Assembly (NCBI GenBank): GCA_038496445.1
Contig: JALMLS010000093.1
Span: forward strand, 248,001 to 312,000
Direction of reading: 5' to 3'
Origin: Trichosphaerium sp. ATCC 40318
Lineage: Eukaryota > Protista > Tubulinea
DNA length: 64,000 nt
The notes beneath the pieces were generated by a model. The model did no database searches. It was given only the letters and a program-made list of their open reading frames with translations, and was not told the DNA's origin. The position numbers were made by a program, and so were the translations under genes. Of this stretch, positions 1 to 64,000 are shown one piece after another. Position 1 is the first letter of the stretch. The number at the start of each line of letters is the position of its first letter.

Positions 1-402
1 CTTGGCCCTTTTGAGGCTGCATTGAACCTACTGTTAACAGGATTAAAAGTATATGTTAACAAAGTTGTTCTTGATAAAGGAATTCCACTTCCAATAATTA
101 AAGGTACGAATTTCATCATTTATTTTTACACGAAAATTGCTTCATCAAGTGCTAATGTACTGGACTCTAAACTACATAAAAAATAGTCTAGCACATTACA
201 CTTTCGTTGTAGTAATTGCTTGGCATTTACTGCGCTTGGCTATGTTATAACTGTTCTAAAATCGTTTTTTTTAGGTGTTACATTTGTGAATCCACAAATT
301 TCTCTGGCAAATAAATACATTGCTGTAGACACAGATATTAACTATACACCATCATTGGATATACATAGAAATGTGAATACATCATCAGTAGATATTGTTT
401 AA
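1..402 (+). CDS. 3' end of BPI/LBP (lipid-binding TULIP) family protein, partial
   Basis: Exons 1-103 and 275-402 (GT-AG intron) give LGPFEAALNLLLTGLKVYVNKVVLDKGIPLPIIKG|VTFVNPQISLANKYIAVDTDINY..., resembling the BPI/LBP C-terminal 'GIPLP...F.N..I....YI.V.TD' signature; AATAAA follows the stop. Confidence 0.65.
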
Positions 403-1640
403 GGGAGAAACAATTAATAAAACAAATCAAAGAATCAACGACTTTATTTTTTTATACTTTGTTATACGAATAACAGTTAATAGTATTTAAGGTTACAGTT
501 GTACTATTCTTGATTGCAACACAAAATCTGTAATTTACATCTTTTAGTGGCACATGGAAAGGATTTTGTTGTCCTGTCGTTGAAATTGAAAGCGTACTTT
601 TGGTCATATCCAAAGTAGCCGACATGATTTCTATCAGAAAAAAAAGGCATCAATACACCATTAGTTTTTATAAATACTTACGTGTTGCCGGAAAGGGTCA
701 AGTCACCCTCAACTCTCCAAGTTGGCATATGCTCAACGCCAAAGCCAGTGGTTTGTACTCCGAACTTGAATTCAGTTCCAGGTAAATAAAGTTAGTGAAA
801 ATTTAGCCGGATATTGGTTTTGTCTTGCCTGATTTCTATACGATGAAAAGTATTTTAAAAAGAAGCCGTCGAATTGTACGTATGTAAAATGAGACTTTCA
901 TGATATTACACATGTTCATGGTCAAGTGAAAGAATTGTTCTAGATGGTACAATAAAGTGCTTTGTTGTGTAATTGCTTGCTTTACTGCGCTGGCTATGTT
1001 ATAACTGTTCTAAAATCGTTTTTTTTAGTGTTACATTTGTGAATCCACAAATTTCTCTAGCAAATAAATACATTGCTGTAGACAAGATATTAACTATACA
1101 CCATCATTGGATATACATAGAAATGGGAATACATCATCAGTAGATATTGTTTAAGGAAGGAACAATTAATAAAACAAATCAAAGAATCGACTTTATTTTT
1201 TGATACGAATAACAGTTAATAGTATTTAAGGTTACAGTTGTACTATTCTTGATTGCAACACAAAATCTGTAATTTACATCTTTTAGTGACATGGAAAGGA
1301 TTTTAGGTGTTGAAATTGAAACGTTGGTCATATCCAAGTAGCCAAAATGATTTGTAGAAAAAAAAGGGAATCAATACACCATTATTTTTAATACTTACGT
1401 GTTGGCCGGAATACAAGTCACCCTCAACTTCATTATATGCTCAACGCCAAAGCCAGTGGCTTGTACTCCGAACTTGAAAGGTTTGGCAGCTGCGCATAAA
1501 GTTAAAATTGCCGGATATTGCGCTTGTGAGAAAAAGAAGCCGTCGATTTGTACGTATGTAAAATGAGACTTGTCATGATAACGACTTACACATGTGTCAT
1601 GGTCAGAGAAAGAAAGAATTGTTCGAGATGGTGCAATATA
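206..1640. repeat. Imperfect tandem duplication of ~0.7 kb (copy 1 ~206-950, copy 2 ~962-1640)
   Basis: Both copies carry the same blocks (ttgtgaatccacaaatttctct; ggttacagttgtactattcttgattgcaacacaaaatctg; ttgtacgtatgtaaaatgagact) and differ by many small indels. Confidence 0.9.
452..950 (-). pseudogene. 3' part of a possible SPRY/B30.2-like gene, disrupted upstream and duplicated at ~1200-1630
   Basis: Last exon (630-452) reads IMSATLDMTKSTLSISTTGQQNPFHVPLKDVNYRFCVAIKNSTTVTL..*, preceded by a GTAAGT..ATAG intron. 'LDM..TLS...YRFCV.I...VTL' resembles a SPRY C-terminus. The upstream frame cannot be recovered. Confidence 0.35.
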
Positions 1641-2292
1641 CTTATAGCTCTTTACGAAGTCTCTGTGCGTAGTGGTATGCCGCAGTGGTGTTATTTTTTT
1701 GTGTTTGATTATTTTTGGTCTAGTTTGGGAAAACGCTGCCTAACTGTTACGAGACGCGTTTAATAATACTAACACGCGAATAAGGAATCTTATTGGTTTC
1801 TTTCCAGTGATTCTTACCGCTAAAACAAGTAGATTCTCCAAAAGCTCTAGTTTTGACAACCTAAAGCTTGGACAGAAGCCTGACTTGATTGTAACGTGTT
1901 CCCACTATGAATAAGCATTCAGTCCTGTGGCTTAGTGTCGATGAACGGATGCACGTGATAAGTTCCGCTTAAAAAGTAGGGTTGTAGAGCAAATTGAGTG
2001 CGTGAATCGGTGGATTGGCGGAACGTTGTTCGAAATTGTCAATAACTGTTCGAAAAAAATTCGAACAATTTATTCGGTTCCTTTTTGTTTATGGTAAAGT
2101 ACCCATTTCGCTGTTTTTCATTCTATTCCACATTCTCAATATCTTGCGTAGTTACTTGGCTTCGAGTTCGTACCTTAGCGACCTTTCAGGTGGCGTGAAA
2201 TGAATTATTTTCAGTGATTGACCCATACGGTCTATGACTTAACTTGTTCACTGTTCGAAACTAAGATTTATTTCATAATTAACCCTACAACA

Positions 2293-2760
2293 ATGACCAC
2301 ACTTTCATCAACCATTCGCAGAAACGCTTATTCATCCTACACTAAAGAGTTTAAAAAGCCAGTGCGCGTTACGAGGAGAAAACCAATAAACCATTTATCA
2401 AAGAACAAAGCACAAATGTTAGTAGAGGACGTACAAGCACAGTCTCATTGTAGGACATGGACAACATCAACGCCAAAACAATGGTTCCACAGTCTACGAA
2501 GGAACTGTCAACGGCCACCTCATAAGCGTTCAGATGCTTTTAATAGAGACAGAAAACAGCTAAATCAGCTTACATTATCAACACATCGCATAAAATCTTT
2601 TGACAGTCAAACACCACAGAAACAAAGAATGTCAACCAGAACAACAAGAGAACCAGCTCCAAAACTTCATTTCCCGGATCATTTTGATGTGCTTCTTACA
2701 GATAGTTTATCTAGTTTACCCATTATAACCACTGCTTGGGGTGTACACAACGTGGTGTAA
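2293..2760 (+). CDS. Hypothetical basic single-exon protein (155 aa)
   Basis: Open frame from caATG at 2293; AATAAA immediately after the stop; no recognisable domain. Confidence 0.5.
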   Translation: MTTLSSTIRRNAYSSYTKEFKKPVRVTRRKPINHLSKNKAQMLVEDVQAQSHCRTWTTSTPKQWFHSLRRNCQRPPHKRSDAFNRDRKQLNQLTLSTHRIKSFDSQTPQKQRMSTRTTREPAPKLHFPDHFDVLLTDSLSSLPIITTAWGVHNVV

Positions 2761-3033
2761 AATAAATAAAAAACTTGTACATACTTTAGTTTCAGCAATT
2801 TCCATTCCTTATCGAAACATACCACCTCGTCCCTGCTAAGAACCCATTCATAACTGTGACAGTGCTAGTTTATTATTTATCAGCGCATTGCAAGTGTTGA
2901 TAGAGTAAAACATTCATGAATAAAGGCAGAGACCTTCTGCGACCGCTAGTTTTTCACGTGATTAGCAGAAGCCGTTGTAGCAAGCCACCGTATTTTGTGT
3001 TGCATAAAAGCGATACATGAGTTGTTTTTGTCC

Positions 3034-3796
3034 ATGGCGAAGCAAGAAAATGTTAAACGCGAAGATGATGATTCAAACTACTCTAAAATGATTGGCGTAT
3101 ACATTAACGGCAATTTTTACGATAACGAGTTGGTACCAACCTCGTTTCAACGTTTTTTTTGTTTTTCTGTCATATCTGACTATGAGAGCACCTAAGGAGC
3201 TCGTTTCTTTTAATTCTGCTGCAGCTCTACGGAAGAAATGTAAAGAAATGAAATTGTTTGTTTCAGGCAACAAGGAGACATTAGCAAAGGTACTCACGCG
3301 TTGGTACTCATTTTCTAAGCGTTTAAAGAGAATTTTGGATCACGCAGTTGAAACTGGCACAAACAGTACGTTAGAGGTACTTACGTATTATTTAACGCGT
3401 TATAAGCACATTTACGGGGCGCTTATCAGCCAGCCTCAAAAATAAGCCCTCGTTTATCAAATTTAATGTCAAAATTTGTTTCAGAGATAACTACCCAAAA
3501 ACAACCCAGTAGCGGTTCACAATGCAATGTCGACGAAGATACGATACACAGTACGCTATTTCGTTCCCAGAAATGATCTTACTGCTCCTAGAGCGCAGTA
3601 ATTGAGCCAATTTGTTGTTAAAATACTTATTTTATGACGTACTTTGCTAGGCGAGCTACATGATAAGGCTTCCTCAGTGAGCAATGAAGTTGTGCAAACA
3701 CATTCGAAGGACACAACAAAAAGGTCACGTGACGAAAACTCGACAACATTGCCAGAACCGAAGCGTCCTAAAAAAACACAAAAATTACCAAAATAA
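3034..3796 (+). CDS. SAP-domain protein (4 exons)
   Basis: Spliced model contains AAALRKKCKEMKLFVSGNKETLAKVL (SAP consensus L+..C+..L..SG.K..L) and a basic NLS-like tail (PKRPKK). Confidence 0.65.
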
Positions 3797-4040
3797 ACAA
3801 CTAGATACAAGTTTCCTTGGTAGACAAAGAACAGGTTGGTATGAAAAGTTGTGCTCTTGTCATGCAAATAACGTGAGTACTATATCTCGTTGTTTAATGT
3901 AGTGACTGCAGTCATTATTCTCCTAAAGATTTAAGCGTCACGAGCATTACCGTAAAAAAGTGACATAATATTTTATCTCTGAAAAAAACAATTTGACGCT
4001 AAAATTAAACTTAACCAAATCGTGAAGCCTAAAGCACCTC

Positions 4041-4742
4041 ATGGGCGGAGTTACATCAAGGGAAGAGCGTATGCTCATCTTAGGTGCAGTAAAACGCGTG
4101 TTGTGCCTCTAAGAGTATCTAGGACTTGCTGGAGCTGGAAAAACAAGACTAGCCCAAGGAATGGTCTTGGGGAATCAATTTAATGACGTACAGTGTTTAT
4201 CTAAGAATAAATAACGTTAAACGACTTCACGCAATCTAACTGTCTCAAGGCTATTGGTGTAATACCTACAATAGCTATGGGTGCTGTCTCGTTTAAATAC
4301 AAGAATATAAACTACACTTTGTGGTACGAGACACGAAAACACTGTTTTACTTGGTCAAATCCATCAACAAAGCTATAACTGACATGTATGTAGGGACATG
4401 AAAGACACAGAGGAAGTGAGACCGCTGTGGAGGCACTACTACCAAAATGCGACTGTTGTTGTTTTTGTTGTTGATTCAACAAACAAAGAAACATTAGAAG
4501 AAGCTGGAATGATACTAAATAAACTCGTAAGAGAGGAGGAGCTAAAAGATTGTCCATTTCTGATTATGGCTAATAAACAAGACACTGACAACTCAATGTC
4601 TGCTGATCAAGTCCGTGATGGGCTTGGAATCTCAGAAGCACCCATAAAGAACTGGCATATTGAAGGTACAAGTGCAGTCACTGGTGAAGGTGTAGTTGCT
4701 GGATTGGATTGGTTGTCAGACGTTGTCAATAGTAAACAATAA
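4041..4742 (+). CDS. Arf/Arl-family small GTPase with degenerate G3 motif (4 exons)
   Basis: MGGVTS (myristoylation-type N-terminus), GLAGAGKT (G1), IPTI (G2), WDMKDTEEVRPLWRHYYQN, VFVVDS, NKQD (G4), TSAVTGEGV..GLDWL (G5). Confidence 0.9.
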
Positions 4743-4905
4743 ACATATTTATAGCATTGATGTACTCCAAGTACTTTGTTAGGCTAAAGGTGGTGACTTG
4801 GAATCGTTGGTATGTTGCAATTTGTTTTTTGAAAAGTGTTGAATATTTGCATGTACATTAAGTTCACAAACTCAGTTGTTTACACCTTCTCGTAGGAAAA
4901 CAGCA

Positions 4906-7034
4906 ATGAAGTTTCTGTTATTTGCTTTATTAGCCTTTTGTGGTATTGTTCAAGCAGCATACGAGCCAAATTGGAAGAGTTTAGGTAAGATAAGCGTAAT
5001 CACGTGATTTTTCCTTTTTTTAGCTAAAAAGGGTACTTCTTAGATTCTCGTCCGATTCCAGAGTGGTATGATCAAGCCAAGTTTGGTATTGTCACTTTTG
5101 AACAATAATTCAAGTTTTTGAAAGAAGCTCATCTAACTTTTCCGGTTTAGGTTTATTCATCCATTGGGGCGTGTACAGGTGCTTGTTTACAGTTCCTTTA
5201 CGCTTCTATTTACTGTTTTAGTGTACCAGCATGGGCCGAAGTGGGTTTGAACTATGAAACCCCTCAGCAACTAGGAGAATGGTATCAGTACAACATGAGG
5301 CAACCAAACACGCCAGGTTTGAATACAGCGTCAGAAAAAGAGTTAGAAGTATCTGATTGTGATATTAGTGTACAACTTTCACAAGGCGACCTATGGAAGC
5401 GCTTCATATACTGACTTTGCTCCTGACTTCAAGCCTACGTTGTGGGATCCAGATAGGTAAACATTGTTCGTTAAGGGCAAACAATCTGTGTTTTTTTACA
5501 ACTTGTTTTCAAGGTGGGCCGACATTTTCGAAAAAGCAGGAGCTAAGTACATTGTTTTGACTTCTAAGCACTGTGACGGATATGCCCTATGGCCTTCGAA
5601 GCAGAAACAACACTGGAACGCTGGAGATGTTGGACCAGGTAACTTTTTTGTTGGAAACAATTGTCACCTGTTTCAACTAAAATAATCAGAAACTTCTTTT
5701 TTTTCAAAAGTGGGAACAAAATGTAAATCACAGACCTGACAATTGTTTTAGAACGAGATCTTGTTGGTCCTTTGCTCGATTCTGTCAAGAAAAGAGGTAT
5801 TCATACAGGTCTATATTACTGCAACTTTGAGTGGTACAACGATAAACTGATGAGCTCTACTCCGCACGACTACATCACTGAGGTAATCGCAAATCTCCTA
5901 CCCACTTTAACAACCTTTGTTAGACATGGATACCGATGTACAAGGATTTGATTAACACTTATAAACCGGAAGTTGTTTGGGGAGATTACGCTATTAATTA
6001 TCCTTCCTCTTGGTGGAACAGCACTGAATTGTTGGCTTGGATATATAATGAATCACCTATCAAAGACTATGTAGTAGTCGATGATAGATGGGGAAATGAC
6101 ACACGTGGCGTACACGGCGGGTTTTCAACAGTTGAGGTACACGACTTACAAACAACAACAAAATATGTTAATTAACTTTTTCTTAGTACGGGCATGGCAC
6201 TCCCTACCTCACAAAGAAATGGGAATTTAATAGGTGCGATTAAATTAATAAGACCTTGTTCTTTATTAATATCCTCAATAGAGGCATTGGATATTCGTTC
6301 GGCTACAACAGACAAGAAAATGTGCGGATTTAAAAAATCATGTTAAACACAGTTTTTTTTGTTTAACTATGTCTCAGGTCACTATCTACTCTACGGCTGA
6401 AGAACTCATTCAACTCCTTGTTGATACAGGTTTGTTATTCAAGTATTTGCTACCTGCATAACTTACTTTTGATAGTTGCTCACAATGGCAATCTGTTGTT
6501 GGATGTTGGTACTTGTTTTTGTATTTTAGTTGTTGCTTGGTATTAATGCTGCCGATTTCTAGGTCCTACAGCTGATGGAAGGATTGATAATGTTCAAGCG
6601 GAGCGTATATTACAGATAGGAACTTGGTTATCCGTCAATGGAGAAGGTATCTACAATACGAAACCATGGACAGTACAAAAAGAACCAAAAAGTAATATTT
6701 GGTACACTCAAAATAAATCCCTCTCAAGTGTGTACGCATTCATACAGGAATGGCCAGCAGGTGTGTGACATTGCTTACTACTATGAATTCGAGTGGTTCA
6801 TACTTACACTAGTGTAGGTGGTAAGGTAACACTCGAGAGCTTCAAAGAAAAACCAGCCAAAGTTATTTTATTCGGCCACACTGATAGTTTGAGTTTTACA
6901 GTAACAACTTCAGGTTCGTTTTAGTTTTTGTGTTAGGTTATTTCTAAACATACACAGGACTTGAAATATCGTTACCACCATTTTCACCAAGTCTGATGTC
7001 AGAAATGTGGGCATTTAAGATTGTAATGGCTTAG
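4906..7034 (+). CDS. FUCA: Alpha-L-fucosidase, GH29 (secreted/lysosomal)
   Basis: Signal peptide [11 protein letters not shown]; [33 protein letters not shown]; [15 protein letters not shown]; YKPEVVWGD (nucleophile Asp); DDRWG; [13 protein letters not shown]; [14 protein letters not shown]. Confidence 0.95.
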
Positions 7035-7109
7035 AAATAAATTTCAACAAAGTGCCTTACGCAAAGTATTTATTTTACATTTCAAATGATGATAAAAATG
7101 AGAATTTAA

Positions 7110-7460
7110 CTTCTACTTCTGAAACTTTTCTGTTGCCCAGTGATTCTCGTTAAAACAAGAACTGATATCCAGTTCGTTAATAGCTTCTTTGGTGATCTGA
7201 GTATCGCCATAGACTTCAATATGTTGTAGAGATTTTAAGTATTTCAAACAATCATTTGAAACTTTGCATTGTTGATTGCCTTTAAACCTTCAACAGTTAT
7301 ATTCATATTATAAGAAAGGTGTATTGTGTGAACATCTTTGAGAGCGTTTAATCAAAGATCTGTTACTTGTGTATGGGCCAAGTCAATGCTGTGACTTTTT
7401 AAGGATACCTTCATCAGTAACTGCTGAGCGTGCTAGGTTTATAGTACGACAGTTTGTCTT
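7110..7460 (-). pseudogene. Frameshifted leucine-rich-repeat gene remnant, same LRR type as 31308-32933
   Basis: Fragments across frames: CRTINLARSAVTDEGIL / HSIDLAHTQVTD / ALKDVHTIHLSYNMNITVEGLKAI / VSNDCLKYLKSLQHIEV; no start codon; several indels. Confidence 0.6.
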
Positions 7461-7605
7461 ATATACCTTAAACTGAAGAACAACTGATTTTTAGGTACAC
7501 GTGTGGAGTCTTTTTTTTTTCGCAAAGTCAACAAATCTCCACTTTTGCCGTCTGACTTAATTTTGCAGTTAAGCGTTGAGAAATTTTTACCATTCGTACC
7601 TCGTA

Positions 7606-9740
7606 ATGTCCTTTGAGTATCCTTCTGATATTCTCATACACGCCGCGAGAACTTGGCCAAACCAGATAGTGCAATGTGGTGAGCCAATAAAGTTACCTGA
7701 GCAAGTTTTTAAAGCTAGACTCTAGGAGATGAATCTTTGGAATATAAGAAGCTTCTGGATCAATCTAAACTTGTAGCAGGAGCTTTACAGCAACGAGGAA
7801 TTAAACGCGGAGGTTTACTGCTTTCATTCACAGCAGACGCTTTCTCTAACTTGTTATGGGCGTTTGCGGCCAATTTTCTTGGTTGTAAAATATTGGATTG
7901 TGAGATGTTCGAAAAAGCACGTGATTGATTACTAAACGGGTTTTTTTAGTGCGACTTAAACCTCGTCAGGCTGTCATAGCTATTTGCAACGCTCATAATT
8001 TAGAGGTCAAGGCAATACTCACTAGACCCGGAGAGTTATTTGAAAGTCTTGACTGTGAGAATGTGTTCCTTGCATTAAAGTCGCAAGGTTTCGGTGAAAA
8101 CATCAAAATACTTAAAACTGAAAACATTTTATTAGGTTCTATCCCGAGTCTAGAACACTTGATAGATGAAGATGTTAAGTTCGCAGAAGTAAAAAGAGAT
8201 GTTAAAGATGCGTGCATAATGTGCTGTACTTCTGGAACAACAGGGAACCCAAAAATTGTGGTGCACTCTAATTTTGCTATCTGCGGAATAATCAAAGCAA
8301 CTCAGACTAAAACGTACTTAGTATCCTCTCATAAAGGTATACCTGTCTTTACATCTTCATTATCAATCCAACCTTTAATTAACTAGATACTGAACTTATG
8401 GTGATTCCAATGATGGCTACTGTAACCTATGTTACAGTATTAAAGTGCTTGAACCGTGGAGTTAAACTTGTTTATGCAAAAAATGCAATGGATGTACGCT
8501 TTTGAGACTTCCTATACCTGTACTTCGAATTGACAAATATTCATTTCTTTTAGTACAAATCAGCATTGCCTCTTATTGAGAAGCATAAAGTGACAACGTA
8601 AGAATCTCTGTTAGTGTATTTTTTTTCGCAATTTTTTTTTAAACAGAGCTCTACCCCTAGCATGATTGCTTGGTCTCAGATTATACTGTCGTTTATTGGA
8701 AATGATCAAATAGATTTCTCAAGTTTAAAAAAAGTTGCCATTGCTGGTATGAAAGTACCACGAACAACCATGGCAAAGGTACACTTTTTTTTTTTCAAGT
8801 TAATTTGATTTTAAGTGTTTTGTTCAGATTCTGAAGAAGCACCCAAGTATTCAGTTTTCTATTGGTTATGGATCATCAGAGGGAATGTCATTTGCATGGA
8901 GCAATGTTACCACTGGATTAGAAGAAGGTCTTGTTCCCTTTGATTTTGTCAGTATCCAAATCCGTGATTCGAATGGCGAAGTATTAAAAGACAGTGGTAA
9001 AAGACAATCTTGCTTGTATTGCTTTTTCTGACTGTTTCTTAGATTCTGGTCATATATGGATTAAGACTCCTTTTGTTGCTTCTGAGATTATAGGAGCCAC
9101 AAAGGAGTTCTTGAAAGATGGCTGGTGAGTCTTTTGAGGCGTCTATCTTACTTGTTGATATCAACTGATTGTACAACAAACAGGTTAGATACTAGCGACT
9201 ATGGGTATCTCAGTGAGGGTAAGGTGTATTTACAAGGTAGATCTGATGTACGTAAACTTTTTTTTGTTGAGATACAATTGAAAGAGTTAACCACAAGAGC
9301 TAAAACCGGTTCGTTTATTTTAGGATCTGATAATATCTCAAAATGGAAAGAAGTTTGGTGCAAATACTATTGAAGACAAGATGCTGCAACTCAAAGGCAT
9401 ATCAAAAACAGTAGTATTTGGTGTACCCGCTACAGAGGCAAGTTTGAAAATCAACGTCAACCATCGCAAAGTTTGTTCTGAAGTTGTTAATCTCTTTGCA
9501 TAGCTCGGAGACTTTGTGTGCGTTGTATATGAGCCTGAGGCTGGTGTTACTGTTTCACCAGAACAAGTGAGAACTCACTATAAAGAACACTTTGAAAACC
9601 TTGGGGTAGCTCCTGTGGAGTACTTTCTTAGCGTACAGAAAATCCAATCTACAGATAGAGGAAAGATATCGAAGAAGCAAATAAGGGAGTCTATTAAACA
9701 ACGTTTAAACCTCTCTCAACAGCAACTAAGCAGGTGGTAA
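7606..9740 (+). CDS. AMP-dependent acyl-CoA synthetase/ligase (ANL superfamily, 4CL/luciferase-like)
   Basis: AMP-binding motif CCTSGTTGNPKIV, GYGSSEG, GWLDTSDYG...YLQGRSDD.I, terminal GKI lysine; about 10 introns, including a GC-AG intron at 9438-9503. Confidence 0.9.
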
Positions 9741-10029
9741 TTACGGACATAGCTAAGCAAGGAACATGCTGGTCATATGGAGCAAGTGTCATGTTTTACT
9801 CTACTTGATTTCCACATTTGTATTTTCAAGTAATTAAGAAAGTTCTTTACAATTTCCTTATGTCACGTGACATACGAAAAAACCGTTGTATTCGAGTTCG
9901 TTACTAAGTGTTGCTTCTTTATTCTTCGTTGGGAAAGCTAAAGTATAGAGTGAGGACAGTGTTGGCAACAACGAATTCACCCATCTTAAGTTTCGTTAGA
10001 AGTTTCCATTTAACATTAGTTCGCACAAG

Positions 10030-11537
10030 ATGGCACAATCTGTACTTGTAACAGGCGTTTCTGGTTATATTGGTGGTCATGTAGCCAGGATTCTACTAGA
10101 AAAAGGGTACACTAACGTAAAATACTACAAAAACCAACGTAAATAATAGATACAACGTTCGTGGAACTGTTAGAGACAAAAGTAACGCAACAAAAGTTAA
10201 CCACCTTTTGAAACTTTTCCCAAAGCTAGAAGTACGTCTTAAAACCCTACCGAATAGTGTCAATACATAATAATCTAACGTATCCAAGCTTTTTGAGGCC
10301 GATCTTTTAAAGGATGGCACGTTTGATGATGCTTGTAAAGGGTAACCACTAAAACATCATTTTCAGCCTATAAAACGGCGAAATACAGCGTCCGTTTATT
10401 TTCTAACCTTATACTCAGCTGCGTTTACGTGTTTCACATTGCATCGCCTTTCCAACGCGTTAAAGATGACCCACAAAAAGAGCTTGTCGACCCAGCGTTA
10501 AAAGGTACAAAGTTTTGCGGAGAAATTTTTACTCCGCAACAAAGAAACGGTCAACTGACGACTTCCTCAGGCACCCTCAACGTATTGAATGCATGTCAAA
10601 AAGCTGGTACAGTAAAGCGCATTGTATTGACATCTTCATGCGCTGCTGTAGCTCGCAGTGACAAGCCAGAGGTAGCGTCAAACACTTTTCTTTTTTTTTC
10701 AAAAAACCCTTTTTTGTTGCACTTTCAACTCACGCTAGCTCTTAGGAATATGTATTTTCTGAGGCTGACTGGAATGATGGAAGTAGTGTAACTAGAGAGT
10801 CTTACAGATACAGTAAATATGTAGCAGAACAAGCTGCATGGAAGTTTGCAAAAGACAAAGAGGTGAAGACAATAATTTTTTTTTTTTTCAAAACTGTTCA
10901 CATGCTGATTTTGTTGCACTAGTTCGAGTTAATCACCATTTGCCCTTCCTTTGTTCTTGGACCTCCTCTGTCATCACGTGTTGATAGTTTATCTGTTAGT
11001 TGTTGTAAGGGATTCTTGGACGGTTCTTTCCTCAAGGACGGAACACTACCAAACTGCTTTGGTTGTGTTGATGTTCGTGATGTGGCTTTGGCTCATGTTC
11101 TCGCTGCTGAGAACCCTAAAGCATCTGGCCGATACATTTGTGGCTCTAGTGAAGGCATTTCACACTGGGAGTTATCTAGACACCTTGTAGAAAAATTTTC
11201 TGCTTACGGTTTGCCAACAAAGCAACAACCTTTCAAAAAACGTGCCAAGGTTCGCTTTTGAAAAAAACTTTGAAAAAAAATACAAAAGCTCACTTATTTC
11301 TAGTACAATAACGCCAAAGTACAAAAAGAACTTGGAATCAAGCTCACACCTATATCTAAATCAATGGTATGACTTTTTACTCAAAAAGAGAAAAAATCAA
11401 TGGTGTAGTATCACCAAAGTTAAAAAACAATTTTTTAGTTCCAATAGTTGATTTTTTCACGTGAAATTTTTTTAACATGTATTTAGGTTGACATGGCGAC
11501 GACATTGATAGAATTTGGTGTAGTTGCAAAAAAGTAG
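10030..11537 (+). CDS. NAD(P)-dependent reductase, cinnamoyl-CoA reductase/dihydroflavonol reductase-like extended SDR
   Basis: VLVTGVSGYIGGHV...GYNVRGTVRD, VFHIASP, LVDPALKGTLNVL, TSSCAAV, YRYSK (YxxxK), VDVRDVALAHVLA.E...SGRYI. Confidence 0.92.
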
Positions 11538-11697
11538 ATGACTAGTTTCAAATATTAATAAAACGCTCAAACATATTTGCGACAAACGTCAGTAAAGAGC
11601 TCTTAAAACAAATTAGTTTAAGTCAGTCATGTTTAAGTTTTGAAAGTAAATTTCATATATTTGAGAAGTATTTACACATAACAGTTCGAAAATCCCC

Positions 11698-14014
11698 TTA
11701 GCAAATCAGTGGCCTTGAAGTATTCTTTGGTAGTAAAATATCAGGTCTATAGTGTCTTATAGTAGAAATAATAGAGTCTGCATCTCCTTGCCACCAGTAA
11801 GGAACATCAATAACACTCATACCTAGTTCCCTTGTAAGCAAACTTATAAAATTGTATTCATTATTTGGCACCGCATTTCGCGTTCTGTAGCAAATAGTAA
11901 AGTGGAAATGTAAGTACCATTTGCTTTGCATATTTTTCGTTTTATGCTGTCTCGGAATTTTTGAGATGCTGAAGGGCCATAGAACGCAACATCATCAAAG
12001 TGTTGCCTCCCTTGATTATAAGTTAATTAGTGATATTAGAAATAAAATAAACAATTGTAAAATACCTTGATACTCAATGACAAGCCTAAAGTCTTGTATG
12101 TAAATATCAATAACCATAGGTTTTTGGGAGTTGACAAGTTTGGCAATATTGTAGTCACCAAACACTCTAGCTGTAGGAAATATAGATTTGATACAAGAGA
12201 ATAACATCCTATGATATAACTGAGCAATATTGAAACACTAAAAAAATTGAAGGGTATCGTCCATACCGTTGATAAGAGCGTTTATCTTTGATTAAAAAAG
12301 TGCTGTTGTTCCATTTAAAATTTGGATAAAGCCTCTTTAAAAATATCCAGTACTCAACCAATCCTGATCCACCTAATTTTTCTAATTGGTTTCGTGATAC
12401 ACGATACCAATCAGATGCAGATGTAATCCAAAATGCTTCCTCAGCAGCTACAAACGTAAGATCAATAAAGGCCAAAAAACAAAAAAATAATGCTTGCCTT
12501 TTAAAAATGGATATACATTTGTCTCCTTGTGCCAATACCCTCGAGGTTTTCGTCTATTATAAAGTATGAGTCAGTGTATTCAACGTTTTTTAGTGATGTT
12601 ACTTGAATTTCCAATCTATCCAATCGTTTTCTGGATAGATAGCTTTCAAAGTGTAAACCAAAGAATCACCATATCTAAACAATTATTACCTTTTTTGTAG
12701 TTTAAATACAATACCAACCTTCGAAGTATACTGACACCACCATCGTATTTCTGTACAGTTTCTTTCTTTATCATATACCAATCATCAATATGCTTCACGC
12801 CTAGGTGCCTGCCAATCTCCTCAACACGCTCATGTTGATGTTTATTATCGTCCCAATATCCCATTGGAGAACACCTATCTAGTCTTAATCACTAGCAACA
12901 GTAGCTCCGAACATACCTGAATTTCCATAAAACCCACTTGTATTCAGGAAATACTGACATAAGCGTCTGTGAAACAGATGAGTTATGCTTTGAAAGAACA
13001 GTTGCTGCGCCATTAGAATTAAACGTTTCTTTAGTGACATTATACCAATCATCTAGAGATTTAATACCAATATACTTTCCTAATCTATTGACAACAGCGT
13101 ATTGATGTTTCTCATCTTGCCAGTACTTATTAGGCGCTGATCTTTAAAAAAGAATGTAAGAAATCTATCAACACGTGCTCGACACGTGAAACGAAAAGGA
13201 GACGAACATAAATTTCCAGGGTTTCCAATCGTATTTAGGATATATCGAAGACAAGCAGTTGCCAATGGAACCATCGTATCTACGACAATTAAAAGACTAA
13301 CTGTTGTTAAAGCTATGCTCTTTCAAGCTAATGCTTGACTCTCAGGAAGGGTACCTTTGAAGCAAGCTTACGCCACCTTTTTCATATACATCAGCTTGAG
13401 ACACAACATACCAATCACTTAAAAGCTTGGCACCTAGCTTACGACCAATAGATTCTATTTTAAGCTTTTGATGTTCTTTACTATCCAAATACCCTCTTGG
13501 TGTGCTCCTATAATACCATTATTACAAACTCTTCATCTTATCAAGAGAGGCACCAGAATTTGAACTTTTCCCAGTCGTAATCAGGAAAGATCTTCTCTAC
13601 AGCACGTGAAACTGAGTCTTGATACCTATCATACTACATAAGTTATTGAACCCCAGGATTGTCACGTGCAACTTACAAAAGAAGAATATTGGTGCCACCA
13701 TTGACAGAAATTTGAGTCTTTGTGATAGCATACCAATCATCAAAATGCCGAACTTTGAGAGCGGGAGCGAGTTGATTTTCAAAAAAATGACGTTGGTTTT
13801 GTAAGTCCCATCCTTTTAGTACGTGAGATTTCGCTAAAAGACATAAGCTGAATGTACCAGCAGTTTCATAACGTTGGGAGCTGGTTTTTTTTCATACGAA
13901 GGTTTTTGAGGTTAAAAAGCAAATATAACGCGTGTTTATGACTCATACGTGCGTATTACCTCGTAAATTAGCCCTTGCAGATTGCGTTGCTCTAAAACTA
14001 ACAAACTTGCTCAT
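11698..14014 (-). CDS. Helical-repeat ('PxGYW...DWY...GG..LL...YP...W') protein with C-terminal PD-(D/E)XK/RAP-like domain and possible mitochondrial presequence
   Basis: About 5 repeats, e.g. GYWDDNKHQHERVEEIGRHLGVKHIDDWYMI...GGVSIL; C-terminal IDIYIQDFRLVIEYQG.QHF ... VIDVPYWW; N-terminus MSKFVSFRATQSARANLR is Arg/Ser-rich with no acidic residues. Confidence 0.7.
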
Positions 14015-14369
14015 AAATAGTTAATTTTGCTCTGTATCTCTGTATTTTGGCGTAGTAGGCGTTTTGTACGGCTTCATGTCAGTATCAGTCAGAATAACCC
14101 ACGTTAACGACAAAATCAATTCAAATACATGTTACAACCGTGCACTTCAAGTTTGCGTGACTAATATTGAAACACTTACGCTGACGAATAAACATGACGG
14201 CCACGCTTACACTATCCAAAGGTTGCACTCTTAAAAACAGTACGTAGCGGATAAACTTTGCACCGGCACGACATTTCACGTGGCTGTAGAATTTTCCAAC
14301 GGCCAAACTTTTAACGGTTTTTGTGGCTTAATCGAGAACATAATTTTATAAACCACCATCATACAATAA

Positions 14370-15061
14370 ATGAGTACGCCACTTCTTGATAAAGAATACC
14401 AATCTGCTGCTTCAACTTGTGCGGTTTTTTATGTATTTCGTTAACCGATCTAACAGCTGTTGGTAGCAACTCAGTATTCTGATAGCAATTTGAAAAAGAT
14501 TGTTTATTCTATTGTTGCTATTAATGAAGGTCTTATCACTCCTCCAGATACTGACCACTGGGCTGATGATATCGTTCTTGATGACTCCAGCACTCATATA
14601 TCTGGTAAAAGACTATTTACAGCGCTGTGTTATGGCATTCCTGCCTTATTTAAAGACTCTAAATGTGTCATGACTGATTTGGACTTGAACTCAAGTGAAA
14701 GAAGTATGCACAGTTACTAACCACTGTATACAATTTTACTCAAACTATTCGTTTAGATCTCATTAACAAACGACCAACTACTGAAAGAATAGTTTCGTTT
14801 GACATGAAGATGACACATACTATACGAGGATTGAATTGGAGATTGACTCTACCAACAAGAATATTTTTGGAATTTGAAGGTGGTAAAATAAAGCACTATC
14901 ATGATTGTTGGTGGAACCGTAGAGTTTTTGGTATGTCGCCATGGAATCCTTGGCTATATATCAGAAGTACCCAAGGATATCTCACAGCTTCATGCTTTAC
15001 TGGAAGAGCTACAAGAGAAACAAAAAAATGGTATCAAGATCATCCAGAACTTAGCCAATAA
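14370..15061 (+). CDS. NTF2/SnoaL-like fold protein
   Basis: WADDIVLDD...ISG near the start and FEGGKIKHYHDCW near the end, typical of SnoaL-like domains; 2 introns. Confidence 0.55.
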
Positions 15062-15217
15062 CTGGCTTAAAATAAAAGCCAATCAGACAACAAGAAGTAA
15101 GAAACATGTACTTAATATCTTCATTAAACAAATAAATAAATTAGTTCAGTAAGGTTTTTTTTAATGATTTTTTTTGTACAAACTTGTTTTTTTCTTTTTT
15201 TGAAATTCCGCGTATTT

Positions 15218-16615
15218 TTATCGCTTACGCCAGTCCATAATTTCATCTGGATCAAAATCGCTACTATCCGAGTCATCATCACTATCATCTTCCTTTTCAA
15301 CTTTTTTAGCATTTGCTTTTTTAGCCTTCTGTTCCTCTTGTAACTTCTTTCTTCTTTGCTTAATTTTATCGAGCTGAGAAAGTTCCGTCCTAACCGACCG
15401 AATTGTCAGATAAATCACGTGTCAAAACAAAATTTTGCTGTAACCTCCTTCAAAAAATCTTTCCAATACCACAACACGTAATGGCAAGGAGTCAATGCGA
15501 AACGAACAAAATATAAAATTTCTTTTTCGAAGCCACTTACTTTTGTTCATTCTTTATCATAACTACTTCATCTTTGACAACTGACGAATAGTCTTCATCT
15601 TCTTCATCAATCTCGGCAGTTACAAAATCGACTTCTACTTCTTCCAAATCGACAGAAAGTAAAGCTTTAAACTTTGCATACTCCTTACTAAAACGTAAAT
15701 TAGTTTCCGACGTGTCAAAAAAAATCGTACTTTAGATCAGGCACTGCTTTCTTCTTTTCTTGTTCTAACTCGTCTTCTTCCATGTAGTACTCCTTTGGTA
15801 CATCCCCAAGATCGTTCTACATAATTGTTAATACCTAATCATTAGAATAAACCAACTCATGCGTTTGATGAAGGGTAACTAACATCAAGTTTCACATACC
15901 TCAACACTTGGTTCTTTTTTTTCTTCTTCTTTTTCTTCCTCCACAGGCTCCCCTTGCAACTCAGCTTCAGGCTCTAATCCTTCAATACGTTGTATCTCCA
16001 ATTGGTACGCCTCATCACTGTCAAAGAACTCTGTGGAGCGAACGTCAACGAAATAGTCGAAAGAATAAGCTTCGCTTTTGCGCCTTGTTGGTTTGACGCT
16101 TTCGTACCTCGAGGTAATATTGTAGGAGGTGCTTGAGGTTCCTCAAGTGCTGCGATGGCTTTTTCTACTTGTGGTGACACTTTGGTTTCAATTTTAGCTT
16201 TTTTGACAGGTGGAGGCGGCGGCATCTCTTCTGAGGCAGATCTTGATGTGTTTGTATTGACTTCAGTTGCTGCTTGCTCTCTTTTACGTTTGGCGGCCTT
16301 TTTTCGCTCCAATAACAGCTAAACCAGCATTAGCAACGCTTATTATTGAGTTTTATTTCATAACAGCAAAATTAAATCTACGTACCTGCAACTGTTTTTT
16401 CTTTGCAGCTCTATTCGCGTTTCGTTAAGGAAATAATAGCAGGCAGTAATAAGAAGTAATTGAAAAAAAAGGGATACAAAGAGCTGTTTTTCGTATTATT
16501 ACGCGCTTTGCGCATTAGCGCACGCATTTTCGCGTCTCGCTGTCAAAACAAAGTTAGACCGTTTATTGTACGCATTTGTAAGCCGCGAAAAATACAAGCA
16601 ACGTACAGAAGACAT
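15218..16615 (-). CDS. ZNF830/CCDC16-like coiled-coil protein, zinc finger not detected
   Basis: Spliced MSSRDAKMRALMRKA..., VPKEYY (cf. LPEGFF), KEYAKFK, acidic tail ending DEIMDWRKR (cf. ZNF830 DWR.K). Confidence 0.5.
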
Positions 16616-16755
16616 TTAGGTGGTGTCAGCGACAAACTTCATGTATTATTCAATTGAATACTAAGTGACTTTCATAGACTTGCCAAAAGAAGGTTTAAAC
16701 TATTAACGGCACTTGGTCTCCAAGTATGTTGTAACGTCGTGTCATACCTGTCATA

Positions 16756-30787
<14,032 letters not shown>

Positions 30788-31307
30788 AAGAGAGAGGTAA
30801 AGAAAAATGATTCATACTAGAAGAAACATTTGTGTAAAATACGAAATAATAAAAAATAGAAAAAAAACAGAATTTAAATGTACACTTTTGATGTAGTTTT
30901 GTGATTAGCCTTTTTTGAACCCAACAATGGCTCAGTAGGTATTAGACAACATTGCAATTATTGTATAACAGCTTGGCTTCTGAGACACTTTTTAACGGCA
31001 CAAAAAGAAAGCAATGCTGCTGTGAAATAAGAATATGTGACAGACGAAAAATACAGAATTTTGTTTGTACGTTAGCTGGGGTTTACCGAAGAAACAAGTA
31101 TAATAATTTTGTGTCAGGCAATAGTAACTTGCTAATAAAGAAGTTCAGTTCATCTTCAAAAGTTTGAGTAGAGGGCAGAGAAGTGAATACTTCATTGAAG
31201 TATACAGAACTAAGAATCATGACTTTAAGATGAAAAATGAAATTTAATTGACGAGTTGCTTGACACTGTAACGTCATCTAAAAAAAGCGCCTGGTTTTAT
31301 TAATAAG

Positions 31308-32933
31308 TCACAATGTCATAATTTCTGAGCGAAATGAACTTGGCCCACCGAAAAATCTATCAATCTTTCCTAGTCTGTTAATACCTTCTTCTGTAACATT
31401 CTTACACTTATGTATACACAAAAATGATACGCCTTTCAATACATAAAGACCCTCGTCTGTTATTGAAGTTTCATCTAGATCAATAGAATGAACACCTGCA
31501 AGGGCTTTGATACCATCATCTGTAACCTTTGTTTTTTTAAGACTGATAGCATGAACACCAGCAAGCGCTTTGACCCCTTCATCCGTAACTAAAGTCTCAG
31601 AAAGGTCAATTGTGTGAACGCCACCAAGTGCTTTAATTCCTTCATCTGTCACTGAAGTACACGACAAGTCTATACTATGCACACCAGCCAGAGCTTTAAT
31701 AGATATGTCTGTCACAGAGACAGAGTTTTGAAGGTTGATTGTGTGAACTCCTGCTAGCTTAGCTACATTCTTGTCAACCAAACGGTAACAGGAAGACAGT
31801 GATATGGTATGAATACCAGAAAGAACACCAAAAGTACTTCCTGATATGGCTGTATTGTTCAGTACCAACTTGTGTACACCACGTAGAAATATAATTTCAT
31901 TGTCGGTGATGTTTGAATTGCTTACATCAATGGTATGTGCTCCAGCAAGGTATTGGAAAGCTTCATTTTTCTGAACAGACCTATGTAAATCTACAGAATG
32001 GACTGGTATTGTCATTAAGCTTTTTAGGTTAAAGGCAGAAACTTGAGAATATCTAAAGCTTATGGAATCAGCGCCAGTAATTGGCTCCAGATCAAATTCA
32101 AGAGTTGGTTCGCTCAAACGTAGACATAAAGTGCGTATTCCAGAAAGAGCATTTATCGCCTGTTGAGTTATGTACGAGTTCATAGTAAGACTTTGTACCA
32201 CACCACCATGTGGCGCAATACCATTGGATAGGACTTTTTTGTCTGGATGTGTCCAATAGGTACGAATGCTGAGGGTCTTGACACCGACCAATTCTTTAAC
32301 GTCGCTGTCGGATAAGGACACAGAATCTGAGGAGAACCGATATAATCTTAGAGCACCTATTGCTTTGAACATTTCATGTGTTGACTTTATATCTGATAGG
32401 ATCAGAGTATGAAGTCCACTCAACGATGCGAAACCTTCATGTGTAATACCTTTTACGCTCTTTAAACCAAGGGTATGTATTCCGTCAAGAGTACTCATTC
32501 CATCATCTGTCAGGTGGCAACGCTCCAAATGAAGGGCGTGAACACCCGCAAGGAACTGGATGCCGTACGATGTGATGTCATGGCATCTTCTCATACTGAG
32601 GGTACGTACACCAGCAAGAGGGACAATATAATCATCTTCTATATCTTCAAAGTTGAATATATTGATTGGGGTGTTTCGTAGTAAGTTTCCACGTGATGAT
32701 ACAAAATCAATCATCTCACGTGACCAAACATTAATTGAAGAAAAACCCACGTGATGCCATATAACTTCTGCTATTTGTTTACAAACAAGAGTGCTCGTAC
32801 GGCGACAATAAGCTACTCTGTTGAATATCATTGCTAGGATTTCATTAGGCAATGCTGTGAGCGACAGTTGAGCTGTGTTTGAAGATTGTTTTTCTCGATG
32901 AAGTCGTTTCTTAGAGGATTTGCCTTTTTTCAT
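31308..32933 (-). CDS. Intronless F-box + leucine-rich-repeat protein (541 aa)
   Basis: F-box LTALPNEILAMIF followed by many ~21-22-aa repeats GVH(T/S)IDLS.T.VTDEGIKALA. Confidence 0.9.
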   Translation of the reverse strand: MKKGKSSKKRLHREKQSSNTAQLSLTALPNEILAMIFNRVAYCRRTSTLVCKQIAEVIWHHVGFSSINVWSREMIDFVSSRGNLLRNTPINIFNFEDIEDDYIVPLAGVRTLSMRRCHDITSYGIQFLAGVHALHLERCHLTDDGMSTLDGIHTLGLKSVKGITHEGFASLSGLHTLILSDIKSTHEMFKAIGALRLYRFSSDSVSLSDSDVKELVGVKTLSIRTYWTHPDKKVLSNGIAPHGGVVQSLTMNSYITQQAINALSGIRTLCLRLSEPTLEFDLEPITGADSISFRYSQVSAFNLKSLMTIPVHSVDLHRSVQKNEAFQYLAGAHTIDVSNSNITDNEIIFLRGVHKLVLNNTAISGSTFGVLSGIHTISLSSCYRLVDKNVAKLAGVHTINLQNSVSVTDISIKALAGVHSIDLSCTSVTDEGIKALGGVHTIDLSETLVTDEGVKALAGVHAISLKKTKVTDDGIKALAGVHSIDLDETSITDEGLYVLKGVSFLCIHKCKNVTEEGINRLGKIDRFFGGPSSFRSEIMTL

Positions 32934-33140
32934 TACGTGAGCGTTTTGTAGGATAGGTTTGCTTTGAGGTGTATGTTCAACAATTTGAAAAAAAGTGATG
33001 TTCAGAATTCAAAAGGCGTAACGTCTAAATGTTGTACCTTGAATCACAAAACTTAAGTGCTACTACAAACCACAATTAGCCTTAGTGACTGCAACGTTTG
33101 TAGGCTTTCTCTTGGCCTCTAAGATTTTAATATTTAGACG

Positions 33141-34650
33141 ATGTCTCTTGACTACACAGCGAGTTCAACACTCTTGAGAAGTATGCTTCAAAGTTTCCTA
33201 CTTGCCTTCCACCAACGCTCTTCATAACACAATCACAAACAAAATCCTTCAAGTCAATCCATACACTTGCGAAGTTGACAAAGAAACGGAACAATTTATG
33301 GTATTGGAAGAAGAGGCTATCTGGCTGAGATTAATTATAACAATGAATGCACATTCAAGACTGTTTGTGACTATAGCAGCTACGGAGCGTTGATGTAGTA
33401 AGTTAGTATTCTGGTTTTTTTCTCAAAGTACCAACCGTTTCTTTGCACAGTTGCTACAAGTAGCGCACAAATAACCAATCTCGTCTATAATAAGCTTTAT
33501 ACTGAGGCTAAAACCATCTGTTTAAAAGAAATTAATGAACTTGTGTTAGCCCAGCGAGGAAGAGGTAATAACACCAAAAAACACTAGTGTTTTCTGCGAA
33601 AAGTACTAATTTTGTTCATAACATTGCAGAGTTCGAGATTATGTACCTTGGTGAAAGTGGTCTATCTCATAACAAGGCCTCTGGTTTTATTCAAGGTTCT
33701 TATCAGTCCACCAATGAGAGTCATGCAAGGATGCAGGATAACTGGCAAAAGTCTATCACTCTAAGGTCTTACCTCAGTTGACAGTTTTACGTAGGTGGCT
33801 TCATGCGAAAACTCTCCAATCATGCTAGCAATTGACACAAATACGTGCAACACTTCCACCTATGCAAGAGGAAGTAGCGGCGCTCTAGCAATAGTTGCTT
33901 TCGATTTCCGATACCATCTACTGAACCACCCAACCTTTATCACCTGCCAGAAAATACCAACCGCATCACCTATCCAATTCTATCACCAGCTCACAATTTC
34001 GTCACCAAGCTTTGTCACCTTCCCACGAAATACATCACCTATCGACGAAACACCAATTTCCTTACAATCCCAGGGAGTGGTAGCAACAGTACTTTTTGGT
34101 GTGCGTTTGTACTGCTTATATCTTATGCAATGTCGCAAAAAATTATTGTTCCATTTAGCTGAGTAAAAAGAAAGACACCAGCCAAAAAAGTTCTAAAAAA
34201 AGGGAAACACGTTATTTGCGCGTGTACGTTGAGATAGATTTATGGGCAACCAGGGTGAGCATTAGGTCCTTCGTGTCTGTCAAGCTTTGCAGTGGATGGT
34301 AATGCGAATGTAAGGACTGCTGCGTGTCCAACTCTACAAACGATAACTGCTGCACCCCCAAGTATTTTGAAGGTGAACCAGCTACCGTTTTGGATGTCAT
34401 TCAGCTTCGCCCTTTATCCTGGCACTACTCCAGAAAAAAAAAAGAGTTTCCTGAAAATCTTGCCGTACGAAACGGTATCGTGTCTTTTCTCAACTACGAC
34501 GAACATGTCCTAGAGCAGTAGAAGACATTTCAGAAGCTTATTGTCAAAGTAGATGTCTTACAGCTCACCTTGAAGTTGATGAAAGATTTCTTACCTCCAT
34601 TTACTTTAAAATCAAATCGAAGCCTACCATTGGTTTACCCTACGCTAAGA
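33141..34650 (+). pseudogene. Decayed spliced gene of unknown family
   Basis: Coding-like segments with apparent GT-AG introns (e.g. ~33398-33450, ~33566-33629), interrupted by in-frame stops and shifts (ATER*C, CSGW*CECKDCC). Confidence 0.35.
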
Positions 34651-35654
34651 GAATGTTAGCGTAGTACCGTACTTAGTATTAAAAGGTACCAAGACTATTT
34701 TTGAGGCTTAAAGGCTATGACACCTGCGCACGTTTAACAGCATTCACCCACTTCTTTGGGTGTGTTAGCTTGATGTTTGTAGCCCTCTTCTTATCGTACT
34801 ACTCGAGTGGTCTTTGACGCGCACAAATGCTAACTGTTAGGTACATAAGAATAGCTTAGTGTTTAGGTACTGTGAGTGTTGTTTGGCTATTGAAATATGT
34901 TTTCCTGTTCCTAATTTAGAGCTTGTGATTACTTAACTTGAGCACTATTAGTTTTATCTCCAAAGTGTTGTTACTTGTTTAATAGCCGCACAAAGAGCAT
35001 GCTGATTTTACTTCTAGAGATCCTAATTTAGATAGTTTTACCTCGATTAACTCATTATACGCGTCAGAATCATCAACAGACGATTTTAAAATCGCTTGGT
35101 AGGCGAGCAAAGAAGAAAAGTTTTTCTCGTTTGAGCGTTTCCCAAAAGATCTTCTACGCTAAATCTAGCGTACACATAACGTCATAATCGTAAAGAAAGT
35201 ATTTAGACGATCATATAAGACAAAAAACTACTTGTATCGAAAACACGAAAACAGTTTTGTATTGTTGCAAAAAAAGTGAATCAAATGTATTTTAAGCATA
35301 ACAGACGCTTAGATAACATCAATAATATACTAATAAAAAGGTTTATAGCTTCTTCAGCCACAAAATAAAACATGTGTCGATTTTTCTTTCGTTTTCGTTT
35401 TTTTTTTTTTCAGACATGTTGCTCAATAAACATAAACGTGAACACGGCGTAAAAAACATTTTCGTTATTATTGCGTTTTGAAGTCGTCAAAACAAAAAAA
35501 AAACCACACTTTGAGGTTTTTCTCAGTTTGCTATTTTCAGAAGATTTTCGGAACAAGTTTTTTTTATTGAACGTATCTCTTTGTTTTGTACTCGTCTCAA
35601 GACATCATGGGTAGCTTATAATGTCTTCATTTTGTGTTTATATTATAACATTGT

Positions 35655-37100
35655 TCAAAAGTCTAAAGAGTCATCGCCCAAGGTATCAACCACGTGGAAA
35701 GCACAGAGAACACCCAAATGGTCACTTGGAAAATTCGAATTAGAATTTTGTGAGCCAACTCTTCCTATTCTTCTTGGCTTCATTCCAGGATTTGAGTAGA
35801 ATAATCTATCTAACCTACGCGCAGGCATAGCAGTGCTATACGTAGCACCTCGTTCAGAAGGTTTAAGAGTTGTCCAAGCGTCTTTGTATCTAATACTGTA
35901 GTTAAAACCATTGGCTACTGCTAATGTCGTACTTTGAAGGATCTAGAGCTGAAGCTTCATTTGAGTTACTAAAGTTTGTGTCCCCTGCTAGAATAACTCT
36001 ATCCATACCATTGGTTATGGTACTCAAAAGGCCTAGTTGTTTAGCTCTATAAGGACCATCTCCACCATTACTAAGAGACATCAGTATTAAAACAAAAAGA
36101 AAATCAAGTTTTGCTCACCTTTCCAAATGAAAGGTTCCTAGTACAAACGGTGTACCATCCCTATGCTTAAATGATGCTAGAAGAGCTTTACGACTCATGT
36201 TGGACTCGAAATCGCGGAGCATCACCTTTAAAAAAGTAAGTTGAAACACCAACGAGTATGGAAATAACAAACACGTGTAATCATAGTGACGTACCTCTTG
36301 TGGTTTGTATTTTGACATTATCATGACACCATATCTGAATTTATGACCCTTTGTACCAAGTTCTGTACCGTCAGGATCTGTAACATAGTAACCCTATTTT
36401 TCGTCACGTGTCAGAAAAATCACATTTTTTTTTTTCATCAAAAAAAATACAAGAACGCCAGTTAAACATTACTTACCTTTGCCCACTGTTGTGACAACAA
36501 CAGTGCATTTAAACGAGGAGTTACTTCTTGTAAACAGATAAAATCAGGTGCATATTGGGATATTACATCTCCAATAGCTATGAGACGTTGAATGAGTGCA
36601 ACCACGTGCTGTCAAGTTAAAAAAGCGACCAAAAAAAAAAAAAAAAAGTGATTTGTACATTTCAGGCGAACTGGGTCTTCGTCGTTGAACCAGATATTGT
36701 ATGTTAGAACTGTTATATCCCTCTTGGAGATAAAGTCGTTAACGTAAACGCCCTGAGAGCTGACCCATTTTTCTTTTGTGAAAAAAGCCTTTAATTTCGT
36801 TTGTTAATACTATATTACGCACTGCCGTTCCAGTAAGATGCAGGAAATACCCATCCTTTGCCTTTAAATTGAGACTTTAAAAAAAACAATCAAATTATTT
36901 TTAGATGTAGTTTTACGTTACTTTGTAGTCAACTGGAGGCCGAGGGGGTACTAACGTGGGTCCTAAAGAAACATTTCTATTTAAAACATCAAAAGTGGCT
37001 ACGCACTGTTAGGAAGTGGTAACATTATAGTGCGTACTACTGTTTGTACGTTGTTCAACGTTTTGGACTTATCCTTTAAGTCTTGAGCCGACAGCTTCAT
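35655..37100 (-). CDS. Endonuclease/exonuclease/phosphatase, TDP2-like
   Basis: ITVLTYNIWF, PDFICLQEV, YGVMIMSK, SNMSRKAL, GTFHLE, ILAGDTN, DAW, RLDR, FPSDHLG motifs. Confidence 0.85.
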
Positions 37101-37213
37101 TTTGTGGTTAAGGCCCTTAAGCGAAATCAACTATTTCAGTTTTGTGAACTTGTGAAAGCTTTATATCCATGTAGAAAAGACTGGCAAGGAAAGAGTATAC
37201 CGCACGTATAGTT

Positions 37214-37983
37214 ATGGCGTTTTGTACCGAGGTACGTCAGTTATTAGATCAAATACGCGTATTATTAACCGTAAATAAGGTTAGACAACGTATAAAGCTA
37301 GAAAGTCGCTTGTTTAAACTTCCTATGGAACTACAACTAGATATAATAGAGTTAGACCCTGAAATATTCATAAAATGGCCTATACTATCAAAACAAGCCG
37401 CAATAACAACTCGGTTTGATGATGATTTAAAAAAACATGGAAAATGGCTAAAATACAGCAATGACTCTCAGAATAATAAAAAAATAATGTACAAAAAGCG
37501 TCAAGAGTGTTGGTGTCATGGTAAACAAAATGGAGAGTTTAAAACATGGAAAGGAACACGTGATTGTCGTTATTTATATGCACAATATTTTTTTGTACAA
37601 GGAGAGATGCAAAAAGAGTACAAGTATTGGTATGATAATGGTCAAATTAGAGAACAAAGTATTTATGTTGATGATGTTGAAAAACAGCAAACAAAACAAG
37701 AAGGTAGCCTGTCAGCAGGGACATTGTAGTAGCAAAAAAAGATGAACATTGTCTAGATTGTAATGGTGTTAACAAGAGGAAAAGGGAGTATACTTCTTGG
37801 TTTAAAAATGGTCAGATACGTCAGTTGTTGTATTATGTCAATGATAGAAAGCAAGGTGAATATAAAGAGTTTTATTACAGTGGAAAATTAAGGAAAAGAT
37901 GCTATTATGTCAATGGCGCTCTTAGTGGAGAGTACAAGACATGGAACGAAGATGGCACACTAAAACTTGAGTTACTAAAGTAA
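37214..37983 (+). CDS. MORN-variant (YwqK-like) repeat protein with F-box-like N-terminal motif
   Basis: LFKLPMELQLDII; repeats HGKQNGEFKTW, KEYKYWYDNGQI, REYTSWFKNGQI, QGEYKEFYYSGKL, SGEYKTWNEDG. A 53-nt GT-AG intron (37704-37756) joins the two frames. Confidence 0.75.
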
Positions 37984-38343
37984 AACAGTCTTTTCACAAT
38001 CCTCCTTCATAATCTCATGGATGTTAAAAGAATAACGTACATAGCTATTGAAACTGTATTAACAATGTTCCATAACTCAGCAATTATGCAAACTAGTCTT
38101 TATGTAACTCAACTCAATAGTGTCTCTAAAGCAGGCTGCAACAAGAATAATTACATAAAGTATTTTGTACCACTAAAGAAAGTTGTTTGCAACGGATACC
38201 TACAAAATAGTGTTTGTGCACTACCTACCAAAACAATTAATGTACATTAAACTTAACCTCAATTCAAACCAAATAAATACATTCATTTTATTTACTTTCT
38301 ATTATTCAGATACAATTTCCCGACCTTCATTTTTTTTTTTCTT

Positions 38344-41300
38344 TTAAGCATGTTGCGCATGTTGCTGTAGTGTAGTCATAACATGTCGGCATTTTGGACA
38401 TTGAATCTGACTTGCACTTCCAGGGAATTGAAGAAGTACATTACAACGAGTACAGTTAGCAGTTTTAATAGGACCAGTAGGAGCAGCAGCAGGCTGAAAG
38501 AAAAAAAAAAGTTAGTTCAAATAAGACATTCATAAAACTAAACTCAAATTTAGGTTATTACCTGTTGTGCACCAGCATTGTTATGTATATTATTTTGAAT
38601 ATTTTGTTGATGTTGCATAGCATGCATCTGAGCCATACCAGGTAAATGTTGTTGCATAGAAGGTAACATCTGAGTTTGTTGAATTTGTTGTTGCATTTGC
38701 ATCAAATTTTGAGATAAAGGTGGTCCCAAATTAGATTGATTACGTTGTGTATCTCTTTTACCACGCTTCTTCTTTCTACTAAAACAAATAAAATCAGTAT
38801 TAAGCATAACAAAAAAAAGATAAAACAAAATATTTTCAAGTCAACCGTACGTTGTTTTTTTCTTTTTAGTTTTGGCTGCTTTTGCTGCTTTTGCTGCCTT
38901 TGCAGCTTTCGCTGATATCTCAGCCTTTTGAGCTTTTGCATTTTCTATGAGTGCTTTAAAGTGTGCCTCCAAGTCAGCTGTTTGCTTCTCTTGAACAAAG
39001 CGTATTTGAGCGGCCTTGTAAGAAACGTCAGTTTATGCATATCAACAACCTTGGCTTCGTACGTTAATTTTGCTCTTTAGAGCTTTGCTCTGAGGTGCTT
39101 TTTCTGGTTTTGATTTTACTCCTTCAGGTGCAATTGTTGGCATTGTACCGAAAACCAAGCGACTATTTAAAAAAGTAAGTACTCACTGAGGAATGATGAG
39201 GGTAGTGAAAAATAAGAATTTAAGCTTCAAAACTCTTTTTTTTTGGGAGTTGGTAACAACAACGTACCTTTCGTAGAACGCCATTACTTTCTCTGGGTAT
39301 ATCTCTTTCACCTGTTCTGCTGGTACTATAACATAAAGTTACAAACGGACACGTTTAAATAATAAAAAAAAGTTGGTACGAGATATCACGTGATATCTGT
39401 TAGCGAAATTTGATTTGTTTGTATACATCAAAACTACGTACCAAAGCTGTAGTTAGGGTACCCTTTAAACCGAATATACATTAGCAATTTGTCCTTCACA
39501 CGCTTCACGCCTAGAGAAGTTGTTTTAGTATCATGCAAACAGTAAAACTAGAAACAAAAAACAGTTTTCTTTTTTTTTTGACTTGTTCGTGTCGTGCGTA
39601 CCAACTATTTCAGTAATCTCGTTGTTCCCATAATTATCCTCCCAAGTTTCTATAGTATCGTTAGTATGCACTTGATAGAATAAAAAAACGAGCACAGTGA
39701 TCGTGAGTACTCTAAGCTTTTTGTTTGAAAGTTGGATTGAAAAAAGCGACGTACTAGGTTTTGTCTTTTCTGTTTGCTCGGGTTTAGCTTGTTCTTCTGT
39801 CTTCCCCTTAGAGTTTTCCGAAGGTTTAATACTCTTTTTATCATCCTCAGCAGGAGGTTCATCAATATCCATAGCATCATCCGACTGAGCAAGTTTAGAA
39901 GCTTTGTCCGATTCAGAAGATGAATCAGTTGATTCTTGTTTGGGTTCTGGTGTTGGCTTCTTTGTTTCTGAAGCATCTTGCAATGTTATAATAGGCGCAC
40001 GTTGTACTCTAAAGAATGCATTAGCACAAGAAACTTAAGACTCAAGCAAGTAATCGTCAGGCAGAATCAATTCAAGAACAAAAAGAAAAGTTAACTTACT
40101 GCTTAGCCAAGTCAGCTTTAGAAAGCTTTTTCTTCCTTGATACTGTAGGACTGCTTGTGCAATTATCAGCACTTGCATTACGTTTAATACGGCTAAAGAT
40201 AGTATGTTAGCTGATATGGAAAGAGAAGTGATCGAGATCAAAATAAAATAAGAAATCCTGATTGATTTGTTTCATAATGTCCGTTCAGGACATGTGATTA
40301 AAACGTACTTTCTCCGGCTTCTGATTTTAGGAAAGTTATCAATCAAAGGATTAGAATAGTCATGTAGACCCCACCAGTCATCACAGTCATCACGGCCTTC
40401 ACCATTAATGAATATCTAACATTTTGGTTTATTTAGTATCAAAAGTTTAAAATTATCTTTTCATTACCTCCGGGAATCGACGTAAATCTGTTAGGCTCAC
40501 TTTACGTAAATCCTTTTGTATGACTTTCCAAGAGTGTAATTGATCCCAATATTTATCAATAAACTCATTCATCGACTTCACATGGAACAGTGTCTTTTGA
40601 CTACCTAAAAACACAAAGGAGTTAATACAAGTTTTTTCGGGATCCTTTTTTTGGAAGAAGAAGGTAATCGATGTTGTTCATTGCTCTCGTACCTTGCATC
40701 TTTGATAGAAGGAATAAATTATAAAGTACAATAATGTAAACCACTGAGTTATCTTTACCCTGAAACTGAAATCCTTCAGGATGAGTTTCAGTCGAACCAA
40801 CCTTATGACATCTCTTGCAATAAAACACATACTTCCAGTCTCCTGGGAGAGGCGCATGTGGAATCTTTATAGTCAAGCACCTACATGTGGTCAAAACACG
40901 TGCCAAAGGAAGGTAAAAAAGCGTACTTTTGATGAAAGAACTTCTCACAACCACCACATCGTAGATCACAACGACGAAGGTCTTCAGGCACTTTAAGAGG
41001 TGTTGGTTCGGAGGAGTTGCAGTAGCAGTCATAATGGAATGGTGAATCATTATCTTCAAAAGCAACAGCACCACCAGAGCTCATATCTAAAGTCGTTATT
41101 AGATACAAGTTAACGACAACAAAAAAATTGCGTACTTCTCTTATAATTTTTGGCATGTGCTTTCCGTTGTGTTAGTGGTACGTCAAATGCAATAATGACG
41201 CTCTTGTCAGTAGCATTCTTCTTCTTAGCCTTCATTGTAAGCTCGACAGTCTTACCAACAAGCTTTGCTAAATCATCATCATAACGGAGTGTAATCCGCC

Positions 41301-42741
41301 ACAAGTCATCACTGTGAAGAAAGTTTAACAACAAAAACATCAAGAAAAAAACTGACTAATAAGTACCGTTTGTGAAAGCGTTGTAAAATTGCTGGAAGTA
41401 TACGGAATTCATCCTGTAGAAGCTTCATACACTCACGATGAGGTCTAGTCTCACCGAGCTCTCTGTATAAACCTTGAAAAATAGCGGTTAGGAAAACTCA
41501 ACAAAACCCAAGAAAAAAATCCTTATCGACGATCCGACTTTTTTCTTATTCACAATTTCAAGAAATTAAGTACCTTTGATAATGAGTGTCTTTGATATAT
41601 CATCCTCTGCAATTTCTCTTCTCTCTGCATCCTAAAGGTAATACATGTTAACTCACAACATCACATCTCAAAGTAGTACTGACTGAGACTTCAAAAAAGA
41701 ATCGGAAAAAATTTTTTCCTAAAACGAAAAAAAAACTCAAGAAAAAAAAAAAGAGTGTCCAACCACACGTGCTTTTTGTGTCGATTCAAGCTCCTCAGGA
41801 GTCATGTTTGTCATTGCAATGTAAGGCTTTGGTGTCTTCTTAGCTCTCTTCTTGGTACCATCTTGGTCACCTTCACGTTTTCTCTTGCCCAAAGAAACGG
41901 ACGAATCATCATCCGTAGTCTCGTCCTTAACCTCCGCAGACTCAGCGTCATCGACAGATGTTTCAGCGCTTTGCGCTGTATCACCGATATCCATTGGATC
42001 GTCTTTGACTTGTGCCGTTGGCGTCTTCTTTTGAGAGCCGCTAATACTTGCTGTATCACCCTTAGACATTGTCAGTATCGTCTAAACGTATGCTATATGA
42101 GGGCGAGAGGTCAATAAGGTACCTCAATTTCGTCTACGGGTGTTTCTAGGTCGTTCACTTTTTTTACATCGTCTGTTGGCTTAGGCTCATCTCCAGACAC
42201 TTTTTCTTCTTTTATAGGGTTTTCTTGACTCTCAGTAACCGTATCAACTTGCATTGCATCGATTTTTTCGATTTGAGTGTTTTTGAGCTTTGTGGTTGTT
42301 TCTGGATCCTTATTAGCCTCCTTGGGATTTAGTAAGTTATATAGGGTGTGAAACGTAATAAGTATTGCGAATAGTTTACCCTTATTGTGATTTTGTTGGT
42401 AGAACCCGCTGAAAAAAAAAAAAAAGCCGGATAAAAAAAGTCAAATTTGTTCTGAGTGCTGACACGTGTTACGTTTCAGAACATTAGTTGTAAGTATAAC
42501 GTAGTATGAAGTTAAAAAAAACTTTAGACTGTGAGATTTAAAATGTATTGTGTCGGTTCAAAAGCCTTCAAAAAAAAACCAGAAAAACGTAAGTCGGGTT
42601 TCGAACTTTTTTCGTTGCTCAAGTTTTTGTCTTTACCTTAGAGTCTGTTTCCTTGTTGCTATCGTTTAAATGTATCTCTGAAACCACGTCTACATCGGTA
42701 GATGTATTGTTTGTCTCTTTAGTACTCAGTAAAGTCGTCAT
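38344..42741 (-). CDS. Chromatin protein: acidic N-terminus, PHD + winged helix (ASH2L/PCL-like), chromo shadow domain, Q-rich region, LSD1-type zinc finger (5' end uncertain)
   Basis: CYC...LRCGGCEKFFHQKC...FYCKRC; VLYNL...FIDKYWD.L...WWGL; EITEIVGVKRVKDKLLMYIRFKG...VPAEQVKEIYPEKVMAFYESRL; CTRCNVLLQFPGSASQIQCPKC. Confidence 0.8.
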
Positions 42742-44662
42742 CTTGCAAAATCAGAAAAATGCAACCTAATTTTTTTTTAGTTTTTTTGCTGTACAATCGC
42801 TACACGTTTTTTTTTTTTTGCATCAAGTCTACCAAACGACTTTATAATTACAGTAAAAATAACGGAACAATAACTTTCTAGAAGTACGCTAAATAGCTGT
42901 CTTGCCCGAGGAACTCTTTTTTTTTCATAAAACGCTTAGGTATCGCACAAGCAAAGAGAAGTTGTTTTTAAATTGTTTAACGGTAGTGTATTTACCAATT
43001 TATCTCTTTGCACGTTCGTCTTTGGTTAAAGCTCTGATCTACCAATAAAGCCTACCGCTTAATGTTAAATACAGTGCAACTAACGAATAGAGTGCCTCTA
43101 AAGCCTCTCTGACCAAATGTGAAACGAGGTTTTTGATAAAAAAGACCACCCCGTAAAATAAGAGCCTTTATTAATGGTCTAATGTACCGCAAAAAGGTAT
43201 ACTGGTATTAAGAAAGTAATCCACGATGGGTCGGGTAGGTTTCTGATTTTAAACGTACAGTTTTTTTGAAGAGAGATGATGTTCGCTTCTCCGGATATTA
43301 ATGGACTTGTGGAGAATTACGTCGACTTAGGTGTTGACTTAAAAAGAGCTTGGTTGGAAAAAACCCCGAGAGATTATATTTTTTGTTCTTTATTCGAACT
43401 CGTTCGCTCAAAGTTGATGATGAAATTCACTTTTAAAGGAGAATTCTAAACACCTTTTATACAGTTTTTTTAGATTACTCATCGTTCTCGATCCAAAATA
43501 AACCTCCGTTGCTCTTACTTTACAAGAATGTGTAGTATTACATTATTAGAAAAATACCAGATAGACGTTTATATTGGGTGCGAGGCAATCTAAGGAAACA
43601 CAAAAAACCAAAAGTTCCAGACGATGCAAAAAAAAAAAAAAAACAAACACAAAAAACCCACGCTCGTAAGCCTCAATAAATATCTCTTTGATTATTCCGG
43701 TACTGATAGTTGCTAATGAGGCAATAAATCAAAGACAAAAACCAAAAAACGACAAAAACGTCAAGTGAGTCAATCTTGTCTTAAAACGCTCTTTTTTGCC
43801 ATTAAATAGTCTCTACATAACGTCTCAATAATAGCCGTCTACCAGTACAAGCCGTATTGATGAGCCGACGACCGTAGAGTCGGTGCGTTATTTTCTTACC
43901 TTTTACTTGTCTTGACCTTTTTACCTTATTTACTATCTGCCAGACCTAACCCTAACGCTCAAATTTAGGCCACCGGACGAAAACCTCTTGTTGCATCAGT
44001 CAGCTACCTTTCGTTGACAAGGAATGACTTGATGTAGCACTAAATCAATTTTATTTCGTAAAACTCATTTTTTTGCCTTTTTTTTACGCCGAACCTAAAA
44101 ATAATACGGGATAGCCAGAGAGTACTGCCAAAACACGATAGGCGACTATTACTCCTTTAAACTAAGTCTAGCAATGCTAGAAAGCGCAGATATTGTAAAA
44201 TCTTACAACAGTCCCTTTTTATCACATACGCCCTCGTAGATCCCTTAAAGTGATCCAATGCCAATTAGATGACAGTATAATCTTTTGCGTGACATGACTT
44301 GGCAAACAATTGCAAAGATATCGCTTATGTCACCATATTGTACTTCGTCCGCTATCTAGTTGTTTCTATAGAGTTAATCGCTTGTATTTGAGAGCTCGTT
44401 CACGTGAAGAATCTATTTATTGTCAAGTTATACAACAAAACTATTTAGAATCAATTTTAACCACACAATGGCTATTTATCTGTAAGTTGCAGCCCAAGGT
44501 TCTATTAAAATGTTGTGCTGAAGCAAATTATTGAAACTTCAAGACAAAAGCGATATCCAAACAAAAACTCGACTTACGAACCAAGTACCTTGATACATGA
44601 CGACAATAACACGTGATACATATTTATAGGTAATGTATTGTTTTATTTTGAAAAGCATGGGC

Positions 44663-47600
44663 TTACTGAACGTAAGCAGTGGTTAAAATACATTCACTAA
44701 TGCTCTTAGAAAGTGTTCCCAAACAACTACTTTTCGAGCCTCTATTGTACAATCTCATGAAAACAGTGAAACATTCAACTTGTAGCTGTTGGGCTTTCGA
44801 CATCTTTACAGTAACTGTATAACTACCTTTGTGTGCAGTTCTAATAATATACTCCTGTGGGCCATAACCTAAATAAGTCTAGTGAGTATCTTTGGTTGCT
44901 ACTGCTCCTTCTAGGACAAAAAGTTGTTTTCTAAATTTGTGTATTGTTACCTTTGCAATCTGTTGACATTGTGCCTCCACTTTTTGTCAAGTTATTGAAC
45001 ACATTACAAATCTCTCCAGACGGTTCGGTAACATGTAGTTCTACATTAGCTGTTGGATGATTCCATGAGATTACAACTCTAAAACAAGAATCAGCGTATT
45101 CTGTCTTTTCTTTTTGAATAGAATAGAATCATACCGTAAATCACAGACTTCCACCATAGGCAAGAAAGCAGTGATGTGGCTATACTTTGAGAATAGTTCG
45201 CGCAATGAGCCATTGTGCTCCTTTAACAACAAAGCTTTCTTGTAGATCCGGAGGAAATCTCGTAAAGCTATAACTTCCACATGTTTTAGTTGAAATCTAA
45301 TATCCCATTTCGTAGAAATGACTTGTAGCAATAACTCAAGACTCTCTATTGGTTTTACATCTTCTAAATATAAAGCAAGGTCCCTACAAACATGTCAGTA
45401 TAAATATTACGTCTAAAAAGTAAGTACCAGTAAGATAGAGGTTGCTCCTTGCTTAAATCAAGTATTTTTCTTTGAACTTTTTCAACAATGGTGTTTGCCA
45501 ACTGATTGCCAGATTCATGTTTTTCTTGAAACTCTTGACAATGCCAAGCAAATTGACGATATAACTCGACATCGTTTATACGAATTTCGAGTAATGTTGA
45601 TAGCAGAAACGGGTGTGAAACAGGAGAAATAGGTCCAATGCTATCCTCAACGAATTGTTTTACTGTTCTATAAATAAATTTAGTTCGTTCCCATCTGTAG
45701 TCCCACTTAATGGAACACTTACTTCGATGGTTGCCAAGAAGCATTCTCAAGTATGATTTTGACATCTTTGATAGGTATCTTTATGACATTGTCAACATCA
45801 ATAAACTTTCCATAACTTGCTGGTAGCTGTTTATAGAGCCAATATGGATTATCAGTAAGCTTTTTTGCTGGCTGTTTGATCAAATACCTTTCACCTACAC
45901 TTGGATCCACTGGTGTACTATCCCACCTGCTTGTTCTGGAAGGCGTTGGTGTACTGTTTCTCGGTGTTAGTGTATCCCACCGACTTTTCTTTTGGGGTTG
46001 GTTTGCACCCATAGTAGAGTGCGGCGTATCGCGTTTTGGTGAGTCCCATCTGCTTTTCTTTTTCTTTTGTTTCTTCACAGTGTTGTATCGTTCACGTTCT
46101 GAATTCTGTTGTTTTGGCAGCTTTGATCTCATCCTCTTAAAGCTAGAAAGTAATAGCGACTTCTCTGTAGTACTGGTCACTTTGCTTCTGTTCCTAGCGT
46201 TAAAAGGTTACAATCATTATTACTAACTAGTACGTACTCAACAGTTGACGAACCTCGCGTGGATTCCAGTAAAGACAATGACTCTTTGAAGGCATCCAAT
46301 CTCCTGGTGATAAACATCGGTTTCTTCTTGAGGTACGTGCAGAACCTCTTCGTTCCATCTGGTTTTTAGCCTCAGTGGAGCGTTGTCGCTTTGCTGGTCT
46401 GATTAGTTCCTCATCACATGATTTTTCTACACTATCGACTGGAAACATTTTCCCTTTGGTAGATAATCTAAACACGTGTTTGCAACAGGCATACAGCAAG
46501 TTCAAAATTTGTACCTTTTATCTAAGGGTATGACATATCCCATTGGACTCTTCCAGTTTGATATACATGGTGGTATTTTCCAATCGATATTTGCTCCGTT
46601 CTTTGATATTTTTCTCGGAGGAGAAGGTATTCTTGGTGGCTTTCTAGAGTCATCATCTGCTATAACTTGAGGTTGTGGTTTGTCTAGCCGTTCCCATGCT
46701 TCACGTAAAAGTTGTTCGGCTATTAACAGAGTTTAGTTCATCCACGTGTCAAATGCTTTATGTAAAAGTTGTACCTGTAATTGTAATTTTAGATGGAGGC
46801 TTCTTTTTTACATACAAGCTCCCTCGCATAGTATTTCTATGTCGTTTACCTAAAATGAAAGTAAATGTATGCAAGAAAAAACAAATAACATAGTTTTAGT
46901 TTTATAGAGATTGTACCGTTTAAATGACCCAAATATTCATCAGGGGTGTTGTGTAGCGTATTGCACATGAATATTATATTTCATGTTTGATGTACTCTGT
47001 TAAAGACGACAAAACAATCATTGATGTCTCTGGTGTTATAATCTGATATTTAATTCCAATTTCGGCTACTTGAGATTGATCATCAATTTGATTCAATTTA
47101 CCACGTGCCCAATCACGTATAATACTATTTTCAAAGCAACAATGTGTAGCCTTGTTTATATCTATTTTGATTGAATGTATTACTCTCCCTTGAGTACCAA
47201 AATGCAACGAAACATTTGCATCTTTTTCGCAATCCTTGATTCTACCTACAGTATCATAGAATGGATGACCACTGCTTTCTTCTATTTGAAAAACTACAAC
47301 TTGTCAGCACTACCACTACTTTTGATATAATATCATACCATTATCAACTATACAACCACATCCGGTAGCATACAGTAGCCCAAGACGTGTATTTTGTACG
47401 AAGATATTTCTTGCAATAATGTTGAAAGAGATTGAACGCTCATTTGATATATCCTGAAATGTGCCGCCACTCCTTGACGACCACTTCCTCAGTAAAGTCT
47501 TATCGATTTTCTTACATGATGTAATACAATGAACGGGTTTTGCAAACATTGAAGGAACAAAGTTTCTGTTCCCAATTGTGTTAATGCCATCAGAAAATAA

Positions 47601-48942
47601 CAAAAAAACGTCATGTGAACTTTTTGTATCTGATAGAACCCTTGCCAAAGGCTCCAGGTGCGTTGCTCCAAAGTATTTATGAGACTTGATATATGATCAA
47701 TATGTGATACATCTTGGAAATCACGTGCATACAACACTGTTAAGTTGAAAGCATAAAGAACAATGTTTGATGGATTTAAGGTCGTCAGGACTTCGTTTAG
47801 GAAATTCAAGTCTCTAGTGGTTTCAGTTAGTATTTTTTGTAGTATTAGGTAGGTTGGATATCATTATTGACATACTTGGCAGCAGTGGCTTCGTGACTCT
47901 TTGAGATATCCCATAATATTCCAACTTTCATCGGTGATGCGAAATTTTGTATGGCGGCACTAATCGGAAGTATGTTACGGCTACAGAAGTATAAAAAGTC
48001 TTCTGAATGCTGAACTATACAAGGCATAATCTCTTTTGTTTCTTGTAAGGAAATATCACAGTAATTTTGATGAGGGAGTTTGCTAATACTAGGTTTGAAA
48101 TAAAACTCATAAATCTAAAAATATAATTAAAACAAAAACTCACTTATCAACTCTCTCAAAGTACCTCTTCATCCATACGTTTGCTGAAACCATGTGACTC
48201 GCATCCTTGTATATATATATTAGGTTCTCCTTTTGGAGGATCATGGACGATGCCAGTTATTTCCATATCGTTAACAGCGGTTGTGTTAAATGGAACTCTG
48301 AGGGAGCTTTGATACCAACCTTCTCCTAATACATGATTATCAATTGGCGTGCTATAACGATAATATCCATACCTGTTTTGGTTTCTGTCTTTAAAAACCC
48401 ACCAATCTTTAATAACATAACACGTGACTCCAACTTTTTCATGTGACTAATCTTAGTACGAAACACATTACCAACAACATTCTCAACCAATCCAGTAGTT
48501 TTTTTATCAAACATCTGTGCGCTTACATCAAAAACACTTTTGGCTAAACACAAGTCAGAGCAATAGTTACATTTTCATTCCATGCCATACCTTTTTCTTT
48601 CTTGACTACAACTGCTTCGACAAGCGTACCATCAACGGACATGCTGTATTTCTCGATTTTTGATTCTGCAAGAAAAAGTCAGTTAACGATAATCCCTTTG
48701 TCAGTCAGGTTTTTTGCATACCATTCGCTGTGTATAGCTCAAATTCAGCTTCGTCGATGTCGCTGGTGGTGTTGTTTGTAAAACAAATTCGAATGTCAAT
48801 TTCTATCGTGTATTAACGTACATGGACGTTGTTTAGCGTACTAACCGTATTTAAATGATTTAACTGCGAAAGTAATTGAAACATTGTCAACACGAAGACA
48901 TTTGTCTGAATTGACATCTCTTATCGCTATAGGTGCTTCCAT
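44663..48942 (-). CDS. VIT - vWA-like - helical/TPR-like - DUF2135(YfaP-like) protein with spliceosomal-motif insert; apparent frame lesions
   Basis: VIT: FTN...EAEFEL...YSMSVDGTLVEAVVV.KEKA..VF...GLVE...GNVFRTKI. vWA-like: GILWDISKS, YFGAT, LFSDGINTIG, YQIITPETSMIVL. Then EQPLSYWDLAL, KWDIRF...EVIAL. DUF2135: DLRVVISW...VELHVTEPSGEIC...TKSGG..S.D..GYGPQEY. Confidence 0.8.
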
Positions 48943-49221
48943 AGCAAGTATACAATTACACAATAAGACAGAAAAAAGGATTGCTTCTTCGATTTTGACA
49001 CCCAAAGTCCCATTCAACAAAACACAAAACGAAGGAAATTACTGACTCCTACTTCAATTAACTCAGCAAACGATAACTCCACACGAACAACAACATATCC
49101 AAGCTTCTTTTATTGCAATAACAACGTACATCTATTGGAAGGAGAAATACAATTCGACGTTTTTCAACTTTTTTTTCTGTTTTGGTTTTTTTTTTTGATC
49201 AAAACTTGAAAGTATCTTACA

Positions 49222-49848
49222 ATGTTGAAAGGTATCCCACCATGTATATCGGCTGATTTAATGCATACCCTGCTTTCAATGGGTCATGGGGATGAACTTG
49301 TCATCTCAGACGGTTAGTTTGTGGCTATTTTGAAGCAGTATGATCAATATTCGCCTAGGAAACTTTCCAGCTGCCAGCTGTGCTACAAATAAACTCATTT
49401 TAGCGAAGGGTGTAACGTACGACTGCCTACCTTTTTAGAAACTCGATTAATTAGTATTTAGCTGTTCAACGCTACTAGACGCGATTCTACAGGTTAGTAG
49501 CGACTTTTTAGAGTCAACTGACATTTTTACTAGTTTTTCCCATTAGATCCTTACGCCTCAGACTCTGTTTGCGTTATGGAAGTTGTGTCTGGTTAGCAAA
49601 CAGCACGCTCAACAATGTGATCCTAATATTTTTTTGTAGGAGACTCAAACAGCCCAGAAACACCTCCAGTATGGTCTGAATACAAACAAATAGTCAAAAA
49701 ACACGAAAGTGACAAGTTTCCTCTTGTACAAGTTGAGAGAATGGCTTTTTATGAAAGAGCCAAAAAAGCTTTCGCTGTTGTTGCTACGTCGGACACAAAA
49801 ATATACGCCAATATCATCATAAAGAAAGGCGTAGTTTTCCCAAAGTAA
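49222..49848 (+). CDS. FUOM: L-fucose mutarotase (RbsD/FucU family)
   Basis: MLKGIPPCISADLMHTLLSMGHGDELVISDGNFPA...FFPLD...VERMAFYERAKKAFAVVAT...YANIIIKKGV; 4 introns. Confidence 0.95.
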
Positions 49849-50626
49849 TCGAACAAAAGCATCAAACAAACGAACTTAAATAAACGCCTTTAATAGCGCT
49901 TTTTGAACCATAAATCCATTCATCTACGCATATCTTGTAATTTCAGAGCACTTTTAGAAGTATTAGAGAAAGAATTCTTGACCGTGAATTCCAGTAGACA
50001 TAAGTGAGGTCGTGACTCATTTTTTTCCTACGTTTTTACATAATACCGTATTTTCTTTGATTTTCTCTAGTAATCAATTGTACAGTACAGTTTTTATGCT
50101 ATTATTACGCGAATTTACTTACGAAATTCGCGAAATTTATTGGAGAGCAATTTCAGTGATAATCAAGGCTTCACTCAATTCACTGGCGTTTGGCTATCAA
50201 AACAACTGTAAACCCACAATAACATATTCAATACACCACAACAACAACAACACACTACAACCAAAGGGCATCTGATATCGTTCAGTATGTTAATCAAAAG
50301 TTGACACTGTGTAGGGTCTTTTGTTGGATATTTATCCACGTTTCGCTAAGTGGAATTCCAGAATTCTATCATCACATGATTAACAGCTACATTAATTTTA
50401 TGCTATTGTAGATAAGTACTTGAAGCAGCAGTAGGTCTCACCCGTTGGAACGGTGCGCCGGAAAAACCTGGTGAGCGTTGCTGATAGTACAATCTGCCTT
50501 TGTTTTTTTTTTACCTTCTTTTTTTTTCTAGGAAACTAGGCTGAACTTCAAGATTTTCGAAGCGTTTACCTGAGGGACTCTTTCGTGGGTTTTCGTTCTT
50601 TACGATAGGCAATGTATTAATTATTA

Positions 50627-52131
50627 CTATGTACACTCTTTTACAAATATAAGCAAATCAGCGAACTGTTCAACATCTAAAGATTCGAGTGGTGGAAGCT
50701 TTTCAGCATATAACCAACTCATACAGATGCCAATATTCTTTGATGCGCCATTGATTCCCTTATCGCTCCATAAAGCCCATGTTTTGGTAAGTTGTCTAAA
50801 ATTTGGTAATCTTGATTCTAATAACCCTTTGTGTAGTTCATATGGCCTGTATACTAATATTAGTACCAAGCACTAAACCAAAAAAAAAAAAACAGAATTT
50901 CAAAAAAAAATTCCTACTGACCTGTCTATCCGCAACTGTAAGTCAGAAAATTCTCCATCCTCTAATAACCGGTGTAATGTATCAGAATAACTCTTAGTAT
51001 CACCAGAAGGCATTCCAGTCCGATGTAACTTATTCTGACAAAGTGCAATCCGAAGTTGATCGTTTACACATTGTTTATCTGTAAATATCTTCAGTAAATG
51101 ACTCTTATTCTTTACCAATGTAGTTAATTTTTTTGCTGATGCCGTATCTACATCTGAGATTGATAATCGATTTAGGTGCGTATTCCTTTCCAAAGCAGAA
51201 CAAATGATCTTGAGAAAATTATGAGAATGTCAAAAATCAAAAACCATTTGTTAGTTTCTTTGAAAATGAAAAGAAAAAAAAACGTACAGCACAACCTTCA
51301 GGTTGAATATCATTCTGTCCAATATGTAATGTTTTTAAAGGTGTATCATGCTCCAATAATTGTGCAATATAATCAGCACCAGTCTCAGTGATACCATTGT
51401 GCAGCATACGCAACGACTAAACCATCATGTCAAAAAAGATTCGAACTTCAAAGTAGTAGCTCGGTTTCAATGAAAACAAACCGTACCTTTATATACCTAT
51501 TATTAACTAACCCGTTAACAATACAACGACATCCTTCATCACCAATAGAAGCAAATGAAATTACAAGTGTTCTTAGAGACCTGTTAAATCGTAAAGCACT
51601 ACTTAAACAATCCAATCCTTCGCTACCAATAGTATTCTCTGCATTACAACAAGAAAAAGGTCAAAACAGACTAAGTTTAGATAAACTTTGAAAAAAGAAG
51701 AATTCTTCTTTTGTACCGGACAAATTTAGCTCTGTAAGCGATGAGTTGTAGTATTGTAATGCACGTGAAATATAAGAAACTCCTTGAGCCCCGAGGTTGA
51801 CATCAATTAGTTCTAAACGGACCAAAGTTTTCGAGTTTTGTAGAAGCTCTCCTATGCGTTTTGCGCCTTTGTTGCCAACATTTGAGCCTATTTTGGGTGT
51901 AAATACTGAGTATTAGGGAAGACAAACCATAGTTTCATTGATTTTCAAGTATAGCAGTCCTTTACGCCGAAATAGTATGATTTACGTGCCTGAGAAGCAT
52001 AACTCGGTAATCTCTGGGTTTTTTTCAACTTCACAACAAATTTCGTTTAAACGAACACTGCTGAGCGCTCCAAATGATACTGTACAGTATCGACCGGTTT
52101 TTACCACTGAAGCGTCTTTGACAGGGAACAT
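50627..52131 (-). CDS. RI/NLRC3-type LRR protein with C-terminal, apparently short, BTB/POZ domain
   Basis: NVGNKGAKRIGELLQ.SKTL..L.L, NTIGSEGLDCLSSAL.FNRSL, IGDEG repeats; LLEDGEFSDLQL...YELHKGLLESR...WLY BTB signature. Confidence 0.75.
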
Positions 52132-52320
52132 TTACGTATCGCACACTACCTGTTTTGTGTTAGAGTGCTATTGAGGATGCCATCAGTGCTTTTGTCGTAA
52201 ATATCAACGGTCAAAAAAATTACACCAAATACAATGAAATCATTTATTCAAGCCATTTGGGCGTTATTGTACATATTATACTTGTGTCATGCAGCACCTT
52301 TATTGTTTCTCGCAAACATG

Positions 52321-52690
52321 TTATTGCGATCGCTGTATGTACGCTGCAACTTGTTTGCGACGCTCTGCAGCTCTTGTTCGCCTTCTTACAATTGCTTCTT
52401 TAACCATTGCTCTTGCTTCAGCGTCAGATGAAGTTACTAGTAACAATAAGACCAATTAACGCATCGCAGAGTGTATTAGAGTTTCTGATAGACATACCAT
52501 ACCAATTATAGCGTAAATAGCCTACAAAACCAACTGTGAACCCAAGGCAAACATAATACAACTACAATGTGGATTTTAACTTCAAGGTGTCACCGTTTTT
52601 TTGTACCCCAATGCGCCCTCCAAAGAACTCTACAAATCGCGATACACTGAATGGCGGTGTAGTGTGTTTATACGTATTAAGCGGTTCCAT
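52321..52690 (-). CDS. Small single-TM protein (~87 aa), absent from ORF track
   Basis: Two GT-AG introns join MEPLNTYKHTTPPFSVSRFVEFFGGRIG|LYYVCLGFTVGFVGYLRYNWY|VTSSDAEARAMVKEAIVRRRTRAAERRKQVAAYIQRSQ*. Confidence 0.55.
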
Positions 52691-52779
52691 GCAGCCAGGT
52701 TAGAATAATTGCGAGAAACACATGAAAACTCACAGTCTAATTGAGGTCAATATGTCTTAAAAACGATCTAAGCATAAGA

Positions 52780-54107
52780 ATGGCATTAACTCTTGGTCAA
52801 TTAGGCAATATAGGCCTCATCGTCGCAATTGTAATGTTGTACATTATGCTTGTACGACAAAACTCTGATATTTCGCAATCGAAGCAAGACTTGGCATTTC
52901 AATACGACAAGACTACGAAAACGTTGAACAAAGATATTGAGTATCTGAAGAGTAAATTCGCCAAACTCGATGCACAGCAAAGAGAATCCATTAATAAAGT
53001 GCGTCAGGAATACGAGGGTGACATATCGAAACTTACAAGTGCATTATCAGCGGCTGGTAAGTACAAAGGTTTAAACCAATGCCTTACGCATTAACGTGAT
53101 ACACAGAGACCGGTGTAGATAGTAAAATACAAACCGTTCAAGAAAGTATTTCATCATTGACAGCTGAGTTGGAAGAAAAGCTTTCCGCGCACAATGACGG
53201 CAAACACGATGAACTCGGTACGCTCTTCGAAGCGTTTGGGATTTTTTTAACACGTCAGCAAATAGATAAGCTCGTGGCATCCAGCAAAGACCAGTATGAT
53301 ACCCTAATAAACTCTTTAAAGGATCTAGAGGAAAAACTAGAGGAGTTAAAAACAAAAAACAACGCAGCGCATAAAGCTTTGTCTAAATCTATCTCAACAT
53401 CTCCTAAAGATTCTCAACAATCATCTTCCGAAGAATCCGATCTTATACCCCACGATACCGTACGTTAAAACTCGCCAACGTACTCCTTGATGCTAACTAT
53501 TATCAACAGGATGAAACAGAAACCACTAAAGACTTCTACAGCACAGAGTACGTCATTTTCCTTTATTGTTCCTCGAAGGGCAGCAAACCGAAGAAAACTT
53601 AGTCTAACGCTTTTAACTAGTGATTCAAATGAGGATAGGCCTAAAGAAGAAAGCAATGAAAAACAAACAGAGCCTCTAGAGAACGAAGAGGCAGGAGACA
53701 ATGCCGTTATTGGTATTGAAGTTGCTGGTCACAAGAAGCCAGAAGAAGAGCACGGTGACGAGTCCGAGCTTGAGGAAGTTACTCAGGATTCAAATGATGA
53801 AGACTTACAGCATGACCCTGACGTAGATGCTGAGCACCTCGCTGATGATAAATCTGATGCTGTACAGCACGATCCTGATGTAGATGCTGAGCACCTCGCT
53901 TCTGACGACAAACAAGGAGATGAGACATTGAAACATGCTGATCCATATGCTGTTGACGATGTGACTGAAGGTCATGATGCGAGCGATGGTACAAGTGATG
54001 ACGAAGGTCATGATGCAAGTGATGATACAAGTGATGAAGGTGTGGGTGAGTTGAATTTTGAAAAAAAGACGGAATCCAGAGGTAATATCAAAGCCAACTT
54101 TAACTGA
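52780..54107 (+). CDS. Type II membrane coiled-coil protein with acidic tail (GOLM1/GOLIM4-like layout)
   Basis: N-terminal TM segment IGLIVAIVMLYIMLV, coiled coil, Asp/Glu-rich C-terminus; splicing of the 3' end is uncertain. Confidence 0.6.
53808..54040 (+). repeat. Intragenic tandem repeats encoding QHDPDVDAEHLA(S)DDK x2 and EGHDASD.TSD x2
   Basis: Direct repeats visible in DNA and in ORF 53487..54107. Confidence 0.85.
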
Positions 54108-54909
54108 AAAAAAAAACTTCAAAACGACGAGAAAAAAAAATCTAGCTGTAGTGTATTATTGACAATTAAAATAACCTTAAAAAATCATCACGTTATTTTG
54201 CTATATTTTATTGTGAAGGCACATGTCAGGTACAATGATTTCGCGTACAGTATTCTCTTTGACTCTTCTTCATAACAGAAAATTTTGACTGTTATTGCTG
54301 CTGACAGCTCTTGTTGCAATTGTACAACGTGTAGCTAACTCACCACACCACTTGTTAGGTTTATGTTGCTAACAGTATTCGCACTTTACCTCAAGAGCCT
54401 TGAGAATGTAGTAACCTGATACACTGCCAGTATTGCCATACAAATCTATTGTATACCTGCGAGCTTACTACAATAACCACAGGCTCTTTGCGCTCTTAAA
54501 GAACGTGATTGTCTTCGCCCATTAAACTTATGAAGGTAACGCCAACATGAGAATATTAAGATGAGGTGAGGTCATTGACCTTTAAAAATCATGAACAAGT
54601 AAAAGTCTTACATACTGAATACGCGGTACAACCTTATTCTACGTTACCGACAAGTGTCAAAATACAATATACACTGTTGATAGTACATCTCAAGACCCTT
54701 CTTTGTTAGGATTGAACTGTTGTTTCCACTCAGTGAGTTCACGACCAAAAAACGACCTTAATGAGATGTGTCACATGCTTCTCTTGCCCAACAATGATTC
54801 TTCTTATTATGATGCGGTATATTGAGTACTTTGGAACTTTAACTGCAAAAAACGCCAAAAGCTCGCTTAAAAAGCTCATAAAAACACAACATTTAACGTA
54901 ACTTGAAGC

Positions 54910-56357
54910 ATGGGTAACTTTGTAGAAGGAGAAGGACAAACTGGAACTAATGCAGAAGCTTCCGGACGCGCACAACTGAAAATCTCTCAAGGTACGTTCG
55001 TTTTGGATAATATTGTATATTATGTATTCCTTGGCGCAGAGTGTATTGATTTAAAGCTAGGTATTGTCCCTCCTGATGACCAATCAAAGTTCGATGAGTT
55101 ACTTCAAAAAACAGCATGTAAGCGCAAAGGGCGAGACGTTTAACCTATTTCTAACAAAAATAGTCGACCAGGACCAGATTCAAATAATTATGGAGTCATG
55201 GGGCAGTAAAAACTACGAGCGTGGCCTTGAGAAAGACGTTAGTCCGTTTATTAGAATAAAAACTAATATTTCCGTACGCTTAACTTTAATCTGTAGGAGT
55301 TCGCAAAGGTAGCAGAACGCTTATCATTATTCGAACACGCTTCAAAAGACACTATTACTAAAGTAAGCCAAAATAAGCTCAACACCAAAATTAACCTCAA
55401 CAAACAACTTACAATGCGCAGGAAGTACTTGTCGATGCGTTTTTCGACATGTTCGATCAAGACAAGAATGGCACGCCTTGAATTTATATTACTTCCTTCT
55501 AGACGCTAAAATCCCTATAGGAACAGTAGAATTCTTTGAGTTTGTAACAGCTGCGTCCCTCTTAACTGTAAGAACCTACTTTCTCGTTAATATGTTGCTT
55601 ACTTACTTTGTAGACTGGTTCATTGGAAGACAAAGCGAAGCGTATGTCTTTAAAAGCGAGGAATCGAGAATTCTCCACTTTTTTGTTTACAAATCTCTTT
55701 TTTTAATGCAAGTCACACTACGCGTGATATCTTAACACGTAGTGCATTGTTGTCTACGCGCGTAAAGCCAATTTGAGTTTTTTTCCTGATTTGATGTTCT
55801 TTTAGTATTTTTCCGCACATACGACAGGAATGCTGATGGAAAGATTGATAAGAGAGAGTTAAGGCTTCAAGCAAAGAAGTTTTTTGTTAGCGCAAAAAAA
55901 ATGAAGCAATCTCAGCTCAAACGCATGGCAAAATACACACATGTACGTTGAACCGTTTATCCATATATGTGCATGATCATATTTAAAGAAAAGCTGTAAT
56001 TTCGAACGAACAAACGACTGAGTTTAACATCTTCTTTTTTTTTTCGTGTTTTTCTTCAAGTTGATAGTTTCTAGGACCCAATGTATGATAGTTACGCCGA
56101 AACTGTTGATACAAGTGTAGATGAGGCAGCAGTGGATAAAATGGTAGAATCAGCATTCTTACAAGCTGACACGGTACGGCGGAATCTTAAACCTTTGCGA
56201 AGGTTTTTTTTTGTTTTGTTTTCACACCCATACTTATTTATCAACGCTTTAGAATGGTAATAGTTGTATTTCTGAGGTCGAATTTGTAAACTGGGTTAAG
56301 ACTGATAAGAACATTCGCAGCTTAATGGTTCAACTTGGATTTAATATTACCATTTAA
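54910..56357 (+). CDS. N-myristoylated EF-hand calcium sensor (NCS/frequenin/calcineurin-B-like)
   Basis: MGNF start; FDMFDQDKNGTVEFFEFV, GSLEDKA, FRTYDRNADGKIDKREL, ADTNGNSCISEVEFV. Confidence 0.85.
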
Positions 56358-56588
56358 GGGCCACAGCCTTCAGACAAGTAAAAAATAAAAAAGCAAGTCC
56401 ACTTGTATATTTGTTCTTCTTTTTCTATCTGAAACCCTTCGTTGCTTATTCCGGCATAGTAAGAATCAACGATAAGGAATTTGAGCCAAAGCTTTTCAAC
56501 AAAGTTGATCTTGATGTAAAATCAAGTCATAGACATTTATGTATACATCAATGGAATTGAAATCTCAATGTAATAAAGAAATTCTCTT

Positions 56589-59500
56589 TTATTTCGTTCC
56601 GGGGAAGGTTACGCAGACACGTGAACAACTGCACATCCTCTTAGAAGAGGAACTGTAAGTTTTATAACATATCCACTTGATACAATAGGCTTAATGATCA
56701 CACCAGGCTGATTGCCTGGGTGATATGCCGTAAATTCACCTCCAAAAGATCTTTACTTTTGAGAGTCACAGTAGTGCTTTCTAAACTGCCTCCTACAAAA
56801 AAAGTAAGCACAGAAACGTCACCATACAGCGTTTGACATTGTGAACAAAAATCACGTGCCTGCGACGATTACTAAGGCGTATCCTGTCTTGACTTTGAAC
56901 AGATTTGCACTTGAACTTCCTCCGCTAACTGAAGATATTGCATGTGGTGTAAGAACCCATTCTTTTCCTTTCATCATAGAAAACAATCTTCCATAATCAG
57001 AGAAGTATTTATTATATTCATCATTAGGAAGAATGCAATGATCATTTTCTAAGAAAAAAAAAAGATGACTATGGTGCTATAAATAAAAAATAATCACGTG
57101 CTTGGAAATGGTACTGTTGGATAACTTCCAGTGTACAGATGTCGTTGGAGGAATAAATCCCAACTAATACCGCCCATAGGTCCTTTATGGTCCCAACTTA
57201 TTATTGGCTTTGCAAGACCTAGATAACTCGATCCAACTTGATGAAAATCATAGTCACCAAATTCATCGTAGATACCATCAGCGTACTCCATTCTAAGTAT
57301 AATTTTAACCAATACCATACACAAATACTAAAACAACGCAGAGTGCAATGATTTTGAGCCACAGTGAGTTGAAGGTAAAAAAGTTGAAAAAAAAAGAAGA
57401 AAGCAATTTTTTTCTGATGAGTTTCTACGCACGTGTCAAGGCGAAACAAATGATCGTTAACAAATTGAAAAGCACCAAGAGGGTGAATTGCTTCAGCGTT
57501 AAGAGCCATAGCTTTTCTCCATCCTAATAATCCAAAAGCAGCTGGTTTACCGCTTGCCCAGGATATTCCATCATCGCTGTTCTACATTAGTTTCCCGATT
57601 CAAATCAAAATATCTTCCGGTACCGCCTTTCATTGAACCTTCCGGACCAGTCAAGTCTATCAACACAAAATCCGGATACAGGTGTCTCCCTTGAGATATC
57701 AGTCCAAATGAGCATAATGTAGAAAAACCGCCTGAGAAAGGCCGGCGCCCGTAAAACAACTTACTTCAAAACTCGGACATAACTTTTGACCATATGGTCT
57801 TGCCAAGGTTGAGAACCTGCATCTAGTACTACAGTACCAGTGTAAGACAAATGCCATTTGTGTGATACGTCATCATAAAGAACGCTTTGATCAAATACAT
57901 TTCGAACAAGTGTGTTAGACTTGCATTGAATTTCTTGGCTGTAATTTGTTGGTTTTTCACAGATTTGTGAGATTGACTCGCTTAGGGGTAACGTGTACCT
58001 ATCACCAAACCGTCAACAAATGAAAAGAGCAACGAAACAAGTAATAATGAGCAGTACCATCCAAATTCAAATAGATTGGCATAAGCACATGTAGCAAATC
58101 CATATCCTCTAAATTTGTGGTACCACTCGTTAATCTCTGTTAAAGATTCATTCACACAAGCTAGTGGATCTTTTTCTAAGCATCATTAGTTCAAAAATGA
58201 AATGGTTCACAACAAAACACCTGATGTTTCGAGAGAAAAAAACACGAAGAAAGACACAAAAATATTCTGTTTTGAATTTCTTCTTTTTTTCTTGATTTCA
58301 ACGCACCATTATAATGAGGCATACACGTGACCCATTTTTTAGAACCTTTAGGACCTAACCACTCTCCGAACATTTGATATGTAAACGTTGCATCCTTCAT
58401 TAAAGATAGAGTCAATACAGCAAAAGACAAGAAGAAAACTGCATTTTTGTTACCCAATTTAGTGAAAAGTCATATCCTTTATACAATGTCCCGTTTAGAT
58501 CTTCTCCTCTATAATCAGAATACGCTCCGCATCCATCTGCTTTAGATACGTCTACTTTTGGATAGAAATACCTCGGATACTCCTCAACCATAAAGCCCAA
58601 TGCTAAACTCTCAAGTTAGTAACTACAAACACCCAGTACTATTACACTTATGTGTTGATTTTAAAAATATTTACTTACCTGGTCTCCAACAATCTTCATG
58701 TCCAACAATATGTTGTGTATATTTAATCAACTTATTTTGCCCAAACCGTAGGTTGGTCTTTCCAAAATTCATAGAACCTTTTTTACCTTTTATTGATGTA
58801 TTCAAAAAAAGATAAACTGTTTCATCAACAGGTGAAAGCGCAAGTGTTACACCAACACCATAAGTACTGTCTAAAGTGTATTTATATATGGTACATCATA
58901 TTATGAGGGTTTTACCTATCCTGGAAGCTACAGGAATCGCGAACGAAGGGATGAATTGGGAAGGATGACAACTATCTGATTTTCGAACTTGAGGTGAAGT
59001 ACACATACCTCCATACTATCAACTTGTTAATAATCTACTAGCGCTTTTTATCATAAAAACAAGAAAAACTTACTGTGTACGACTCGTTCTTCATTGAAAT
59101 AGGCGCATAAGGATCATAACCAGGAGAAACACCTAAAATATTTAAACTCAAAAAAAATTGCCCATATTGGTCTGATTTGGTATTTATACCTGGTCCCGTG
59201 CGACTGAACAGTTGTTAGATGAAACTAAGGCTAGTGACAACCTACCTCGTCCAAAACTTAGCGTCAGTGAAATCTTTCCATTCGAACTGTGTGCTTATCT
59301 CTAAACAATTGTAAACGAGCTTTTTTGTTCAAGTTCGTGATGTTACTAACCCGTGCTCCAATAAGAAGATGCATCGCTTTGAAAGGTAGTATCCCATGTA
59401 ATACTTGAAAGCCAAGGACGGAAGGTGTCTGTAATAGTGACCAGTGTTGATTTATCAACATTTCTTTGCACTTTTCTCTCCACTTTAATGCTACCATCCC

Positions 59501-59796
59501 AAATATGAGAGATAACGGTACTGCCTTTAACCCATGTCACGTGGAATTCGTTTCAGATTTATTATTTAAACAATTAACGGACCTGGAACAGTAGTACACT
59601 CTTCAAGCTGCGTAGAAACTGTGACAGAGAAAGATACTGAAACGTTATTTATTTTCACGTGCAGTGACGTCCCAACGCCAGTGTTTTCATCAAAGCACAG
59701 AGATACTGTTGTACTATCCTTGGAAGTAACACAGGACTCGCCAGTTACTGATATAATAAACAATACAGCGCATAGCAAAACTTTCAAGAGCGGCAT
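56589..59796 (-). CDS. Large secreted protein, putative glycoside hydrolase of unassigned family
   Basis: Signal peptide MPLLKVLLCAVLFIISVTG; long multi-exon frame rich in aromatic residues and Gly (YAYADLFEFG, LDAGSQPWQD, YADGIYDEFG); no family signature recognised. Confidence 0.55.
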
Positions 59797-60006
59797 GTTT
59801 GAAAAGTTTGTGAACAACTTAAACCCATAGTGATTAAGCCCCTGATTATTTTCACTCTAAACAAATACTCCGTATGGATCTAATAAGAACATAGAAACCT
59901 GTTGTTAACGTAGTAGAGTCATACAACGACTTTAAGCCGAGATATTATGAAAAGTCAAAGCGGTTCTCTGTAAGCTTTTGGACGTTAATCAAAAAGTGTA
60001 AATACG

Positions 60007-63000
60007 ATGGAGAAGGATGACGAAGCATCTCTCACTTCGAAAACAAGCGCTAGTACATCAGATTCGAAAAAAAGAAAAAGGCGAATACCAAAATGCGCAT
60101 TACACTATCAACTGGACAGACCACTGCCAGTTATTAAAGAATTCAGCGTAAATTATACCATTAACACAAAGTCATTCACAAACTTCTTAGGTGGGTGTCA
60201 TGGAGGCTATGAAGCTTCTAGGACTTGCGAAACGCATATACTACTACGCAAAGGAGCAAAAGAGTACGTTATACGTTATTTTAAGTAACTTCGCTGAATA
60301 CCGCTAAAACAGCGTAAATTGAGCGCCTTGTACCTGTTTGTACTCATAATTACTATCAAAGGTAAAAAACGGCTACCAACAATTGATGCATTCGCAACAC
60401 ATAGCTACAGTACGTTGTTTTTAGTGTCAGTCGAAAAAACCCTTTTGTACGACTGCTCCGGCTTCATTTATTTAATATCTGGGTAGAAGCGATTTGTGGC
60501 GTGCCTATTGGTGGTATCGGAAGCGGTTCTATAACACGTGGAACGCACGGGGGTTTCGTAAGGTACTAATTCTACTGTTTTTTTGGCTGTTGAACTATCA
60601 ACTTTATTTATCATGGGTACCTCTCTTTGGTACACTATGACGTCAATTATTTTAGTACTATTGATACCGTGATATAATATTAACCATTCTATAACCAGAT
60701 GGTGCCTCAGTCCGCCCAGTATATCAAAACAGAAGCAAATCTTTACAAACCAATTTTCTTTCTTCAGTAGACCAAGTGATGATCCTTCTGCAGAGCCTAA
60801 AGTCTCCGTTCTGAATCCATCAAAGCCGTCTATGAAGGAATCTCCAACTAGCACAGCATGGGATTGGAATGTGAACGGCTCTAACTCGCACTTTCACGGT
60901 CTGTTTCCACGTCAATGGAATGTTTACAAGTAAGTGTTTCGGACTAAATATTTTTACACGGATTTAAAGTACCTAGCGAACCTGATCCAGATATCACAGC
61001 CACATGTGAACAAATATCTCCAGTATGGCCACATAACTACAAAGAATCATGTCTACCTGTTGGAGTGTTTGTTTGGACACTAGTGCGTACAAAAAATAAT
61101 TAACAGTGTTCAACTAATATTTCTACTAGGAAAACAAAGGTAAAGTAGATAAAGACGTTAGCATCATGTTCACGTTTGAAAATGATAATGGTCATTCTGG
61201 AGGCGATGGTGGTCACTCTAATACGTTATTTCATTTCAAAGAAGATGATTATGATAAATATCCTAACCGCGGTGTTGACAAGGGTGAAGAACCTCCAAAT
61301 CGAATACTAAGAAGTGCGTCACATTCAGAAAAAAGTTAGTCCTTACTTTTTTTTGAAGATCTAAAACTGATGGAGCTACTGTGGTTGGTATAAAGATGAA
61401 ACATCATCATCAGCGTAAAATAAAATTACATGATGGTGGTATAGTACCTTTTCTTGATGAGGAATCATTTGCTATAGCAACACGAATCACAACAATAGAG
61501 AAGGTTGTTAAGAAAAGTAAAAGCGTCAAAGTCGACTTTGATGAGGAGAAGTACGTCTCTTTTGGTTTTTTTTTTGAGTTTCTTTGCACGTGTTTTTTTG
61601 TTTTGTTGATTGTGATTGATTATTGTTTTAAATTTCACATAGGGCAAATCATGCCAAAGCTGAAGAGATTGTAAGAGGAAAGTCTAAATACAAATCATTA
61701 GTTGCAAAATATGATTCAAACTCTTTCTGCTCACAAGACTCTGAAGTCACATACGTCACCCACTTTTCTTCAAGTGATAAAGACTCTCTCCGTGCTCTCT
61801 GGCAATCATTTTCAACTACAGGAAAACTACCCAATATCACTACATCACCTCTTCTTTCCAAAATAGGTGAAAAAATCGCTGGAGCACTTGCTGTTTCAAC
61901 CAAGGTATGCAAGAAAAACTGGTGCAACTGTTTGAGAAAAAAACCTTGTAGTTCATACTAACCAATACTAAAAAGGTCCCCGTTGGCGCCACTGTGAAAA
62001 TAGAGTTCTCATTAGCTTGGCACATACCAATAGCACGATTCTTTGCTGGAACGCCATACTGGAGGTCAGAGCACTTGTTTTATCATTTCAGTGAATACTA
62101 ACTGTACATTTCGAAACCAGGCGATATCGTCGGTATTATAAAGGTCCTGTTGTATTAGAAAGACTTGTACGTGATGCATTGATTGAGTACCCTTCATGGA
62201 GGAAGAATATCGAAAAATGGCAGAAACCTATTACTAAAAACAAACAAATGAATAAGAATTATAAACAAGCATTATTCAATGAACTTTATTACCTTGTTGA
62301 TGGCGGTAGTGTTTGGTTAGATAACTTCGATTTGGATGAAGGTACAACAAAACAAAACAAAAAAAACACGTGATTTTGTTTATTAAATCTATTATTAGAT
62401 ACTCAGCTTGATGCTAATGACATGGGAAGATTTGGATATTTAGAGGGATTGGAGTATCTCATGTACAATACATACGATGTTCATTTTTATGCTTCTTTTG
62501 CGTTGGGTATGCTGTGGCCAAAGATTGAGTTGGCGTTGCAAGTACGTTACCGCAACGTTCATGTAGAGATTTTTATTTTGTACTAGGAGGATGTAGCTAA
62601 AGCTACAATGACTGAGTATGAGGATGTATGGACTACTTTACATACAGGAGAAAAAGCCAAGAGAAAAGTAAGCGTTGCTATACTTTATCGCCGTTTAATA
62701 CCTTTTAGACGCTTCACTCTGTGCCTCATGATATGGGAAATCCTGGAGATGATCCTTGGAAGCGAGTTAACTCGTATAACATACAAGTAAGTTTCAAAGT
62801 AAATAAAATCATCAAACTGAGAAATCATTTATTTCTTTGTGAACGACCAACAAACTGTTCTCTTTAGGATATTTCGAGATGGAAGGATTTAAATTGCAAG
62901 TTTGTTTTACAAATATACAGAGACTATATCATCACAAAGGATAATCCAGATATAGATTCAATGGGATTTCTCAAACGTGAGTTTAGAAAAAAGTAAAAAT

Positions 63001-64000
63001 CTCCCACCTAAATTTTTTGCTCAACTATAGGTATGTGGCCTGTTATGAAGCACGCAATTGGATACATGATGCAGTTTGATAAAGATAGTGATGGAATGAT
63101 AGAAAATGAAGGTTTCCCTGACCAAACTTATGATGCGTGGTCTGTTTTAGGTTGCAGGTAACGCATTTAATAAAATACCGTAATTTTGCACGTGATGCTT
63201 AACAAAACACTGATAGCGCGTACTGTGGAAGTTTATGGATAGCAGCGTTGAAGACTTGCAGGTTAGGACATTTTTGGTTTTGATATAAGCTATTGTTTGT
63301 TAAATGGTTTCGCTTTTCTGTAGTGTCGTCGGTAAGCTACTGGATGATAAAGAGAGTGCTGAGAGTTATGATGTAAAATACGCTAAAGGTAATCGATTTT
63401 TTTATTATCTTTTCTTCTTAATTCGTTAACTGATGGTTTCTTTAGCGTGTTCTGTATACATTGATAAATTATGGAATGGTCGGTATTTTGATTACGACGA
63501 AACAGATCGTAATCACGGAGACTCTATAATGGCACGTGATTAAAACAAATAATATCGCTCTTTTTCGTTTCTCTAATGTCTTTTATTTATATAGAGCGAT
63601 ATGCTTGCAGGTGTATGGTATGCCAATGCGTGCGATTTAGGAGATATTTTACCTCGTGATAAAGTCATTTCATCGCTTAAGGTGATACATGAGTTTAACC
63701 TACAGAAATTCAATACTACACAAAATATGAGACTTGGACCAATAAATGGCATGCACCCAAACGGTACGTAAAAAAATACTGTATAACTATAGTTTGTCAT
63801 TGGATGGCCATGTTCGATACTTATGTTAACCAGGAACTATTGATAAGACGTGTTTGCAGTCAAGAGAAGTATGGACAGGGACTGCATATGCACTAGCAGC
63901 GTATGTTTTAATGTTCAAAAAAAAGTTGTTTTAAGTTGTTTCTTGCTATGTTGGATTATCATCAAAGCTGTAGTAACAAGTTGATTTTTAGGTTATTCCT
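60007..64000 (+). CDS. GBA2: Non-lysosomal glucosylceramidase, GH116 (3' end runs off the window)
   Basis: [131 protein letters not shown]. Confidence 0.95.

Follow-up and report, generated by a model that had tools for sequence, protein, structure and literature searches.

Short copies of conserved spliceosome-protein segments in the inter-module linker of a VIT-vWA-TPR-DUF2135 family gene from Trichosphaerium sp.

Proteins of the bacterial VIT-vWA-TPR-DUF2135 family (represented here by L005:3589-6435, L002:2182-6354 and P0152-P0190) are encoded by single open reading frames (ORFs) of ~1000–1500 residues and are named in their sources as 'VIT domain-containing protein' or 'DUF2135 domain-containing protein'. 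Many of those retrieved have a hydrophobic N-terminus resembling a signal sequence. The stretch between the two modules is ~135–260 residues long, with a median of 148 among the proteins in which both landmark motifs were found, and is composed of a conserved segment beside the vWA domain and a part of low complexity. The gene neighbourhoods of these bacterial relatives give no functional hint. The protist gene described here has the same module order and is homologous to these proteins in both halves, but it is interrupted by spliceosomal introns, no signal peptide is found in its first exon, and copies of eukaryotic peptides stand at the place of the conserved post-vWA segment, which it lacks. 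A VIT and vWA head without secretion signal, which resembles the VIT-like and vWA half of the present gene, is found in human VWA5A, in PARP4 and in Dictyostelium Vwa1, and the VIT/vWA domains of intracellular eukaryotic proteins were proposed to mediate protein-protein contacts (PMC10539598). These proteins differ from the present one in their C-terminal region, and no peptide patchwork is described in them (PMC10539598).

Copies of host proteins built into an unrelated scaffold, with cargo that differs from one member of the gene family to another, are known from the integrated decoys of plant NLR immune receptors (NLR-ID), and this likeness is the model for the bait reading considered below. 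However, the scaffold found here is not an NLR, no death domain or other known signalling or effector domain is seen in it, and its cargo is formed by several 25–60-residue peptides from different proteins rather than by a folded domain. The bait region of alpha-2-macroglobulin resembles the present linker as an exposed variable segment between folded modules which is offered to an attacker. It differs in that thioester and macroglobulin domains are lacking here, and in that the alpha-2-macroglobulin bait is merely protease-sensitive, whereas the cargo here is homologous to specific host proteins. In E. coli, the DUF2135 protein YfaP is encoded beside the macroglobulin YfaS. Short fragments of several unrelated host genes are also brought together in one transcript unit by Pack-MULE and Helitron elements and in retro-chimeras; in contrast to these, the fragments described here are stop-free, share one frame and lie inside the linker of a host gene, and a repeat search revealed no terminal inverted repeats or other transposon marks flanking the insert.

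The window analyzed is a stretch of 64,000 nucleotides from Trichosphaerium sp. ATCC 40318 (contig JALMLS010000093.1, positions 248,001 to 312,000 of the forward strand); all positions given below are those within the window. It contains an intron-bearing nuclear gene (~48942-44664, minus strand) whose inter-module linker is the patchwork (Table 1). Both folded halves of the gene can be assigned by homology to the otherwise bacterial family. A profile built from 33 bacterial VIT-vWA-TPR-DUF2135 proteins matches the ORFs of the N-terminal half in order at positions 86–549 (exon E-values 6e-12 and 5e-13), with the VIT-like exon at positions 86–112 (E 1.6e-4 among 2050 ORFs), while the spliced C-terminal half scores 122.7 bits at positions 751–962 of 994. 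The unmatched part of the profile (550–750) falls exactly at the patchwork. The location between the vWA half and the helical/DUF2135 half, proposed in the initial annotation, is thus confirmed by homology to bacterial family members. In tblastn, residues 269-482 of L005p align to 47690-46977 (E 1e-10) up to the family's ...LVLESVDQYVEFEI motif, and the C-terminal half is found with E 4e-11. The motif at the end of the vWA domain (...TPxTSLLVLE..QY..Y.I) is at the same place as in the family (alignment A1), and a metagenome scan with this alignment yielded 70 loci, all of them single long prokaryotic ORFs. The DxSxS metal-site motif of the vWA domain is intact (WDISKSH, where D-I-S-K-S aligns to D-A-S-G-S), and the alignment of the C-terminal half to L002p continues through the helices into DUF2135, with HVTEPSGEIC common to both. 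The Pfam models for DUF2135, VIT and vWA are below threshold on the gene (VIT is weak on one exon with E 0.11, vWA has no match on single exons and DUF2135 has none on the spliced C-terminal domain); family membership rests on the profile of bacterial relatives. The bacterial relatives found with the exons of the gene have Pfam VIT at E 1e-25, and the DUF2135 match of L002p itself (E 1.3e-3, 19.3 bits) is below the Pfam cut-off of 22.

Table 1. Positions of the scaffold halves, the patchwork pieces and the frame irregularities within the window.
Feature	Position	Strand	Basis or remark
N-terminal scaffold half: VIT-like exons and vWA domain, ends ...TPETSMIVLSSLTEYIKHEI	46978..48942	-	family profile
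One-base frame break in vWA domain, ~47697 (one base missing relative to the family)	47685..47710	-	alignment to L005p
Alternative 159-nt intron (GTACAT...CATAG), ...SSLTE to NTMRGSLY in frame	46837..46995	-	splice-path search
Scaffold-insert junction	46975..46985	-	vWA frame ends at TAA 46977-46975; patchwork frame opens after TGA 46985-46983
Patchwork exons	46968-46917, 46849-46775, 46719-46515, 46467-46234, 46193 onward	-	GT-AG introns
SF3A2-like second half of matrin/U1C-type zinc finger (MCNTLHN...GKRHRNTM)	46827..46968	-	Protein Data Bank match
CRNKL1/Clf1 N-terminal peptide (VKKKPPSKITITAEQLLREAWER...PQPQ)	46667..46811	-	split by intron 46774-46720
55-nt intron, decayed tandem copy of first ~57 nt of next exon (46719-46660)	46720..46774	-	repeat family D2
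SNW1/SKIP/Prp45 SNW-motif piece (SPPRK...WKIPPCISNWKSPMGYVIPLDKR, then LSTKG past intron 46514-46468)	46452..46666	-	Pfam SKIP_SNW
~125 basic residues with NLS-like clusters	46076..46451	-	contains 40-nt intron 46233-46194
SF3B1-like region: a basic run followed by three RWD..TP motifs interspersed with TP/SP dipeptides	45911..46075	-	motif search
C-terminal scaffold half: ~85 divergent residues, TPR-like helices, DUF2135-type domain (HVTEPSGEIC...GYGPQEY)	44664..45910	-	profile, tblastn

The spliceosome-peptide patchwork in the linker is real. Its exons, splice sites and peptide are as initially annotated, and they form one spliced frame of 289 codons without a stop, from 46968 to 45893, after which the scaffold resumes; with the stop frequency of the six frames of the window, the chance of such a run is ~4e-8. 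The introns of the patchwork are well formed, with GTACAA donors, CTAAC-like branch sites and TAG acceptors, and the single frame requires the 40-nt intron, whose length is near the lower limit of the range. Judging by the matches described below, the insert is composed of short copies of conserved segments from at least three, and probably four, spliceosome proteins. They are arranged in the order SF3A2 half-finger, CRNKL1 N-terminal peptide, SNW motif of SNW1, ~125 residues without a match, and RWD-TP motifs. Each of the four parents named in the initial annotation is the best or only match of its respective piece (weakly so for SF3B1), and the SNW1-, CRNKL1-, SF3A2- and SF3B1-like stretches are short pieces only, without the parent proteins, as had been claimed.

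It is possible, though on balance rather unlikely, that such a patchwork is neutral, i.e. that the linker tolerates any in-frame filler and readily receives patch insertions (captured, for example, as cDNA or short DNA pieces in break repair), that the pieces are functionless and that the copy is decaying as a pseudogene. The joins from piece to piece, which lie within exons and not at introns, would agree with this explanation, and so would the ~125 residues that are unrecognisable (no Pfam family at E<=1 and no meaningful Protein Data Bank match). Against it stand the 289 open codons of the insert, the absence of in-frame stops in the scaffold exons as spliced here, the intact splice signals and the nature of the recognised pieces: these correspond to the linear segments best conserved in the parents and have 55–70% identity to SNW1 of other eukaryotes. 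A search of the ~125-residue stretch for additional spliceosome pieces yielded none, and guesses at BUD31-like and Cwc25-like motifs were without support and were dropped; a TRADD_N match (E 0.04) was taken as chance.

The assignment of the SNW1/SKIP/Prp45 piece is corroborated by Pfam SKIP_SNW (E 5e-13, 49.5 bits against a cut-off of 25) and by Prp45/SNW1 chains in the Protein Data Bank (E 1.9e-9 to 4e-4). The piece covers positions 41–89 of the 158 of the SKIP_SNW profile; after ...LDKRLSTKG nothing of the domain's conserved second half is present, and the SNW1/SKIP/Prp45 chains in the Protein Data Bank have ~380–680 residues. With E-values up to 10 admitted, the 41-residue CRNKL1-like piece matched six Protein Data Bank chains, which are without exception CRNKL1/Clf1/cwf4 orthologues (best E 0.0024) aligned at their N-termini, in agreement with the proposed origin. 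The match comprises ~30 residues against chain positions 18–50, and instead of the HAT/TPR repeat array of CRNKL1 it is the SNW piece that follows. For the 34-residue piece which had been annotated as an SF3A2 finger, the best match in the Protein Data Bank is indeed SF3A2 (58-82, E 0.011). This piece is split by a 67-nt intron (46916-46850, GTACAA...TTTTAG). The first Cys of its CxxC is replaced by Ile, the match begins at the second Cys and a stop is located just upstream in its frame, so the piece is no full C2H2 finger with both Cys and both His. Since one zinc ligand is missing, it cannot fold as in SF3A2, and a half finger of this kind adds to the case for functionless filler.

The assignment to SF3B1 is only probable. 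The three basic-RWD-TP motifs are present, and [SRK]RWD..TP occurs only these three times in the six frames of the whole window (all at 46054-45931), but the sequence scores are weak: E 0.11 with Pfam SF3b1 and E 1.1 in the Protein Data Bank, where SF3B1 194-373 is the second-best match of the region. HEAT repeats, which in SF3B1 come after the ULM (basic-RWD-TP) motifs and the p14-binding segment, are absent here. Units 1 and 2 of the RWD-TP motifs are repeats at the DNA level (D1/D4, 77% alike). The tail ERYLIKQPAKKLT... was considered as a part of SF3B1 and rejected, having no SF3B1 match. By eye this tail is like the W-P-x-x-P-Y segment of the bacterial family, and the profile does not align it.

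The basic-RWD-TP class of motifs (SF3B1-type) binds UHM domains. The insert is also very basic (pI 10.5) with NLS-like clusters (e.g. PAKRQR), and its composition suggests that it is disordered. Together with a first exon free of a signal peptide, as opposed to the hydrophobic N-termini of bacterial relatives, the three motifs and the basic clusters would suit a short-motif scaffold acting on the host's own splicing. Such a protein would enter the nucleus via its basic clusters and, with the copied motifs, bind the natural partners of SF3B1, SNW1 and CRNKL1 in order to titrate, tether or regulate these partners; it would not serve to sense an attacker. A precedent of action via contacts is the cytoplasmic Dictyostelium VIT-vWA protein, which contacts an F-box protein (PMC10539598). 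This explanation is discordant with the finger piece that cannot fold, and we consider it improbable.

One uninterrupted reading frame, which is a feature of the family, is not found in the gene as assembled. Where the scaffold meets the insert, the stop of the vWA frame and the ATG at 46968 are 6 nt apart, and the patchwork frame is offset from the vWA frame by one base. There is no AG between 46995 and 46917 and hence no acceptor able to join exon A (46968-46917) to the vWA exon. The gap can be bridged in frame by one splice only, the 159-nt intron, which would remove the SF3A2-like piece as well as the family-conserved YIKHEI codons. As assembled, the stop and the one-base offset at the junction, as well as the break in the vWA domain, speak against the single polypeptide with both halves and the insert that was initially annotated.

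Stop and frame change exactly at the junction, with an ATG 6 nt downstream, might be taken as a sign of an assembly artefact, i.e. of a chimeric contig or of two separate genes (a VIT-vWA gene whose end is at 46975, followed by another that starts with the ATG at 46968). This is very improbable: the two halves follow each other along the profile of one bacterial family (86–549, then 751–962), the 6-nt spacer is too small for a promoter, the composition is even across the region, and one 162-codon ORF (46207-45722) runs from the insert into the C-terminal half.

The break in the vWA domain is crossed without a gap by the alignment to L005p when an X is set at ~47697. Against the family profile, read-through of this break gives 87.2 bits, a 26-nt intron (47710-47685) 71.8 bits and a 187-nt intron 54.5 bits. 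GTA-donor introns are enriched only at 45–65 nt. Ultra-short introns bypassing the breaks were rejected, because there is no enrichment below 40 nt and the 26-nt intron costs 15 bits relative to read-through. One 29-nt intron candidate elsewhere in the window keeps the ultra-short option open. A 44-nt intron accounts just as well for a possible break near 45129. With one or two single-base frame breaks, the copy either contains slight assembly errors or is a family member that was disabled recently. As tests of assembly quality, the splice-path search was too permissive to inform and the listing of ORF overlaps too noisy. No such breaks occur in two other parts of the window, the exons of the BEACH domain and an ORF of 541 codons, and this weakly favours gene-specific damage over assembly error. 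To that extent, and with one break inside a conserved domain, the frame breaks speak for the neutral, decaying copy.

The search with exon C in 1.84 billion representatives returned 351 proteins at E<=1e-3. The eight that were examined are seven ordinary SNW1 proteins or fragments and one low-complexity repeat protein, none of them a patchwork-bearing relative, and the window's own protein is absent from the matches listed. Scans of metagenome and viral contigs with exon C and the vWA exon gave nothing, as did word-index searches with the 162-codon ORF and the last vWA exon, and the exact look-up of two window ORFs gave no match. The lack of an orthologue sharing the insert, among these eight matches and in these scans, is again in favour of neutrality. 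Literature searches found no description of a protein with a spliceosome-peptide patchwork, consistent with the earlier remark that no described protein with this mosaic was known.

The reading we prefer, with a probability of roughly 0.5, is that the spliceosome pieces were patched into the linker as coding sequence, that their frame has been kept open by selection, and that the bacterial-type scaffold displays them as bait or decoy. The pieces would then serve as surrogate ligands or targets for binders or modifiers of the real spliceosome proteins, and the gene would be one member of a family in its genome with differing cargo. By analogy with the systems mentioned above, a bait or decoy role of the patchwork is plausible. 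More specifically, and only tentatively, as we think it unlikely, the gene could belong to a lineage-specific diversified family of sensors or traps on a bacteria-derived scaffold, with linkers showing short peptides of essential host machines; viral or intracellular-bacterial factors that bind, cut or modify these machines would strike the peptide copy first. If so, this would be innate immunity of the integrated-decoy kind, found outside plants and with a scaffold other than an NLR. A functional patchwork would represent a mode of protein building that we did not find described, in which short conserved peptides of several essential proteins are set side by side; it could also point to a surveillance or regulatory system in protists and would name the spliceosome peptide surfaces worth guarding or mimicking. 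In the neutral case, too, the patchwork documents a process by which pieces of coding sequence are added at one particular site in a gene family.

The selection assumed in the bait reading is touched upon by the 55-nt intron that splits the CRNKL1-like piece. Its local alignment to the beginning of the next exon scores 20, compared with 7.2 +/- 1.4 for shuffled sequences, and 0 of 2000 shuffles reach 20; by the same test, no other intron of the gene copies its next exon. Judging by this alignment, the intron was created through tandem duplication of coding sequence. The intron copy, which would be translated as VQLLHKA, has diverged, whereas EQLLREA, the consensus of the orthologues, is retained in the exon copy; this argues for selection on the insert and against its neutrality. 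However, the duplication could have occurred before capture, in the parent CRNKL1 gene, and this would void the argument. The locus provides a clear example of an intron born by tandem duplication of exon sequence.

Through predicted introns, exons A-D and the 162-codon ORF of the minus-strand host gene join in one frame, exons A-D just as the initial annotation had proposed, and this frame is stop-free over the 289 codons from 46968 to 45893. The chance of such a run is ~4e-8 at the six-frame stop frequency of the window (0.0575), which is AT-rich (~36% G+C) and contains many short spliceosomal introns. The frame encodes a patchwork of short pieces assigned to the spliceosome proteins SF3A2, CRNKL1, SNW1 and SF3B1. 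The piece-to-piece joins are located inside exons B and C, and introns interrupt the pieces internally. The insert is basic (pI 10.5), disorder-promoting residues make up 72% of it, and it carries clusters that resemble an NLS. An upstream ORF on the minus strand (48927-49013) begins at ATG 49013 and extends, in a different frame, across the main start codon.

Features of the host gene and its insert (window positions)
Feature	Position	Strand	Remarks
Host gene	ATG 48942 to ~44664	minus	contains patchwork
Exon A	46968-46917	minus	
Intron 1	between exons A and B	minus	67 nt; donor GTACAA, acceptor TAG, CTAA-type branch site
Exon B	46849-46775	minus	
Intron 2	46774-46720, between exons B and C	minus	55 nt; donor GTACAA, acceptor TAG, CTAA-type branch site
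Exon C	46719-46515	minus	
Intron 3	between exons C and D	minus	47 nt; donor GTACAA, acceptor TAG
Exon D	46467-46234	minus	
Intron 4	after exon D	minus	40 nt; GTACTA...GCTAG; low end of local intron lengths
162-codon ORF	46207-45722, entered at 46193	minus	joins insert to C-terminal half

Every claimed parent protein was tested on its own. The SNW1/SKIP/Prp45 piece, encoded by exon C, lies above the Pfam SKIP_SNW threshold (E 5e-13; 49.5 bits against a cut-off of 25) and spans only positions 41-89 of the 158 in this profile. Exon C matches Prp45/SNW1 chains from at least 5 species in spliceosome structures (E 1.9e-9 at best) as well as 351 proteins at E<=1e-3 among 1.84 billion representatives, with 55-70% identity for most among the matches listed; the 8 matches inspected were 7 ordinary SNW1 proteins or fragments and one low-complexity repeat protein. 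The proposed CRNKL1/Clf1 N-terminus (VKKKPPSKITITAEQLLREAWER...PQPQ) is supported by all 6 Protein Data Bank chains found at E up to 10 (best E 0.0024), which are CRNKL1/Clf1/cwf4 orthologues aligned at their N-termini. The SF3A2-type finger is retained in part: the top Protein Data Bank match of MCNTLHNTPDEYLGHLNGKRHRNTM is SF3A2 residues 58-82 (E 0.011), but the piece takes in only the finger's second Cys, has Ile at the position of the first, and is therefore unable to bind zinc in the manner of SF3A2. Across all six frames of the 64-kb window, the motif [SRK]RWD..TP is present three times, always inside the same 45 codons (46054-45931); the scores against SF3B1 are weak (Pfam E 0.11; Protein Data Bank second match, E 1.1, with several stretches in residues 194-373), and SF3B1 origin is suggested at the motif level only. 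No meaningful match in Pfam or the Protein Data Bank was obtained for the ~125 residues that separate the SNW piece from the basic run. Since every defining domain is incomplete or missing, the insert is not a member of the SNW1, CRNKL1 or SF3A2 families and probably not of SF3B1, in agreement with the original description of short pieces rather than parent proteins.

Pfam recognised VIT, vWA and DUF2135 in none of the single exons, nor DUF2135 in the spliced domain, and relatives were therefore collected. The DUF2135-like exon finds 7 bacterial loci. The 1391-residue protein of locus L002 is above the Pfam threshold for VIT and just under it for DUF2135; the 949-residue protein of locus L005 has a weak VIT match and leads to 40 family members, most with VIT and DUF2135 and several also with TPR. 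Residues 269-482 of the L005 protein align with 47690-46977 (tblastn, E 1e-10; also in an alignment of the vWA-end region), stopping at ...TPETSLLVLESVDQYVEFEI against ...TPETSMIVLSSLTEYIKHEI, the final codons ahead of the vWA-frame stop. A 994-position profile of 33 bacterial members matches minus-strand ORFs in order, at positions 86-549 upstream of the insert and 751-962 downstream, with E-values for exons as low as 1e-13 among 2050 window ORFs; the spliced C-terminal half reaches 122.7 bits. No ORF in the window matches positions 550-750. Judged by these similarities, both halves belong to the VIT-vWA-TPR-DUF2135 family. The ordered matches on either side of the empty region bear out the proposed placement between the vWA-like and helical/DUF2135 halves and mean that the patchwork takes the place of the family's own linker. 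Where the family has its linker, this bacterial-type scaffold carries a genuine patchwork of copied spliceosome peptides that is open in frame and contains introns.

The bacterial stretch between landmark motifs is 134-431 residues long (median 148; 18 members with both motifs found), the value of 431 looking like a search-pattern mis-match. All 70 of 70 metagenome relatives are single long ORFs, and the 3 scanned have longer TPR arrays and no foreign cargo. The L035-L051 subgroup (metagenome contigs, several labelled human gut) has ~1250-1500 residues, ~680 of them past the vWA end, where two scanned proteins (L033 and L036) have additional Pfam TPR repeats and no foreign domain. Directly downstream of the family member in the Thermoguttaceae genome, an 842-residue ORF without Pfam family (L005:6470-8995, plus strand) may be a partner gene. 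No signal peptide was seen in the first exon of the host gene.

As assembled, the gene does not yield one protein. Of the proposed insertion within a single VIT-vWA-DUF2135 protein, the linker position stands and the continuous frame is not borne out by this assembly. Near 47697 the vWA reading switches frame with too little space for a normal intron. The L005 protein alignment is gap-free across an X placed at ~47697, and against the profile read-through reaches 87.2 bits, a 26-nt intron (47710-47685) 71.8 and an exon-skipping 187-nt intron 54.5. At the junction the vWA frame stops at TAA 46977-46975 and the patchwork frame starts after TGA 46985-46983, offset by one base. Exon A cannot splice to the vWA exon because AG is absent between 46995 and 46917; the sole in-frame bridge, a 159-nt intron (46995-46837), would remove the SF3A2 piece together with the YIKHEI codons that are conserved in the family. 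A 44-nt intron accounts for the apparent break near 45129 as well as read-through does (95.0 vs 91.9 bits). One added base is needed at each of the breaks at ~47697 and the junction, which fits consensus deletion errors and recent mutations alike. Exact look-ups of window ORFs gave no match. Assembly quality was gauged roughly on the BEACH domain exons of a large gene (28036-29582, plus strand), whose frame stays unbroken across ordinary introns; a 541-codon ORF of the window is likewise free of such breaks. This only weakly favours damage specific to the patchwork gene. A chimeric contig, or two separate genes read as one, is very improbable, and a neutral hot spot of patch insertion in a gene copy that is now decaying is rather unlikely. 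Two ORFs of an AMP-binding-like gene are linked in phase by a candidate 29-nt intron (7921-7949, plus strand; GTGATT...TACTAAC...T7AG); should this be genuine, the organism has ultra-short introns, otherwise this is another site needing one added base.

The recognisable pieces are the most conserved linear segments of their parents and have stayed in frame. For both reasons we prefer the reading that the scaffold would present spliceosome peptides as surrogate ligands or targets. That it instead uses its motifs to act on splicing factors of the host itself seems improbable. In design, this chimeric, decoy-like gene comes closest to plant NLRs with integrated decoys and to macroglobulin traps with their bait region, from which it differs by its scaffold and its strings of short peptides. 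A full-text literature search found no description of such a patchwork protein, consistent with the initial annotation, which knew of no described protein with this mosaic; closest in subject is a paper on a Dictyostelium VIT-vWA protein that is cytoplasmic (PMC10539598).

The first ~57 nt of exon C (46660-46719) recur in tandem, in decayed form, as intron 2. The alignment score is 20 vs 7.2 +/- 1.4 for shuffles, none of 2000 reaching 20, and no comparable copy of an adjacent exon was found among the gene's other introns. In the exon copy the CRNKL1 consensus, EQLLREA from human to fission yeast, is still encoded; the intron copy is strongly altered in its second half and would translate as VQLLHKA. 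From its sequence, the intron seems to have been born by duplication of coding sequence. A duplication within the host gene would mean that selection has kept the peptide and the open frame against a background of drifting neutral sequence. A duplication in the parent CRNKL1 gene would mean capture of the piece at the DNA level, intron included. The first two RWD-TP units (45964-45993 and 46033-46062) are 77% alike over 30 nt of DNA, which suggests that the array has grown at least partly by local duplication or copies repeats of the parent gene.

Follow-up and report, generated by a model that had tools for sequence, protein, structure and literature searches.

A gene in a 64,000-nucleotide stretch of DNA from the amoeba Trichosphaerium sp. 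ATCC 40318 (GCA_038496445.1, JALMLS010000093.1:248001-312000; hereafter, the window) combines a bacterial-type scaffold, VIT-vWA-TPR-DUF2135, with a linker that carries copies of peptides from three spliceosomal proteins. The gene is real. It is specific to its lineage and belongs to an amoebal family that has expanded to at least 18 members in the genome. The cores of two of the copied peptides have been kept by purifying selection, as judged by their substitution patterns, and paralogs hold different pieces of host proteins at the same linker position. We tentatively favor a bait or decoy role for this linker, with docking onto the normal host partners close behind or about as likely.

The gene comprises about 16 exons (Table 1), and its extent is the same as in an earlier, sequence-only reading of this DNA. 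The fifteen introns are canonical GT-AG introns of 39-159 nt with matching phases, and none of exons 9-16 contains a stop codon. A 28-nt intron considered after exon 12 was replaced by a 55-nt intron that has a better acceptor and keeps the same frame. An Rfam scan of the window gave no match.

Table 1. Features of the gene, with positions counted from the first nucleotide of the window
Feature	Position	Strand	Basis
Gene, about 16 exons	44663-48942	(-)	sequence reading and exon walk
Start codon, ATG	48942	(-)	
Exons 1-5: VIT region, no signal peptide	48165..48942	(-)	tblastn, aligned with the VIT part in P0006, P0004 and P0020
GNVFRTKI in the VIT region	48472-48449	(-)	
Exons 6-7: vWA domain with MIDAS-type residues	47339..48114	(-)	tblastn, motif coordinates
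vWA motif D-x-S-x-S (WDISKS)	47913-47896	(-)	
Frame disruption inside vWA	47673..47678	(-)	both frames homologous to paralogs
vWA motif G-A-T	47675-47661	(-)	
vWA motif LLFSDG	47603-47586	(-)	
Hybrid beta-sandwich (exon 8) with the family motif TSMIVL..EYIKHEI at its end	46977..47299	(-)	representative search, tblastn
Stop codon TAA after the hybrid domain	46976-46974	(-)	
CRNKL1 (Clf1/Syf3) N-terminal peptide copy, in exon 9 and the beginning of exon 10	46649..46836	(-)	local alignment
SNW1/Prp45 'SNW' peptide copy, in the remainder of exon 10	46515..46648	(-)	Pfam, PDB sequences
Exon 11: basic, Ser/Arg-rich, holds PAKRQR	46243..46467	(-)	simplest canonical splice path
Basic run PAKRQR	46397-46380	(-)	
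Three SF3B1-type ULM-like motifs in the first part of exon 12	45911..46075	(-)	alignment to own SF3B1
Basic run KKQKKKK	46075-46055	(-)	
First SF3B1-type motif	46075-46037	(-)	
Second SF3B1-type motif	45994-45962	(-)	
Third SF3B1-type motif	45940-45911	(-)	
End of exon 12 and exons 13-14: scaffold resumes, strand VKIILENASWQPS, TPR-like helical repeat	45135..45790	(-)	tblastn
Exons 15-16: DUF2135 beta-sandwich	44663..45078	(-)	tblastn E 1e-9 to 1e-15 vs relatives
Stop codon of the gene	44665-44663	(-)	

The scaffold is recognized by its colinearity in tblastn with full-length relatives, through VIT, vWA, hybrid sandwich, TPR and DUF2135 (E from 1e-9 to 1e-18); the aligned relatives carry Pfam VIT, TPR and DUF2135. 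In the Pfam scan of single exon pieces, VIT, vWA and DUF2135 (including each half of the split DUF2135) all remained under the threshold because the pieces are too short exon by exon, and only SKIP_SNW passed. The VIT region is 39% identical (E 8e-8) to an exon of the closest paralog (L012:6549-6701) that is itself a Pfam VIT match (E 2.8e-8). In the vWA domain, WDISKS, YFGAT and LLFSDG sit at the invariant columns of the family (D248/S250/S252, T314 and D337, respectively), and the Asp preceding G-G-T is replaced. Exon 8, the best conserved exon, retains the family motif of the hybrid sandwich (TS.IVL...Y..(Y/H)EI, then PP) as far as HEI, with a stop codon at the PP site. The TPR-like repeat, which extends from the end of exon 12 to exon 14, carries its signature as KEQPLSY / DLALYLED across an intron (EEPQSYRDLA in the relatives), as well as WDIRF, and the DUF2135 signature reads GYGPQEY (GYGPEEY in the relatives). 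An 82-nt intron interrupts DUF2135 after ...STDCK and before GYGPQEY; its two exons share 71-73% identity with exons of paralogs on contigs C10 and C224. With MEAPIAIRD... as its N-terminus, the protein has, as the sequence-only reading held, no signal peptide; two close paralogs seem to begin likewise.

The bacterial VIT-vWA-TPR-DUF2135 proteins (for example, P0006, P0009 and P0023) share with the gene the domain order, a variable linker at the same place, and the motifs TS.IVL..Y..YEI.PP (in the gene, as far as HEI), EEPQSYRDLA and GYGPEEY, with 26-41% identity in the larger tblastn blocks. Many of these relatives start, as judged by eye, with a hydrophobic, signal-peptide-like stretch that is missing in the amoebal copy, whereas introns and eukaryotic inserts are found in the amoebal copy. 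The bacterial linkers contain a CarboxypepD_reg-like domain in 7 of the 9 scanned, with a TonB-receptor Plug match in 3 of those. An AF2 model of the C-terminal module of a relative consists of one strand, nine helices and one beta-sandwich; Foldseek searches with this model found peptide-binding TPRs, all matches being to TPRs and none to the DUF2135 fold.

The N-terminal half of one relative, modeled over P0006:35-575 (pLDDT 86), matches ITIH1 (6FPY; Foldseek E 7e-32, about 580 columns), in agreement with the previously drawn analogy between this scaffold and the inter-alpha-trypsin inhibitor heavy chains. The common features are VIT and a vWA domain that is inserted in the hybrid sandwich and has a MIDAS, the fold match being that of the bacterial relative. 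The ITIHs, which animals secrete into the plasma, differ in the C-terminal region, undergo C-terminal processing and carry a bikunin chondroitin sulfate linkage, whereas the amoeba family lacks a signal peptide and the window gene, like the family, ends in TPR and DUF2135; the gene is not an ITIH and is ITIH-like in its head only. The susceptible region of ITIH4 lies C-terminal to the vWA part, where the VIT-vWA-TPR-DUF2135 family has its linker. ITIH4 is reported to inhibit proteases via an exposed susceptible region and to need the MIDAS to hold the protease (PMC7793589). The ITIH4 bait is a generic protease-sensitive stretch, whereas the amoeba linker holds copies of intracellular host peptides.

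DUF2135 had also been linked, through YfaP, to bacterial alpha-2-macroglobulin operons, and the database record indeed places E. coli yfaP (DUF2135) within the yfaA-yfaT-yfaS-yfaQ-yfaP gene cluster, in which yfaS is presumably the alpha-2-macroglobulin. YfaP, however, is a short single-domain protein, and DUF2135 is all that the window gene has in common with this cluster: the gene has no MG domains or thioester motif, and neither its pieces nor the relatives gave a Pfam match to the A2M family. The literature search retrieved no paper on DUF2135 and none that combines YfaP with alpha-2-macroglobulin.

The linker spans about 300 residues and contains three identifiable copies. The CRNKL1 copy (VKKKPPSKITIT / AEQLLREAWER ... 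VIADDD) aligns locally with the CRNKL1 encoded in the same genome (L015, identified by Pfam HAT_Syf1_CNRKL1_N) with a score of 80 (z 10.8, 0/2000 shuffles); the degenerate DNA pattern for AEQLLREA occurs twice in the 70 Mb genome (control, 0) and is unique apart from the true CRNKL1 gene. The SNW copy (WKIPPCISNWK...IPLDK) matches Pfam SKIP_SNW (E 1.6e-14, model positions 41-91 of 158) as well as SNW1/Prp45 chains in the PDB (E 1e-10, human residues 224-268), and is the sole SNW match in the genome besides the true gene on contig C132. A single exon (exon 10) thus fuses pieces of two different splicing proteins. A continuation of the SNW copy in another frame (LDAFKESL...) was rejected (z 1.2).

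The third copy, in exon 12, consists of a basic patch, S-R-W-D and TP-rich flanks. The RWD/TP region aligns with the N-terminal exon of the genome's own SF3B1 (L013) with a score of 111 (z 8.9, 0/2000 shuffles), and the ULM pattern, basic residues followed by R-W-D/N, occurs three times, each a putative UHM-binding motif. For this region, the similarity is at the level of motifs only: searches of PDB sequences with exon 12, including phmmer, yielded no relevant match, and a protein search of the amoeba genome with this exon returned only itself. The corresponding DNA search detected no second copy or haplotig, only the paralog on contig C10.

All three copies are pieces, not paralogs, of splicing factors. 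The linker reproduces the RWD with its basic patch (the SF3B1 ULM), the SNW motif and the CRNKL1/Clf1 N-terminal peptide and contains no HEAT or HAT repeats, so that none of the three parent folds is present; the 51 of 158 SNW model positions compare with a full SKIP_SNW domain in the SNW1/SKIP protein of about 500 residues. The sequence-only reading described the linker as filled with mimics of a single host machine, which is confirmed for the SNW1, CRNKL1 and SF3B1-type pieces; neither exon 11 nor the three frames of 46.2-46.5 kb have an identifiable parent in Pfam, PDB sequences or the Atlas. The GDW..KS..WNP of exon 11 may resemble the Cwc25/Cir_N motif, and the genome does contain Cir_N genes of its own, but the shared stretch is too short for a comparison, and a fourth piece of Cwc21/SRRM2 or Cwc25/Cir_N type is unsupported. 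The use of exon 11 in the mRNA is uncertain; its flanking introns are 47 and 49 nt long in the simplest canonical path, and enumeration of splice paths across exons 10-12 cannot decide because thousands of paths are open. Of the two basic runs proposed as NLS-like, both are there, but KKQKKKK, which directly precedes the first RWD motif, is better read as part of the ULM-type motif.

The suggestion that the inserts do not evolve neutrally is upheld by the cores of the CRNKL1 and SNW copies. In the CRNKL1 core, 13 of 13 residues are identical while every synonymous site has changed (pS 1.0, pN 0.07), and in the SNW core, pS is 0.72 and pN 0.29, compared with a neutral flank (pS 0.52, pN 0.49). 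Because residues are conserved while synonymous sites are saturated, both cores have been kept by purifying selection, and the linker would therefore work by being recognized.

The paralogs provide the comparison on which the earlier reading had staked its notion of swappable inserts, and the outcome agrees with the prediction: at least 9 of the 18 or more carry other host pieces at the same linker position. The linkers inspected hold Pol II CTD heptads (Pfam E 1.5e-5); a Ras family domain and a SNARE (both by Pfam); histone H4; pieces of H2B, the H4 tail and H3; RS, RGG, FG and CTD sequences; a WASP-like polyproline-WH2-acidic arrangement; and pieces of actin. Some of these inserts are partial or worn copies, and four other members have short, plain linkers, which implies that the scaffold has some role without any insert. 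No ortholog of the gene was detected among 1.8 billion representatives queried with exon 8, which gave 27 weak matches (at best 40% identity), with nearly all alignments reaching its last residue; a word search with exon 10 returned one 84-residue SNW fragment and no ortholog. This absence fits the birth-and-death pattern of defense families.

Under the bait reading, foreign factors that bind, cut or modify exposed peptides of the spliceosome would meet imitations of these peptides in the linker. What would bind the bait and what would follow is inferred: the attacker would be held or reported by the head and the tail, much as ITIH4 uses its susceptible region together with its MIDAS. Three independent parents belong to one machine, a set that random capture would very rarely give. 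Also counted on this side were the colinear scaffold, the MIDAS-type residues, the ITIH1 match and the ITIH4 precedent; counted on the other were the conservation of exactly those residues that bind host partners (Trp of RWD, the SNW motif), the vWA frameshift, the stop after the hybrid domain, the four plain-linker paralogs and the motif-level nature of the SF3B1 similarity. The integrated decoys of plant NLRs present a conceptual likeness only: there too, copies of various host proteins are integrated at a single position in different paralogs, whereas in the amoeba the copies are mostly short disordered peptides. Pfam gave no match to NB-ARC, NACHT, LRR or TIR in the exon pieces (E up to 0.1) or in the relatives, no known immune domain is found in the gene or its neighbors, and a literature search for 'integrated decoy' together with amoeba returned unrelated papers only.

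One uninterrupted protein is not confirmed for this locus: as assembled, the frame shifts within the vWA domain, and a TAA follows the hybrid domain. The chances are about even that the locus is now a young pseudogene yielding no full-length protein, a state compatible with either a bait or a docking function of the family, and the window's copy may have been disabled recently by the frameshift. The break falls between the first and the second vWA motifs, where the upstream frame ends with the codon at 47677-47675 and the downstream frame begins with the one at 47675-47673, so that the two codons overlap. Homologous sequence occurs in both frames and there is no credible intron bridge: the only GT..AG pair spans 26 nt (47710-47685), and this intron was rejected, given that it would delete helix-coding sequence homologous to the paralogs. 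In L012, the DNA contains a 45-nt intron at the frameshift point, and breaks of the open reading frames suggest the same for L018 and L019. The TAA immediately follows the conserved EYIKHEI, at the point where a proline-rich motif comes next in the relatives that were checked. The only canonical intron that could avoid this stop measures 159 nt (donor 46995, acceptor 46837); inside it, another frame runs without a stop to a donor whose phase fits that of a nearby acceptor, as if a former exon had suffered a second lesion. The exons of four paralogs, about 13 kb of coding sequence, show no frame break, so that widespread assembly indels are unlikely, and no protein of the locus was found in protein libraries. 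Set against the pseudogene reading are the regular introns, the stop-free exons 9-16 and the intact MIDAS-type residues and motif cores; moreover, the two vWA frames are offset by a single base at an A-run, which could be an assembly error, and the stop can be spliced out.

It is possible, if somewhat doubtful, that the copied peptides dock the scaffold onto the normal host partners, namely, UHM-domain splicing factors in the case of RWD and partners on the NTC/Prp8 side in the case of the SNW and CRNKL1 peptides. Parts of the spliceosome would then be regulated, sequestered or quality-controlled by the protein, and the paralogs would do likewise for chromatin, actin and trafficking. The most conserved residues are those that bind the host partners, so that docking or competition explains the selection equally well. 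The basic patch lies directly ahead of RWD, as in SF3B1, a TPR module of peptide-binding type adjoins the linker, and the absence of a signal peptide and the basic runs point in the same direction. There is a precedent for intracellular VIT-vWA binding hubs: the cytoplasmic Dictyostelium Vwa1-5 (VWA5A type) are proposed to be such hubs, as for Vwa1 with the F-box protein FbxwD (PMC10539598). These proteins come from another lineage and have their own conserved C-terminal domain, and neither a TPR-DUF2135 tail nor captured inserts are described for them. It is hard to see, however, why at least nine paralogs would each need a different core machine on one scaffold; the lack of detectable orthologs is unusual for a housekeeping regulator; and the partial or worn inserts of some paralogs are not working modules.

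Neutral accretion, in which a disordered linker tolerant of insertions piled up the products of exon shuffling or retro-copying without function, is improbable: although the linker is also the variable site in the bacterial relatives, the flanks of the motifs evolve neutrally and exon 11 lacks a recognizable parent, synonymous change is saturated around an unchanged 13-residue peptide, the parents come from one machine here and form themed sets in the paralogs, and binding cores, not random parent segments, have been retained.

The bait reading can be extended, with less likelihood still, to the whole amoebal family, which would then be a non-NLR innate immune system with each paralog guarding one host machine: the spliceosome, chromatin, Pol II, actin/Arp2/3 or Rab/SNARE traffic. 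Copies of exposed peptides or domains of these machines would be displayed in the linker, flanked by the ITIH-like head with its MIDAS and the tail of TPR and DUF2135, and an effector of a bacterium or a giant virus that attacks the bait would be trapped or reported. The bacterial relatives, with their frequent CarboxypepD_reg-like and occasional Plug inserts at the same site, would use the same principle, making bait display an ancient property of the scaffold.

Should the family function as its architecture suggests, a free-living amoeba exposed to Legionella-like bacteria and giant viruses would possess a sensor or trap with integrated baits that is unrelated to NLRs. In that case, the inserts would constitute a readable catalog of the host peptides worth guarding, in which the SNW1 and CRNKL1 threads together with the SF3B1 ULMs would point to the spliceosome as a target. 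If the copied peptides serve for docking instead, the family would represent a new way for a cell to direct a single scaffold to many core machines, through copies of their docking peptides. To either picture, this locus adds an exon that fuses pieces of two splicing proteins and a clear signal of selection on a copied 13-residue peptide.

The gene encodes an ITIH-like head and a TPR/beta-sandwich tail; between them lie copies, kept by selection, of docking peptides that belong to a single machine. No single exon reaches the Pfam threshold for VIT, vWA or DUF2135 in an exon-by-exon scan. The best conserved exon, used as a query against 1.8 billion representatives, yields 27 matches with at most 40% identity, and Pfam VIT, TPR and DUF2135 are found in the scanned relatives. 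Compared to the gene by tblastn, the relatives align colinearly through VIT, vWA, hybrid sandwich, TPR signature (KEQPLSY / DLALYLED in the gene vs EEPQSYRDLALA) and DUF2135, with E 1e-9 to 1e-18, and the family's invariant columns are occupied by MIDAS-type residues in the gene. The AlphaFold model of the N-terminal half of a relative (pLDDT 86) matches ITIH1 (6FPY) in Foldseek with E 7e-32 over ~580 columns. The model of the C-terminal module shows one strand, nine helices forming a TPR-like repeat, and a beta-sandwich; only peptide-binding TPRs match it in structure. The linker, of ~300 residues, separates the hybrid sandwich from the strand with which the scaffold resumes. In Escherichia coli, yfaP (DUF2135) adjoins yfaQ, yfaS, yfaT and yfaA; DUF2135 is mentioned in no paper of the literature searched.

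The window is eukaryotic DNA with a G+C content of 36%, from a 70 Mb assembly. Exons were searched individually, with split codons carried over junctions and short splice paths enumerated by local scripts; features of the gene and of related loci are listed in the table. The product read from the ATG lacks a signal peptide. A signal-like start could in principle come from an unseen upstream mini-exon, but the similar M-(E/D)-A..I..D start that seems to be present in two close paralogues argues against such an addition.

Features of the gene and of related loci (positions are those of the window unless a locus, L, or contig, C, of the same genome, G000, is named)
Feature	Position	Strand	Description
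Whole gene	ATG 48942 to stop 44665-44663	minus	~16 exons; GT-AG introns of 39-159 nt, phases match
Frame 5' of ATG	48943-49038	minus	open, hydrophobic (..ILFSVLLCNCILA), without ATG
vWA frame change	47673-47678		
Best conserved exon	46977-47303		
Frame within 159-nt intron	46849-46980	minus	open for 44 codons, ...HNTPDEYLGHLNG; terminates at GT donor, in phase with acceptor before 46843
CRNKL1/Clf1 N-terminal peptide copy	exon 9, start of exon 10		
SNW1/Prp45 SNW motif copy	remainder of exon 10		
ISNWK in SNW copy	46582-46517		retained, like human, worm and fission-yeast PDB chains
Exon 11	46467-46243	minus	contains PAKRQR; flanking introns 47 and 49 nt
Exon 12			three units of basic patch, S-R-W-D, TP-rich flank
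Junction in EEPQSY-R-DLA	45427-45384		cuts the family's invariant Arg; spliced codon Trp (..PLSY W DLAL..), unspliced read-through would give Arg
DUF2135 split			82-nt intron, ...STDCK / GYGPQEY
Own SNW1	L008:2138-2971 (C132)		IPPCVSLWKN at name-giving motif
True SF3B1	L013, G000:C5:83250-86759		same contig as the window's gene, ~210 kb apart
Paralogue linker	C73		Pol II CTD heptads (Pfam E 1.5e-5)
Helical stretch, C73 linker	L005:5429-6199		by eye like Hsp70 C-terminal lid; without Pfam match
Paralogue linkers	C125, C19		Ras-family pieces in both; SNARE motif in C19 (Pfam)
Paralogue linker	C10		histone H4; tail and fold obvious by eye, Pfam histone-fold match weak
Paralogue linker	C224		H2B-like, repeated H4-tail and H3-like pieces
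Stretch in C224	L018:3540-4065		by eye recalls CDC5L (..GKKAKRRARDK..) and MFAP1 (..FLQKYYHKGAFF..)
Paralogue linker	C87		RS, RGG, FG and CTD repeats
Paralogue linker	C44		polyproline-WH2-acidic
Paralogue linker	C74		actin pieces
Leucine-rich-repeat gene	L001:7690-8499; L002:2-418		directly 5', same strand, of each member of a duplicated paralogue pair

The sequence-only reading had named four spliceosome mimics in the linker; three, of the CRNKL1, SNW1 and SF3B1 types, are identified, whereas a sequence search found no parent for exon 11, a putative exon on the simplest path, whose inclusion sequence alone cannot decide. A degenerate DNA pattern for AEQLLREA occurs at two sites genome-wide (control, 0), the window and a locus on contig C252 with HAT_Syf1_CNRKL1 repeats, and the copy aligns with the genome's own CRNKL1 at z 10.8 (0 of 2000 shuffles as high). 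The Trp of REAWER, common to the two and presumably unusual among other species' sequences, would point to the lineage's own CRNKL1 as the source. The SNW copy matches Pfam with E 1.6e-14 (model positions 41-91 of 158) and PDB SNW1/Prp45 chains with E 1e-10 (human residues 224-268), the true gene being the only other SNW match in the genome; the copy resembles the canonical motif more closely than the presumed parent does. Exon 12 aligns at z 8.9 with the N-terminal exon of SF3B1 from the same genome, a likeness that is motif-level evidence only, because phmmer against PDB sequences returned nothing. KKQKKKK, listed as NLS-like in the sequence-only reading, is the patch of basic residues in the first RWD motif rather than a free-standing NLS.

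Nei-Gojobori counts of the copies against their parent genes, indicative rather than a formal test given the short blocks, give pS 1.0 and pN 0.07 for the CRNKL1 core (13 codons; all residues identical, all synonymous sites changed), 1.02 and 0.21 for the extended block (23 codons), 0.72 and 0.29 for the SNW core (22 codons), and 0.52 and 0.49, as in neutral evolution, for the SNW flank (12 codons). This pattern suggests that the copies are old and that purifying selection preserved their cores as the spacers drifted.

The genome contains 7 unsplit DUF2135 matches and 11 sites, the window included, that match the split first half of this domain, hence at least 18 family members, in addition to 28 VIT matches. 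In the 18 loci retrieved, paralogue inserts were mostly identified by eye. Four paralogues, two near-identical pairs, have plain short linkers; others, as predicted, differ in the host motifs that they have captured, with CTD, Ras/SNARE, histone, RS/RGG/FG, WH2 and actin linkers. The C224 paralogue may combine chromatin and spliceosome themes.

The linker would act through being recognized. The machines mimicked by the linkers are typical targets of the effectors of intracellular bacteria. That the linker is a bait, as originally proposed, is a tentative reading. It gains strength from the number of paralogues with themed inserts, from the failure to find orthologues, from the fact that many inserts are only partial copies, and from the precedent of ITIH4 (PMC7793589). 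Docking of the scaffold onto host partners through the linker peptides, consistent with the conserved residues being the partner-binding ones and with the hub precedent of Dictyostelium Vwa1 (PMC10539598), is likewise a tentative reading, only slightly less favored than the bait. Neutral evolution of the inserts, which would speak against a bait, is argued against by the counts on the CRNKL1 and SNW cores, and neutral accretion appears improbable.

Bait or tether, the present locus could be a dead copy. Upstream of the vWA break, the frame encodes a helix homologous to that of the paralogues; downstream of it, the frame reads YFGATHLEPL, the homologue of their G-G-T motif. Exactly at the break point, a 45-nt intron is present in the closest paralogue, and two more seem to have one, but the window does not. 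The sole GT..AG bridge over the break, of 26 nt, was rejected; it would delete the helix. Either the gene has truly shifted frame since its ancestor, or the assembly is wrong by one base at an A-run; ~13 kb of paralogue exons contain no frame break, which makes assembly errors unlikely to be widespread. Directly after EYIKHEI, where the checked relatives instead have a proline-rich motif, there is a TAA, removable by a canonical 159-nt intron. The second frame within this intron looks like an older exon and may be the former end of exon 8, displaced by a ~30-nt insertion; from H-N to the donor, paralogue C10 has 13 residues, the same count as this frame. Neither an orthologue nor a protein of the locus was found in protein libraries (1.8 billion representatives and a word search), and no RNA run was listed, which, together with the vWA frame change and the TAA, favors a young pseudogene, whereas the 15 canonical introns, the stop-free exons 9-16 and the intact motif cores speak for a live gene; the chances are about even.

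From their signal-like starts and TonB-type inserts, the majority of the full-length relatives appear to be bacterial. In 7 of the 9 scanned bacterial relatives (P0009, P0019, P0021, P0023, P0024, P0026 and P0001, all bacterial in appearance), a CarboxypepD_reg-like domain occupies the same linker site, and 3 of those also show a match to the TonB-receptor Plug; this resembles the N-terminal part of SusC-type transporters. Variable inserts at the linker site are thus not confined to the amoeba, and insert display may be older than the amoebal expansion.
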